DNA from: a virus
Virus record (IMG/VR): IMGVR_UViG_3300044939_000036
Span: 1 to 34,757 of that record
Direction: 5' to 3' (one strand)
DNA: 34,757 bases
In this document: positions 1 to 34,757 of the stretch, piece by piece
How positions within the stretch are numbered: position 1 is the first letter of the stretch
Layout of the letters: each line of letters starts with the position of its first letter
The notes under the pieces: generated by a model
The model's database searches: none
The model's input: only the letters and a program-made list of their open reading frames with translations
What the model was told of the DNA's origin: nothing
Made by a program: the position numbers and the translations under genes

Positions 1-127
1 GCCCAGTCGTTGAACTTGTCTTCGACCGCAGATTGGTCGAGCACGTCGCCGTACTCGCCGTAGATCCGCATGATCGCCTCGAAAAACAGGTTCTTGCCAG
101 CACCCTGCGGCCCGTGCACAACCACGG
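1..127. repeat. Terminal duplication, copy 1 (identical to 34631-34757)
   Basis: Base-by-base identity read directly. The overlap runs to the last base of the window. Confidence 0.97.
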
Positions 128-1667
128 TAGTTTTCATCTTCGCGCCCGGATGCTGGATCGGATACGCAACCCACCGCAGAACCCACTGATACAGCCCCTC
201 CGGGTCGCGATCCTGGCTGCACAGGTAGCGCAGCAGGTCGAGCAGCCGTTCGCAGCGGCCAGCCTTTGGTTTCGTCGGCCACCCAGCGAATAGATTGCAC
301 TTCACCTCAGGATCACGGCCGGTCGGGTCAAAGCCGACTTCCGACGGCCGCACGATCTTGCGGTCCGGCGACTCCGACCACGCCCGCCAGATCAGCCTGT
401 TGGCGCAGGCCTCGCGCATGTCAGACAGCGAGATCAGCCGATGCTCGACCGAATCGAACACCGCGCCGCCGTGCCCGTACACCAGAAAGAACCGCGACAG
501 CAGTTCATCCGGCGACAGGAATGGCCGAAGCGGCGACTCCGCGTCGCCGCCCCCGTCCCCTCCGGCCGGTGGCGGCGCGCTGAGGCGCTGCCGTGGCGAC
601 CAGCCGAGATCCGACAGGCAGGCCTCGACCTGTGTGCGCACCACGTGCAGGCCTTCCTTCACGTGGAGATCGTTGAAATCGGTGAGTTTCACGCCACGCG
701 ACAGGAAGGCCTCGCGCCTGCCAGCCTGATCCGCGAAACGCGGGGCCACCCATGCCCCGGACACCGCCAGCGCCGCGCTGCTGGCCGCGCTGATCCCGGC
801 ATTCTGACAGCCGTGCGGCTGGCCACAGTGTGGGCAGTCCTTGACCGCCTCCGACAGCACCAGCCGTTCGCCGCACTTCCGGCACTTACCGAGGTCATCA
901 TCGTCCGCGCAGATCAGGATCTTCGCCAGCGCGTACCGCTTGTGCAGCGCCTCGGCTACCGGCAGCAGGTTGCCAGCATCGAAGGCCACGGCCACCGGAT
1001 ATTGCGTGGCCATGTGCAGGCTGGCCGCTGTGGCGTAGCCCTCGGCGATCAGGATGATCCAGCTTGGGGAGCCAAGCAGGTGGAAGTGGCCGCGCTTGGC
1101 AAGTCCGCCCGGCCAAAACTCTTTGGCTGGCCGTTTTGCTTTCTCGGCGGCCGACGCCGTCCGCAGGAACTGCAGGCCGTGGATTTGGCCTGCCACATCG
1201 AGCAGCGGCACCACCGCCGTGCCGTTCGGTGTGTAGCGCAGGCCGAAGCCCTGCACGCACTTGGCCTGCAGGTAGCCTGCGACGCCGGCAGGCTCAGGCG
1301 CAAGCCGCGCCCACATCGCACGCGCACGCGCGGCGGCCTTGGCGTGCATCTCGGCCTGGGCGCGCTCGGCCTTCTTGCGGTCCTCGGCAGCACGCCTCTT
1401 GATGGCGGCCAGCTCATCTTTCGACAACTCACGCTTGCGCAGCTTGATCTTCTGCGCGCCGTTGTCGTTGCCGTGCCAGACCCCGTATGAGCCGACGATG
1501 AGCGCCTCGCCGCTGGAGGTGGTCAGCGCATGCAGGCAGTACCAGCCGCGCTTTTCGCGGTCGCCCTCGACCTTGCACCGCACCAGACGGCCAGAGACAT
1601 CGGGCGGGCCATCAAGGATCAGGCCAGCCTCGCGTAGCTGCGCAATGACGTCATTGAGGTTGCCCAT
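1..1667 (-). CDS. Toprim primase / SF3 helicase fusion, N-terminal 555 codons (continues across the junction into 33874-34630)
   Basis: Hand translation of the minus frame from ATG 1667 shows no stop down to base 1. It starts MGNLNDVIAQLREAG..GWYCLH..GSYGVWHGNDNGAQKI. Toprim motifs are IAEGYATAAS and ICADDDD. It runs in frame into VVVHGPQGAGK. The ORF track omits it because the stop lies outside this end of the window. Confidence 0.9.
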   Translation of the reverse strand, partial: MGNLNDVIAQLREAGLILDGPPDVSGRLVRCKVEGDREKRGWYCLHALTTSSGEALIVGSYGVWHGNDNGAQKIKLRKRELSKDELAAIKRRAAEDRKKAERAQAEMHAKAAARARAMWARLAPEPAGVAGYLQAKCVQGFGLRYTPNGTAVVPLLDVAGQIHGLQFLRTASAAEKAKRPAKEFWPGGLAKRGHFHLLGSPSWIILIAEGYATAASLHMATQYPVAVAFDAGNLLPVAEALHKRYALAKILICADDDDLGKCRKCGERLVLSEAVKDCPHCGQPHGCQNAGISAASSAALAVSGAWVAPRFADQAGRREAFLSRGVKLTDFNDLHVKEGLHVVRTQVEACLSDLGWSPRQRLSAPPPAGGDGGGDAESPLRPFLSPDELLSRFFLVYGHGGAVFDSVEHRLISLSDMREACANRLIWRAWSESPDRKIVRPSEVGFDPTGRDPEVKCNLFAGWPTKPKAGRCERLLDLLRYLCSQDRDPEGLYQWVLRWVAYPIQHPGAKMKTTVVVHGPQGAGKNLFFEAIMRIYGEYGDVLDQSAVEDKFNDW

Positions 1668-1832
1668 TCAGCAACCTCGACGCCCGCTATCTACCGTATC
1701 GACGGGGCCCGAATTACCCTCGACCGCCGCGGCCAGGAAGAACCTATCGCCCGGCGTCCAGGCCAGACGCCACGCATCGTGACTGCGCATCGCAGGGACT
1801 GAATCCGCCAGCGCGACAACCCAATCCAACAT
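1668..1832 (-). CDS. Hypothetical small protein (54 aa)
   Basis: ATG at 1832. Its TGA directly abuts the primase ATG (TGAATG). No clear SD. It is the tail of a longer, implausible ORF in the track. Confidence 0.3.
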   Translation of the reverse strand: MLDWVVALADSVPAMRSHDAWRLAWTPGDRFFLAAAVEGNSGPVDTVDSGRRGC

Positions 1833-1843
1833 GGGGCAAGGGG

Positions 1844-2035
1844 CTACACCGGCAACTCCAACTGAGGCCGGTAGTACGGGGCCTGCTGCGCAATCCGTTC
1901 GATGCGCTCCAGCTCCTCGCGGGTCGGGTTCAGGTCGGCATCCAGCAGCCGGATGCACTCCCGGAAGCGGGCGGCTGCATCCGGCCGTGGTGGCCTGTAG
2001 TGGTGTGCCTTGCGGCGGCGTGGCGTGGTGCGCAT
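1844..2035 (-). CDS. Hypothetical protein (63 aa)
   Basis: Protein-like composition (..LLDADLNPTREELERIERIAQQ..). Sits in the operon between the TraR-like gene and the primase. Confidence 0.55.
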   Translation of the reverse strand: MRTTPRRRKAHHYRPPRPDAAARFRECIRLLDADLNPTREELERIERIAQQAPYYRPQLELPV

Positions 2036-2038
2036 GGG

Positions 2039-2257
2039 TCATCGGTGCCTCCGTGTCATGTCGCGGTGTTCTTCCGCACGCTGGCAGTCCAGGCACAGGC
2101 GCGCGCCGAGGGCCTGCCGTTGCGGTGAGATGGGTTCGCCGCAGTCCAGGTTCGCGCAGGTCTCCCGGCCGGCTGCCGGGGCAGCGGCGCAGGCGGCCAG
2201 CGCATCTTCGATGGCGCGCAACTGCAGCTCTTGCGCGCGGTCGATCCAATCCGTCAT
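2039..2257 (-). CDS. TraR/DksA-family C4 zinc-finger protein
   Basis: CANLDCGEPI..(18 aa)..CLDCQ four-Cys motif preceded by a helical N-terminus, typical of phage TraR. Overlaps the upstream gene by 4 nt. Confidence 0.8.
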   Translation of the reverse strand: MTDWIDRAQELQLRAIEDALAACAAAPAAGRETCANLDCGEPISPQRQALGARLCLDCQRAEEHRDMTRRHR

Positions 2258-2592
2258 GCCTTGGCCTCCGCCAGCAGCTTGGCGAGCTGATCCACCAGTG
2301 CCGGGATGGCGGCCAGGGCCTGTTTCTGCCTGGTCTCAGCGTCCTGCAGGTAGCGGGCAGCCCAGTACAGGGCAGGGGTGGTATCCCCGAACTCGCGCAT
2401 GTAGCGCTCGACAATCTCCGGGTCCAGGTGGCGCTCTCCGGACAGCATCTGCGACAGGGCGGACGGGGCCGCATCGACGGCAGCCGCAACCCGGCCAAGC
2501 CCGCGCTGATACACGCACGCAGCGAAGCACTCCCGCAGATCGCGGTAGCGCTGTCCTAGCCCTGGCTCGAATGTCAAACTCAGCTGCTGCAT
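2254..2592 (-). CDS. HTH regulatory protein (CII/CP76-like by pattern; tentative)
   Basis: The segment GRVAAAVDAAPSALSQMLSG looks like an HTH. ATG at 2592, with an in-frame GTG at 2595, and AAGGGA as SD. First gene of the minus early operon, 19 nt from the operator palindrome. Confidence 0.65.
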   Translation of the reverse strand: MQQLSLTFEPGLGQRYRDLRECFAACVYQRGLGRVAAAVDAAPSALSQMLSGERHLDPEIVERYMREFGDTTPALYWAARYLQDAETRQKQALAAIPALVDQLAKLLAEAKA

Positions 2593-2610
2593 CACCGCAT
2601 CCCTTGGCCT

Positions 2611-2660
2611 TGTGAACCGCTGTAAATCCCTGTGAACGATCGTTTACAGCGATTTACAGC
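2611..2660. promoter_or_regulatory. Operator: five TGT(G/A)AA(C/T) boxes at 10-bp phasing forming a 42-bp near-perfect palindrome (2619-2660) centred on GATC
   Basis: Direct boxes start at 2611, 2621 and 2631. Inverted boxes lie at 2642-2648 and 2652-2658. The two 21-nt arms match at 19 of 21 positions. Lies between the divergent genes at 2592(-) and 2731(+). Confidence 0.6.
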
Positions 2661-2730
2661 CCTAGCCGAAAAAATGGCCGCGCCCATCCGGGCACGGCCA
2701 CCACCTCACCCCAACAACTGGAGTGCACCA

Positions 2731-2961
2731 ATGGACACCAACACACCTTCCGAAGTCCTGAACATCACGCAGGAAACCCTGCGCGTGCTGACCATCTGCC
2801 TGGCCGCATCGGCCAATGCCGACATGGCCAAGCTCAGCGAGCTGCTCCGGCTGTTCGCCGAGCAGCCCGTCATCGACCCGCTGGCGCGGGCGATGCTGCT
2901 GGACATCGCCCAGGGCGTGGAGGTCATCCACACCGGGAAGCTGCCAGCAGGGGACGCCTGA
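2731..2961 (+). CDS. Hypothetical protein (76 aa)
   Basis: ATG 2731 with GGAG 7 nt upstream. High GC3 and helical, protein-like sequence. The upstream extension to 2632 runs through the operator and looks non-coding. Confidence 0.6.
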   Translation: MDTNTPSEVLNITQETLRVLTICLAASANADMAKLSELLRLFAEQPVIDPLARAMLLDIAQGVEVIHTGKLPAGDA

Positions 2962-2968
2962 CGGCGCA

Positions 2969-3184
2969 TCAGGCAGCCGCCTCACGTTCTGGCCTGGCCG
3001 ATGGGCCCTCGCCGCGCGAGTGCAGCTCATAGAGCCTGACGGCTGCCATCCCACCGGGGGCCTTAGTACGCCCCTGCTTGATGTCGCTGACCGCCTGCGG
3101 CGACAGCCCAATGGCACGTGCAAGCCCCGTGAGGGACCAGCCAAGGCCTTCGAGGTCAAGGATCATGCGTTTCCAGTTCGTCAT
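2969..3184 (-). CDS. Cro-like small HTH protein
   Basis: HTH segment SLTGLARAIGLSPQAVSDIKQG. Divergent from the cI-like repressor. Its ATG lies 8 nt after a predicted -10 box, so the mRNA may be leaderless. Confidence 0.7.
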   Translation of the reverse strand: MTNWKRMILDLEGLGWSLTGLARAIGLSPQAVSDIKQGRTKAPGGMAAVRLYELHSRGEGPSARPEREAAA

Positions 3185-3192
3185 GGCACAAG

Positions 3193-3232
3193 AATCTACG
3201 GCGTACCGTTCCTGTTGTCAACGGCCCCCCGT
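3193..3232 (-). promoter_or_regulatory. Sigma70-like promoter (minus strand: TTGACA 3221-3216, N17, TAGATT 3198-3193) with two ACGG-N4-CCGT operators (3198-3209, 3221-3232)
   Basis: Hexamers and spacing read directly. The operators are 23 bp apart. One overlaps the -10 box by 1 nt and the other overlaps the -35 box by 1 nt. The architecture is paralogous to 4689-4728. Confidence 0.55.
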
Positions 3233-3257
3233 TACGGAATCCCGCAACAATCACCAC

Positions 3258-3932
3258 ATGACTGGAATCGGTGACCGCGTTCGACAAATCCGGGAGTCCA
3301 AGACCCCGAAGTGGTCGCGCAAGTACTTGTCTCAGCTCACTGGGATATCCGAGACGGCAATCAGCGATCTCGAGCTAGGGCGAAGCAAGCGGAGCCTCTC
3401 CCTGCACAAGCTCGCGGACGCGCTCGGGGTGACGGCAACATGGCTTGAGACGGGGAGAGGGCCGCGAGAAAAGTCCGCTGTCCCCACAGATGACCTGTTC
3501 ACGGAAGTCACCGCATTCGCTGCCTCTGTCGGCCTGAGCGATGGCGAAGAAGCGCATGAGTACGCGACCACGCACGGCCTGAAGTTCCGCACGGACACGC
3601 TGCGCGAAAAGGGCTTGCTCGGGGCTAATCTGGCCGTGCTGTACGGGAAGGGCGACAGCATGTCACCGCTGATCGAGACAGGCGATGCCGTGCTGTTCGA
3701 CCTGGGCGACACCACGCCACGCCACGAATGCCTGTACGTGGTGCAGCTTCCGGGCGTGAGCGTCCATAACCAAATCAGCGTGAAGCGCGCCGAGCTGATC
3801 GGCGACATCGTGACCTTCCGCGCACTCAACCCGGCCGGTGACCACAACTGGCGCAAGCCCAGGCTCATGAACGACCCGCGCAACCCGATCACCGTGGTCG
3901 GCCGGGTGCGCTGGATCGGCAAATGGCTTTGA
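3258..3932 (+). CDS. cI: cI-like repressor (XRE HTH plus LexA/S24 autopeptidase domain)
   Basis: N-terminal HTH YLSQLTGISETAISDLELG. C-terminal GDSMSP (catalytic Ser) and a downstream VKR Lys region. The start is chosen at ATG 3258. The longer track ORF overlaps the divergent cro-like gene. Confidence 0.9.
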   Translation: MTGIGDRVRQIRESKTPKWSRKYLSQLTGISETAISDLELGRSKRSLSLHKLADALGVTATWLETGRGPREKSAVPTDDLFTEVTAFAASVGLSDGEEAHEYATTHGLKFRTDTLREKGLLGANLAVLYGKGDSMSPLIETGDAVLFDLGDTTPRHECLYVVQLPGVSVHNQISVKRAELIGDIVTFRALNPAGDHNWRKPRLMNDPRNPITVVGRVRWIGKWL

Positions 3933-3953
3933 CCACCCCAAGAGGAACGACCG

Positions 3954-4211
3954 ATGGAACGTGAACGCATCCTGCAACCCAAAGACCCCAAGGACAAGGG
4001 CCCCAAAGAAGACCTCGGAATCAGGATGACGCGAGGCATCGGCATCCTGTTCGAGACGTTTGCATGGCTTGCCGTCACGTTTTTATCCGGCGCGTCCATG
4101 CTCGCGATGTTTGCATCTCCAGGCGACGGGCCGCCCATCCCGGCGCTCCTTGCGGCAACGGTGATCCCGTACTGCTTTGCACGCTCGATCCAGCAGCTCC
4201 GCCGCATGTGA
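3954..4211 (+). CDS. Small membrane protein (about 2 TM) downstream of the repressor
   Basis: AGAGGA SD 7 nt before the ATG. Hydrophobic segments GIGILFETFAWLAVTFLSGASMLAMF and IPALLAATVIPYCF. Confidence 0.65.
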   Translation: MERERILQPKDPKDKGPKEDLGIRMTRGIGILFETFAWLAVTFLSGASMLAMFASPGDGPPIPALLAATVIPYCFARSIQQLRRM

Positions 4212-4235
4212 CCTGCGGCGTTAGGTTTGCAGCTC

Positions 4236-4562
4236 ATGTCTGACGCACCGAAAGTCAAGGTCCATCTCGATGGTGAGTTCTCCGCCAGCGAACTTGAAGG
4301 AATAATTCACAGACTTGCGCAAGCGCGCGCCAGCCTCTTGCCGGCTGTGCCACGTGATCCGCCCTCTATTGCCTCCGATGCTGAGGCGCTTGTCCAGGAA
4401 GAGGCAGAATTTCGTGTCCGCACACTTGCAGACGGGGGGCTTCGCATCTGGCTGCGCAACGAGGGCCTTGGGTGGATTGCTTTCACTGTGAGCCGACGGG
4501 ATAGAGATTCCCTGGCCGAGTTCCTCAGCAAGAAGATCGGCCACTCGCACAAGTCGCACTGA
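4236..4562 (+). CDS. Hypothetical protein (108 aa), immunity-region moron
   Basis: Same direction as cI. Lower GC than its flanks. The sequence (..GLRIWLRNEGLGWIAFTVSRRDRDSL..) is more protein-like than the antisense ORF 4221-4595. Confidence 0.5.
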   Translation: MSDAPKVKVHLDGEFSASELEGIIHRLAQARASLLPAVPRDPPSIASDAEALVQEEAEFRVRTLADGGLRIWLRNEGLGWIAFTVSRRDRDSLAEFLSKKIGHSHKSH

Positions 4563-4688
4563 CATCACGCCCTCCATAGGGTGTAAACCAAACAATTCGT
4601 TCGCCTCGCCGCCGCCTTGCGGCGCGGCTTAGCTCAGGCTGCCGCCACAGCGCCCCATCGGCGCGAGGCACAGCCTAGCAAAAAATCT

Positions 4689-4728
4689 ACGGCACCCCGT
4701 TGACAACAACAACGGTGCCCCGTATTTT
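4689..4728 (+). promoter_or_regulatory. Sigma70-like early promoter (TTGACA 4700-4705, N17, TATTTT 4723-4728) with two ACGG-N4-CCGT operators (4689-4700, 4712-4723)
   Basis: Read directly. About 23 of 29 nt from the -35 box to the -10 box are identical to the promoter at 3193-3221 on the other strand. Confidence 0.6.
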
Positions 4729-4858
4729 CCCCCTGCCGGCACCCGCCGGCGGGGCAACACGGCGCGGCGTAGCCTCCCCATACGTCCACCGTGGGCCCGG
4801 CGACAGGCCTCCCCTTCCTGCCGCCGGGCTGCCATCCACCTGATCCCGTGGAGGCAGC

Positions 4859-5200
4859 ATGGACACCATCCTGTATTTCCAGCGCGCCGGCGGCGCGCTC
4901 AAGCTCAAAATCCGCATCTCCGCGACATCCGTCGCGGCTGCCCTGATCACCGAAGACGGCGTGATCGGCCACGCCTGGGTGCCGCTGGATGAGGCCTGGG
5001 TTTCGGTTCGGCCGGACAAAGACCCGGCCATCGACCCGCTGCCGGATGCGCTGCACCTGCGCGACACCGCGATCTTCGTCTCGAAGGATGAGGCGCAGCA
5101 GATCCTGGCCGCGCTTTCGCGGGAAAACGAGGTGACGGAAAAGCTCAGCGAATGGCTTGGCCGCAAGCTGTTCCAGCCTCACCGCGGGGAGGCGGCATGA
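4859..5200 (+). CDS. Hypothetical early protein (113 aa)
   Basis: GGAGG SD before the ATG. First gene after the 4700 promoter. Protein-like sequence. Confidence 0.65.
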   Translation: MDTILYFQRAGGALKLKIRISATSVAAALITEDGVIGHAWVPLDEAWVSVRPDKDPAIDPLPDALHLRDTAIFVSKDEAQQILAALSRENEVTEKLSEWLGRKLFQPHRGEAA

Positions 5201-5499
5201 CGCACATGACCGCCATCGACCGCGCCGTGCGCATGGCCCGGCAGCACCCGGAGTACACGCACTGGATGGGCGATGAGGCCATCCGCGCAGCGGCTGCTGT
5301 CCGCGCGCTGGTTGAAACCTGCGAGATCGCCGCCGAGGAACTGATCCGCGCCGGCCGCGCCCGCATCGGAATCGCCCTGATTGCAGCGGTTGCCGACTTC
5401 CGCGCACCACCACCCAACACCACTGGCGTGCTGACCGGGAATGCCGACCTTGAGTCCGCGCACGCCCACCTCGACTCACGCCCGGAGGAACAGGCATGA
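5197..5499 (+). CDS. Hypothetical early protein (100 aa)
   Basis: ATGA start/stop overlap with the upstream gene, and GGGGAGG as SD. Confidence 0.6.
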   Translation: MTHMTAIDRAVRMARQHPEYTHWMGDEAIRAAAAVRALVETCEIAAEELIRAGRARIGIALIAAVADFRAPPPNTTGVLTGNADLESAHAHLDSRPEEQA

Positions 5500-5735
5500 A
5501 ACGCGCCCATCTCCACGTGCTGCCCGTCCTGCAGCGCCACATCCTGCACATCACCCGCGCGCACGCACGCGACTGGACGCCAGCGCGCACCGACATCGCC
5601 GACCTGCAACAGCGCATGCGTGCGCAGTCCCTGCTGGCCGGCTGGCTGGTGTACCGCGACGGCAGCACCAACCCTGGCGTGCTGACGCTGGCACAGGCCA
5701 TCGACGTTCTGACCTGGGCGGAGGTGCTGGCATGA
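5496..5735 (+). CDS. Hypothetical early protein (79 aa)
   Basis: ATGA overlap coupling. Confidence 0.6.
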   Translation: MKRAHLHVLPVLQRHILHITRAHARDWTPARTDIADLQQRMRAQSLLAGWLVYRDGSTNPGVLTLAQAIDVLTWAEVLA

Positions 5736-5947
5736 ACGACATCACGCTAGCGGACGCCGACAAGCTGGACGAACTGGCCGCCATCGCCTTGCAGGGTCTG
5801 CTGGCGGGCGGCTGGTCAGGGCATCCGTCAACCGCCGCATCGTCGGCCTACCAGCACGCCGCGTGCATGTTGTACGAGCGCGCCAAGTGGCGCGCATTGC
5901 TGGCAGAGAGGGCAGCAGGATGCGACGTCCAAACCCAGAAAGCCTGA
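5732..5947 (+). CDS. Hypothetical early protein (71 aa)
   Basis: ATGA overlap coupling. The start is chosen inside the longer track ORF 5441-5947. Confidence 0.55.
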   Translation: MNDITLADADKLDELAAIALQGLLAGGWSGHPSTAASSAYQHAACMLYERAKWRALLAERAAGCDVQTQKA

Positions 5948-6408
5948 CGCAGACGCTGCTGCGAGCCGTGCACGCGCATCCTGGCCTCGGCCTGCGCGAC
6001 CTGCTGAAAGCGGCAGGCATCGCCCAGGACCGCTACATGACAGCCAGCGCGCTTATCGCCTATCTGGCCAAGCAGGGCAAGGTGCAGAGCATCCGTGAGC
6101 CGGGGCGACACAAGGCCCGCTATTTCCCGGCCGGCGCGAAGGTCGAGCCGCCGAAGCGGCAAGGCCCGCCGCCTCCGACCGAGGAATACCGGAAGTTCCG
6201 GTTCGTGCAGCCGACGATTGAGACCGCCTTCAAGAAGGCCGCGCAGCCAGAGACCGTCGAGGAATGGATGGCTCGAACCGGCAAGCGGCCCGAGGTGCTT
6301 CCGCCAGGCGCATGCAGCAAGCCTGTCCTGAAGTTCGACTACAGCCCGACCGCAACGACCAAGCGCAAGCCGGTCATCCGCACGCGCAGAACGGAGATCA
6401 CCGCATGA
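5920..6408 (+). CDS. Hypothetical protein with winged-helix-like N-terminus and basic tail (162 aa)
   Basis: LLRAVHAHPGLGLRDLLKAAGI..LIAYLAKQGKVQS resembles a wHTH. Start uncertain (ATG 5920). Confidence 0.55.
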   Translation: MRRPNPESLTQTLLRAVHAHPGLGLRDLLKAAGIAQDRYMTASALIAYLAKQGKVQSIREPGRHKARYFPAGAKVEPPKRQGPPPPTEEYRKFRFVQPTIETAFKKAAQPETVEEWMARTGKRPEVLPPGACSKPVLKFDYSPTATTKRKPVIRTRRTEITA

Positions 6409-6788
6409 TGGACCCCTACGGAATCCCTCAACACGCGCCGGGCGCGAAGCTCGACGCCAACAAGCCGCAGGCGCGGCTGATCATCCACGGCATGCCGCGT
6501 GCGCTGCTGGCGGTGATCGCCGTCGCCGACTACGGCGCGAAGAAATACACCACCGACGGCTGGCGCACTGTTCCAAACGCCATCCCGCGCTACACGGACG
6601 CCATGCTGCGCCACTTGCTGGCCGAAGGCATGGAGCAGCGAGACCCCGAAAGCGGCTTGCTGCATGCGGCACATGCCGCCTGGAACGCTCTGGCGCGGCT
6701 GGAACTGATGCTGCTGGACGATGACCTGTGGCACGCGGCCCGCGCCGCGATCCGCGAGCACGCGCTGGAGGTGGCCGATGCCGATTGA
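6405..6788 (+). CDS. DUF5664-like protein (dATP/dGTP diphosphohydrolase N-terminal-domain family by motif)
   Basis: Motif string KLDANKP..ALLAVIAVADYGAKKY..GW..RYTDAMLRHLLAE..RDPESGLLHAAHAAWNALARLEL matches my memory of that family. ATGA coupling. Confidence 0.6.
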   Translation: MMDPYGIPQHAPGAKLDANKPQARLIIHGMPRALLAVIAVADYGAKKYTTDGWRTVPNAIPRYTDAMLRHLLAEGMEQRDPESGLLHAAHAAWNALARLELMLLDDDLWHAARAAIREHALEVADAD

Positions 6789-7089
6789 TCCAGTCTCCAG
6801 CGCGCGTGGCCGCATGGGCGCGGCGGCATCGCCGTGGCGAGGCTCTGCGGCCTGTCTGACAAACCGGGCCAGGGAAACGTCCGCGCAGTACCGCAGCAGG
6901 ATGCGGCGCCTGCGCACCCCAGAGCCGCATCCGCAGCTCTGCATCGAGGGCGAATACGTCACCCTCGGAGAGATCGCCGCGCGCCTTGGCGTCTCCCCAG
7001 ACACGGCATCCAGACGGATGAAGGCGATCATCCAGAGCAACCGCCCGGTCACCTGGTCGGCGCTGGAAAAACGCGGAGGCAGGGCATGA
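6778..7089 (+). CDS. Small HTH protein (paralogue of 8076-8327)
   Basis: The segment IEGEYVTLGEIAARLGVSPDTASRRM..PVTWSAL aligns with IEGEAVTIPRIAARLGIAQSTARKRI..PITWQGL in the other gene. Confidence 0.6.
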   Translation: MPIDPVSSARGRMGAAASPWRGSAACLTNRARETSAQYRSRMRRLRTPEPHPQLCIEGEYVTLGEIAARLGVSPDTASRRMKAIIQSNRPVTWSALEKRGGRA

Positions 7090-7304
7090 GCCTGATCGAA
7101 ATCTCCGCACCGTTCGACCGCATCGGCATCGAGGCGTCCAGCACCCGAATCTGGATCAAGAGCTACAGCGCCACAGGCCGCTGCACAAAGGCGGTGTCGC
7201 TGCGGCTCACCAGCCGCGACCGCGACGCACTGATCGCCGCACTCCGCCGCATCGACACGTCCGACGCAGACGCAGACGCAACGCAACAGAGGGCACACGC
7301 ATGA
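7086..7304 (+). CDS. Hypothetical protein (72 aa)
   Basis: ATGA coupling on both sides. Confidence 0.55.
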   Translation: MSLIEISAPFDRIGIEASSTRIWIKSYSATGRCTKAVSLRLTSRDRDALIAALRRIDTSDADADATQQRAHA

Positions 7305-7534
7305 CCGACAAAGCATCCATCGGCGTAGCGATTGGCTTCGGCGGAGCCGCCGTATTCGCCTTCCTCGCCGCCCTGTTCGACGCCATCCAGCCGCACCTGC
7401 CCGCCATCCACAGGGCCTGCCTGTGGTTGTTCACCCCGCAAATGTCAATCGGCATCGTGACCGGAATGGTGTGCGGCGCTGCGGCCGTCGCCATCCTCAT
7501 GCTCACCAAGGAGGCACGCCATGATCGGCACTGA
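7301..7534 (+). CDS. Small membrane protein (77 aa, 2-3 TM)
   Basis: Hydrophobic stretches IGVAIGFGGAAVFAFLAALF and IGIVTGMVCGAAAVAILML. Confidence 0.6.
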   Translation: MTDKASIGVAIGFGGAAVFAFLAALFDAIQPHLPAIHRACLWLFTPQMSIGIVTGMVCGAAAVAILMLTKEARHDRH

Positions 7535-7790
7535 TCGCACCGCAGACACAGACATCGAGCGCGTGCTGACCACGCTGTCCGCCCTGATCGAGGGCGACCG
7601 CGTACTTGACATCCGCGCATCCGCGCTGCTGCTCGGAATCAGCGTGGATTCTTTCCGCCGCCTTTCCACACGTCCAGACTTCCCGGCACCGGCCATGCTC
7701 GGCAAACGCCTGACGTGGCGACGCCGGGAACTCTTGGACTGGTGGGAGGACGAACGCAACCGCCAGCGGCGCAGCAGGTGCGCCCTATGA
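7521..7790 (+). CDS. AlpA/excisionase-like HTH protein
   Basis: AAGGAGG SD. The segment LDIRASALLLGISVDSFRRL..DFPAPAMLGKRLTWRRRELLDWW fits the AlpA/Xis (MerR-like) pattern. Last gene of the early operon. Confidence 0.7.
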   Translation: MIGTDRTADTDIERVLTTLSALIEGDRVLDIRASALLLGISVDSFRRLSTRPDFPAPAMLGKRLTWRRRELLDWWEDERNRQRRSRCAL

Positions 7791-7802
7791 AATGGCGCAC
7801 CT
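7776..7802 (+). terminator. Hairpin at the end of the early operon (9-bp stem AGGTGCGCC/GGCGCACCT, 9-nt loop)
   Basis: Perfect inverted repeat spanning the stop codon at 7788-7790. The T tract is weak (ATCTACT). Confidence 0.4.
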
Positions 7803-7827
7803 ATCTACTACTGAGCAGTAGGACACG

Positions 7828-8079
7828 ATGAGTATCGAACTCCTAAAGCGTTTTGCAGGCGCAAAACCCACTACAGGAAGGATTGTTCAGGTGATTGATG
7901 GGAAGTCCATCACGAGCCATGTGGGAAAACTGCGCGGCGCAATCGTCTCAGACATGAATGGGAACTACAAGCACGCAACGATTGAGGCGGCGTTAGCGTG
8001 TGCCAAGAACTTCCGGGATCGGTGCAAATCTCACCTTTCTGAAATCAGCCGCCAACGGCGCAGCAGGGCCACAGCATGA
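7828..8079 (+). CDS. Hypothetical protein (83 aa), lower GC
   Basis: ORF with an AGGA upstream. Composition differs from the core genome. Confidence 0.5.
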   Translation: MSIELLKRFAGAKPTTGRIVQVIDGKSITSHVGKLRGAIVSDMNGNYKHATIEAALACAKNFRDRCKSHLSEISRQRRSRATA

Positions 8080-8327
8080 AGGTCACCTTGAGCAGGGCCG
8101 ACGCAGCCCGCTACGGACGCCGTGGTGGCCGCGCGCGGGCGGCCATCGTCGCCCTCCACATCGAAGGCGAGGCGGTGACCATCCCGCGCATCGCCGCGCG
8201 GCTTGGAATCGCGCAATCCACCGCACGCAAACGAATCGAGGAACTCCGCACGCGCGGGGAGCCGATCACGTGGCAGGGGCTTGGATGTTCCAGCAGCACA
8301 ACCCGTGACTCAAATATCGCAAGCTAG
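8076..8327 (+). CDS. Small HTH protein (paralogue of 6778-7089)
   Basis: ATGA coupling with 7828-8079. Shares the motif described for 6778-7089. Confidence 0.6.
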   Translation: MKVTLSRADAARYGRRGGRARAAIVALHIEGEAVTIPRIAARLGIAQSTARKRIEELRTRGEPITWQGLGCSSSTTRDSNIAS

Positions 8328-8394
8328 ATCAATGACTTATTGCCGTATCCCGCCTCGTTTTTGGGAAATCGGTGACCCTATCGGAGACCATGCA

Positions 8395-8505
8395 ATGAGC
8401 GCACAGCTCGACCTCAACGACGTAGCAAAAGCGGCTGGCGCAACGATCTGCGGGGCCGAGATCGAGGCGGCTGCGTTGCGGGACATGTTCGGAGTTAGCT
8501 CATGA
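8395..8505 (+). CDS. Hypothetical micro-protein (36 aa)
   Basis: GGAG 8 nt before the ATG. ATGA overlap with the next ORF. Confidence 0.4.
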   Translation: MSAQLDLNDVAKAAGATICGAEIEAAALRDMFGVSS

Positions 8506-8711
8506 ACGATAACGCCCGTGAAGAACTCGAAAAGCTGTGCCAAGCGACTGACAAGACAAAGCGGTTCTTCAGAATTCACGCTTACGACAGACGCATTGCT
8601 CGCGGGGATGACTTTGCGGGCGATGCTTGGCTTGATAAAGCCAGCGGTCGGATTGCTTATTCTGCTGTCGGACATGATCGCAACGTATCAATGGGCATTG
8701 ACCAATCTTAA
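8502..8711 (+). CDS. Hypothetical protein (69 aa), low GC
   Basis: GGAG SD and ATGA coupling. Preferred over the overlapping ORFs 8518-8745(+) and 8337-8675(-). Confidence 0.5.
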   Translation: MNDNAREELEKLCQATDKTKRFFRIHAYDRRIARGDDFAGDAWLDKASGRIAYSAVGHDRNVSMGIDQS

Positions 8712-8722
8712 GTGGAGTAGAT

Positions 8723-8956
8723 ATGTGCGACATCGTGTTGATTGACGGAACGCTGTGCTCTATCCAAATGGAATTAATGGATAAGCTTGGTTCTGCCGAC
8801 TTAGTACCGGCACGGCAATTCGGCTATACGGATGAAGGCATAAGGCAGAGTTCGTGCCTCTGTCCTGTAGATATTGAGGCGACTGCAAAAAAGCATGGCT
8901 ATGAAGCCATCAAGATGTTCAATTCAACATACGATTGGCATTTGATTCGCCCGTGA
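8723..8956 (+). CDS. Hypothetical protein (77 aa), lowest-GC gene in the window
   Basis: GGAG SD (AAGTGGAGTAGATATG). Cys-containing, globular-looking sequence. Confidence 0.55.
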   Translation: MCDIVLIDGTLCSIQMELMDKLGSADLVPARQFGYTDEGIRQSSCLCPVDIEATAKKHGYEAIKMFNSTYDWHLIRP

Positions 8957-8986
8957 TGCACTGGCCGAGCACCTCGGAGGTGGCGA

Positions 8987-9154
8987 ATGAGCGTCCGTCC
9001 ACACCTACTCGTGCGAGTCACGCACGTGATCCGGGCGCGGCTGGCGGCAATGCGCTTCGGCCAGCCATCGGGCCGGGTGTTGGCGACCTACCGGCTGCCC
9101 AACCATCACCGACAGGCATCCTGGCGATCCCGGCGAAAACTAAACAAGCGCTGA
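8987..9154 (+). CDS. Possible very basic small protein (55 aa)
   Basis: GGAGG 6 nt before the ATG and high GC3. It competes with the alternative frame 8956-9216, which has a TGATG overlap with the previous gene. Confidence 0.3.
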   Translation: MSVRPHLLVRVTHVIRARLAAMRFGQPSGRVLATYRLPNHHRQASWRSRRKLNKR

Positions 9155-9172
9155 ACAATGAGCGCTGTGGCC

Positions 9173-9200
9173 TTGCACATGCACGCAATGCGTGTATCAT
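9173..9200 (+). promoter_or_regulatory. Sigma70-like promoter TTGCAC-N16-TATCAT with a perfect 13-bp palindrome CACGCA-A-TGCGTG (9182-9194) in the spacer
   Basis: Read directly. Lies 65 nt upstream of the 9265 gene. Confidence 0.5.
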
Positions 9201-9264
9201 ACGACCATGGCAGTAGGCGCTGCCGCCCGCGCCTCGGGGGGGCTTCAGGGGCTAGGAGAGTAAG

Positions 9265-9588
9265 GTGACCTACTCAGACGACATGCTGAAGAAACTCAGC
9301 GCTTTCGCAGCCGCGACGAACAATGAACTGTTCGATCCGGATTACAACGGAGGGGAGTGGCTGGTCGATGCAATAGAGACTCACGAAACGCTCGAACAGT
9401 TCGAGCAGTCCAGCAAAGGCTGGGCCACCGTCAGCCCAATGAAGACCGGCCACATCGCCGGAATGCCGTACCGCGCATGGCCGGTTGCGCAGGCCATGAA
9501 GGGACAACCGAGGCAGGCCATCTCAGTAGTTGACTTCGGGGACGTGCGGATTGCTTTGCCAGGGACAAACTTGTCCATGTTCACATGA
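9265..9588 (+). CDS. Hypothetical acidic protein (107 aa)
   Basis: GTG start with AGGAGA as SD. Protein-like sequence. Confidence 0.6.
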   Translation: MTYSDDMLKKLSAFAAATNNELFDPDYNGGEWLVDAIETHETLEQFEQSSKGWATVSPMKTGHIAGMPYRAWPVAQAMKGQPRQAISVVDFGDVRIALPGTNLSMFT

Positions 9589-9613
9589 CATACCACCAAC
9601 AACACCGGTCCTG

Positions 9614-9868
9614 ATGGCGAATCACCCAAACAGAAACCGCCGCCGGTCGAACCCGGCGGCAAATCCAACACCCGCGCAAATCCGCGCCGCGCGCGTCGCG
9701 GCAGGCCTCACGCAGACAGAGGCCGCGGCCCTGATCTATGCCACGCTAAGAACGTGGCAGGACTGGGAGGCGGGTAAGCGGCGCATGCACCCAGCCTTCT
9801 GGGAGCTCTGGCGCGCCAAGTCATCTCGCCTCGCCCCACGTATTCCCCACGGGGCGGCTGAAAGCTAA
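9614..9868 (+). CDS. XRE-family HTH protein (84 aa)
   Basis: The segment PTPAQIRAARVAAGLTQTEAAALIYATLRTWQDWEAGKRRMHPAFWELW is a recognisable small XRE-type HTH. The start is chosen at ATG 9614. Confidence 0.75.
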   Translation: MANHPNRNRRRSNPAANPTPAQIRAARVAAGLTQTEAAALIYATLRTWQDWEAGKRRMHPAFWELWRAKSSRLAPRIPHGAAES

Positions 9869-9884
9869 GCGTGGCGCGGGGCTT

Positions 9885-9904
9885 TGGTGCCGGAGGTGGG
9901 AATC
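9885..9904 (-). other. attP core candidate: 20 nt that read on the minus strand as a tRNA 3' end (GATTCCCAC-CTCCGGC-A-CCA)
   Basis: Contains part of a T-loop, a T-stem 3' half, a 7-nt acceptor 3' strand, discriminator A and CCA. There is no matching 5' half, so this is not a complete tRNA. It lies 150 nt upstream of int. Confidence 0.5.
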
Positions 9905-9917
9905 TCCGCGCATTCAG

Positions 9918-9960
9918 CGTCACGCGGCGAGTTCCTGCGTGACGTTTCGATTTCCTGATT
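9918..9960 (+). terminator. Rho-independent-type terminator (8-bp stem CGTCACGC/GCGTGACG, 11-nt loop, T-rich tail TTTCGATTTCCTGATTTTT)
   Basis: Read directly. Follows the 9265-9868 cassette. Confidence 0.45.
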
Positions 9961-9971
9961 TTTCAACGGCT

Positions 9972-10031
9972 TGCGCTGCATTATTGGTCTGCGCTGCGTT
10001 GCGTCATGTTGCCGTCTGCGGTATCGTCTGC
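9972..10031 (+). repeat. Short direct repeats upstream of int: TGCGCTGC twice (9972, 9990) and CGTCTGC twice (10014, 10025). Possible arm-type Int sites.
   Basis: Read directly. The function is inferred from position only. Confidence 0.3.
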
Positions 10032-10057
10032 CCCACGGATCGCCCCACGGTGGAGGC

Positions 10058-11017
10058 ATGGCGAGCATCCAGAGGCACAGAGACGGCTGGCGGGCGCAGG
10101 TGCGGCGCGGGAGCCAGCGGGACAGCCGCGTCTTTCGGACGAAGGCCGAGGCGGCGCGCTGGGCGTTGCAGCGCGAGGCCGAGATGCGCGGATCCAGGGT
10201 ACCAGATCACACCCTGGCGGATGCGCTCAAGATCTACATGGATGAGGTCGCGCCGACGCATCGTGGTGCGAGGTGGGAGATCATCCGGCTGCAGCGCTGG
10301 CTGGCACAGCCGTGGACGCAGACGCGGATGCGCGACGTCACGGCCGACATGCTCGCCGAGTGGCGCAATGCCCGTCTGCGCGAGGTCAGCGCGTCGTCGG
10401 TTTGCCGCGAGATGACCCTGCTGCGCAGCGTGCTGGAACATGTCCGCAGGCCGCCTCTGCGCTGGATCGAGACGAACCCATTCTCAGACGTTAAGCGGCC
10501 GCCTGCGCCGCCTAGCCGGAAGCGGCGCATCTCAGATGATGAGATCGCCAGGATCATGGCCGCGACCGGCCTGGATGATGGCCTCCGCGCCGACACGGCG
10601 ATGCAGCGGACGGGCCTTGCGTTCCTGTTCGCGCTGGAGACCGCGATGCGGGCAGGCGAGATCCTTGGGATGCGGTGGGAAGACGTCGGCCCAAAGTCCG
10701 TCACGCTGCCGCGCACAAAGAACGGTGACAGCAGGCGTGTGCCGCTGTCACCACGCGCGCGCGAGATTCTGGCGGTGCTTCCGCGTGGCCGGCCGACGTG
10801 TTTTGACCTGCACCCAGGCACGCGGGATGCACTCTGGAGACGCGCTGCGGCCGGGATCCATGACCTGCACTTCCATGACAGCCGCGCAGAGGCGATCTGG
10901 CGGCTGTCGAAGAAGCTGGATGTGCTGGAGCTGGCGCGGGTGATCGGCCACCGCGATATCCGCAGCCTGATGATCTACTACCAGGCCGATGCGGATGAGC
11001 TGGCGGATCGGTTGTAG
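10058..11017 (+). CDS. int: Tyrosine recombinase / phage integrase
   Basis: The catalytic region pattern fits (ETAMRAGEILGMRWEDV, TKNGDSRRVPL, HFHDSRAEA, GHRDIRSLMIYY). GGAGG SD before ATG 10058. Confidence 0.9.
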   Translation: MASIQRHRDGWRAQVRRGSQRDSRVFRTKAEAARWALQREAEMRGSRVPDHTLADALKIYMDEVAPTHRGARWEIIRLQRWLAQPWTQTRMRDVTADMLAEWRNARLREVSASSVCREMTLLRSVLEHVRRPPLRWIETNPFSDVKRPPAPPSRKRRISDDEIARIMAATGLDDGLRADTAMQRTGLAFLFALETAMRAGEILGMRWEDVGPKSVTLPRTKNGDSRRVPLSPRAREILAVLPRGRPTCFDLHPGTRDALWRRAAAGIHDLHFHDSRAEAIWRLSKKLDVLELARVIGHRDIRSLMIYYQADADELADRL

Positions 11018-11442
11018 TCACCGAATATCGGCGCGTACAACATCTGCGGCGTCACCCGCCACGGCTGCGTTCGGAAAAGCAGGACGCCGGACTGCTCAAT
11101 GGCCCACGCCACCAACTCCGAGCAGAACCACGCATCTTGATCCTGCCAGCGACGCCTGAAACCAATCCCGAGGATGCCGCGCCAATCGTAGGGCTTCCCG
11201 ATCTGACTGCGCGCCGCAGCGATAGCACGGTCTGCGTCGCCCGGCAGTTCAATGATCGCCACCTTCGTCGCATCCGCCATGAAATCCGCCAGCGGACGCT
11301 CACGGACGCCATGAATCGACGATGCCTCGATCACAGTTTCACCGGCCACCAGCGCCACATGCGACCACGGCGACCACAGCGCCGCGCGCAGAAACAGGCT
11401 CGGCAGACTGTGGTTGCGGCTGAAAATCACGCGCACGCTCAT
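10978..11442 (-). CDS. Permuted papain-like hydrolase (NlpC/P60 superfamily, YiiX/C92-like)
   Basis: The His block (WSHVALVAGETVIEA) comes before GKPYDW and the Cys block (WFCSELVAWA), which is the permuted order. ATGA coupling to the upstream gene. Last gene of the late operon. Confidence 0.6.
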   Translation of the reverse strand: MSVRVIFSRNHSLPSLFLRAALWSPWSHVALVAGETVIEASSIHGVRERPLADFMADATKVAIIELPGDADRAIAAARSQIGKPYDWRGILGIGFRRRWQDQDAWFCSELVAWAIEQSGVLLFRTQPWRVTPQMLYAPIFGDYNRSASSSASAW

Positions 11443-11813
11443 GGGAGCACCTTTTCGCCCCACCCAGCCCATCGGTGGATGTCGCGAAACCGCGTTGGCC
11501 GGACGGGCACAGGATTTTCAGGATCGGTCATATCCCAATCATCGGGTGCCACGTCCAGCCATGCCGTCTCGTTCAGCGTGAATCCCTCGACTGGCGTGCC
11601 ATCCTCATGCCACGATCCGATAGCGATGGGGGCGCGGCCCATCTGTGTCAGCGCGTCCAGCACAGGCTGGAGATACTGCTGCTCGCCGATGCCGTCCACC
11701 AACAGCCGCTCGTTGCGCTCGTTGATCACGCGCCACTGCGCGTACTGGTGAAACATTCCAGCCTGCTGATCGGTGAGCGCAGGGCCTAGCATGGAAAAGA
11801 CGAACGTGATCAT
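11439..11813 (-). CDS. Hypothetical protein after the fibre gene (possible fibre assembly factor, by position only)
   Basis: ATGA coupling at both ends. The start is chosen at ATG 11813. Confidence 0.5.
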   Translation of the reverse strand: MITFVFSMLGPALTDQQAGMFHQYAQWRVINERNERLLVDGIGEQQYLQPVLDALTQMGRAPIAIGSWHEDGTPVEGFTLNETAWLDVAPDDWDMTDPENPVPVRPTRFRDIHRWAGWGEKVLP

Positions 11814-12796
11814 GCGGTCACCTGCTGCAACTCTGCGTTGGTCATCAGCCACGGATAGAAACGGATGCGTTTAAAACGACTGCCGATTGCGCATGCGCCA
11901 TTGCCAGCGCCGATCTCGATCAAGTCTGGCAGGTTGGCGGGCAATGTACCCATCGTTCCGCGAGTATAGACATTCCCACCATTCACACACCCACGGCGAT
12001 TTTCATTTTGCATCGTCGCAGCCACCTTGATCCGCTGACCTGGGGAGACTAGGGTCGTGTGGATATTGAGCGCCGATCCCAGCCCTTCCCACTGCACAGG
12101 CCGCGGCCCGGCGGTGTTGTTGTTTGCGAGAAGATACCACCACGCATCCGTAAACCCTGTCGTTGTTTTTCGGCAAGACAGTGAGCGGTTGTATCCTGTC
12201 AGGTTGTAGGGTACGGTGAAATCGACATAAAGCGTGTGGTCGATATAGGGCACCTGCCCGCCCCAACTTGCATTCGTGATTGTCGCAGTATCATTAGCGC
12301 GCGTCGCAGCGGCGGTCGTCGTGGGAATCCACGACGTGGCGTAGCCAGGATCAACTTCAAGCTGTGCATACTGCACGTTGCCAGAGACGGTCAGCGTCAA
12401 CGGACCAGCGGTCGCCGTGAACACAAGTTGCGCCCGGTTCGGCCATGCGCCGGCGCTGTTGAGCGTACCGCTGTAACTGCCCGACAGCGTGATGCTTCCA
12501 GTGCCGTAGAAACTCAGTCGGTACGTAGCCGCAGACGTGGTGACCGTCTGCGTACTAAGCGTTTCGCTGTTGAGCAGCAGATTAGTGGCCTGAGCCTCAA
12601 GCAGCAGACCTAGCACTTCACCGGTGAACGGGTCATGGTCGATGCGCGGTACGTTGCTTCCAACTACCTCGATTGTGCCATTCGCTTTGAAACGACTTGC
12701 GGAGGATGGGCGAGTGAACACCACGCGCGAATCGAACATCGACCGCGTGAAATCAATCTCATCATATGGGCGTTGGATAAGTGACAGCGGAATCAT
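11810..12796 (-). CDS. Tail fibre / receptor-binding protein (328 aa)
   Basis: N-terminal pattern PRIDHDPFTGEVLGLLLEAQATNLLLNSE and a beta-rich, Thr/Ser/Asn-rich body. It ends ..RIRFYPWLMTNAELQQVT, like LamG/ConA-type fibre tips. Lower GC. Confidence 0.65.
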   Translation of the reverse strand: MIPLSLIQRPYDEIDFTRSMFDSRVVFTRPSSASRFKANGTIEVVGSNVPRIDHDPFTGEVLGLLLEAQATNLLLNSETLSTQTVTTSAATYRLSFYGTGSITLSGSYSGTLNSAGAWPNRAQLVFTATAGPLTLTVSGNVQYAQLEVDPGYATSWIPTTTAAATRANDTATITNASWGGQVPYIDHTLYVDFTVPYNLTGYNRSLSCRKTTTGFTDAWWYLLANNNTAGPRPVQWEGLGSALNIHTTLVSPGQRIKVAATMQNENRRGCVNGGNVYTRGTMGTLPANLPDLIEIGAGNGACAIGSRFKRIRFYPWLMTNAELQQVTA

Positions 12797-13254
12797 GTCA
12801 GCAACCCTGACGGATAGAGCGTGAGATTCCCAGCACTGTCAATCGCCACCCCCACATCTTCGACCGAAGATAACACAGTAGAAACAGACCACGCCGCGCC
12901 GCGTGCCGTTTTCACAGACGCGCCGCTGAACGTGCATGTTTTAGCCGCGCTCGCGTGCTGCTTGATCCGCACACGAACATCGGCGCCGACGCCCGCAGGC
13001 GGAAGTCCGGTAAAGCTGATCGTTGTGTTTTCAGTCAGCGTCAGCAGGAAAATTTCGGCTCCACTCGAAAGGTCAATGACGGCTGCACCGTTACTGCTTG
13101 AAATTGTTTGCATCTTGTATAGGTAGCGGCCCCAGATCGCACCGACTGGGAATCGGCGAGGATTTCCGCTTGCCTGATCGACGCCAACGACGCTATCAAA
13201 CGGGCCTGGCGCGGCAGATGGCAGATCTGCGATTGGAATGATGTCTGTACTCAT
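12793..13254 (-). CDS. Tail-fibre-region structural protein (153 aa)
   Basis: Coupled to the fibre gene and beta-rich in composition. Confidence 0.55.
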   Translation of the reverse strand: MSTDIIPIADLPSAAPGPFDSVVGVDQASGNPRRFPVGAIWGRYLYKMQTISSSNGAAVIDLSSGAEIFLLTLTENTTISFTGLPPAGVGADVRVRIKQHASAAKTCTFSGASVKTARGAAWSVSTVLSSVEDVGVAIDSAGNLTLYPSGLLT

Positions 13255-13270
13255 GTGTGACTCTCCGCAC

Positions 13271-13669
13271 TCAAAGAACTGCCGTCACATCCGCATGCCC
13301 TGACACCTGCGCCGCCTGCAGGCTGATCCGGATGCTGGCGTCAGAAAGAAGAATGTCCGCCCAGGCGAACAGCCCGGTCACCGGCTCGCCGAGCACGGCC
13401 AGCAGGCATTCGCGGGTGATCGCCTCATCGCCGAGTTCATCAACACGCGCCGCCGTGACGCTGTGCTTGAGCTCGGTCACCACCGGCCGGCCGTCTGCAG
13501 TGGTGATCGGCTGTCCGTTTTCGTCGATCGCACGCGCCTTGGCGTGGTAGGCCACACCCGCTGGGACGCGCTTGCGGGTGCAGGACACGGCCACCAGATC
13601 GCCTGTGTCCAGCTGCACCACCGTTTCGCCTGGGCCTGCTGCGATGTCTGTTCGCTTGGTGTAGCTCAT
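13271..13669 (-). CDS. Hypothetical tail-region protein (132 aa)
   Basis: ATGA coupling to 13666-14709. Confidence 0.55.
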   Translation of the reverse strand: MSYTKRTDIAAGPGETVVQLDTGDLVAVSCTRKRVPAGVAYHAKARAIDENGQPITTADGRPVVTELKHSVTAARVDELGDEAITRECLLAVLGEPVTGLFAWADILLSDASIRISLQAAQVSGHADVTAVL

Positions 13670-14709
13670 GGCTCAGCCTTGATGTTGTGGTGTGCCAGTA
13701 GATGATCGCTGGAATCGCCGGTCCACACGAACGAGTCTTCGCAGGTGAACTGGATGACCCATGCGGGCCCGATATCCTCGACGCGCTCGACCACCGCGAC
13801 GGTCCATTCGCCTTCGCGCAGGTAGGCCAGCGCCTGGCCGACTGTGGCGGGCGCGAGCAGCGCACCACCGCCGGCGCGGCGCAGCGGCGCGGTGCGCGAG
13901 CAGGTCAGCGTGCGGCCATCGCCGAACACCACCCGGACGCACTCCACGCGCGTGCGGCGCAGGTGGGAAATCCGGCCCCAGCGGCCGTCTTCCAGCATGG
14001 CGTAGTCACCTTCCTGGGCATCCCGCCACCGGATCGGCACAGGCTCACCGTCTGCGCCACGGATCAGCAGCCAGGCATCTTCGCTCGGGCAGCGCGGCCC
14101 ACTGGCACCGCCGCCGCCGCCGACATCGCCGCCTCCTCCAGTCGTTCCGCCACTGCTGGACGCAAAGGTAACCGTGAGCCGGTCGATCAGGATCCGTCCA
14201 GCCGCTGCCATGCTGGCGACGCTATCTGTGGTGACGCCGAGCGTGCGGCTGCCTCCCTGCCAGTACGGATCATCGTAGTAGAGGTACACCGTGCGGACTT
14301 CGCCAGCCGTGCCGGTGATCTCGGCGCTGCTCGGCCCGTAGCTGATCTGTTTGTCGCCGACCTGCAGCACGCCGGCGGAGACGCTGATCGTGATTGTCGT
14401 GGAGTTGCCTGACCAGCTCAGCTGCGTTCCACTAATCCACCTGCTTGCGACGTTGCCTGCAACGACCGGAGGGAGACCTGTCGCGCTCGTCCTGGTTCCG
14501 TTCGGAACCTCGAACGTGATCGGCACCCATTCCGATGCGAGACCACCCGGCCCGATGGAACGGGCCTGGCCCTCATAGGTCACGCCACGGATCAGGCCGG
14601 GGATGGTGATGTTGGTCGCATCGGGCGGGTAGCGCCCAACCGACCATGGCTGGCCGCTGCCGGCCACGCGCCAGCGAACCTCAATGGAGAGCGTCGGCGT
14701 TCCCATCAA
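13666..14709 (-). CDS. Tail-tip protein: FN3-like N-terminus, central beta domain, Gly-rich linker, C-terminal Hint/BIL-like domain
   Basis: The FN3-like segment is TLSIEVRWRV..ITIPGLIRGVTYEGQARSIG..SEWVP. The linker is SSSGGTTGGGGDVGGGGGASGPR. After it come Cys207 (CPSEDAWLLIRGADGEPVPI..GDYAMLEDGRWGRI) and an ending ..FVWTGDSSDHLLAHHN-IKAEP. Confidence 0.75.
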   Translation of the reverse strand: MMGTPTLSIEVRWRVAGSGQPWSVGRYPPDATNITIPGLIRGVTYEGQARSIGPGGLASEWVPITFEVPNGTRTSATGLPPVVAGNVASRWISGTQLSWSGNSTTITISVSAGVLQVGDKQISYGPSSAEITGTAGEVRTVYLYYDDPYWQGGSRTLGVTTDSVASMAAAGRILIDRLTVTFASSSGGTTGGGGDVGGGGGASGPRCPSEDAWLLIRGADGEPVPIRWRDAQEGDYAMLEDGRWGRISHLRRTRVECVRVVFGDGRTLTCSRTAPLRRAGGGALLAPATVGQALAYLREGEWTVAVVERVEDIGPAWVIQFTCEDSFVWTGDSSDHLLAHHNIKAEP

Positions 14710-17261
14710 TACACCTCCATGTCTTGCCAGCGGTAGCCGATGTAGCCGCTGGAGCGCTCCACGCGCATGGTGACCTCAGGCGTGGTGGTGCCGACGTCGT
14801 TTGGCGTATCGTGGTACTGATCCGAGACGATCACCACGATGGTCGGCGGGTCGGGCGGCTCGCGGTAGGCCGTGCCACTCACCTCGCTGGTGATCGAGGC
14901 CGGCGGGTTGGCCCAATACGGCGCCACGCGCGCGTCATAGCGGACGGCCGTGATCGTTGCGGCCAGATCAGATGCAGGCTTGATGCCGGTAATCAGCAGC
15001 CGGGTGGTCACCCGCGTAGTCTCGCCGACCACCGCAACATCACCTGGCGCAACGCCGGACGGCATGCTGCCGAGGTAGAACGTGTCGGACTCCGGCGCAT
15101 GTGGCGTCGCGGCAACGACCACGCTGCTCAGATCGCTGCGGCGGATCTGCACGCTGTAGGACTTCGAGGCATCGGTGACGATGCGCTGGTCAAGAACCAG
15201 CGTCGCCGCCGTGCCATTCGGGCCACCGGCGGTCAGGCTGACAATGCGGCCAGTGCCTGCGCCCCATTCCGGCACGTCATGCGCGACGTCAACGCAGTCG
15301 CCGCGCGAGCAGCCGAGGTTCGCAATGTCAGTCTCCCAGCTATACACGTGCGGGCGGAACTTGGCCTGCGCGAGGTGGAACCTGCCGACGCGCCAGGCGG
15401 TGAACGCGTCGCAGGCCATCCGCAGCTCAAGCGTCTCGAACTCTTGCGGCTCCGGTGCCGTGCTCGCGTTGCCCCTGGCATCGACGCCACGGTAGCTGTA
15501 GCCGTCATCCAGCACCAGCACTTCGTCGATCTCCCAGTAGGCCTGCGGGTTGCGGAAGCGCACCTTCAGCGCGTGCGGAAGTCTGGAAAACACCCGGCTG
15601 ACCACAAAGTTGCGGCTGTCCTGCGGCGTGAACAGCATCGTCGGCAGCGTGCTGCCATCGTCGAAGATCACGCCGTAGCGGCCATCGCGCGTGCTCAGCG
15701 AGCCGAGCGCGCAGCCGAGCACCTCATCGAGCAGCGCCCGCGCCGTGGTGCGAGAATCCACCACGCCGCGCACCTTGAAGCCGTTGGCGTCGCAGAACTG
15801 CGCGAACGCGGTGAGGCTGGCAAGGTCGATCCGGCTGTCTGGCACGTGGACGCTGAGGGCAGGGCATGACCGCAGCAGCCATGCCGTCACCCAGGCCGGG
15901 TTGTAGTTCAACTGCGGCGCGCTCCATGTCTGCGTCGCCGGGTTATACACAGGCACCTTTTGATGCACCACGCAGCTCAACGTCTGCAGCGTGCCGTTCA
16001 GCTGCTCGCTGGCCTTGATGCGCATGCACAGCTTGACCGTGCCGGTTTTACTGGGGTTGGTCGGCCGAATGCTGCGCAGCACGGCCCAAACAGCATCGCC
16101 AATGCGGCTGCTGCTGTGGCTGCTGCCCCAGTTGGTGGTGCCGCGAGTGACGCGGACGTCATATTGCCCTGGCGTCACCGGCCACGCCACGCCGACCGCG
16201 AACGGCTTGCGGCTGCCAGATCGCACCTGTGCATTGGCCAGCGTGCCGCCACTCGGCACCAGCCCCGTGATGCGCGCGCCGGTGGTCGGGACGGGCGTCC
16301 AGGTGTTCGCACCGGCCGGGCTGTATTCGATTGTCAGATACGCCGTGACGGGCACCTCGTTGCCCTTGTCGTTCAGACCGAACAGGCCCTGCTGGAACAC
16401 CACGTCCAGGCTGATCTCGGTGACGTTCGGGCTGGTGGTGCGCACCACCTGCGCGCCGTCGTTCATCGCTGCACTGACTGCGACTTCGGCCACATCGCTG
16501 GTGTAGAGCGTCGGGGTCTTGGTGATTTCGTACTGCACGTCACTGAACGAGGAGATATCGGACTCCCCGATCTTGATGTCAGTGACCTGCATGTACACCG
16601 TCGGGTCGTTCGGCCCGCCGTAGTCATGGCCGAGGTCGAACATGAGCCGCTGATAGCTGGTATCGCCGAGCACCTCGCTGTACGGCGCGGCCGCATGCGG
16701 CGGGAACACTTTGCACTCGCCGAGCACCAGCGGGATCGGCCCATACGGCGAAACCTGATTACTGCTGCCGGTCAGCATGTTCCACCGGCCAGGCGCTTCC
16801 GATGACGCACTCCCTAGACTAGGGAGCTTGGGCGGAGGAATCAGCGCGTTGATGGCCAGCATCCCGACCAGGCTGATCGCGCTGGCAAGCCCTGCGCCAG
16901 ACAGTGCAAAGCTGCCGATCTCGAAGCTCACGCCAGACAGGTACGCGCCCGAGGCCACGCCCGCCGTAAAGACCGTCAGCGCGACCAGCGCCAGCGTGCG
17001 CAGGATCTTGCCGCCACCACGGCCACCTGCCGGCATGACCGTGCAGTAGATCGGCACCATCGACTTCGGCCTGACGCGGCCCCACAACTCGCGCGGCACC
17101 TCATGCCCGCCGATCTCGACCCGCAACGTGGCCGCGATCTCCGCGCCCTGCGCGATTTCGTCCAGCATCTGCTGGATGGTCTGGCCAGAACGCACGGCGA
17201 TGACGCCGGCGTCAGCGCTGAACGGGTGCGAGCGAAGGATCAGCGGAGACTCAGCCTGCAC
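14706..17261 (-). CDS. Host-specificity / tip-attachment protein J-like, with an N-terminal gpI-like segment (851 aa)
   Basis: GTG 17261 with GGAGG 8 nt upstream. The N-terminus has ..IYCTVMPAGGRGGGKILRTLALVALTVFTAG.. (gpI-like Gly run plus TM). It is followed by NQVSPYGPIPLVLGECKVFP and a long beta-rich body typical of J. Confidence 0.85.
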   Translation of the reverse strand: MQAESPLILRSHPFSADAGVIAVRSGQTIQQMLDEIAQGAEIAATLRVEIGGHEVPRELWGRVRPKSMVPIYCTVMPAGGRGGGKILRTLALVALTVFTAGVASGAYLSGVSFEIGSFALSGAGLASAISLVGMLAINALIPPPKLPSLGSASSEAPGRWNMLTGSSNQVSPYGPIPLVLGECKVFPPHAAAPYSEVLGDTSYQRLMFDLGHDYGGPNDPTVYMQVTDIKIGESDISSFSDVQYEITKTPTLYTSDVAEVAVSAAMNDGAQVVRTTSPNVTEISLDVVFQQGLFGLNDKGNEVPVTAYLTIEYSPAGANTWTPVPTTGARITGLVPSGGTLANAQVRSGSRKPFAVGVAWPVTPGQYDVRVTRGTTNWGSSHSSSRIGDAVWAVLRSIRPTNPSKTGTVKLCMRIKASEQLNGTLQTLSCVVHQKVPVYNPATQTWSAPQLNYNPAWVTAWLLRSCPALSVHVPDSRIDLASLTAFAQFCDANGFKVRGVVDSRTTARALLDEVLGCALGSLSTRDGRYGVIFDDGSTLPTMLFTPQDSRNFVVSRVFSRLPHALKVRFRNPQAYWEIDEVLVLDDGYSYRGVDARGNASTAPEPQEFETLELRMACDAFTAWRVGRFHLAQAKFRPHVYSWETDIANLGCSRGDCVDVAHDVPEWGAGTGRIVSLTAGGPNGTAATLVLDQRIVTDASKSYSVQIRRSDLSSVVVAATPHAPESDTFYLGSMPSGVAPGDVAVVGETTRVTTRLLITGIKPASDLAATITAVRYDARVAPYWANPPASITSEVSGTAYREPPDPPTIVVIVSDQYHDTPNDVGTTTPEVTMRVERSSGYIGYRWQDMEVY

Positions 17262-17679
17262 GGGCCACCTCCCCGCGATAGCGCCAGAAACCATCCACGC
17301 GGCGCTGCCAGATGCGGTCTGTCCAGCGGGCGATGCGTGACGTGCCGTCGTTCCCGCGCTCATCCGGCTGCGGCCAGTGCAGGAACTGACCTGGCCCGAC
17401 CACCAGCCCGACATGCCACGGCTTGCCGGCCAGCCGGAAGATCACCAGATCGAACGGCTGCGGATCGCCCACCTGCACGAAATCGCGGACCAGCCCATCG
17501 CGGATTGCGACACTGATCCCATCGCTGTCCATGGTGCCTGCGTAGCCTGCGCCGTAGTCCGGCAACTCGATGCCGCGCAGCTCGCGCAACACCATGCGTA
17601 CGCCGCCCCAGCAGTCCGCGCCCGTGCGGTCGCGGCCGTGATCGCGGAAGGGCAAGCCGATGAAATCTTCCAGCCTCAT
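17251..17679 (-). CDS. NlpC/P60 tail peptidase (gpK-like, without an MPN domain)
   Basis: Catalytic Cys block GADCWGGVRMVL and His block KPWHVGLVVG. The position between the L-like and J-like genes fits. Confidence 0.8.
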   Translation of the reverse strand: MRLEDFIGLPFRDHGRDRTGADCWGGVRMVLRELRGIELPDYGAGYAGTMDSDGISVAIRDGLVRDFVQVGDPQPFDLVIFRLAGKPWHVGLVVGPGQFLHWPQPDERGNDGTSRIARWTDRIWQRRVDGFWRYRGEVARAG

Positions 17680-18152
17680 ACGAACAGCCCCGGACTGGAC
17701 GTCGGCGTGTAGCTCTGCGCGGGCACGGCCTGGTTCAGGAAGTCTTCTTCGTAGCCAAGCGTCGCAGTGATCACCACCGCGTCATAGTCCACGCTCAGGA
17801 TCGAAAACTCGAACGGGCCCATCTCGACCGTATCCGGGCTGCTGGCCAGCACGATTTCAAGCGTGACTTGAGGGACGCCCGAATACTCATCCAGTGCTCG
17901 CGTCACTTCGCGGTCGATGTTGTCCACCCGCAACCGGGCGGTCGGCGCGGCGGCATCGGTGTCTTCCGGCAGCAGCACCTCGAACGGGTAGGGATAGAAC
18001 GTGCCCGATGCACGCACCAGCGGCTGCGTGTCGTTGACGCAGCGCAATGTCGGAAGGCCTGGCCCTGAGATGGTCAGGCAAGCCAGGAACACCTCGGCGG
18101 TTTCCCTGGCGATGATGGCGCGGGCGGCGGCGGCAGAAAGCTGTCTCGGCAT
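17676..18152 (-). CDS. Minor tail protein L-like (DUF1833-like)
   Basis: Position, plus the pattern ..FLACLTISGPGL..LRCVND..FYPYPFEVLLPEDTD. The start is chosen at ATG 18152. Confidence 0.65.
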   Translation of the reverse strand: MPRQLSAAAARAIIARETAEVFLACLTISGPGLPTLRCVNDTQPLVRASGTFYPYPFEVLLPEDTDAAAPTARLRVDNIDREVTRALDEYSGVPQVTLEIVLASSPDTVEMGPFEFSILSVDYDAVVITATLGYEEDFLNQAVPAQSYTPTSSPGLFV

Positions 18153-18153
18153 A

Positions 18154-18558
18154 TCAGGTCCCCAGCGGCGAAACATCCAGCGGGTAGTGGCCGAACACCT
18201 GCGTGTGCTGGATCAGGGAGACATCCACCATCCAGCCGCCGGTCTCACCCCAGGCCTGGTGCTTCGGGTAGTCGGCGAAGGTGTAGATCACCGGGTCGCG
18301 ATCCGGGTTGCGGAAGTCAATCCACTCAAACGGCAGAACACACTGCAAGGTGATCTCGTAGAAACCACGCAACACCTGAAGCTGCGCCGAGGAAAGCGCG
18401 AGCCGGAAGTTCACCAGCATCGGGACAGAGGTTGCCCGCCGTCTCGCCTTGAGCCCGATATCCATCTGCGACCGGATCACGTTGTCGAAGGCAGGCCTGT
18501 AGTCGATGCTTTCCAGCACCGGTCCAGGCACGCTGCTCGGCCATTTCGGATTAGCCAC
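18154..18558 (-). CDS. Minor tail protein M-like / distal tail protein
   Basis: Lies immediately after the tape measure gene. GTG start with GGGGGTGA as SD. 134 aa. Confidence 0.6.
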   Translation of the reverse strand: MANPKWPSSVPGPVLESIDYRPAFDNVIRSQMDIGLKARRRATSVPMLVNFRLALSSAQLQVLRGFYEITLQCVLPFEWIDFRNPDRDPVIYTFADYPKHQAWGETGGWMVDVSLIQHTQVFGHYPLDVSPLGT

Positions 18559-21310
18559 GCGTCACCCCCGCCGGAGAAAGCCCGAACCTGCTTGAAATTG
18601 CACGGCCGGTGGAGCCCATGCCGGCGATCTGCCTGTTCACCTCGCCAACAGCGGCATCGACGATCACCTTGACCAGCCGCGAGCCGTCGCCTGCCGTGCC
18701 TTCTTCGACGCGCGCCTGTGCGCCGCTGTGGTTTTCCACGATCACCGTCACGTCGCGGCCAGCGCCATGCGCCACCACGCCGAGCCGGCCATCCGGGCCG
18801 CGCGTCAGTGGCATGATCGCCTCTGGCCCGGCCTCACCCATCACGCCGAGCTGGCCGCCCTTGCCGAACGCAAACAGCGTCGGGCTGGCCACCACCTGAT
18901 TGGTGAAGGCCCCGCCGGCCGCAAACGCGGCAATCGTCGGGAACACCGCACCACGCGCGAACGCGCGGATGCCGGCCGTGTCGAATACGTTGCCCTTCGC
19001 GTTCGCCGTCGCAGGCGACACGCTCAGGCCGAGCTTTCCGAAGATCGACATCACAATCTTGCGCGCCATAAGCTCTGCGGCCATGCGCGCGATGCCCTGC
19101 ACGAAGCTGGACACCATGTCTCGGAATGCCTCTTTGAAGTTTTTGGCGCCCGTGGCCAGATCCGAGAAAAACCCGGTCAGCGCGTTGACCGCCTGATCCT
19201 GCGCCTGCATCTGCAGCTTACGCATCGACGCGGTGACATTGGCGATGTGCGTGTCAATGCCTGCGAGCCCTTCGACCGCCTGCTGGTATTCGGGCGTGCC
19301 AGGGGCCATTGACTCAAGCGCACGCTGCGCAGCATCCCGGTACTCGCGCAGCTGCTCCAGCGTCCGCTGCCGCAGCTCTTGCAGGCGACGCTCGCCTTCT
19401 TCCTGCCCAAGCAGACCGGCCTGCATCTGCGCGCCGATGCTCTGCTCTTGCGCGCTCAACCCGCCCACTGCGGCCGACACACGCGAGGCAATCGCATCCG
19501 CCTGCGCCTTGGCCACCAGCCGATCCACCAGGTTGCGCACCATCTCGGTGCCGGCCTCATCGCTTTCCTGCGCCAGCCGCTTGAACAGCTTTTCATACTC
19601 CGCCTCAAGCCGGAGACGGGCCGCCCGACCGGCGTCGCCATCGAGCTCGATCAGCTTGATCTTGACCTGGTCGAGCTGGTCGATCAGCTCATCGGTCGCC
19701 TTCTTTTCGAGATCAGCGTTGCGCTTCGCGACATCCGCGCGATCACGCTGCAGGATGGCGATCTGTTCCTCGAGCTTGATCCGCTTTCCCTTGTCGGTGG
19801 TGACCGCAAGCTCGTTCCTGGCCTGCTGGATCTGCAGGTCGATGGCCCGCTGCTGTAGCTCAGTCAGCGTGGCGTAGTATTTCTTGGTGCTGACCTCGCC
19901 GGCCTGATACAGGCGATCCAGGTCTGCGATGGCGCGGTTGACGGCATCGCGATCCAGCGCGTTCGACACCGCAATCGGCTTGCCTGGAGTGGGTGGCTGG
20001 ACACCGCCACCAGTCCCGCCTGAACTTGTTTTGCTGGTGGCCGCCTGCATGGCGGCAAGCGCCCGTTCTTCCTGTGCTTTCCGCGCATCGGCCAGCATGC
20101 GCTCAAGCCGCGCAATCTTTTCCATCGCCTCCTTGCGCGTCCTCGGGTCGTCACCGTAGGCGGGCCGATCGTCAATCACGCCTGCTGCTGACAAGCCGTA
20201 ATACGTGCCCGGAGCAAGCGCCTTGAAGACTCCATTGAGCCCATCATTGACGGCAACCCCGAAACCGCTCTTCCCAGCCCACCGCCTCTTGAGCCTGTCG
20301 ATTTCCTGCTCAATGCGAACCACGTCATCAGCCGCAGGGCCGGATTTTCTGGCCGCGAATTCCTCGGCCCAGAACTTCGTCACGCCGGCGACGGTCGATC
20401 CGAGCTTCACCAGGACACCGATTGCCTTTGATGCGCCATCGACAATCGCCAGGAACCCATCCTTGACTTCTTGCGAGGAAAGCACCTGCGCAAGCTCTGT
20501 AATGCTGGTCGCCAGCTGCGCCGATGCGCCTGAGGCGTTATCGGTGTCGGCAACGAGACTCAGCAGGGCATTGCGCAGCTCGGTCAGCGCGCCTTGCACA
20601 GTCTTCGGGAGCTTCTGGAAGTCGCTCTCGATGCTGCCGGCGGATTCCTCCAGCGCCGCCATGAAGTCCTGCGTGGAGATTTTGCCGGCGTTGACGTACT
20701 GGCGAACCTGACCGAACGAAATCCCGAAGTGATCCGCCAGCGCTTGCACCAAGCGCGGCGCTGTCTCGATGATGGTGTTGAATTCCTCGGCGCGGAGCGT
20801 CCCGCCCGCCAGCGCCTGCTGCAACTGGCGCAGGCCGTTTTCAGTGTCTTGCGCACTGGCGCCGCTGACGCGGAATGCTTTGCCAATGATATCGGTCAGG
20901 CGCAGGATGCGTTCCTGGCTCTGGCCTGTGGTCTGCGACAGCGAGGCGAACAGGTTGACCACCGATTGCCAGTCGGACTGACTGGCCTGCGCGATGCGGT
21001 AGGTCTCGGCGTAGGCCTGCTTGAATTCCTGCTGCGATTTTGTGACCAGCCTCAGGCGGCCGGCCAACATGTTGGCCTGATCGCTAGTGTCGGCGTACCA
21101 CTTCACCGCACGCAAGGCCGCGTAGGCGCTCAGAATGCCGGCGAGCTGCGTGCGGACAGACTTGAGGCTTTCCGCCCACCCGCTGCCAGGCGTGACCCGT
21201 GCGCTCTGCTGCTTGATCTTGTCAAGCTCGCCGCGCAGCAGGCCAAGCCCCTGCTTGATGTCTGCAAGGTCGGCGCTGATCCTGACGCGGAGTTCCGGGT
21301 TATTCGCCAT
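18551..21310 (-). CDS. Tail tape measure protein (919 aa)
   Basis: Long helical, Ala/Gln/Leu-rich protein directly downstream of the G/GT chaperone pair. Confidence 0.9.
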   Translation of the reverse strand: MANNPELRVRISADLADIKQGLGLLRGELDKIKQQSARVTPGSGWAESLKSVRTQLAGILSAYAALRAVKWYADTSDQANMLAGRLRLVTKSQQEFKQAYAETYRIAQASQSDWQSVVNLFASLSQTTGQSQERILRLTDIIGKAFRVSGASAQDTENGLRQLQQALAGGTLRAEEFNTIIETAPRLVQALADHFGISFGQVRQYVNAGKISTQDFMAALEESAGSIESDFQKLPKTVQGALTELRNALLSLVADTDNASGASAQLATSITELAQVLSSQEVKDGFLAIVDGASKAIGVLVKLGSTVAGVTKFWAEEFAARKSGPAADDVVRIEQEIDRLKRRWAGKSGFGVAVNDGLNGVFKALAPGTYYGLSAAGVIDDRPAYGDDPRTRKEAMEKIARLERMLADARKAQEERALAAMQAATSKTSSGGTGGGVQPPTPGKPIAVSNALDRDAVNRAIADLDRLYQAGEVSTKKYYATLTELQQRAIDLQIQQARNELAVTTDKGKRIKLEEQIAILQRDRADVAKRNADLEKKATDELIDQLDQVKIKLIELDGDAGRAARLRLEAEYEKLFKRLAQESDEAGTEMVRNLVDRLVAKAQADAIASRVSAAVGGLSAQEQSIGAQMQAGLLGQEEGERRLQELRQRTLEQLREYRDAAQRALESMAPGTPEYQQAVEGLAGIDTHIANVTASMRKLQMQAQDQAVNALTGFFSDLATGAKNFKEAFRDMVSSFVQGIARMAAELMARKIVMSIFGKLGLSVSPATANAKGNVFDTAGIRAFARGAVFPTIAAFAAGGAFTNQVVASPTLFAFGKGGQLGVMGEAGPEAIMPLTRGPDGRLGVVAHGAGRDVTVIVENHSGAQARVEEGTAGDGSRLVKVIVDAAVGEVNRQIAGMGSTGRAISSRFGLSPAGVTRG

Positions 21311-21578
21311 CTGCCAGCCCCTTGATTAGCTGTTCGAAGTCCTTCGTGTCGAACTGCGCGCTGCGCGCCGCGATGCAGGCGTTGATCTGAAGGCGGCGCT
21401 GACGCCGCGCTTCCGCCTCGCTCAACACTCGGAACATCCGGTACGGCATCGCCATGACCTCGCTCAGTGGATATCCTGCGCAGACAAGGCTGTGGATGGC
21501 GTCTGACCATCCCCATCGCTCGCTGAGGGCGCGCCCTGCAGGCCGGCCTTGATCTGGCCGACCTGCTGGCCGAAAAAA
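21300..21578 (-). CDS. -1 frame extension giving a gpGT-like fusion (slip site T TTT TTC at 21578-21572; T-frame stop at 21300-21302)
   Basis: The -1 frame is open from the heptamer to TAA 21300 (90 codons). It also contains an internal ATG at 21455 (51-aa ORF MAMPYRMFRVLSEAEARRQ..). Confidence 0.55.
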   Translation of the reverse strand, partial: FFRPAGRPDQGRPAGRALSERWGWSDAIHSLVCAGYPLSEVMAMPYRMFRVLSEAEARRQRRLQINACIAARSAQFDTKDFEQLIKGLADGE

Positions 21579-21907
21579 TCGAGGTTGAGCTTCACCACCT
21601 CCGCGATCAGGCGGATCAGGCCCGCGAGGTCGCGGGTCTGCTGCAGTGCGCTGCGCTCAATGCCTGTCGCCTCGGACAACGCATCCAGCAGCGGCTCGCC
21701 ATGCGAGGCCAGCAGCGCCAGCAGCACCGTCACGTCGCCGTCGATGGCTTGCTGGATCTGCTCCACCGCAGGCAGCAACTGCTGCAACGGCTTGCTGATC
21801 GCGATGATCTGGTGCACGGTGAGAGGGCGAACCTCAACGGCTCGCCCGTCGAACTGAACGACCGCCACCTCCTGGACGAACGCCTGGCTGTCGTCAGTCA
21901 TGCTCAC
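21464..21907 (-). CDS. Tail assembly chaperone (gpG-like)
   Basis: 147-aa acidic protein between the major tail and tape measure genes. Carries the slippery heptamer at codons 110-112. Confidence 0.75.
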   Translation of the reverse strand: MSMTDDSQAFVQEVAVVQFDGRAVEVRPLTVHQIIAISKPLQQLLPAVEQIQQAIDGDVTVLLALLASHGEPLLDALSEATGIERSALQQTRDLAGLIRLIAEVVKLNLDFFGQQVGQIKAGLQGAPSASDGDGQTPSTALSAQDIH

Positions 21908-22659
21908 GCCTCATTTTCCCAGGTGAAGTACTGGCTCAGGCCGGCGCCGACTCGAGTGGTATCCGGCAGCAGCGAGCCGCTGACCTCGCCAGAGGCGAAA
22001 TCCTGGCCAATCAGCGCCAGATCCTTGATGATGCCGCCGCTGACCTTGAAGCAGCGCACGCGCACGCGCTTACCACTCTGCGCTTCGTTCAGGCCGACGA
22101 ACACCAGCTCGTACTGCTTGCCGCTGGAGATCAGCGCCTCGACCTTGTTCTGCGCCTTGTAGCTGTAGGTCACCTTGAGGTTGGCCGCCCCGCCGGTGGG
22201 GTTGGCAATCGTGCTGGTGTCCGGGATGTAGAGCATCCCATCGCGCAGTTCATAGTCTGTGCCGGCGGTGTAGGTAGGCGTCCCAGAGTATGCCTTCACC
22301 GTGGTGATGGCATCGGCGATTTTGGCCAGCGCGGCATAGCCGCCCTTGTAGGCGACCACCGCCTCATCGGTCACGGTGCCCGCCGTTGCCGAGGTGGCCT
22401 GTGCACGCAGGCCCATGGCGAACTGAGAGGAGGAAAAATCGTGGAACGTCAGGCTGAGGTCAACGCCCGCCACCCGGCGCACCTCAGCGCGCTGGTTGCC
22501 GCCCGGCTGGGTGTAGTCCAGCAGTGTCTTGACGTCTTCTTTTGGCGACAGCGAGAGCGCCGAGCAGTTGCCGAGCGTGACCAGGGGCGCAGCGCTGCCG
22601 TACTCCCGGATCAGGATCGAGCCGCTGCCGATGTAGCTGTAGTCGGTGGAGGGGATCAT
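21904..22659 (-). CDS. Major tail tube protein
   Basis: 251-aa beta-rich protein directly upstream of the chaperone pair. Confidence 0.75.
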   Translation of the reverse strand: MIPSTDYSYIGSGSILIREYGSAAPLVTLGNCSALSLSPKEDVKTLLDYTQPGGNQRAEVRRVAGVDLSLTFHDFSSSQFAMGLRAQATSATAGTVTDEAVVAYKGGYAALAKIADAITTVKAYSGTPTYTAGTDYELRDGMLYIPDTSTIANPTGGAANLKVTYSYKAQNKVEALISSGKQYELVFVGLNEAQSGKRVRVRCFKVSGGIIKDLALIGQDFASGEVSGSLLPDTTRVGAGLSQYFTWENEA

Positions 22660-22668
22660 GTCTGCTCC

Positions 22669-23112
22669 TTAGCGGTTGGTGATATGTGCGGAATAGCGCA
22701 CCACGGCGCCGATCCATTGCATGCCCTCAGCGGGCGGGATGACCTGCGCCTCGGCGAAGGTCGGGAACTGAGTACCTTGCGGAAGCAGCGGCAGCAGCGC
22801 CTGCCGATCCGCCATGCGCTCGGTGATGTCCGCGATGAGCGCGTGCAGGTTGTGCTGTGCGTCCGAGAAACCGGCCTTGACCTTGGCGTAGATGCCGAAC
22901 TTGACCAGCACACCAACCGTGCGCAACGCTGGCATCTCCGCGCCTGTCACCGTCTCAAGCGCAACCGCCATGGCCAGTTGCGCATCGTCGCGGATCTGCG
23001 CCGGCTCAAGCGTGACGTGCAGCCCGACGTCAGTACGGAATCCGGCATCCACCCGGATGCCCGCAAGGTGGGCGGCGACCTGCTCAAGCAATGTCCACGT
23101 GCGCGGCGTCAT
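22669..23112 (-). CDS. Tail terminator / tail completion protein (by position)
   Basis: 147 aa, immediately upstream of the major tail gene. Confidence 0.5.
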   Translation of the reverse strand: MTPRTWTLLEQVAAHLAGIRVDAGFRTDVGLHVTLEPAQIRDDAQLAMAVALETVTGAEMPALRTVGVLVKFGIYAKVKAGFSDAQHNLHALIADITERMADRQALLPLLPQGTQFPTFAEAQVIPPAEGMQWIGAVVRYSAHITNR

Positions 23113-23432
23113 GGCAGCACCACCCAGCGGACACGCGACTCATCCTCGACGTCGATGCGGGCGTCGAGGGTGTATTCGTCCGATCCAACCGTCAGAATGT
23201 CCCCACGCTGCGCGTCGGGAATTTCCGACTTCAAGAAATCCACCGTGGTGCGCATGCCCGCGACCTGCTGCGTGTCATCGAACACCTGCGCGCCACGGGT
23301 CACTACCACGGTGCACGGGATCGCAGCGCCGCCTGCCAGCGGCTGGAAGATGGCCTGATCGGCCAGACCAACCTCAAGCAGCGCCTGGAAAATGCTGCGG
23401 TCAAGTGCTTGCAGGGCTTCGCGCTGGCTCAC
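23109..23432 (-). CDS. Head-tail adaptor / head closure protein (by position)
   Basis: 107 aa, with ATGA coupling. Confidence 0.5.
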   Translation of the reverse strand: MSQREALQALDRSIFQALLEVGLADQAIFQPLAGGAAIPCTVVVTRGAQVFDDTQQVAGMRTTVDFLKSEIPDAQRGDILTVGSDEYTLDARIDVEDESRVRWVVLP

Positions 23433-24208
23433 AGGCTGCCCCCCTTGAACTTGGCGTTCTCCACAGCCTTTGCCAGTTCGCGCTCAAGCTGGAACTTGAA
23501 GATCTGCGCGTACATGCGCTCCGCAAGCTGGAAGATCGGATAGCGGGCCTTGTAGGTGGCCGGGCGGACGAACGCCATGATGATCCGCACGGCGCTGCCA
23601 AAGCCCGTCCGAACACGCTGATAGATGCCGGGCCGTAGGCCCTTGCTTTGCTTCGGCACGGCGAAATAGTCGCCGCGACGGTCGCCGCGCTTTGCCTCGC
23701 GCCGCTGCCGGCGAGCGCGGCTTTCTGCCGTCTCGTTTTGCAGCGGGTCGAAGCGCGCGCCGAGCTGCGACAGGATCTTGTTCATCTGGCTGCCGGCAAT
23801 GTTGCCGAAGGCATCGAGCTGCGCGCCGCGCCCTGGCACCGCCTGCATGCCGGCCGGCATCAGTCCGGCCGCCTGCAGCCGCTTTTCAAAGGCCTTGGTC
23901 GCACGCGAGCCGCCATACACCTGCGCTTGCAGATACTTCGCCGGCGGCGTGCCCTTGAAGGCCTCATCGCGGATTTTGACCACCGCATACGGCTTGGACT
24001 TGGTGGCCTTTTCGTACACCACTGCCCGCATGGTCAGCGGGGTCGGCCGGTCGAACACGCGCGGCATGATTTCCGCCCAGCGCTGGCGGATCTCCCATGC
24101 TGTTGCGTTGGCCGCCTGCATTGCGGCAAACGGCAGCTGCTGGCGCTCCAGCGCGGTGAAGGACCGCGCCAACGCGTTGTCTGGATCGACGCCGATGCGC
24201 AGCTTCAT
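23429..24208 (-). CDS. Hypothetical neck-region structural protein (259 aa)
   Basis: Start chosen at ATG 24208 (ATGA overlap with the o-spanin stop). The longer track ORF would overlap the spanin. Confidence 0.5.
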   Translation of the reverse strand: MKLRIGVDPDNALARSFTALERQQLPFAAMQAANATAWEIRQRWAEIMPRVFDRPTPLTMRAVVYEKATKSKPYAVVKIRDEAFKGTPPAKYLQAQVYGGSRATKAFEKRLQAAGLMPAGMQAVPGRGAQLDAFGNIAGSQMNKILSQLGARFDPLQNETAESRARRQRREAKRGDRRGDYFAVPKQSKGLRPGIYQRVRTGFGSAVRIIMAFVRPATYKARYPIFQLAERMYAQIFKFQLERELAKAVENAKFKGGSL

Positions 24209-24498
24209 GGCTCGACCCTCGTTCCGGACAGCGCCCGCACCGCCTTGCGGTCGGCATTGGCGCGTTCCAATTGCGCCTTGCGCTCGGCGGCGACCATCGG
24301 GCACTGCGACAGCGGGCCCTCGGCAATCGGCAGCGGGTCGGTGAGCTCCGCAGGCACGTCGACGTACACCTCGCGGGTGACCGTGACCACCTGCGGTTTG
24401 ACAATCACGCCGCCGGGCAAATCGGGTTTGCTGGCACGGCTGCAGGCGGCGAGGGCGGCGATCAGCACCATGGCGATGGCGAAGGCAGGCGCACGCAT
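24205..24498 (-). CDS. o-spanin (outer-membrane lipoprotein, Rz1-like)
   Basis: MRAPAFAIAMVLIAALAAC carries an LAAC lipobox. 97 aa, Pro-containing. Directly follows the i-spanin (TGATG overlap). Confidence 0.7.
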   Translation of the reverse strand: MRAPAFAIAMVLIAALAACSRASKPDLPGGVIVKPQVVTVTREVYVDVPAELTDPLPIAEGPLSQCPMVAAERKAQLERANADRKAVRALSGTRVEP

Positions 24499-24917
24499 CA
24501 GTAGTCCCTCAGCATCGGGCAGGCCGCGTCCATCGCCTGCAGCGCAGCGGCGCAGCCGGTGGGCTTGGTGGCGAAGCGCCGGGCGAAATCGTCGCGCTCG
24601 CGCTTGGCCTTGGCGGCCTCGGCATTGGCAGCGGCCACGGCCGCAGCCGCCGCACGGGCAGCCGCTGCGGCGCGGGCCTCGGCGGCAGCCTGTTCCTTGC
24701 GCTGCTGCTCGAAGACCGCATCGTAGGCGGCGTTGGCCGCTGCGCAGCCCTCCGCTTTGCCCTTCCAGGCATCGAGCGCCGTGGTCGCGGCATCGCGCTG
24801 CGCGATGGCCGCATCGCGCTGGCTGGCCAGCACACAGCCGCGCCCGGCCAAGACAATGCACAGCAGCAGCAGGCTGCCGGCGACGGGCTTCAGGACGGTG
24901 GCCGAGAGCCAGTTCAT
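24498..24917 (-). CDS. i-spanin (Rz-like)
   Basis: N-terminal TM (VAGSLLLLCIVLAG) followed by an Ala/Gln/Glu-rich coiled coil. ATGA coupling to the endolysin. Confidence 0.65.
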   Translation of the reverse strand: MNWLSATVLKPVAGSLLLLCIVLAGRGCVLASQRDAAIAQRDAATTALDAWKGKAEGCAAANAAYDAVFEQQRKEQAAAEARAAAAARAAAAAVAAANAEAAKAKRERDDFARRFATKPTGCAAALQAMDAACPMLRDY

Positions 24918-25750
24918 GCCTGCACCGCCAGTCGCGCCGTGGCGCGGAAACGTCGGCACAGGCCCTCGCCATCGGCCCGATGGCGGAAGCGCTCGCACAT
25001 GGCGATGTGCGCATCGGCGATGCACTGCACGTCTGCGGCAGGCACGCACTCATCGCGCAGGCGGCGCATCTCCGCCCGCGACTCACCGCGCATGCTCGCG
25101 CCGCGCGCGTACACGGTGACCACCAGCGCGCCTTGCGCATTGGGCGGCAGGCGGTCCCAACCGTTCTGGAACGTGCGTTCCGTCAGCCGGGCGTAGGCTG
25201 GCAGGCTCACGCCCGTAAAGACCTGCTCGGCCATCGGGAATGGCGTCTTGACGTCTTGGCGCTCGGCGCGATAGGCGCGGCACGGCGCGAAGCCGCGCAC
25301 GCCGCTGCCATCCTTCAGGGCTGCGACACGCGGATGCACGCGCCAGTCGCTTTCGATTCGCGCCGGCGGCTGCACGCCCAGGTCATAGCCGATGCCGATT
25401 GTCGGGCCGCTAATATCGCCAGGGCAGGCGAAGCCCTGCAGACGGGCTTGATAGTAGGCCGGGGAAACAACTTCCTGCTCAATCAGCAGGCTGACAGCCG
25501 CAGGCGCGACCGCCGCAGGGGCGGGCACGTCCTGCACAGGCGATTCAACCACGTCCTGCACGATGGCCTGCACGTCGGCTTGCGTCTCGATCAGCGGCAT
25601 CGACACCGCCTCGGCCGCCGTCTGCTGCACCTCAGCCGCAACGGGCGCGACTGCCTGCTGCACGGCCTCAGCCGTGCGCTGGACATGCTCTGGCCTGGCG
25701 CATCCGAGCACCGCGCACAGGGCCAGTACGAGCATGATCCGCTCCATCAT
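24914..25750 (-). CDS. Endolysin candidate: lipobox-type signal peptide, VQ/A/P-rich linker, lysozyme-like C-terminal domain
   Basis: MMERIMLVLALCAVLGC, then PGDISGPTIGIGYDLG, which resembles the D-x5-T-IGIG core of T4/pesticin-type lysozymes. Lies between the holin and the spanins. Confidence 0.55.
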   Translation of the reverse strand: MMERIMLVLALCAVLGCARPEHVQRTAEAVQQAVAPVAAEVQQTAAEAVSMPLIETQADVQAIVQDVVESPVQDVPAPAAVAPAAVSLLIEQEVVSPAYYQARLQGFACPGDISGPTIGIGYDLGVQPPARIESDWRVHPRVAALKDGSGVRGFAPCRAYRAERQDVKTPFPMAEQVFTGVSLPAYARLTERTFQNGWDRLPPNAQGALVVTVYARGASMRGESRAEMRRLRDECVPAADVQCIADAHIAMCERFRHRADGEGLCRRFRATARLAVQA

Positions 25751-26121
25751 CGCGCCATCCAGAAAAAGGCGCCGGACAGCACCAGCAACACTGCCCAGCG
25801 CAAATCGTTTCGCACCAGCAGCCAGCGGGCATTGCGGTCGCCCGCCAGCGCCGCCTCATGCCATGCGCGCTCGACTGCCTTGCCGGGCTCCCAGGTGAAG
25901 GCGTTGTTGAAAAACGCCGCCACCACGATGGCCGCGCCGGCGTAGCAGGTGATGACCGGCAGCCAGCTCAACGCCTCAATCTGCTCGCCGGTGAAGCGCA
26001 CGGCCGGGAGCGCCCCCAGCACGGCGTAGCCCCATGCGGCGGCCACCGCCATGATCGGAAGCAGCACCAGCGCGCAGACCAGCAGCGCGAGGCGGCGGTA
26101 GAGCCAGTCGAGCTTGGCCAT
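25747..26121 (-). CDS. Holin candidate (124 aa, 3 TM)
   Basis: Three hydrophobic segments with charged ends. Immediately upstream of the endolysin, with ATGA coupling. Confidence 0.6.
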   Translation of the reverse strand: MAKLDWLYRRLALLVCALVLLPIMAVAAAWGYAVLGALPAVRFTGEQIEALSWLPVITCYAGAAIVVAAFFNNAFTWEPGKAVERAWHEAALAGDRNARWLLVRNDLRWAVLLVLSGAFFWMAR

Positions 26122-26122
26122 C

Positions 26123-26440
26123 TCAGCGCATCCCGACCTTGGCCTCGACGGCCGAGACGCGATCTTCCAGCGCGTCAATCCGCCGTGTGTTCGAATCGAC
26201 AGTCCGGATGATGCGCTCATCAAGTCGGGTGTTGACGTCACGCACGTCCGACTTGATCTGGGCAATATCCTTGCCCTGCTCATCGACGCTGGACTGCAGG
26301 CCGTTCAGCGTGCGCAGCATGAAAAACCCGATCAACGACAGCATGATGGGTAGCAGTAGGCGCGCAAACACCTTGGCCGTCGTGGATTCGATGGCATCTT
26401 CGACGCGATGGCGCTGGTGCTGGTGCTGTGCTGGCTCCAT
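26123..26440 (-). CDS. Single-pass membrane protein with a coiled-coil C-terminus (second holin/antiholin candidate)
   Basis: TM segment VFARLLLPIMLSLIGFFML followed by heptad-like sequence. GGAG SD. Confidence 0.5.
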   Translation of the reverse strand: MEPAQHQHQRHRVEDAIESTTAKVFARLLLPIMLSLIGFFMLRTLNGLQSSVDEQGKDIAQIKSDVRDVNTRLDERIIRTVDSNTRRIDALEDRVSAVEAKVGMR

Positions 26441-26456
26441 ATCGACTCCGGTGGTG

Positions 26457-26482
26457 GCGGCTGCCGGAGCGCCGGCAGCCGC
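26457..26482 (-). terminator. Strong hairpin after the capsid/decoration genes (11-bp perfect GC-rich stem, 4-nt loop, no U tract)
   Basis: GCGGCTGCCGG-AGCG-CCGGCAGCCGC, 10 nt after the decoration-gene stop. Confidence 0.4.
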
Positions 26483-26492
26483 TTACGCAGGT

Positions 26493-26864
26493 TTAGAACG
26501 CCTGCGCGTTCCCAGGGGTCAGGCGGATCGTGCAGGTGGTCGCGGCAGCCGCAGCCGCCTCCCACGCGATTGCACCGCCCTTGACATCGCCGGTTGCGCC
26601 CGTGGCGTTTTTGCCATCGAAGCTGCTGGTGGCCGCCTTCCAGGTCAGGATTTCGCCCTGCGCGAACGCAGTGCCATTGACCTTCGGGATGCCGCTGAAC
26701 ACGCCTTCCACCGCGACGCTGCCGGTGCCACCGTTCGGGATCGACACCAGCGCGACGCCCAGCATGTTCGGCCCCACCTTGACCAGCTGGCCCGAGGTGA
26801 CTGCGGCACCGGTGCCGTTGGTCCACTGGATGGTCTCGCCATCCGACACGTAGTTCTTTGCCAT
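26493..26864 (-). CDS. DUF2190-type head decoration protein
   Basis: 123-aa Gly/Ala/Thr-rich beta protein (MAKNYVSDGETIQWTNGTGAAVTSGQLV..) right after the capsid gene. Confidence 0.7.
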   Translation of the reverse strand: MAKNYVSDGETIQWTNGTGAAVTSGQLVKVGPNMLGVALVSIPNGGTGSVAVEGVFSGIPKVNGTAFAQGEILTWKAATSSFDGKNATGATGDVKGGAIAWEAAAAAATTCTIRLTPGNAQAF

Positions 26865-26885
26865 GGTTGTTTCTCCTGATCCTGA

Positions 26886-28844
26886 TTAGCCGTTGCGGAC
26901 GGCGCCGCGATAGTCGATTGCGGCCACGCCGTAATCCAGGCGGACCTTCCAGCGGCTGCCATCGACGCTGAAGCCTTCTTCCTGGTCGAGGAAGGGCATG
27001 TCGTTGCCTTCGAGGAAGGCGACCTCGATGACCGGCGCTTCGGCCGGATCCGCGAACAGGTACCACTTGGTGTCGGCGATGCGCGGGGTGTCGATGACCT
27101 CGCGGAACAAGCCGGCAATGACGTTCGGGCGCTGCAGCTTGTTGGTGGCGTCCGGGTCATACTGCGAGCTGTTGAGCACACGCGCGGCGCTGCCATAGAC
27201 CAGACCGCACAGGAAGATCGCAGGCCGCAGGTCAAGGTAGTCGTTGCCGCTGACGTCCTTCTGACTTGCCATCTTGACGCGGGCGGCATCGACAGAGGTC
27301 ACGGTCGGCGCAGCGGCCGCATCCAGGTTGCCATGCTCATTCGAGAACAGCGCGAAGCCGTCGGCCATCACCGGGTTGCTGGCCAGCAGGGCATAGACGT
27401 CCGCCTCGACGGTGCGGGCGGCAGCGCGGCCCAGCATGGTTGCCGCGCCGATGAAGGCGCCGAGGTCATCGTTGATGATGGCCTGCCGCGACAGGTTGAT
27501 GATGTTGCCCTTGGTGCCGGCGGTGATGCTGGCCTTTTCGCCGTCCGGGATCGCCTTGTTCTTGAACTCACCGAGTTCGCTCAGCGCATCCAGATTGCCC
27601 AGGCTGCCAACGCGGTAGCGGTTGTGCGCCCGGAAATCGCTCACCGTGCCAACAGCGCAGAACCGGCGCCAGGTATCAGCGGCGACGGCATAGCCCGACT
27701 GCAGCGACTTGTGCATGGCGTTTTCCAGCAGCACCGGGAAATCGCTGGTGGACTGCGTGAACGCACGCCCGACCATTTCCAGCACGCTCATGCCATCGGT
27801 GCGCACGCCGGTGCGCTCCAGGCAATGGCGGGCCAGCTCGCGCATGGACAGGCCGCGCACCGGGTTGGCGCCATCGACCACATAGCGAGACTTGGTGGCG
27901 GGGTTCACCACCATGGCGCGGGCCAGGATGGCATCCACGGCGGCGCCACGGAACTTGTCGGCCTCGTCCGTGCCGGCCTGCACGCGGTTGAAGGTGCCGC
28001 CAGACTTCACGTCGGCAGAGACCTTGGCGTCCAGGATCATGGCGCGCACCTGGTCGATGGTGCGGCCGGCACGGATGAACTCGGCCGCCTTGTCATCCAT
28101 GCCGTGGCGACGGCAGAGCTCGACGATTTCTGCGGCACGCGACAACGCCTCAGCGGGATCCGGCGTCGGCGTGGTGGTGACAGTGTTGGACTGGTCCGCC
28201 TCAGCGGCGGCGCGATGTGCAGCGTCTGCTGCGGAAGCGATCTGAGTCATGGTGGTTTCCTTGGGGTTGAGCGCCGGCGCGGCGCGGGTCAGCACGCACG
28301 GCACGCCGGCCTGCGTGGTCTGGTGGCTGCGGATTGCAGCGGACGGATCAGCGGGCACCGTCACGAAGCTGATTTCGTAGGGCGTCCACCGAATGGCGCG
28401 GTAAACGGGAACGTCTCCGCCGACCTCGACCTGATACGCCTGGACGGTGTAGCCGACAGAGACATTGCGGATGATGCCGCCCAGGATGTCGGCGACGATG
28501 CCGGCCACATCCTCGCGCTGGCTCAGCCGAATCGTGGCGCGGCCTTCGCCACCCTCGATGGTGGCCGCCTCAATCACGCCGATCTGGGCATCGACGCTGG
28601 TATCGTGGTTGAGCAGGACGGGCGCATTGCCGGATTGCAGCCGCGACATGTCCACCGCCTCGGGCGACATGTCCAGCTCTTCGTCATAAAACGCGCCTTC
28701 CCACGGGTCGAACCGCCGGACACGCGCACCGCGCCCCCAGCTGACCTCAATCGTGCCGGCCTCGGCGTTGTAGCTGGACGGCAGCAACCGCGCCTGCATG
28801 AGCTGCGGCGGCATGAGGCGGGTGATGGTTTCGGTGTCCTGCAT
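26886..28844 (-). CDS. Prohead protease / scaffold / major capsid fusion protein (652 aa)
   Basis: The N-terminal roughly 175 aa look like an HK97-type prohead protease (..APVLLNHD..GVIE..). A helical linker follows. The C-terminal capsid region has SDFPVLLENAMHK..INLSRQAIINDDLGAF. Confidence 0.8.
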   Translation of the reverse strand: MQDTETITRLMPPQLMQARLLPSSYNAEAGTIEVSWGRGARVRRFDPWEGAFYDEELDMSPEAVDMSRLQSGNAPVLLNHDTSVDAQIGVIEAATIEGGEGRATIRLSQREDVAGIVADILGGIIRNVSVGYTVQAYQVEVGGDVPVYRAIRWTPYEISFVTVPADPSAAIRSHQTTQAGVPCVLTRAAPALNPKETTMTQIASAADAAHRAAAEADQSNTVTTTPTPDPAEALSRAAEIVELCRRHGMDDKAAEFIRAGRTIDQVRAMILDAKVSADVKSGGTFNRVQAGTDEADKFRGAAVDAILARAMVVNPATKSRYVVDGANPVRGLSMRELARHCLERTGVRTDGMSVLEMVGRAFTQSTSDFPVLLENAMHKSLQSGYAVAADTWRRFCAVGTVSDFRAHNRYRVGSLGNLDALSELGEFKNKAIPDGEKASITAGTKGNIINLSRQAIINDDLGAFIGAATMLGRAAARTVEADVYALLASNPVMADGFALFSNEHGNLDAAAAPTVTSVDAARVKMASQKDVSGNDYLDLRPAIFLCGLVYGSAARVLNSSQYDPDATNKLQRPNVIAGLFREVIDTPRIADTKWYLFADPAEAPVIEVAFLEGNDMPFLDQEEGFSVDGSRWKVRLDYGVAAIDYRGAVRNG

Positions 28845-28847
28845 GGG

Positions 28848-30371
28848 TTAGCTCCCTTGCGTGGATTGGGTGGCGTCGGATTGAGACGCGGCCGCATATA
28901 CGACTCCGCCTCCCTTCGCCATGAGGAACTGCATGAGGTCGAGCGCGCCGCTGTCATGCAGCGCCCTGAAGTCCTTGCCGATCTCGGCAAAGACCTGCTC
29001 AGGCTTGTAGCCGCGCCGGCGCAGTGCCTCGGACGGGCTGAGCAGGCCGGCGCTGATGGCGTCGATCTCGGCGGCCACGTCTTGAGCCGGGTTCACGTAA
29101 TCCCAGCGAGGCGTGCTCCAATCGACGCTGCGCTGGCCGCGCCCGGCCGCGCCGATCAGCTGAGCCGCCTCGATGAACCAGTCCGCGATGGGTTGGCACA
29201 GGCGCGGGACGATCACAAGCCACTGCTCTTGCTCGATGTCCCGGCGGAAGTCGATCTGGCGGATGCGGGCGCTGCTGAAGTTCACCTCGGCCATGTCGCC
29301 GGTGAGCGCCTCATACGGCACGCCCAGGCCTGCGGCGATCAGGTGCAGTTGGAACTTGCAGTAATCGACGTACCCTGGCGCGGCCTTCGGCTCCAGTGCG
29401 GTGACGTTCATGCCGGGCGGCAGTTCGGTGATGCCACCGCTGGGCAGCACGCCGAGGTCGTTGGCCTGCGGGCCTGCGCCTGCGGTCACCGATCCATAGG
29501 TCGGGATGCCGGTATCGAGCGTGGAGGCGTCGCCCGATACCAGCACCCCTAAGCGGGTCTCCAAGTTTTTGCGTTGCAGCTCGGCGTCTTCGTAGAGGCT
29601 CAGATCGCGCGTGCGCGCGATGACGGACGCCAGCCGCGTGATGCCGCGCCCCTGGCCTGGCCGGCTTGGCGCGAACAGGTGGATGATGTCGCTGGCCGGG
29701 ATGCGGCGGCTGACGCCAGCCGTCGCACGCCCGCGCATGAACGCATCCCCGGGGTGATTCTCATAAAGCCAGTACGCGGCAGGCTTGCCGAGCGCGTCGT
29801 ACTCGATGCCGTTGATGATGGTGTTGCCGCCGTTGCTGCCGTTCTTGCCACTGTCGAGCCAGTCGATTTCCAGCAGCTGCAACTGCATCGGCACAGGCAA
29901 GCCGTCTTCCGGCCTGCGCGTGCGACGGCGGATCAACACCTCGCCGTCTTGCACCATGGCGCGGTACGCGGCCGCTTGCAGGCCATAGAGGTCGAAGATC
30001 GCATCGGCATCGGCGACGCGCTCCCATTTCGACCACAGATCGTTGAGCCGTGCACTGTCTGCGCCGTCGAAGCGCGGCTCGATCCCGGTGCCGATGGCGG
30101 CGCTCACCAGCGCCTGCACGCCACGGGCGATGTAGGGCACGTTCTGCACCATGGCGCGGGCCCGGATGCGAAGCTCCCGCGCATCTGCAGCGTGATCGGC
30201 ATTCGCGCTGGCACCGGCACGGCGTGGCCGCCAGCCATCGGTGCGGGCGGCGCCCTCATAGGCACGCGCAAGCAGCGTTCTTGCACGCTTGCGGCGCAGG
30301 CCGGCATCCGGCGAAACCCAGCCGATCAGTCGATCCAGCAGCGTGAGGCGGGCGGTCGCAGACGTCATCAA
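28848..30371 (-). CDS. Portal protein (lambda gpB family)
   Basis: 507 aa, positioned between the gpW and protease-capsid genes. The N-terminus LLDRLIGWVSPDAGLRRKRARTLL is typical of that family. Confidence 0.85.
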   Translation of the reverse strand: MMTSATARLTLLDRLIGWVSPDAGLRRKRARTLLARAYEGAARTDGWRPRRAGASANADHAADARELRIRARAMVQNVPYIARGVQALVSAAIGTGIEPRFDGADSARLNDLWSKWERVADADAIFDLYGLQAAAYRAMVQDGEVLIRRRTRRPEDGLPVPMQLQLLEIDWLDSGKNGSNGGNTIINGIEYDALGKPAAYWLYENHPGDAFMRGRATAGVSRRIPASDIIHLFAPSRPGQGRGITRLASVIARTRDLSLYEDAELQRKNLETRLGVLVSGDASTLDTGIPTYGSVTAGAGPQANDLGVLPSGGITELPPGMNVTALEPKAAPGYVDYCKFQLHLIAAGLGVPYEALTGDMAEVNFSSARIRQIDFRRDIEQEQWLVIVPRLCQPIADWFIEAAQLIGAAGRGQRSVDWSTPRWDYVNPAQDVAAEIDAISAGLLSPSEALRRRGYKPEQVFAEIGKDFRALHDSGALDLMQFLMAKGGGVVYAAASQSDATQSTQGS

Positions 30372-30574
30372 TCGCCCCTCGCGGTGCTGAACGCGAACCG
30401 ATAGTGCCCACGCCCGCCACTGGCTGCCGATAGCTGCTCGGCCACGTGCTGCCGTGCGCGCAGCAGTTCATCCATCGACCGATACTGCACGCGACGGTCG
30501 CCGTACTGCACCACCAGCTGGCTGCTGGCGATGGCTCGATCAAGGGCTTCCAGGTCGGCTTGCGTGTAGGACAT
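30368..30574 (-). CDS. Head-tail joining protein gpW-like (68 aa)
   Basis: LEALDRAIASSQLVVQYGDRRVQYRSMDELL aligns with the lambda W pattern (..VQKDGRRVEF..L). The start is uncertain; an alternative ATG lies at 30604. Confidence 0.7.
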   Translation of the reverse strand: MSYTQADLEALDRAIASSQLVVQYGDRRVQYRSMDELLRARQHVAEQLSAASGGRGHYRFAFSTARGD

Positions 30575-31028
30575 CGCGGCCAATGTTGTGGCGGATGCCC
30601 TCATGTTCCTGGTCTGTGTGCGTCCCGTCTTGGGGAATAGGGACGCACTCCGCCACGTCACGCGACGCGGCGCCAAGGTCTAGCGGGCGCGCGAGCACCC
30701 AATACAGCGTTTTGCGGCTGATCCGGAACTGCCGGCAGATTTCCCGGATCGAATACTGGCCGGAATCCACTGCCTGACGCAGCTCCCGCACCGGGTACTT
30801 CACCTCTGCGGCGGGGATGTAGAGATCCTGCGCAGGGTAGGCCTCGCGCAGGTAGTCCACCACGGCGATCACGATGGGGCGAATGTCATCCGCATTCGCC
30901 CGCAGCCGCTTGGCCGCGCCGATGGTGAGTTCCTCCACGAGCGCGGAGACCATCGCCCTGGTGCGGCGGGTGTTGCGCCCACGCCGGGTGCGGACATGGT
31001 GCGCATCATGTGCCTGCTCGCTCACCAC
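30540..31028 (-). CDS. Mor-family transcription activator-like protein
   Basis: IVIAVVDYLREAYPAQDLYIPAAE..RELRQAVDSGQYSIREICRQFRISRKTLYWVL parallels Mu Mor (EIVVAICKHLGGGQVYIP..RDLRIWNDFNGRNVSELTTRYGVTFNTVYKAI). The GTG starts at 31028/31025 overlap the TerL stop. An alternative ATG lies at 30953. Confidence 0.6.
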   Translation of the reverse strand: MVSEQAHDAHHVRTRRGRNTRRTRAMVSALVEELTIGAAKRLRANADDIRPIVIAVVDYLREAYPAQDLYIPAAEVKYPVRELRQAVDSGQYSIREICRQFRISRKTLYWVLARPLDLGAASRDVAECVPIPQDGTHTDQEHEGIRHNIGRDVLHASRPGSP

Positions 31029-32953
31029 TGCCTCCGGAATGCTGACTGCCCTGCGGGTGCGCCCTGCGGCCTTGGCGGGGCTGGCGCTTGGCCTTGGCTT
31101 GGCGGCGCCGGCCGCGCCGGCTCACCGCTGGCCTGCGCCTGCGACTCTGCGCCAGTGGCAGCGCGCAGCATCGCTTCGCGGGTGTCCCAATCGGCCTTCG
31201 TCCAGCGGTGCAGGCGGACTGCCGGGTGGTGGGTGGCGGCGTAGGCATACACCCAGGTATCCAGCGGTTCGTTGCGAGGTGCGCCACGGCGCGGCTCGAA
31301 GCGATTTTTGGTCGGGTTGTAGGTTTCGCTGACCAGCCCGCCGAAGTAGTCCGACGAAAGCTGCTCCGAAAATCTGACCCGGCGATGTTCCGGCTCCCGA
31401 TCCGCATCTGCAGACAGCCAGCTGTAGAGCAGGTGCTTGATGGCGACCGTGCCGACCTGATGGATCTGCACGCCGCGTGGATCCATGCGCCCGCGCCAGT
31501 TCACGTCCGCGGCCTTGCCCTTGCCGAGCACCGGCGCGTTGTTGGCTGTTGCGCCGAACCCGGCCAGCAGGCGACGCACGCGGCCGCTGCGCACGAATGC
31601 CTTGACCGCTTCGGTGCGGTGACCGCCGATGTCGATCAAGCCGGCATCCACCCAAAGCAGCGCGCCGTCCTTGCGCTCAATAGGCCGGCTGAGCAGGTCC
31701 GTCAGGGAATCCCAGACCGGATCATCGGCCGGATCACCCGGCAGTTCCACGTAGTCGATGGGCCAGCAGACCATGCCGCGACCCCATCCGAGCAACTGCA
31801 CGGCCAGCCGGTTGTCCTGCGTGTCGATGCCGACCGTGACGGCCAGCACCCATTCCGGAACGGGCCGCAGCGGCACCGGCTCGGCACGGTCGGCGATGAC
31901 GTTGTGCCGCACGGCACGCATGGCCGGGTCATCCCACGGCTCTGCCAGCCGGTCATTCACGAAGGTCTTGAGTTTGGCCGGATCAGACTGCGCCTCGCGC
32001 CACATGCGCACCAGATCGAGCCAGCGCGGGCCCAGGCCAAGCTGGTAGTACAGGCAGTTAATGTGGTAGCCGCGCATCGTGCCTGCAGGGTTTTCCGGCA
32101 CCCATTCACCGGCCGCGATCATCGACGTCTTGTGGTGTTCCTCGATGCAGGCGCCGCACTCCCGACAGACATACCAGCACTGGCTGCCATCCGGCGTGTA
32201 GTGCAGGCCGCGCCACTCCAGCGGTTGGCGGTGGCCGCAGTGCGGGCAGGGGACGTAGTACCGGCGCTGGTCGGACTTTTCCCATAGTTGCTCCGTGCGG
32301 CTGACGCCACGGATGCCAGGCGTGGAGATGTACGCCCGCTTGTAGGTCGCCGGGAAGGCCGAGGTGCGGCCCTCGAGCATCGCCACCGGGTCATCGCCGC
32401 TGCTGAGCCTATTCGCAAACTCATCCAGCTCATCCACCAGCAGGGTGCGCACGCTGACCATCTTGAGCCGCCCCGGCGTGCCGGCGTGCTCGATGTAGAG
32501 CTGGCCGCCATCGAAATCCTTGAACGTGCGGCTATTGGCCGCGTCGCGGCTGGCCATGCTGGTGAGCACGCGCTGCACCTCTGGCGTGCTCTCGATCATC
32601 GGGCTGAGTTTCTGGGCGATCCATTTGTGCATGGTGACCTCGCTCGGCAGGCACACCATGATCGGGCCAGGCGACTCGCACATGGTGTAGGCCAGTGCGT
32701 TCATCAGCACCTCGGTTTTGCCGAACTGAATGGGAAACATCAACACCACGTCACGCACCGGGCTGCGCGCGCTGAAGCAGTCCATCGGCTCGCGCAGCGG
32801 CGGGTTGCGCGAGGTGCGCCAGCGGCCAGGTTCCTGGCTGCCCTTGCTGCTCAGGATGCGATGCGCGTCGGCCCACTGGCTAACCGTGATGGCGCGCCTG
32901 GGCGCAAGCGCACGGCTGATCGCGGCATGGATTGCGGCCGCACCCTGGATCAT
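31022..32953 (-). CDS. terL: Terminase large subunit (lambda gpA family)
   Basis: SQWADAH..GRW, the zinc-finger-like CPHCGHRQPLEW and KTFVNDRLAEPWDD all parallel lambda gpA. Confidence 0.92.
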   Translation of the reverse strand: MIQGAAAIHAAISRALAPRRAITVSQWADAHRILSSKGSQEPGRWRTSRNPPLREPMDCFSARSPVRDVVLMFPIQFGKTEVLMNALAYTMCESPGPIMVCLPSEVTMHKWIAQKLSPMIESTPEVQRVLTSMASRDAANSRTFKDFDGGQLYIEHAGTPGRLKMVSVRTLLVDELDEFANRLSSGDDPVAMLEGRTSAFPATYKRAYISTPGIRGVSRTEQLWEKSDQRRYYVPCPHCGHRQPLEWRGLHYTPDGSQCWYVCRECGACIEEHHKTSMIAAGEWVPENPAGTMRGYHINCLYYQLGLGPRWLDLVRMWREAQSDPAKLKTFVNDRLAEPWDDPAMRAVRHNVIADRAEPVPLRPVPEWVLAVTVGIDTQDNRLAVQLLGWGRGMVCWPIDYVELPGDPADDPVWDSLTDLLSRPIERKDGALLWVDAGLIDIGGHRTEAVKAFVRSGRVRRLLAGFGATANNAPVLGKGKAADVNWRGRMDPRGVQIHQVGTVAIKHLLYSWLSADADREPEHRRVRFSEQLSSDYFGGLVSETYNPTKNRFEPRRGAPRNEPLDTWVYAYAATHHPAVRLHRWTKADWDTREAMLRAATGAESQAQASGEPARPAPPSQGQAPAPPRPQGAPAGQSAFRRQW

Positions 32954-33558
32954 GCCGCCCCCTCCCGCGCGATCTGCGCGAACTGGCGGGAGAGCTGCTC
33001 GAGCAGTCGTTCGATGGCATCGGCTAGCAGCGCGCGGCAGCGCGCCTCGTCGGACTCGGCCGCCAGGATCGGCGCCAGCGTCACCGGCAGCGCCTCCAGG
33101 CCGTTGCGCAGCTCGCCAGCCGCCAGCCGGGCGGCCTGAAGGACATCCTCGCGCCGCAGCAGCATGCCGAGCTCGATCTGCTCATCGCGCAGAGCCTTGC
33201 GCGCCTCGGCCTCGGCCTTTTCGGCCAGGGCGCGTGCCCGCCTGAGTGCGATTGGCTCCCCGGAATCCGCCTGGAATGCGTCTAGATCGCTTTCTGGCGC
33301 TTCCTCGCCCCCGACCCTATAGGGTGGTAGCGGCTTGGTGCTGTCTGCGCCTGCTGCGCGTTTCTGGCGCGTTCCTGGCCGGGATGGGTCGGCGGTCTGG
33401 TCGATCAGTGCCAGGCTTGCCTTGACCAGGATCTTGCCGTCGGCGTCGAGCACCAGCCGGCCTTCGTCCTTGAGCTGCGTGACGTAGCTCGGGCTGACAT
33501 CCAGAACCCTGGCGAACTGCCGGGCCGTCACCGCGCTGTCTCCCTTCGTCGCCACCAC
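32950..33558 (-). CDS. terS: Terminase small subunit (Nu1-like, N-terminal wHTH)
   Basis: VTARQFARVLDVSPSYVTQLKDEG is an HTH, and the C-terminal region resembles Nu1. ATGA coupling to terL. The start is probably GTG 33558 or 33555; the track uses TTG 33576. Confidence 0.72.
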   Translation of the reverse strand: MVATKGDSAVTARQFARVLDVSPSYVTQLKDEGRLVLDADGKILVKASLALIDQTADPSRPGTRQKRAAGADSTKPLPPYRVGGEEAPESDLDAFQADSGEPIALRRARALAEKAEAEARKALRDEQIELGMLLRREDVLQAARLAAGELRNGLEALPVTLAPILAAESDEARCRALLADAIERLLEQLSRQFAQIAREGAA

Positions 33559-33563
33559 CTCAC

Positions 33564-33583
33564 CCCCTTTTCCCAAAAAGGGG
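33564..33583. promoter_or_regulatory. Perfect hairpin CCCCTTTT-CCCA-AAAAGGGG overlapping the TerS ribosome-binding region
   Basis: Read directly. The G-rich arm on the mRNA strand (AAAAGGGG) is the only SD-like element before the GTG starts. Confidence 0.4.
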
Positions 33584-33606
33584 AGATGGAGAGAAAGGGC
33601 GCGCGC

Positions 33607-33862
33607 GTGCAGGGTACGCGCACCCCTGCACGCACCCCTGCACGCGTGGAACCCGCGTCACGCCTGCTTTGTGCAGGGCGTGCAGGGTGTGCAGGGGTAC
33701 ATACACGCGCGCGACACGCCACACACGCACATGCCCGCATGCCTGCGCACACTCGCACGCCTGTGCGTGCGTATAGGACCTCTGCACGCCCTGCACAAGC
33801 CAATACTGGCGCGGGTTTCGACCCTGCACGCCACCCTGCACGCCACCCTGCACACCCTGCAC
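33607..33862. repeat. Iteron array: 12 copies of CCTGCAC/GTGCAGG in five clusters with overall dyad symmetry (cos or ori candidate)
   Basis: GTGCAGGG copies start at 33607, 33671, 33680 and 33689. (C)CCTGCAC copies lie within the tandem 12-mers 33621-33632 and 33633-33644, at 33782 and 33789, and within 33821-33862 (four copies). An 8-bp inverted pair (AACCCGCG 33650-33657, CGCGGGTT 33810-33817) flanks the centre. Confidence 0.85.
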
Positions 33863-33873
33863 ATAACCAAACG

Positions 33874-34757
33874 TCATGATGCGCTACCTCCGGGAAGCTG
33901 GCCTTTGTACTCGGCCAGTTGCTCACGGACGTCGATATAGCAGCGCCCCAGCCAGTCCTGTTGTGACTCCCCCTCAGGGGCCTCTGAACGCCCCAACATG
34001 AGGAAGTAGTGCGGACCTCGCTCGCGGCCTGCCACGCTATAGCGGCATCGCTTCTTGTCCACTCGCCTAGAGCGTACCAGAGATGTGACGAACTTTGCTT
34101 CCGGCGCAGGGCGGTATCCGTGCTTGCCGCACCAGACCCGGTACAGCTCATACCAGTCCGTGGTGAGGCCTGGGATCGGCTCGACCTTTGGGATATCGCC
34201 ACGCACCAGGTCATCGTAAAACCGCAGCGGACTGTCCAGCGCGAGCTGGATCAGTTCGACCTTGGCATCGTTCACCGGCGGTGGCGTTCCAGGCCCGAAG
34301 TCCCCAAGGTCGAGATGCAGCAGGTAGTGGTGCAGCGCCTCAATGCCGCCGTTGGCGATCTCATCGCGGACGGCTGCGTAGTAGTCCGCCCGCGCCTTGC
34401 CCGGCGTCCAGATGACACAGTGCCTGCGGTCATCTTCTTCCAACACCACTGGCATTGCCTCATTGGAGAGGAACACCAGGTTCATGTGGTTGCGCTCCCA
34501 GTAGGCCGCGAAATTCTTTGGGTTGATTCGGATCCTGTCCCCAGTGATCAGTGCCTTGAGCTTGTTCTTGATGTGGTACACGTCGGAACGCGCCACCACC
34601 TCATCGGCGATCATGAACAGCTTTCTGCTGGCCCAGTCGTTGAACTTGTCTTCGACCGCAGATTGGTCGAGCACGTCGCCGTACTCGCCGTAGATCCGCA
34701 TGATCGCCTCGAAAAACAGGTTCTTGCCAGCACCCTGCGGCCCGTGCACAACCACGG
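33874..34757 (-). CDS. Toprim primase / SF3 helicase fusion, C-terminal part (P4 alpha / poxvirus D5-like NTPase plus C-terminal domain)
   Basis: Walker A motif GPQGAGK. Contains FMIADE and the D5/P4-type pattern LVFLSNE..DDRRHCVIW. Stop codon at 33874-33876. The whole protein is 807 aa once the circle is closed. Confidence 0.9.
   Translation of the reverse strand, partial: VVVHGPQGAGKNLFFEAIMRIYGEYGDVLDQSAVEDKFNDWASRKLFMIADEVVARSDVYHIKNKLKALITGDRIRINPKNFAAYWERNHMNLVFLSNEAMPVVLEEDDRRHCVIWTPGKARADYYAAVRDEIANGGIEALHHYLLHLDLGDFGPGTPPPVNDAKVELIQLALDSPLRFYDDLVRGDIPKVEPIPGLTTDWYELYRVWCGKHGYRPAPEAKFVTSLVRSRRVDKKRCRYSVAGRERGPHYFLMLGRSEAPEGESQQDWLGRCYIDVREQLAEYKGQLPGGSAS
34631..34757. repeat. Terminal duplication, copy 2 (identical to 1-127)
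   Basis: Same as copy 1. An overlap of exactly 127 nt is what a k=127 assembler leaves on a circular contig. Confidence 0.97.

Follow-up and report, generated by a model that had tools for sequence, protein, structure and literature searches.

Protein splicing, Hedgehog maturation and toxin release all depend on HINT domains, which are also widely used in protein engineering. BIL domains have no nucleophile at the +1 position; they occur in the variable parts of bacterial proteins that are not themselves conserved, and their products stem mainly from N- and C-cleavage. Class-3 inteins are defined by the WCT motif at positions B:12, F:4 and G:5. Loss of the block-B His or a change at F:4 each cripples the N-S acyl shift in many inteins, and in a few natural inteins a compensating residue stands in for a missing block-B His. 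Self-removing C-terminal modules are also known at the ends of tail fibers, but with a completely different fold: the Peptidase S74 chaperone domains of the K1F endosialidase and the T5 L-shaped fiber are C-terminal fiber modules thought to be removed autocatalytically after assembly, by means of a Ser-Lys dyad in a trimeric helical domain. In the literature on Hint or intein-like domains at tail fibers, we found only ordinary inteins, located in terminase or replication genes, and the pre-toxin HINT. The domain described here occupies a C-terminal fiber position analogous to that of the S74 chaperones, whereas its fold is that of the HINT superfamily, it has no Pfam match to Peptidase S74, and its predicted chemistry is unrelated.

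The domain was found in the window, i.e., the whole analyzed stretch of 34,757 nucleotides (IMG/VR virus record IMGVR_UViG_3300044939_000036), in which the relevant features are as follows.

14706..17414, minus strand: upstream gene for a 902-aa lambda-J-like central tail-fiber protein, the stop of which overlaps the start of the 347-aa gene
13666..14709, minus strand: whole gene (ORF) for the 347-aa distal tail-tip protein, composed of FN3, beta domain, Gly linker, Hint and five-residue tail
14506..14697, minus strand: FN3-like domain, residues ~5-68 (phmmer against PDB; AF2 beta strands, pLDDT 80-90)
14167..14451, minus strand: beta-rich "YLYYDD" tail-tip domain, residues ~87-181, with the invariant YLYYDD..GG..LG motif of alignment A1
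14092..14160, minus strand: Gly-rich linker SSSGGTTGGGGDVGGGGGASGPR, residues 184-206, pLDDT <50; Arg206 is the -1 residue
13684..14091, minus strand: predicted HINT-fold domain, Cys207-Asn342, 136 aa (translation, AF2, Foldseek, family profile)
14089..14091, minus strand: Cys207, intein position 1, predicted nucleophile of the N-S acyl shift (family conservation)
13882..13908, minus strand: block B equivalent LTCSRTAPL, residues 268-276, with Cys270, Ser271 at the B:7 Thr/Ser position and Ala274 at the block-B His position
13714..13761, minus strand: block F equivalent WVIQFTCEDSFVWTGD, residues 317-332, with Gln320 at F:4
13684..13701, minus strand: block G LLAHHN, residues 337-342, with His340 at G:5, His341 as the penultimate His and the terminal Asn342, predicted to cyclize
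13669..13683, minus strand: C-terminal tail IKAEP, residues 343-347, with the non-nucleophile Ile343 at +1 and Lys344 at +2

An earlier note made from the letters alone had proposed a Hint or bacterial-intein-like domain at the C-terminus of a tail-tip protein, and its reading of the coordinates, of Cys207 to Asn342 followed by IKAEP and a stop, of Ile343 at +1 and of LTCSRTAPL at block B agrees exactly with the translation, in which 13684-14091 on the minus strand is exactly 136 codons, from CPSEDAWLLIRG... to ...FVWTGDSSDHLLAHHN. The ORF has 347 aa from a TTG start and 346 aa from the next ATG. The FN3-like region, beta-rich region and Gly linker that the note had placed upstream were likewise recovered; residues 7-85 matched fibronectin type III chains in the PDB by phmmer (E 8e-4 to 0.03), and in the full-length AF2 model the modules are separate, like beads on a string. 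The tail-tip context that the note had assumed also holds, as the gene adjoins the J-like gene on its downstream side and the 902-aa product matches phrog_31 "central tail fiber J" (E 8e-83) and Pfam FNIII-A_GpJ (E 2e-13). Long J-type proteins of other phages carry these modules fused to their end; the central tail fiber is here split into the 902-aa J-like protein and the 347-aa protein. The YLYYDD domain is found 12-30 residues upstream of Hint in 56 of 119 family representatives, and long Phage-tail_3 / Rcc01698_C proteins end in it as well.

We found 29 homologues of the 347-aa protein, all with the same synteny after a J-like gene. The tip-protein family can do without the Hint domain: fourteen Hint-less homologues share this synteny and end 2-15 residues past the same Gly linker, the Gly residues of which are invariant in long and short homologues alike. 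Two tip proteins (P0003 and P0009) share 91% identity upstream of the Hint domain and 30% within it, in the manner of a swappable cassette. We had also considered a frameshift-prone linker making short and long forms, and dropped this idea; no obvious slippery run was seen by eye in the linker DNA.

The Hint domain was modeled by AF2 with a pLDDT of 94.3 and a pTM of 0.88. When this model was compared with the PDB by Foldseek, every one of the 50 matches listed was an intein, a BIL domain or a Hedgehog-C domain, and 47 had E<=0.001; the best was the gp41-1 intein (PDB 6qaz / 6riz; E 5e-7, TM 0.74-0.82); an independent full-length model gave the same result, a HINT fold. The AlphaFold and Foldseek check proposed in the note thus supports its central claim. 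The Hint and intein profiles of Pfam, which it had proposed as well, gave a different outcome, since neither the 347-aa protein nor its last 154 residues matched any model of Pfam, PHROGs or NCBIfam, even at E<=1. At the sequence level, phmmer with the single 347-aa protein against the PDB matched the FN3 part only and not Hint, and a narrow 15-sequence profile reached just two inteins at E ~1. The family profile (A5) matched the gp41-1 intein at E 1.6e-5, followed by seven matches, all inteins, at E 0.1-0.3; the significant match to inteins came only with the 41-sequence family profile. Because the Foldseek value is 5e-7, the profile value is 1.6e-5 and the motifs are invariant at 30-50% identity, the Hint assignment is beyond chance. 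The horseshoe all-beta fold, the sequence homology to known members and the N-terminal Cys nucleophile are those of the HINT superfamily, and the model indicates that residues 207-342 are a genuine HINT-fold domain. The Thr-x-x-His of block B is altered, with Ser271 at the Thr position and Ala274 at the His position.

The note had regarded this block B as a sign of divergence or partial degeneration, which did not hold up once the relatives were assembled. The family pattern in block B is C-S-x-T/S-Ala-Pro (Cys 97%, Ser 94% with Thr 6% at B:7, Ala 99%, Pro 91%). As Ala replaces the usual His in 99% of 178 members, beside a conserved Cys-Ser, the change in block B is a trait fixed in the family and not decay. 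The family comprises at least 566 cluster representatives at 50% identity and has escaped the Pfam and NCBIfam models: none of these detects it, Pfam HINT and intein models gave no match at E<=0.01 among 121 relatives, and its members carry only names such as "hypothetical" or "uncharacterized" in their sources. Cys1 occurs in all 101 aligned N-termini and in 145 of 145 complete domains; the consensus of block F is V-Q-H-I-T-V/C-E..F-W-A-G-D, with His at F:4 in 78%; and the domain ends in His-His-Asn (99%, 100% and 100%, respectively). Just beyond it, a Lys stands at +1 or +2 in 201 of 212 C-junctions (95%), while the +1 residue is Ser in four, Thr in two and Cys in none. These catalytic positions are fixed while the rest of the domain falls to ~30% identity. 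The tail-tip Hint is a member of a large family rather than a degenerate relic, and its most distinctive features are the near-invariant Lys at +1/+2 and the extra His before His-Asn, both of which had escaped the note.

The position of the domain is stereotyped, with a Gly/Ser/Thr linker before it, a usually small residue at -1 and usually a tail of 3-9 residues after Asn. This places it close to the C-terminus of many unrelated surface proteins, of which the distal end of phage central tail fibers is the commonest setting among the top representatives. In about one member in six the domain is followed by a second Gly linker and a longer C-terminal polypeptide, and tandem Hint copies exist, in which the last copy ends in HHD or HHS without Asn or tail. 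In 50,697 deposited phage genomes, neither blastn with 13000-18000 of the window nor tblastn with the Hint domain gave a match. A single-protein search of 185,579 species genomes yielded no relatives, and the species-genome locus search was productive with alignment A6 (the largest subfamily) only. A prophage of Stenotrophomonas sp. MMGLT7 is one carrier that can be cultivated.

Among solved structures the nearest relatives are true inteins, namely gp41-1 and the DnaB inteins of class 3, so a canonical mobile mini-intein with class-1 splicing has to be weighed. The gp41-1 intein, naturally split and cyanophage-like, is the only significant sequence match; both have a Cys-Ser pair opening block B (the HMMER alignment places the family LtCSttApl over IICSEEHLF of gp41-1) and a minimal size of ~125-135 aa. 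Block F aligns with LIDIEVSGNHLFYAND of gp41-1, so that F:4 of the family corresponds to Asp107. However, gp41-1 is a true splicing intein. Its His in block B, Asp at F:4 and Thr at G:5 correspond in the tail-tip domain to Ala, to Gln (in most of the family, to His) and to His, respectively, and the tail-tip domain lacks a nucleophile at +1. His341 and Asn342, both at 100% in the family, are the block G residues of class-1 inteins, but Ile343 stands where these have Cys, Ser or Thr, and the family-wide scarcity of such residues at +1 points in the same direction. In addition, there is no homing endonuclease, and the block-B His is missing. As to the insertion site the picture is mixed: the Hint-less orthologues that end just past the same Gly linker recall intein-less alleles, but the domain is found in many unrelated surface proteins, within 3-9 residues of their C-terminus, which is unlike the pattern of inteins at conserved sites of conserved proteins. 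We therefore give canonical splicing practically no chance. Class-3 inteins (Mycobacterium DnaB; PDB 6rix, 6bs8) are the second-best structural group (E ~1e-6), and in both groups F:4 and G:5 hold family-specific conserved residues. They differ in that class-3 inteins lack Cys1 and carry a Trp-Cys-Thr motif, whereas Cys1 is invariant in the tail-tip family, which has Leu/Ile, His/Gln and His at B:12, F:4 and G:5; in the 347-aa protein these are Leu276, Gln320 and His340, together with Cys207. From the WCT positions and the class-3 block-F nucleophile, F:4 and G:5 would lie within the active center.

The A-type BIL and pre-toxin HINT domains are closer in design. The Clostridium thermocellum BIL (PDB 2lwy) has the same HINT fold (Foldseek E 1.4e-5 to 3.7e-5), and the tail-tip domain agrees with A-type BIL domains in motifs and location, having an N-terminal Cys, a C-terminal His-Asn and a non-nucleophilic +1 residue, and residing not in conserved enzymes but in the variable parts of secreted or surface proteins that are themselves non-conserved. 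It does not agree in sequence models, and the likeness to 2lwy is a fold match only, as the family profile does not reach it at E<=10. The tail-tip family further differs by the block-B Ala, the extra G:5 His and the Lys at +1/+2, and its short tail stands where A-type BIL and pre-toxin HINT proteins continue into a toxin domain. B-type BIL domains have all splicing motifs except the C-terminal one, while His-Asn is present and invariant here, and no Pfam HINT-type model matches the family. The Hedgehog Hog domain (PDB 1at0) also shares the fold (Foldseek E 7.5e-5) and, like the tail-tip Hint, comes after the functional part of an extracellular protein; Hog is removed from that part through a Cys thioester, as would be the tail-tip Hint. 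Hog, however, is extended by a sterol-recognition region and does not end in a conserved His-Asn, whereas only five residues follow the invariant His-His-Asn here.

Taken with this comparison, we consider it probable that the Hint is a BIL-like autoprocessing domain which, carried on a flexible Gly linker at the distal end of the central tail fiber, removes itself. After folding, Cys207 would attack the Arg206-Cys207 bond in an N-S acyl shift and form a thioester; Asn342, aided by His341, would cyclize and cut off the five-residue tail; and with resolution of the thioester the Hint would depart, leaving a mature tip protein whose C-terminus would be at the Gly linker or shortly beyond it, as in the Hint-less orthologues. 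The thioester may undergo plain hydrolysis, or the IKAEP tail may be ligated to Arg206. Self-cleavage, with ligation as a possibility, had been put forward in the note and is still plausible, and self-removal is the functional parallel to tailspike chaperone domains that the note had drawn. The absent block-B His is probably compensated, and the candidates are His340 at G:5 (together with the F:4 His in most members) and/or Lys344; compensation by a bulky -1 residue would not be general to the family, because this residue is usually small. Ala274 and Gln320 in the 347-aa protein nevertheless count against self-removal, given the effect of such changes in other inteins, and shedding by N-terminal cleavage, if it were the sole purpose, would hardly account for the strictness with which His-His-Asn and Lys are kept.

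The same two substitutions, i.e., the missing block-B His and F:4 Asp, would suit a catalytically silent Hint that is kept on the mature virion as a distal structural or receptor-binding knob, and so would the compact, confident monomer model and the fact that no module lies more distally than Hint, which is exchanged as a receptor-binding domain would be. We regard this explanation as improbable, since the invariant sites are not a surface patch but the catalytic positions and junctions (Cys1, Ser at B:7, His-His-Asn and Lys at +1/+2), neutral decay would have left variable residues at B:10 instead of an Ala fixed at 99%, and Hint-less orthologues occur in the same gene order, directly downstream of the J-like gene.

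Compared with a silent domain, BIL-type splicing of the tail deserves somewhat more weight, although we still find it unlikely. An amine of IKAEP (the alpha amine of Ile343 or the epsilon amine of Lys344) would attack the thioester, and the tip would end in ...GPR-IKAEP through a peptide or isopeptide bond. Because the near-invariant Lys shifts between +1 and +2, a side-chain role is indicated, and because His-His-Asn is invariant, the C-junction reaction seems to be under selection. The tails after Asn (IKAEP, LKPDPTP, KVPYEPPP) resemble the Pro-rich or acidic ends of Hint-less orthologues (KPGDPTQPE, DPGEAVQVQ), but this likeness is loose. The longer C-terminal polypeptide in about one-sixth of the members means that the Hint can be a true internal insertion, and for a BIL domain, ligation that needs no nucleophilic side chain has been reported; the claim of the note that splicing is impossible was therefore too strong. 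Nevertheless, BIL domains mostly cleave rather than ligate, and a five-residue product, which could simply be encoded, is of no obvious benefit. More specifically, the Lys at +1/+2 may replace the +1 nucleophile (an isopeptide-"spliced" tip) or the block-B His, or the thioester may pass to an external amine (an anchored tip), a chemistry undescribed for HINT domains that we consider a long shot.

External transfer in the manner of Hedgehog or BUBL would resolve the Arg206 thioester with an outside nucleophile and link the tip covalently to a virion protein or a host surface molecule. There are precedents, as Hedgehog-C moves its N-domain to cholesterol and the BIL domains of the Tetrahymena BUBL locus (6y75) are among the Foldseek matches. 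The cassette is exchanged between near-identical tip proteins, as are receptor-specific modules, and the last copy of the tandem arrays, being without Asn and tail, would be limited to the N-terminal reaction. We nonetheless judge transfer to be very improbable. With just five residues after Asn, the domain has nothing like the sterol-recognition region of Hedgehog with which to recognize an adduct, and simple transfer would not need the invariant His-His-Asn and Lys. The downstream 132-aa gene was rejected as a dedicated Hint partner, because it is conserved both with and without the Hint domain.

The family has a rewired catalytic signature, in which the block-B His is gone, the domain closes with His-His-Asn and a conserved Lys follows closely outside it. 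If the domain is active, self-removal would be a new maturation step for siphophage tail tips, and the family would offer a natural test case of N-S acyl shift catalysis without the "essential" His and a source of compact (~136 aa) new self-cleaving or ligating tags. If Lys capture or transfer were true, phage tail fibers, collagen-like fibers and pilin-like proteins would share an enzyme-free C-terminal ligation device. Near-identical tip proteins freely exchange the cassette, which raises the question of a role in host specificity. A Cys/Cys/His/His metal site was also considered and set aside; gp41-1 has the same block-B Cys.

The gene content of the window is that of a lambda-like siphophage structural module, with genes for the large terminase, portal and protease-capsid fusion, for major and minor tail proteins and a 919-aa tape measure, and for a J-like central tail-fibre protein of 902 aa (phrog_31, E 8e-83; also Pfam FNIII-A_GpJ). 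The stop of the J-like gene overlaps the start of the gene studied here, and because its 347-aa product is encoded next to the J-like gene in such a module, we regard it as a distal tail-tip component, in line with the placement proposed in the earlier note. The motifs that the note had quoted were all found in the translated ORF at the positions it gave. The two features are as follows:

13666-14709, minus strand: tail-tip gene ORF, 347 aa when read from a TTG codon, 346 aa if the next ATG is taken as the start
13684-14091, minus strand: Hint domain, exactly 136 codons, from Cys207 (CPSEDAW...) to Asn342 (...DHLLAHHN)

After Asn342 come only IKAEP and the stop codon. Scans of the tail-tip protein and of its last 154 residues against Pfam, PHROG and NCBIfam models yielded no match at E<=1. 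Among 5.8 billion proteins searched, 29 homologues were found, and the 15 carrying the C-terminal domain were aligned (A2) and used for an AlphaFold2 model, which was all-beta with a mean pLDDT of 94.3 and a pTM of 0.88. In a Foldseek search, 47 PDB matches had E<=0.001, and each of the 50 listed was a HINT domain: the gp41-1 intein (E 5e-7, TM 0.74/0.82), class-3 DnaB inteins, the NrdJ-1, RadA, Prp8, RecA and DnaE inteins, the Tetrahymena BIL2 domain, a bacterial intein-like (BIL) domain of Clostridium thermocellum (2lwy, E 3.7e-5) and the Hedgehog autoprocessing domain (1at0, E 7.5e-5). An independent model of the full-length protein resolved into four modules (FN3, beta domain, disordered Gly linker and Hint domain), the last with pLDDT of at least 90 and the same intein matches. 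From sequence alone, a profile built from 41 diverse members of the family (A5) found the gp41-1 intein at E 1.6e-5, followed by seven further matches, all inteins. Since Foldseek and the profile concur, the assignment rests on both structure and sequence, and the suggestion of a Hint or intein-like domain was thereby substantiated: the domain belongs to the HINT superfamily in both predicted fold and sequence. The best viral structural matches to the model, BFVD entries A0A6J5T0C5, A0A142EZL0, A0A292GC38, A0A6J5Q527 and A0A6J5MFV5 (TM 0.75-0.85, 16-22% identity), rank above inteins annotated in terminases, helicases and polymerases and probably belong to the same family; all are unnamed or "uncharacterized", and three come from uncultured Caudovirales, one of these labelled only "Fibronectin type III".

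An exhaustive HMMER search with A2 against 1.84 billion cluster representatives retrieved 566 proteins at E<=1e-3, of which 298 reached E<=1e-10. The residue signature was taken from 178 retrieved proteins and 145 complete domains, and the junctions were counted over 212. Position 1 is always Cys (100%), and Pro or Val comes next; the consensus of block B is L-x-Cys(97%)-Ser(94%)-x-Thr/Ser-Ala(99%)-Pro(91%)-Ile/Leu, that of block F is V-Q-His(78%)-I-T-V/C-E...F-W-A-G-D, and the domain ends in His(99%)-His(100%)-Asn(100%). The HMMER alignment to gp41-1 sets LtCSttApl opposite IICSEEHLF and VqhItVe opposite LIDIEVS, so practically every family member has Ala in place of the canonical block-B His. 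Block B, which the earlier note took as a sign of a divergent or partly degenerate domain, instead carries a fixed, family-defining substitution. At F:4, gp41-1 has Asp and most family members His, with Gln320 in the tail-tip protein; at G:5, gp41-1 has Thr and the family an invariant His. A Gly/Ser/Thr-rich linker precedes the domain, and the tail beyond Asn usually has a length of 3-9 residues. At +1 the family has Leu, Ile, Met, Lys, Ala or Arg, Cys being found in 0/212 and Ser/Thr in only 6/212, and Lys occupies +1 or +2 in 201/212 junctions.

The domain behaves as an exchangeable cassette. Fourteen tail-tip homologues are only 192-216 aa long and end 2-15 residues past the same invariant Gly linker, and the gene order (J-like gene, tail-tip gene, conserved 132-140-aa gene) is the same at a locus with the short form (L001) and one with the long form (L002). 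Two long forms, P0003 and P0009, are 91% identical upstream but only 30% identical in the Hint domain, so the exchange takes place at the linker. Elsewhere among phages, J-type proteins of 1000-1900 aa that carry Phage-tail_3, Rcc01698_C or FNIII-A_GpJ end C-terminally in the same beta domain, linker and Hint domain, and the beta domain lies 12-30 residues ahead of Cys1 in 56 of the 119 representatives with at least 110 residues upstream. The domain is also joined to collagen repeats, to tail-collar fibre and tail-tip fibre domains, to carbohydrate-binding modules and to type-IV-pilin-like N-termini. The full arrangement is present in a Stenotrophomonas prophage (L003), where an acetylesterase fibre gene comes next, and on the Undibacterium seohonense chromosome (L004:5890-6621, plus strand) a 243-aa protein in which the Hint domain precedes another Gly run and a tail rich in Trp and Asp is encoded among housekeeping genes (Tex, PrmC, RPE65).

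The residues fixed in the family (Cys1, Ser/Thr at B:7, the penultimate His and the terminal Asn) are those that carry out the chemistry of inteins, which makes autoprocessing the economical interpretation. In this scheme, Cys207 would give rise to a thioester at Arg206, cyclisation of Asn342 would set IKAEP free, and the Hint domain would depart, leaving a product resembling the natural Hint-less orthologues. We consider it reasonably probable that autoprocessing removes the domain in this way, with either hydrolysis or ligation of the IKAEP tail as a possible resolving step. Capture of the thioester by an external nucleophile would be a different outcome, which we hold to be quite improbable. 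The missing block-B His, however, is a real objection to autoprocessing, and an inert domain kept on the virion, though unlikely given these fixed residues, is one rival reading. Researchers have found that in a small set of natural inteins without this His, another residue stabilises the tetrahedral intermediate and extein residues can contribute, and that B:12, F:4 and G:5 form the catalytic Trp-Cys-Thr motif of class-3 inteins. By homology, the active centre should therefore contain the family's His residues at G:5 (His340) and F:4, and the conserved Lys adjoining the C-junction is a second candidate replacement. Because His-His-Asn and Lys are strictly conserved, a reaction at the C-junction appears to matter, which keeps the ligation variants in play; taken on its own, BIL-type tail ligation through the Ile343 alpha-amine or the Lys344 epsilon-amine is a minority possibility.

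The nearest relatives of the domain are minimal phage-type inteins, but it lacks a +1 nucleophile and does not appear to sit in a conserved site, unlike class-1 inteins, and we give a canonical intein almost no credence. It differs from class-3 inteins in having Cys1 and no WCT motif, from Hog domains in having no sterol-recognition region, and from B-type BIL domains in having His-Asn. Its junction residues and contexts resemble those of A-type BIL domains, although the family is undetected by existing models and has its own catalytic signature. BIL domains have been reported in variable regions of non-conserved bacterial proteins, and the distribution of the family is the one described for them, unlike that of inteins. 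Judged against these groups, the family was classified as a BIL-like HINT variant, mainly associated with phage tail tips. None of the 121 members scanned matched Pfam HINT or intein models, their public-source names were only "hypothetical" or "uncharacterized", and our literature search found no description of HINT domains at tail-fibre ends. Two small, distant members (P0151 and P0182) carry the precomputed Pfam accession PF26745.1, and a rescan with a Pfam copy lacking this entry gave nothing relevant; the accession may stand either for the N-terminal region of these proteins or for the Hint domain, and in the latter case the family would have been modelled very recently.

Some family members outside the window carry tandem Hint pairs with a fixed five-residue spacer (HHN-KK-x-G-F/Y/W-C...), namely P0031, P0033-P0037, P0039, P0067, P0070, P0085, P0102, P0108 and P0115, a layout that recalls ciliate BIL-Ubl-BIL genes. 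In P0031, P0033 and P0034, the last copy terminates the protein at HHS or HHD, without Asn or tail, and P0034-P0037 have type-IV-pilin-like N-termini (N_methyl, PilS). Outside phages, small proteins such as the L004 protein, P0103, P0127, P0135, P0137, P0156, P0158, P0168 and P0171 continue after the domain with "LK", another Gly run and a tail rich in Trp and Asp (e.g. ...HHNMKAGPGGGTDPWDWDDWWFPISG...).

In the window, the distal tail-tip region after the J-like gene (11810-14709, minus strand) is a chain of short genes of 347, 132, 153 and 328 aa, whose starts and stops overlap or abut; the 153-aa product has a weak Ig_GpJ_C match (E 0.028), and the 328-aa product matches the phrog_5939 tail protein and, weakly, Laminin_G_3. 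Parts of this chain are fused into single 1000-1900-aa J proteins in other phages. GC is 0.56-0.61 at 8001-9000 and 11001-13000 and 0.65-0.68 elsewhere, the second dip spanning the last tail genes (11810-13254), which would fit recently exchanged host-range genes. A single 652-aa ORF (26886-28844, minus strand) has a match to phrog_4523 "major head and protease protein" (E 1.5e-198) and looks like a fusion of a prohead protease with a major capsid protein. Within the head-tail structural block, a 311-aa ORF (24205-25140, minus strand) matches Rz-like spanin families over its last 90 residues (E 6e-10); GC is very high there (0.71) with many overlapping ORFs, so this gene call and its placement are uncertain.

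Follow-up and report, generated by a model that had tools for sequence, protein, structure and literature searches.

The window analysed here, which is the whole stretch of 34,757 nucleotides, is a circular contig, since nucleotides 1–127 are identical to nucleotides 34631–34757 (a terminal direct repeat of 127 nt), and a gene for a primase-helicase therefore wraps round the junction and starts at position 1667 (Table 1). It constitutes the complete genome of a temperate phage of the siphovirus type, in which terminase, head, tail, integrase and repressor genes are all present, and the encoded tyrosine integrase and cI-like S24 repressor indicate an integrating temperate phage. Between the primase-helicase gene and the gene for the small terminase subunit (TerS) lies a dense array of short repeats. 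The preliminary description of the sequence had placed a primase-helicase on one side of this array and TerS on the other, and both assignments agree with our searches, in which the C-terminus of the primase-helicase matched DUF5906, a superfamily 3 (SF3) P-loop domain, as does that of a lambda-type large terminase (TerL), for which a gpA-type match was found. By contrast, the label "Nu1-like" for TerS did not hold, as the protein has neither a Nu1 match nor any other Pfam family at an E-value of 0.01 or better, its sole match being PHROG 57, "terminase small subunit".

Table 1. Features of the replication and packaging boundary and of the putative genome ends in the window.
Feature	Position	Strand	Remarks
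Putative cosN, GGTAATTCGGGCC	1706–1718	−	38 bp upstream of primase ATG, ~2.5 kb from array; by motif match
Primase-helicase gene, 5′ part	1–1667	−	ATG 1667–1665; continuous 807-aa ORF across the junction
Primase-helicase gene, 3′ part	33874–34757	−	Residues 515–807 of 807; stop TGA 33876–33874
Iteron block A	33821–33862	+	Four ACCCTGCAC, spacing 12/12/9; nearest the primase stop
Spacer element CGCGGGTT	33810–33817		Partner of 33650–33657; symmetric position in A–B spacer
Iteron block B	33782–33796	+	cTCTGCAC variant at 33782 and CCCTGCAC at 33789, 9 bp apart; flanks core
Central core, presumed melting region	33697–33781		85 bp; by GC profile and purine-pyrimidine alternation
Iteron block C	33671–33696	−	Three GTGCAGGG, 9-bp spacing; flanks core; inverted relative to block B
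Spacer element AACCCGCG	33650–33657		Inverted-repeat partner of 33810–33817; C–D spacer
Iteron block D	33607–33644		Two CCCTGCAC (33624, 33636; + strand, 12 bp apart) and an inverted copy at 33607–33614
Junction of replication and packaging modules	33559–33606	−	(CG)n box, then pyrimidine/purine hairpin with the TerS ribosome-binding site in its 3′ arm
Small terminase subunit gene	32950–33558	−	GTG start 33558; PHROG 57, E=2.1e-26; adjoins the putative origin, not part of it

The array (33607–33862) comprises 11 exact CCTGCAC heptamers and one CTGCAC variant, arranged as 6 + 6 in opposed sets around the 85-bp core, and its first iteron lies 11 bp past the stop codon of the primase-helicase. 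When the sequence was rechecked, all of the repeats listed in the preliminary description were found where it had placed them, namely GTGCAGGG as a single copy at 33607 and again at 33671, 33680 and 33689, CACCCCTGCACG twice in 33621–33644, CTGCAC at 33782 and 33791, and ACCCTGCAC at 33821, 33833, 33845 and 33854. The earlier count of 12 heptamers stands for the repeat units but not for their exactness, the unit at 33782 being the variant (tCTGCAC). Read in the direction of the primase gene, the iteron consensus is GTGCAGGGT, with repeats of about 9 bp, and it is the distal block D that brings the TerS side to six iterons. CCTGCAC is enriched far above chance, with 33 copies in the whole window against 9.4 ± 3.1 in shuffled sequences (shuffle maximum 18). 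Likewise, the 8-mer CCCTGCAC occurs 14 times in the genome against 2.4 expected; 11 of these 14 copies fall inside the 256-bp array, and the remaining three lie singly elsewhere in the genome, at chance level. GTCCTGCAC is present three times at 25531–25573; it does not match the 8-mer and looks coding-like on inspection, although the stretch has no assigned gene.

The core is bounded at its edges by GC boxes of the TAyRCGCGCG type that are inverted to each other. Its GC content is 0.66–0.68 compared with 0.65 for the genome, so that the AT-rich region of the origins of Staphylococcus aureus pathogenicity islands (SaPI) and phage-inducible chromosomal islands (PICI) has no counterpart here, and a classical unwinding element is therefore missing in the window. 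Instead, purines and pyrimidines alternate in the core with a frequency of 0.81 (genome mean 0.55; z = 4.5), and the genome maximum of this alternation is reached only by windows of sequence that overlap the core site. A cruciform or hairpin in the core was considered and rejected, since the core as single-stranded DNA folds no better than shuffled sequences (z = −0.6). Among relatives, the median core length is 82 bp (54 loci), and the centre of the core is AT-rich in those of low GC content (central GC 0.17–0.47).

The primase-helicase carries Toprim_3 at residues 205–266 and DUF5906 at residues 518–625 (Pfam E=4.9e-23 in the C-terminal part; PHROG 2249, "DNA primase"), in the same order as in the alpha protein of satellite phage P4, and the P-loop domains DUF5906 and Parvo_NS1 mark it as an SF3 helicase. 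An AF2 model of the fragment comprising residues 515–807 has a pLDDT of 88, and its best Foldseek matches (E 1e-12 to 1e-5) are NrS-1 CTR, MPXV E5, SaPI5 PriRep (7OLA), PriRep1 (7PDS) and E1, of which the E1 match is remote and restricted to the helicase core, and the similarity to SaPI5 PriRep is moderate (TM 0.52, 18% identity). The C-terminal domain modelled alone has a pLDDT of 92.6 and a helix-helix-helix-beta-hairpin topology, and the AF2 modelling gives these three helices and the hairpin a pLDDT above 94. Its fold matches are non-significant (best E=0.066), and the top ones are all winged-helix proteins (ORC/Cdc6, RTP and RFX). The domain is predicted to be winged-helix-like, and it would be the part of the protein that reads the iterons. 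Direct homology to the origin-binding domain of P4 alpha is undemonstrated, however, because the P4 alpha structure 1KA8 is absent from the top 50 fold matches of the isolated domain and an hhalign comparison of the two C-termini gave E=0.1; in addition, Pox_D5 (PF03288) scores 18.3 bits in the window primase, below the cut-off of 21.4, compared with 59.8 bits in P4 alpha.

The same layout recurs in about 75 related loci, each with 3–4 + 2 iterons on one side of a core of about 82 bp and 3 + 1–3 inverted iterons on the other, and the equivalent of block A, with 3–4 copies, is found throughout them. The most frequent iteron count across 69 loci, 6 + 6, is also that of the window. By contrast, the repeat sequence varies among the related loci, with more than 25 different iteron sequences, and the origin of phage S1, for example, is of the CCCGCAC type. 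The preliminary description had suggested a comparison of repeat number and spacing with related phages, and what is conserved is the layout and spacing of the iterons while their sequence turns over, a pattern that looks like that of protein-binding iterons. The spacer pair AACCCGCG/CGCGGGTT is kept only in the closest relatives (L002, L003 and L005). In most of about 80 loci the iterons lie directly 3′ of the primase gene, the array mostly starting 5–25 bp past the primase stop, at a distance that exceeds about 65 bp in hardly any locus; strict adjacency is broken in three (L024, L033 and L071). In about 30 loci the primase and TerS genes are separated by 0.6–3.1 kb, with unrelated cargo between array and TerS that includes KilA-N, PAPS reductase and radical SAM genes, and yet in about 27 of them the array has kept its place next to the primase stop. 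Further, four GenBank phages with a lambdoid layout, Halomonas H4907, Pseudomonas Lodos and Pseudomonas pAN, and Moraxella Mcat4, have the array directly after the primase gene, followed by genes for an antiterminator, holin/lysis proteins and/or HNH, or a hypothetical protein. The terminase genes of H4907, Lodos and Mcat4 lie about 2–2.9 kb past the primase stop, and the corresponding stretch of pAN has no annotated terminase. The repeat of the Mcat4 array, ACCCTGCAC, is identical to that of the window.

The similarity of the iterons was correlated with that of the neighbouring proteins. Iteron similarity is related to the identity of primase residues 230–245 in the numbering of the 293-aa fragment (KKRCRYSVA; residues 744–759 of the 807-aa protein), with r = 0.59 and a partial r of 0.52, values that are not corrected for phylogeny, whereas the correlation is about 0.1–0.3 for the rest of the primase fragment and about 0.1 for the N-terminal helix-turn-helix (HTH) of TerS. 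In the AF2 model the covarying segment forms the first strand of the beta-hairpin wing, following the helix at 219–229, and is predicted with a pLDDT of 94–98. Covariation is not one-to-one; for example, the window (KKRCRY) and L019–L029 (KERKRF/Y) both have GTGCAGGGT. As judged from these correlations, iteron type covaries with the wing of the primase and not with the HTH of TerS.

Taken together, we consider it probable (about 0.8) that the array and its core form the replication origin (ori) of the phage, an iteron-type origin that would be read by a self-loading SF3 primase-helicase. An origin whose iterons are bound by the adjacent P4-alpha-like primase was one of two readings put forward in the preliminary description, which also allowed for a combination of the two, and the comparison of synteny, the covariation, the domain order and the structural models all support it. 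According to this model, the iterons of about 9 bp would be recognized by the C-terminal winged-helix-like domain of the protein encoded immediately upstream, with one DNA-binding domain per iteron, and two helicase hexamers would assemble, one on each half-origin. The hexamers might then open the core for bidirectional theta replication, with priming by the primase domain of the same protein. The count of 6 + 6 iterons fits such a putative double hexamer. The origins of papillomavirus E1 and SV40 large T antigen similarly consist of inverted short initiator-binding repeats around a melting site, where a double hexamer assembles, although E1 and large T antigen carry their DNA-binding domain on the N-terminal side of the helicase, whereas in the window protein it is predicted to be C-terminal.

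As an origin, the array is a further example of a type already known from SaPI/PICI islands and from satellite P4. SaPI origins have 6–12 iterons immediately 3′ of rep, with the two halves opposed around a central AT-rich region, and the iterons are read by the C-terminal winged-helix domain (WHD) of Rep, for which self-loading of two hexamers was proposed (PMC9371898). The origins of Gram-negative PICIs are organized in the same way, and function was shown for EcCICFT073 (PMC6092414); in pRN1, the sole indispensable non-coding region lies downstream of orf904 (PMC2777425, PMC4234260). The window shares with the origins of SaPIbov1, SaPI1, SaPI5 and EcCICFT073 the position immediately 3′ of the initiator (pri-rep) gene, 6–12 iterons (12 in the window) in two sets with the inner ones opposed (blocks B and C, with two and three iterons), an SF3 initiator, sometimes fused to a primase, with self-loading and a C-terminal DNA-binding domain (both predicted for the window phage), and an iteron sequence that varies between elements. 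The differences are that the host of the array is a complete temperate phage rather than a satellite island, that the iterons are 8–9 bp instead of 5–6 bp long, that the central region is purine-pyrimidine alternating instead of AT-rich as in SaPIs, and that the block layout (4+2 / 3+3) and the 9/12-bp spacing are very strongly conserved in the window family. P4 alpha resembles the window protein in having a Toprim_3 primase and a DUF5906 SF3 helicase followed by a C-terminal domain of about 100 aa. The crr of P4 is a 300-bp block (4291–4590) of ten 8-bp type-1 iterons in both orientations, 46 bp past the alpha stop (4636), and the 256-bp array of the window likewise has 8-bp iterons in both orientations downstream of an alpha-type gene; moreover, the P4 iteron TGTTCACC resembles TGTGCAGG, TGTTCCGC and TGTTAAGG of the window family. 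However, crr consists of two 120-bp direct repeats, whereas the array is dyad-symmetric, and P4 requires a separate ori and crr about 4.5 kb apart, whereas a search with CCCTGCAC found a single iteron cluster and no second one in the 34.6-kb genome.

Where the genome ends lie bears on the alternative that the array serves packaging. Twelve related contigs end within 1–2 nt of the site GGTAATTCGGACC, which precedes the primase ATG by about 45 bp; in one of them an Illumina adapter is fused at the terminal site. The linear GenBank record of phage S1, from which the S1 termini are solely taken, is cut at the same site with an offset of 12–13 nt, as expected for cohesive ends. Contigs that are circular or derive from prophages have the terminal motif in their interior, and an exact 17-mer of it occurs in more than 120 viral contigs. 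By the proxy of these contig ends and the S1 record, the termini are neither in nor next to the array, and the motif match in the window suggests that the cohesive ends lie away from it, at 1706–1718. With the termini upstream of the primase gene, primase and ori would be situated between cosN and TerS, and the order of elements in this phage family would be cosN, primase, ori, TerS.

The other reading of the preliminary description was a cos region, in which the heptamers are cosB-like binding sites for TerS; cosN would then lie inside the 85-bp core. Like lambda cos, the array immediately precedes TerS, both in the window and in about 45 relatives with a short gap, TerL belongs to the gpA type of lambda, the core holds GC-rich and partly symmetric sequence (e.g., CGCGCGCG), and residues 151–170 of TerS also correlate with iteron type (r = 0.48). 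However, this reading is unsupported because the array travels with the primase even where TerS is 0.6–3 kb away and where the terminase follows antiterminator and/or lysis genes, because the HTH of TerS does not covary with the repeat, and because the physical ends of relatives map elsewhere. TerS relatives outside the primase-array synteny added only S1 in a tblastn search against phages, and three loci, none informative, in a scan of viral contigs. The missing Nu1 match of TerS also speaks against it, and so does the architecture, since lambda cosB has three 16-bp R sites, unlike the twelve 9-bp repeats in 6 + 6 in number, size and symmetry. The cos reading therefore appears largely refuted by proxy, and we regard it as very improbable. 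A partition site of the plasmid type is more improbable still. Centromeres of the parC or parS kind also typically consist of short repeats that are grouped into two opposed sets, but this reading was rejected because the genome encodes the integrase and repressor and because no ParA/ParB/ParM-like protein was present among the ORFs scanned; furthermore, the repeat covaries with the primase-helicase wing.

It is just as hard to sustain that the gap is a protein-coding gene, namely a 105-aa ORF at 33877–33560 on the minus strand that fills it exactly and corresponds to "gp2, hypothetical protein" of phage S1. The window and most of its GC-rich relatives have a frame that stays open across the gap, and this frame is kept by the 9- and 12-bp spacing of the iterons. 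However, all six frames contain stop codons in the relatives of lowest GC content (0.49 or below), the core length is not constrained to triplets (e.g., 78, 83, 85, 87, 88, 90, 91, 92 and 93 bp from one flanking iteron to the other), the ORFs of the segment match neither Pfam nor PHROG families and are not maintained as reading frames in relatives, and the repeat sequence is replaced wholesale among relatives with positions kept. For these reasons the ORF was rejected, in agreement with the earlier view that ORFs over the segment are artefacts. An additional role in transcription is somewhat easier to accommodate, although we hold it to be unlikely; such a role would complement an origin rather than compete with it. 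The region might also hold a late promoter, or the array might act as a gate that separates the early replication operon from the packaging/late genes, for example if the iteron-bound primase-helicase blocked or licensed read-through from primase into TerS. Primase, array and TerS all run in one direction, intrinsic terminators were not predicted on the minus strand between the two genes (the sole terminator-like hairpin of the region falls on the non-coding plus strand), new gene cassettes always start at the border that the array occupies, and the hairpin with the ribosome-binding site of the next gene comes after it. Analogous (CG)n box and hairpin elements follow the array in relatives even where the next gene is not TerS. 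On the other hand, no sigma-70-like promoter was predicted in 33400–34000, and the RNA fold of the hairpin (dG −25.5 kcal/mol) is only marginally better than those of shuffled sequences (z = −1.9). The whole window matched no Rfam family at the gathering score.

The origin reading would have several consequences for these phages. It would locate the start of replication in a group of temperate phages that is widespread but unstudied, and would correct database entries, since gp2 of S1 and small "hypothetical" CDSs of Halomonas H4907 and Moraxella Mcat4 overlie iteron arrays. Much more tentatively, and with doubt outweighing confidence, we suggest that a "PICI-type" ori is not confined to satellites but is the standard origin of a large undescribed family of complete temperate phages, in which the near-invariant 6 + 6 iterons would form a pad with one iteron per helicase subunit and the core would be Z-DNA-prone if GC-rich. 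If this is true, the family would take in phages of Proteobacteria, both S1-like cos phages and lambdoid phages of Pseudomonas, Moraxella and Halomonas; an alternating, Z-DNA-prone core would replace the AT-rich element in GC-rich members, implying another mode of duplex opening; and more than 25 natural pairs of iteron and wing would amount to a readable recognition code of the DNA-binding domain. About 70 putative origins with more than 25 repeat specificities in one rigid layout would provide a dataset for studying how self-loading SF3 helicases recognize and open origins. Finally, the presence of this origin type in complete phages too would bear on the source of satellite replicons.

The first 127 nt of the window are identical to its last (34631-34757); the contig is therefore circular, with 34,630 unique bases. 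Starting at an ATG at 1667, the primase-helicase gene crosses the contig junction, and its product of 807 amino acids has two domains in the order seen in P4 alpha, Toprim_3 (residues 205-266) followed by DUF5906, of the SF3 P-loop type (residues 518-625). The window represents a complete integrating temperate phage, since it further codes for TerL of the gpA type, a portal of the lambda type, a protease-capsid fusion, a cI-like S24 repressor and a tyrosine integrase, in addition to a TraR/DksA zinc-finger protein. Its nearest isolate is Stenotrophomonas phage S1, with ~70% nucleotide identity across 61% of a 3.8-kb query that runs from the primase 3' end to TerL. A 162-aa ORF that separates TerL from the portal gene (30540-31028, minus strand) combines a resolvase-type helix-turn-helix (HTH_7) with a weak PHROG hit, 'late transcriptional activator'; regulators are not usually placed there.

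The gap between the primase-helicase and TerS genes carries an array of short iterons, six on each side of a core. The repeats listed in the preliminary description were all recovered in place; its count of 12 CCTGCAC heptamers stands as a count of repeats, of which 11 are exact and the twelfth, at 33782, is a CTGCAC variant. For CCTGCAC the window count is 33, compared with 9.4 +/- 3.1 in shuffles; for the 8-mer CCCTGCAC it is 14, compared with 2.4 expected, and 11 of these 14 copies are inside the array.

Features of the primase-helicase/TerS gap and the inferred cohesive-end site in the window
Feature	Position or length	Strand	Description
Primase-helicase/TerS gap	33559-33873, 315 bp	minus	between TGA 33876-33874 and GTG 33558
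Block A	11 bp past stop codon	primase direction	four GTGCAGGGT repeats, spacing 9/12/12
A-B spacer	33 bp		
Block B			two repeats, spacing 9
Core	85 bp		between blocks B and C
Block C			three inverted repeats, spacing 9/9
C-D spacer	33 bp		
Block D			two forward repeats and one inverted
Inferred cosN	1718-1706	minus	GGTAATTCGGGCC; flanking motifs present; 38 bp upstream of primase ATG

Next to the array, a pyrimidine-tract/purine-tract hairpin (33548-33606, minus strand; dG -25.5 kcal/mol, z -1.9) holds the TerS ribosome-binding site in its 3' arm and may control translation of the first post-origin gene; in relatives, too, the array is followed by elements of this sort, also where the next gene is not TerS (e.g., locus L013). 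Elsewhere in the window, three copies of GTCCTGCAC (25531-25573), 24 and 12 bp apart, do not match CCCTGCAC; they are coding by appearance, with no gene assigned there, and we judged them unrelated to the origin.

In GC-rich genomes the gap is spanned by an ORF. Such ORFs had been regarded as artefacts, and this view is borne out by stops in all six frames in the lowest-GC relatives (GC <= 0.49), by an across-core distance that varies without triplet periodicity, and by the lack of any match of gap ORFs in Pfam or PHROG. Three GenBank phages have 'hypothetical protein' CDSs annotated on iteron arrays, L001 (phage S1) at 8398-8748 (gp2, YP_002321452.1), L085 at 4378-4494 (WJZ48887.1) and L087 at 4539-4658 (AKI27154.1), and these are probably not genes.

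Scanning IMG/VR with the primase fragment as query gave 80 loci, nearly all of which have the arrangement A(3-4) + B(2), core, C(3) + D(1-3) after the primase stop. The array starts 5-25 bp past this stop in most loci and within ~65 bp in nearly all, and the median core length among relatives is 82 bp. Six repeats is the mode on each side (left, 32 of 69 loci; right, 25 of 69), and 6 + 6 is the modal count (13/69). The repeat itself varies by locus (TGTGCAGGG, TGTGCGGGG, TGTGAAGGG, TGTTGCGGG, TGTCGGGGA, TGTTAAGGG, TTGCCGGAA, GGACACGG, TGTGCGGTAT and many more); in S1, for example, a window-like layout has CCCGCAC replacing CCTGCAC in a gap annotated as 'gp2, hypothetical protein'. A constant layout with a varying repeat is as expected where binding sites and the protein that reads them evolve together.

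That protein could be TerS, if the array were a cos region, or the adjacent primase-helicase, if it were a replication origin. The primase stop and TerS are 0.6-3.1 kb apart in ~30 loci, and in ~27 of them the array still adjoins the primase stop, and the inserted genes, among them KilA-N, PAPS reductase, a radical-SAM-like gene and a recurrent unknown ORF of 260-300 aa, lie between array and TerS. The commonest origin-TerS insert is an ORF of 260-310 aa that lacks a Pfam match and has ...VFDRPTPY... as a conserved motif (L050, L057, L058, L061, L075). The three exceptions to primase-array adjacency are L024, L033 and L071. One small P-loop ORF separates primase from array in the former two, the only loci with a gene in this position (178-183 aa, MAIEPK...LVLCGPQGCGKT; L024 2368-2903, L033 4870-5420). 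In L071 (IMGVR_UViG_3300007140_000039), the primase C-terminus is divergent, no array follows the primase stop, and a different array with a 21-bp unit is found near TerS. This origin-like array (locus 3351-3651) lies 2150-2450 bp downstream of the primase stop and ~250 bp upstream of TerS, with six direct and five inverted copies of the unit, whose core is TTCCCGGCAGCAAA, flanking an AT-rich centre.

Four phages in GenBank whose layout is lambdoid (Halomonas H4907, Pseudomonas Lodos, Pseudomonas pAN and Moraxella Mcat4) encode more distant primase relatives (34-38% identity). Upstream of the primase, H4907 and Lodos have a cI-like repressor (or S24-type peptidase) and regulatory genes; downstream are an antiterminator, lysis genes and HNH in H4907, holin genes in Lodos and pAN (with HNH in pAN), and unnamed small genes in Mcat4. 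All four have a post-primase gap of 245-345 bp with a window-type array, with repeats CAGACA in H4907, GTGTTGGG in Lodos and pAN, and ACCCTGCAC in Mcat4. H4907, Lodos and Mcat4 have their terminase genes ~2-2.9 kb past the primase stop, and none is annotated in pAN in the stretch examined, up to the record end. Because the array adjoins the primase also when the terminase is far away, it is part of the replication module.

Iteron similarity was further compared with local protein identity for 65 non-identical primase C-termini and 55 TerS sequences. With kinship ignored, the primase gave a single sharp peak at residues 230-245 of the 293-aa C-terminal fragment (...RVDKKRCRYSVA...; r 0.59, partial r 0.52 when overall identity was controlled for), compared with r ~0.1-0.3 elsewhere in the primase and ~0.1 over the N-terminal helix-turn-helix of TerS. 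Parallel changes are visible by eye, xRKGH/Y occurring with T(C/T)TGCGG repeats and xVCRY with TGTGAAGGG, and the relation of iteron type to primase segment is not one-to-one. A weaker second peak in TerS (residues 151-170, window ~33049-33108, minus strand; r 0.48, partial 0.40) may reflect linkage or subfamily structure.

The termini point the same way. Twelve related contigs start within 1-2 nt of one point, GGTAATTCGGACC..., ~45 bp upstream of the primase ATG, a sequence that is internal in circular or prophage-derived contigs and is flanked by conserved GGGTCCTCC before and GGTAGTTAGTGGG...GTTACTGAA after. One of the twelve, the public IMG/VR contig L039, opens (1-37) with Illumina adapter sequence (AAGGTGACTGGAGTTCAGACGTGTGCTCTTCCGATCT) joined directly to the inferred genome end, which is assembly contamination, yet marks a physical DNA terminus. 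The linear GenBank record of S1 ends in ...GGGTATTCGGACG and starts with CGCATTTCC..., cut 12-13 nt beyond the contig-start point, which is what two nicks at a cohesive end should give. Other loci with this inferred site include L004, L009, L011, L028 and more; it falls within the early operon, where its neighbours are a TraR-like gene and the primase. More than 120 viral contigs (IMG/VR) have an exact match to the 17-mer GGGTAATTCGGACCCCG, some without a primase of this kind (L095, L103, L169, L176), and the site has the look of a cos site used by a broad group of phages. The genome order would then be cosN, primase, ori, TerS, TerL, with the repeat array ~2.5 kb away from the termini. Therefore, as the array stays with the primase, the TerS helix-turn-helix hardly correlates with the iterons and the relatives' ends map upstream of the primase, the cos reading of the array is not supported.

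The origin reading is consistent with the predicted structure of the primase-helicase. AlphaFold2 models built with a 58-sequence alignment have a pLDDT of 88 over the whole fragment and 92.6 over the last 129 residues, in which helix, helix, helix (219-229), a long beta-hairpin (233-253) and helix form a predicted winged-helix topology, and the segment that covaries with the iterons coincides with the first strand of the wing. Fold matches of the whole fragment are SF3 replicative helicases (NrS-1 CTR, MPXV E5, SaPI5 PriRep 7OLA, PriRep1 7PDS, papillomavirus E1, AAV Rep); those of the isolated C-terminal domain are all winged-helix (ORC/Cdc6, RTP, RFX, MarR/PadR), none being significant (best E=0.066). 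Homology to the P4 alpha origin-binding domain was not demonstrated, as Pox_D5 scored 18.3 bits (cut-off 21.4) and hhalign aligned the two domains in register at E=0.1.

Core centres are AT-rich in low-GC and mid-GC relatives (GC 0.17-0.47), bordered by inverted TAyRyGCGCG / CGCGCryRTA boxes. By GC profile, the core is not AT-rich in the window and other GC-rich members. The window core is the most purine-pyrimidine-alternating 85 nt genome-wide (0.81 alternating steps vs mean 0.55, z 4.5), a value reached only by windows overlapping it, and relatives' cores are likewise enriched (median z 1.7; 28/61 above z = 2). We infer that this alternation stands in for an AT-rich unwinding element.

SaPI origins comprise 6-12 iterons directly downstream of rep, split evenly across an AT-rich central region with opposed orientations and read by a winged-helix domain of the Rep C-terminus, and two self-loaded hexamers were proposed (PMC9371898). 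Gram-negative PICI origins are organised in the same way, and that of EcCICFT073 was shown to be functional (PMC6092414). In pRN1, ORF904 has the order primase-SF3-winged-helix, and the sole indispensable non-coding region is downstream of its gene (PMC2777425, PMC4234260). In the P4 record, crr (4291-4590, 300 bp) lies 46 bp past the alpha stop and has ten TGTTCACC octamers, which occur in both orientations; a separate ori is at 9086-9809. By analogy, the window element may work like these; it differs in being carried by a complete phage, as a single dyad-symmetric locus with repeats of 8-9 bp and a centre that is not AT-rich. No account of this origin family was found in the literature searched.

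Taken together, adjacency to the primase in most long-gap loci and covariation of the iterons with its predicted wing strand bear out the earlier proposal of an origin, which we consider well supported (probability roughly 0.8). Of interest are the unusually rigid 6 + 6 layout maintained over numerous repeat specificities, a core in GC-rich phages that is not AT-rich, and the finding of a 'PICI-type' origin in complete phages.
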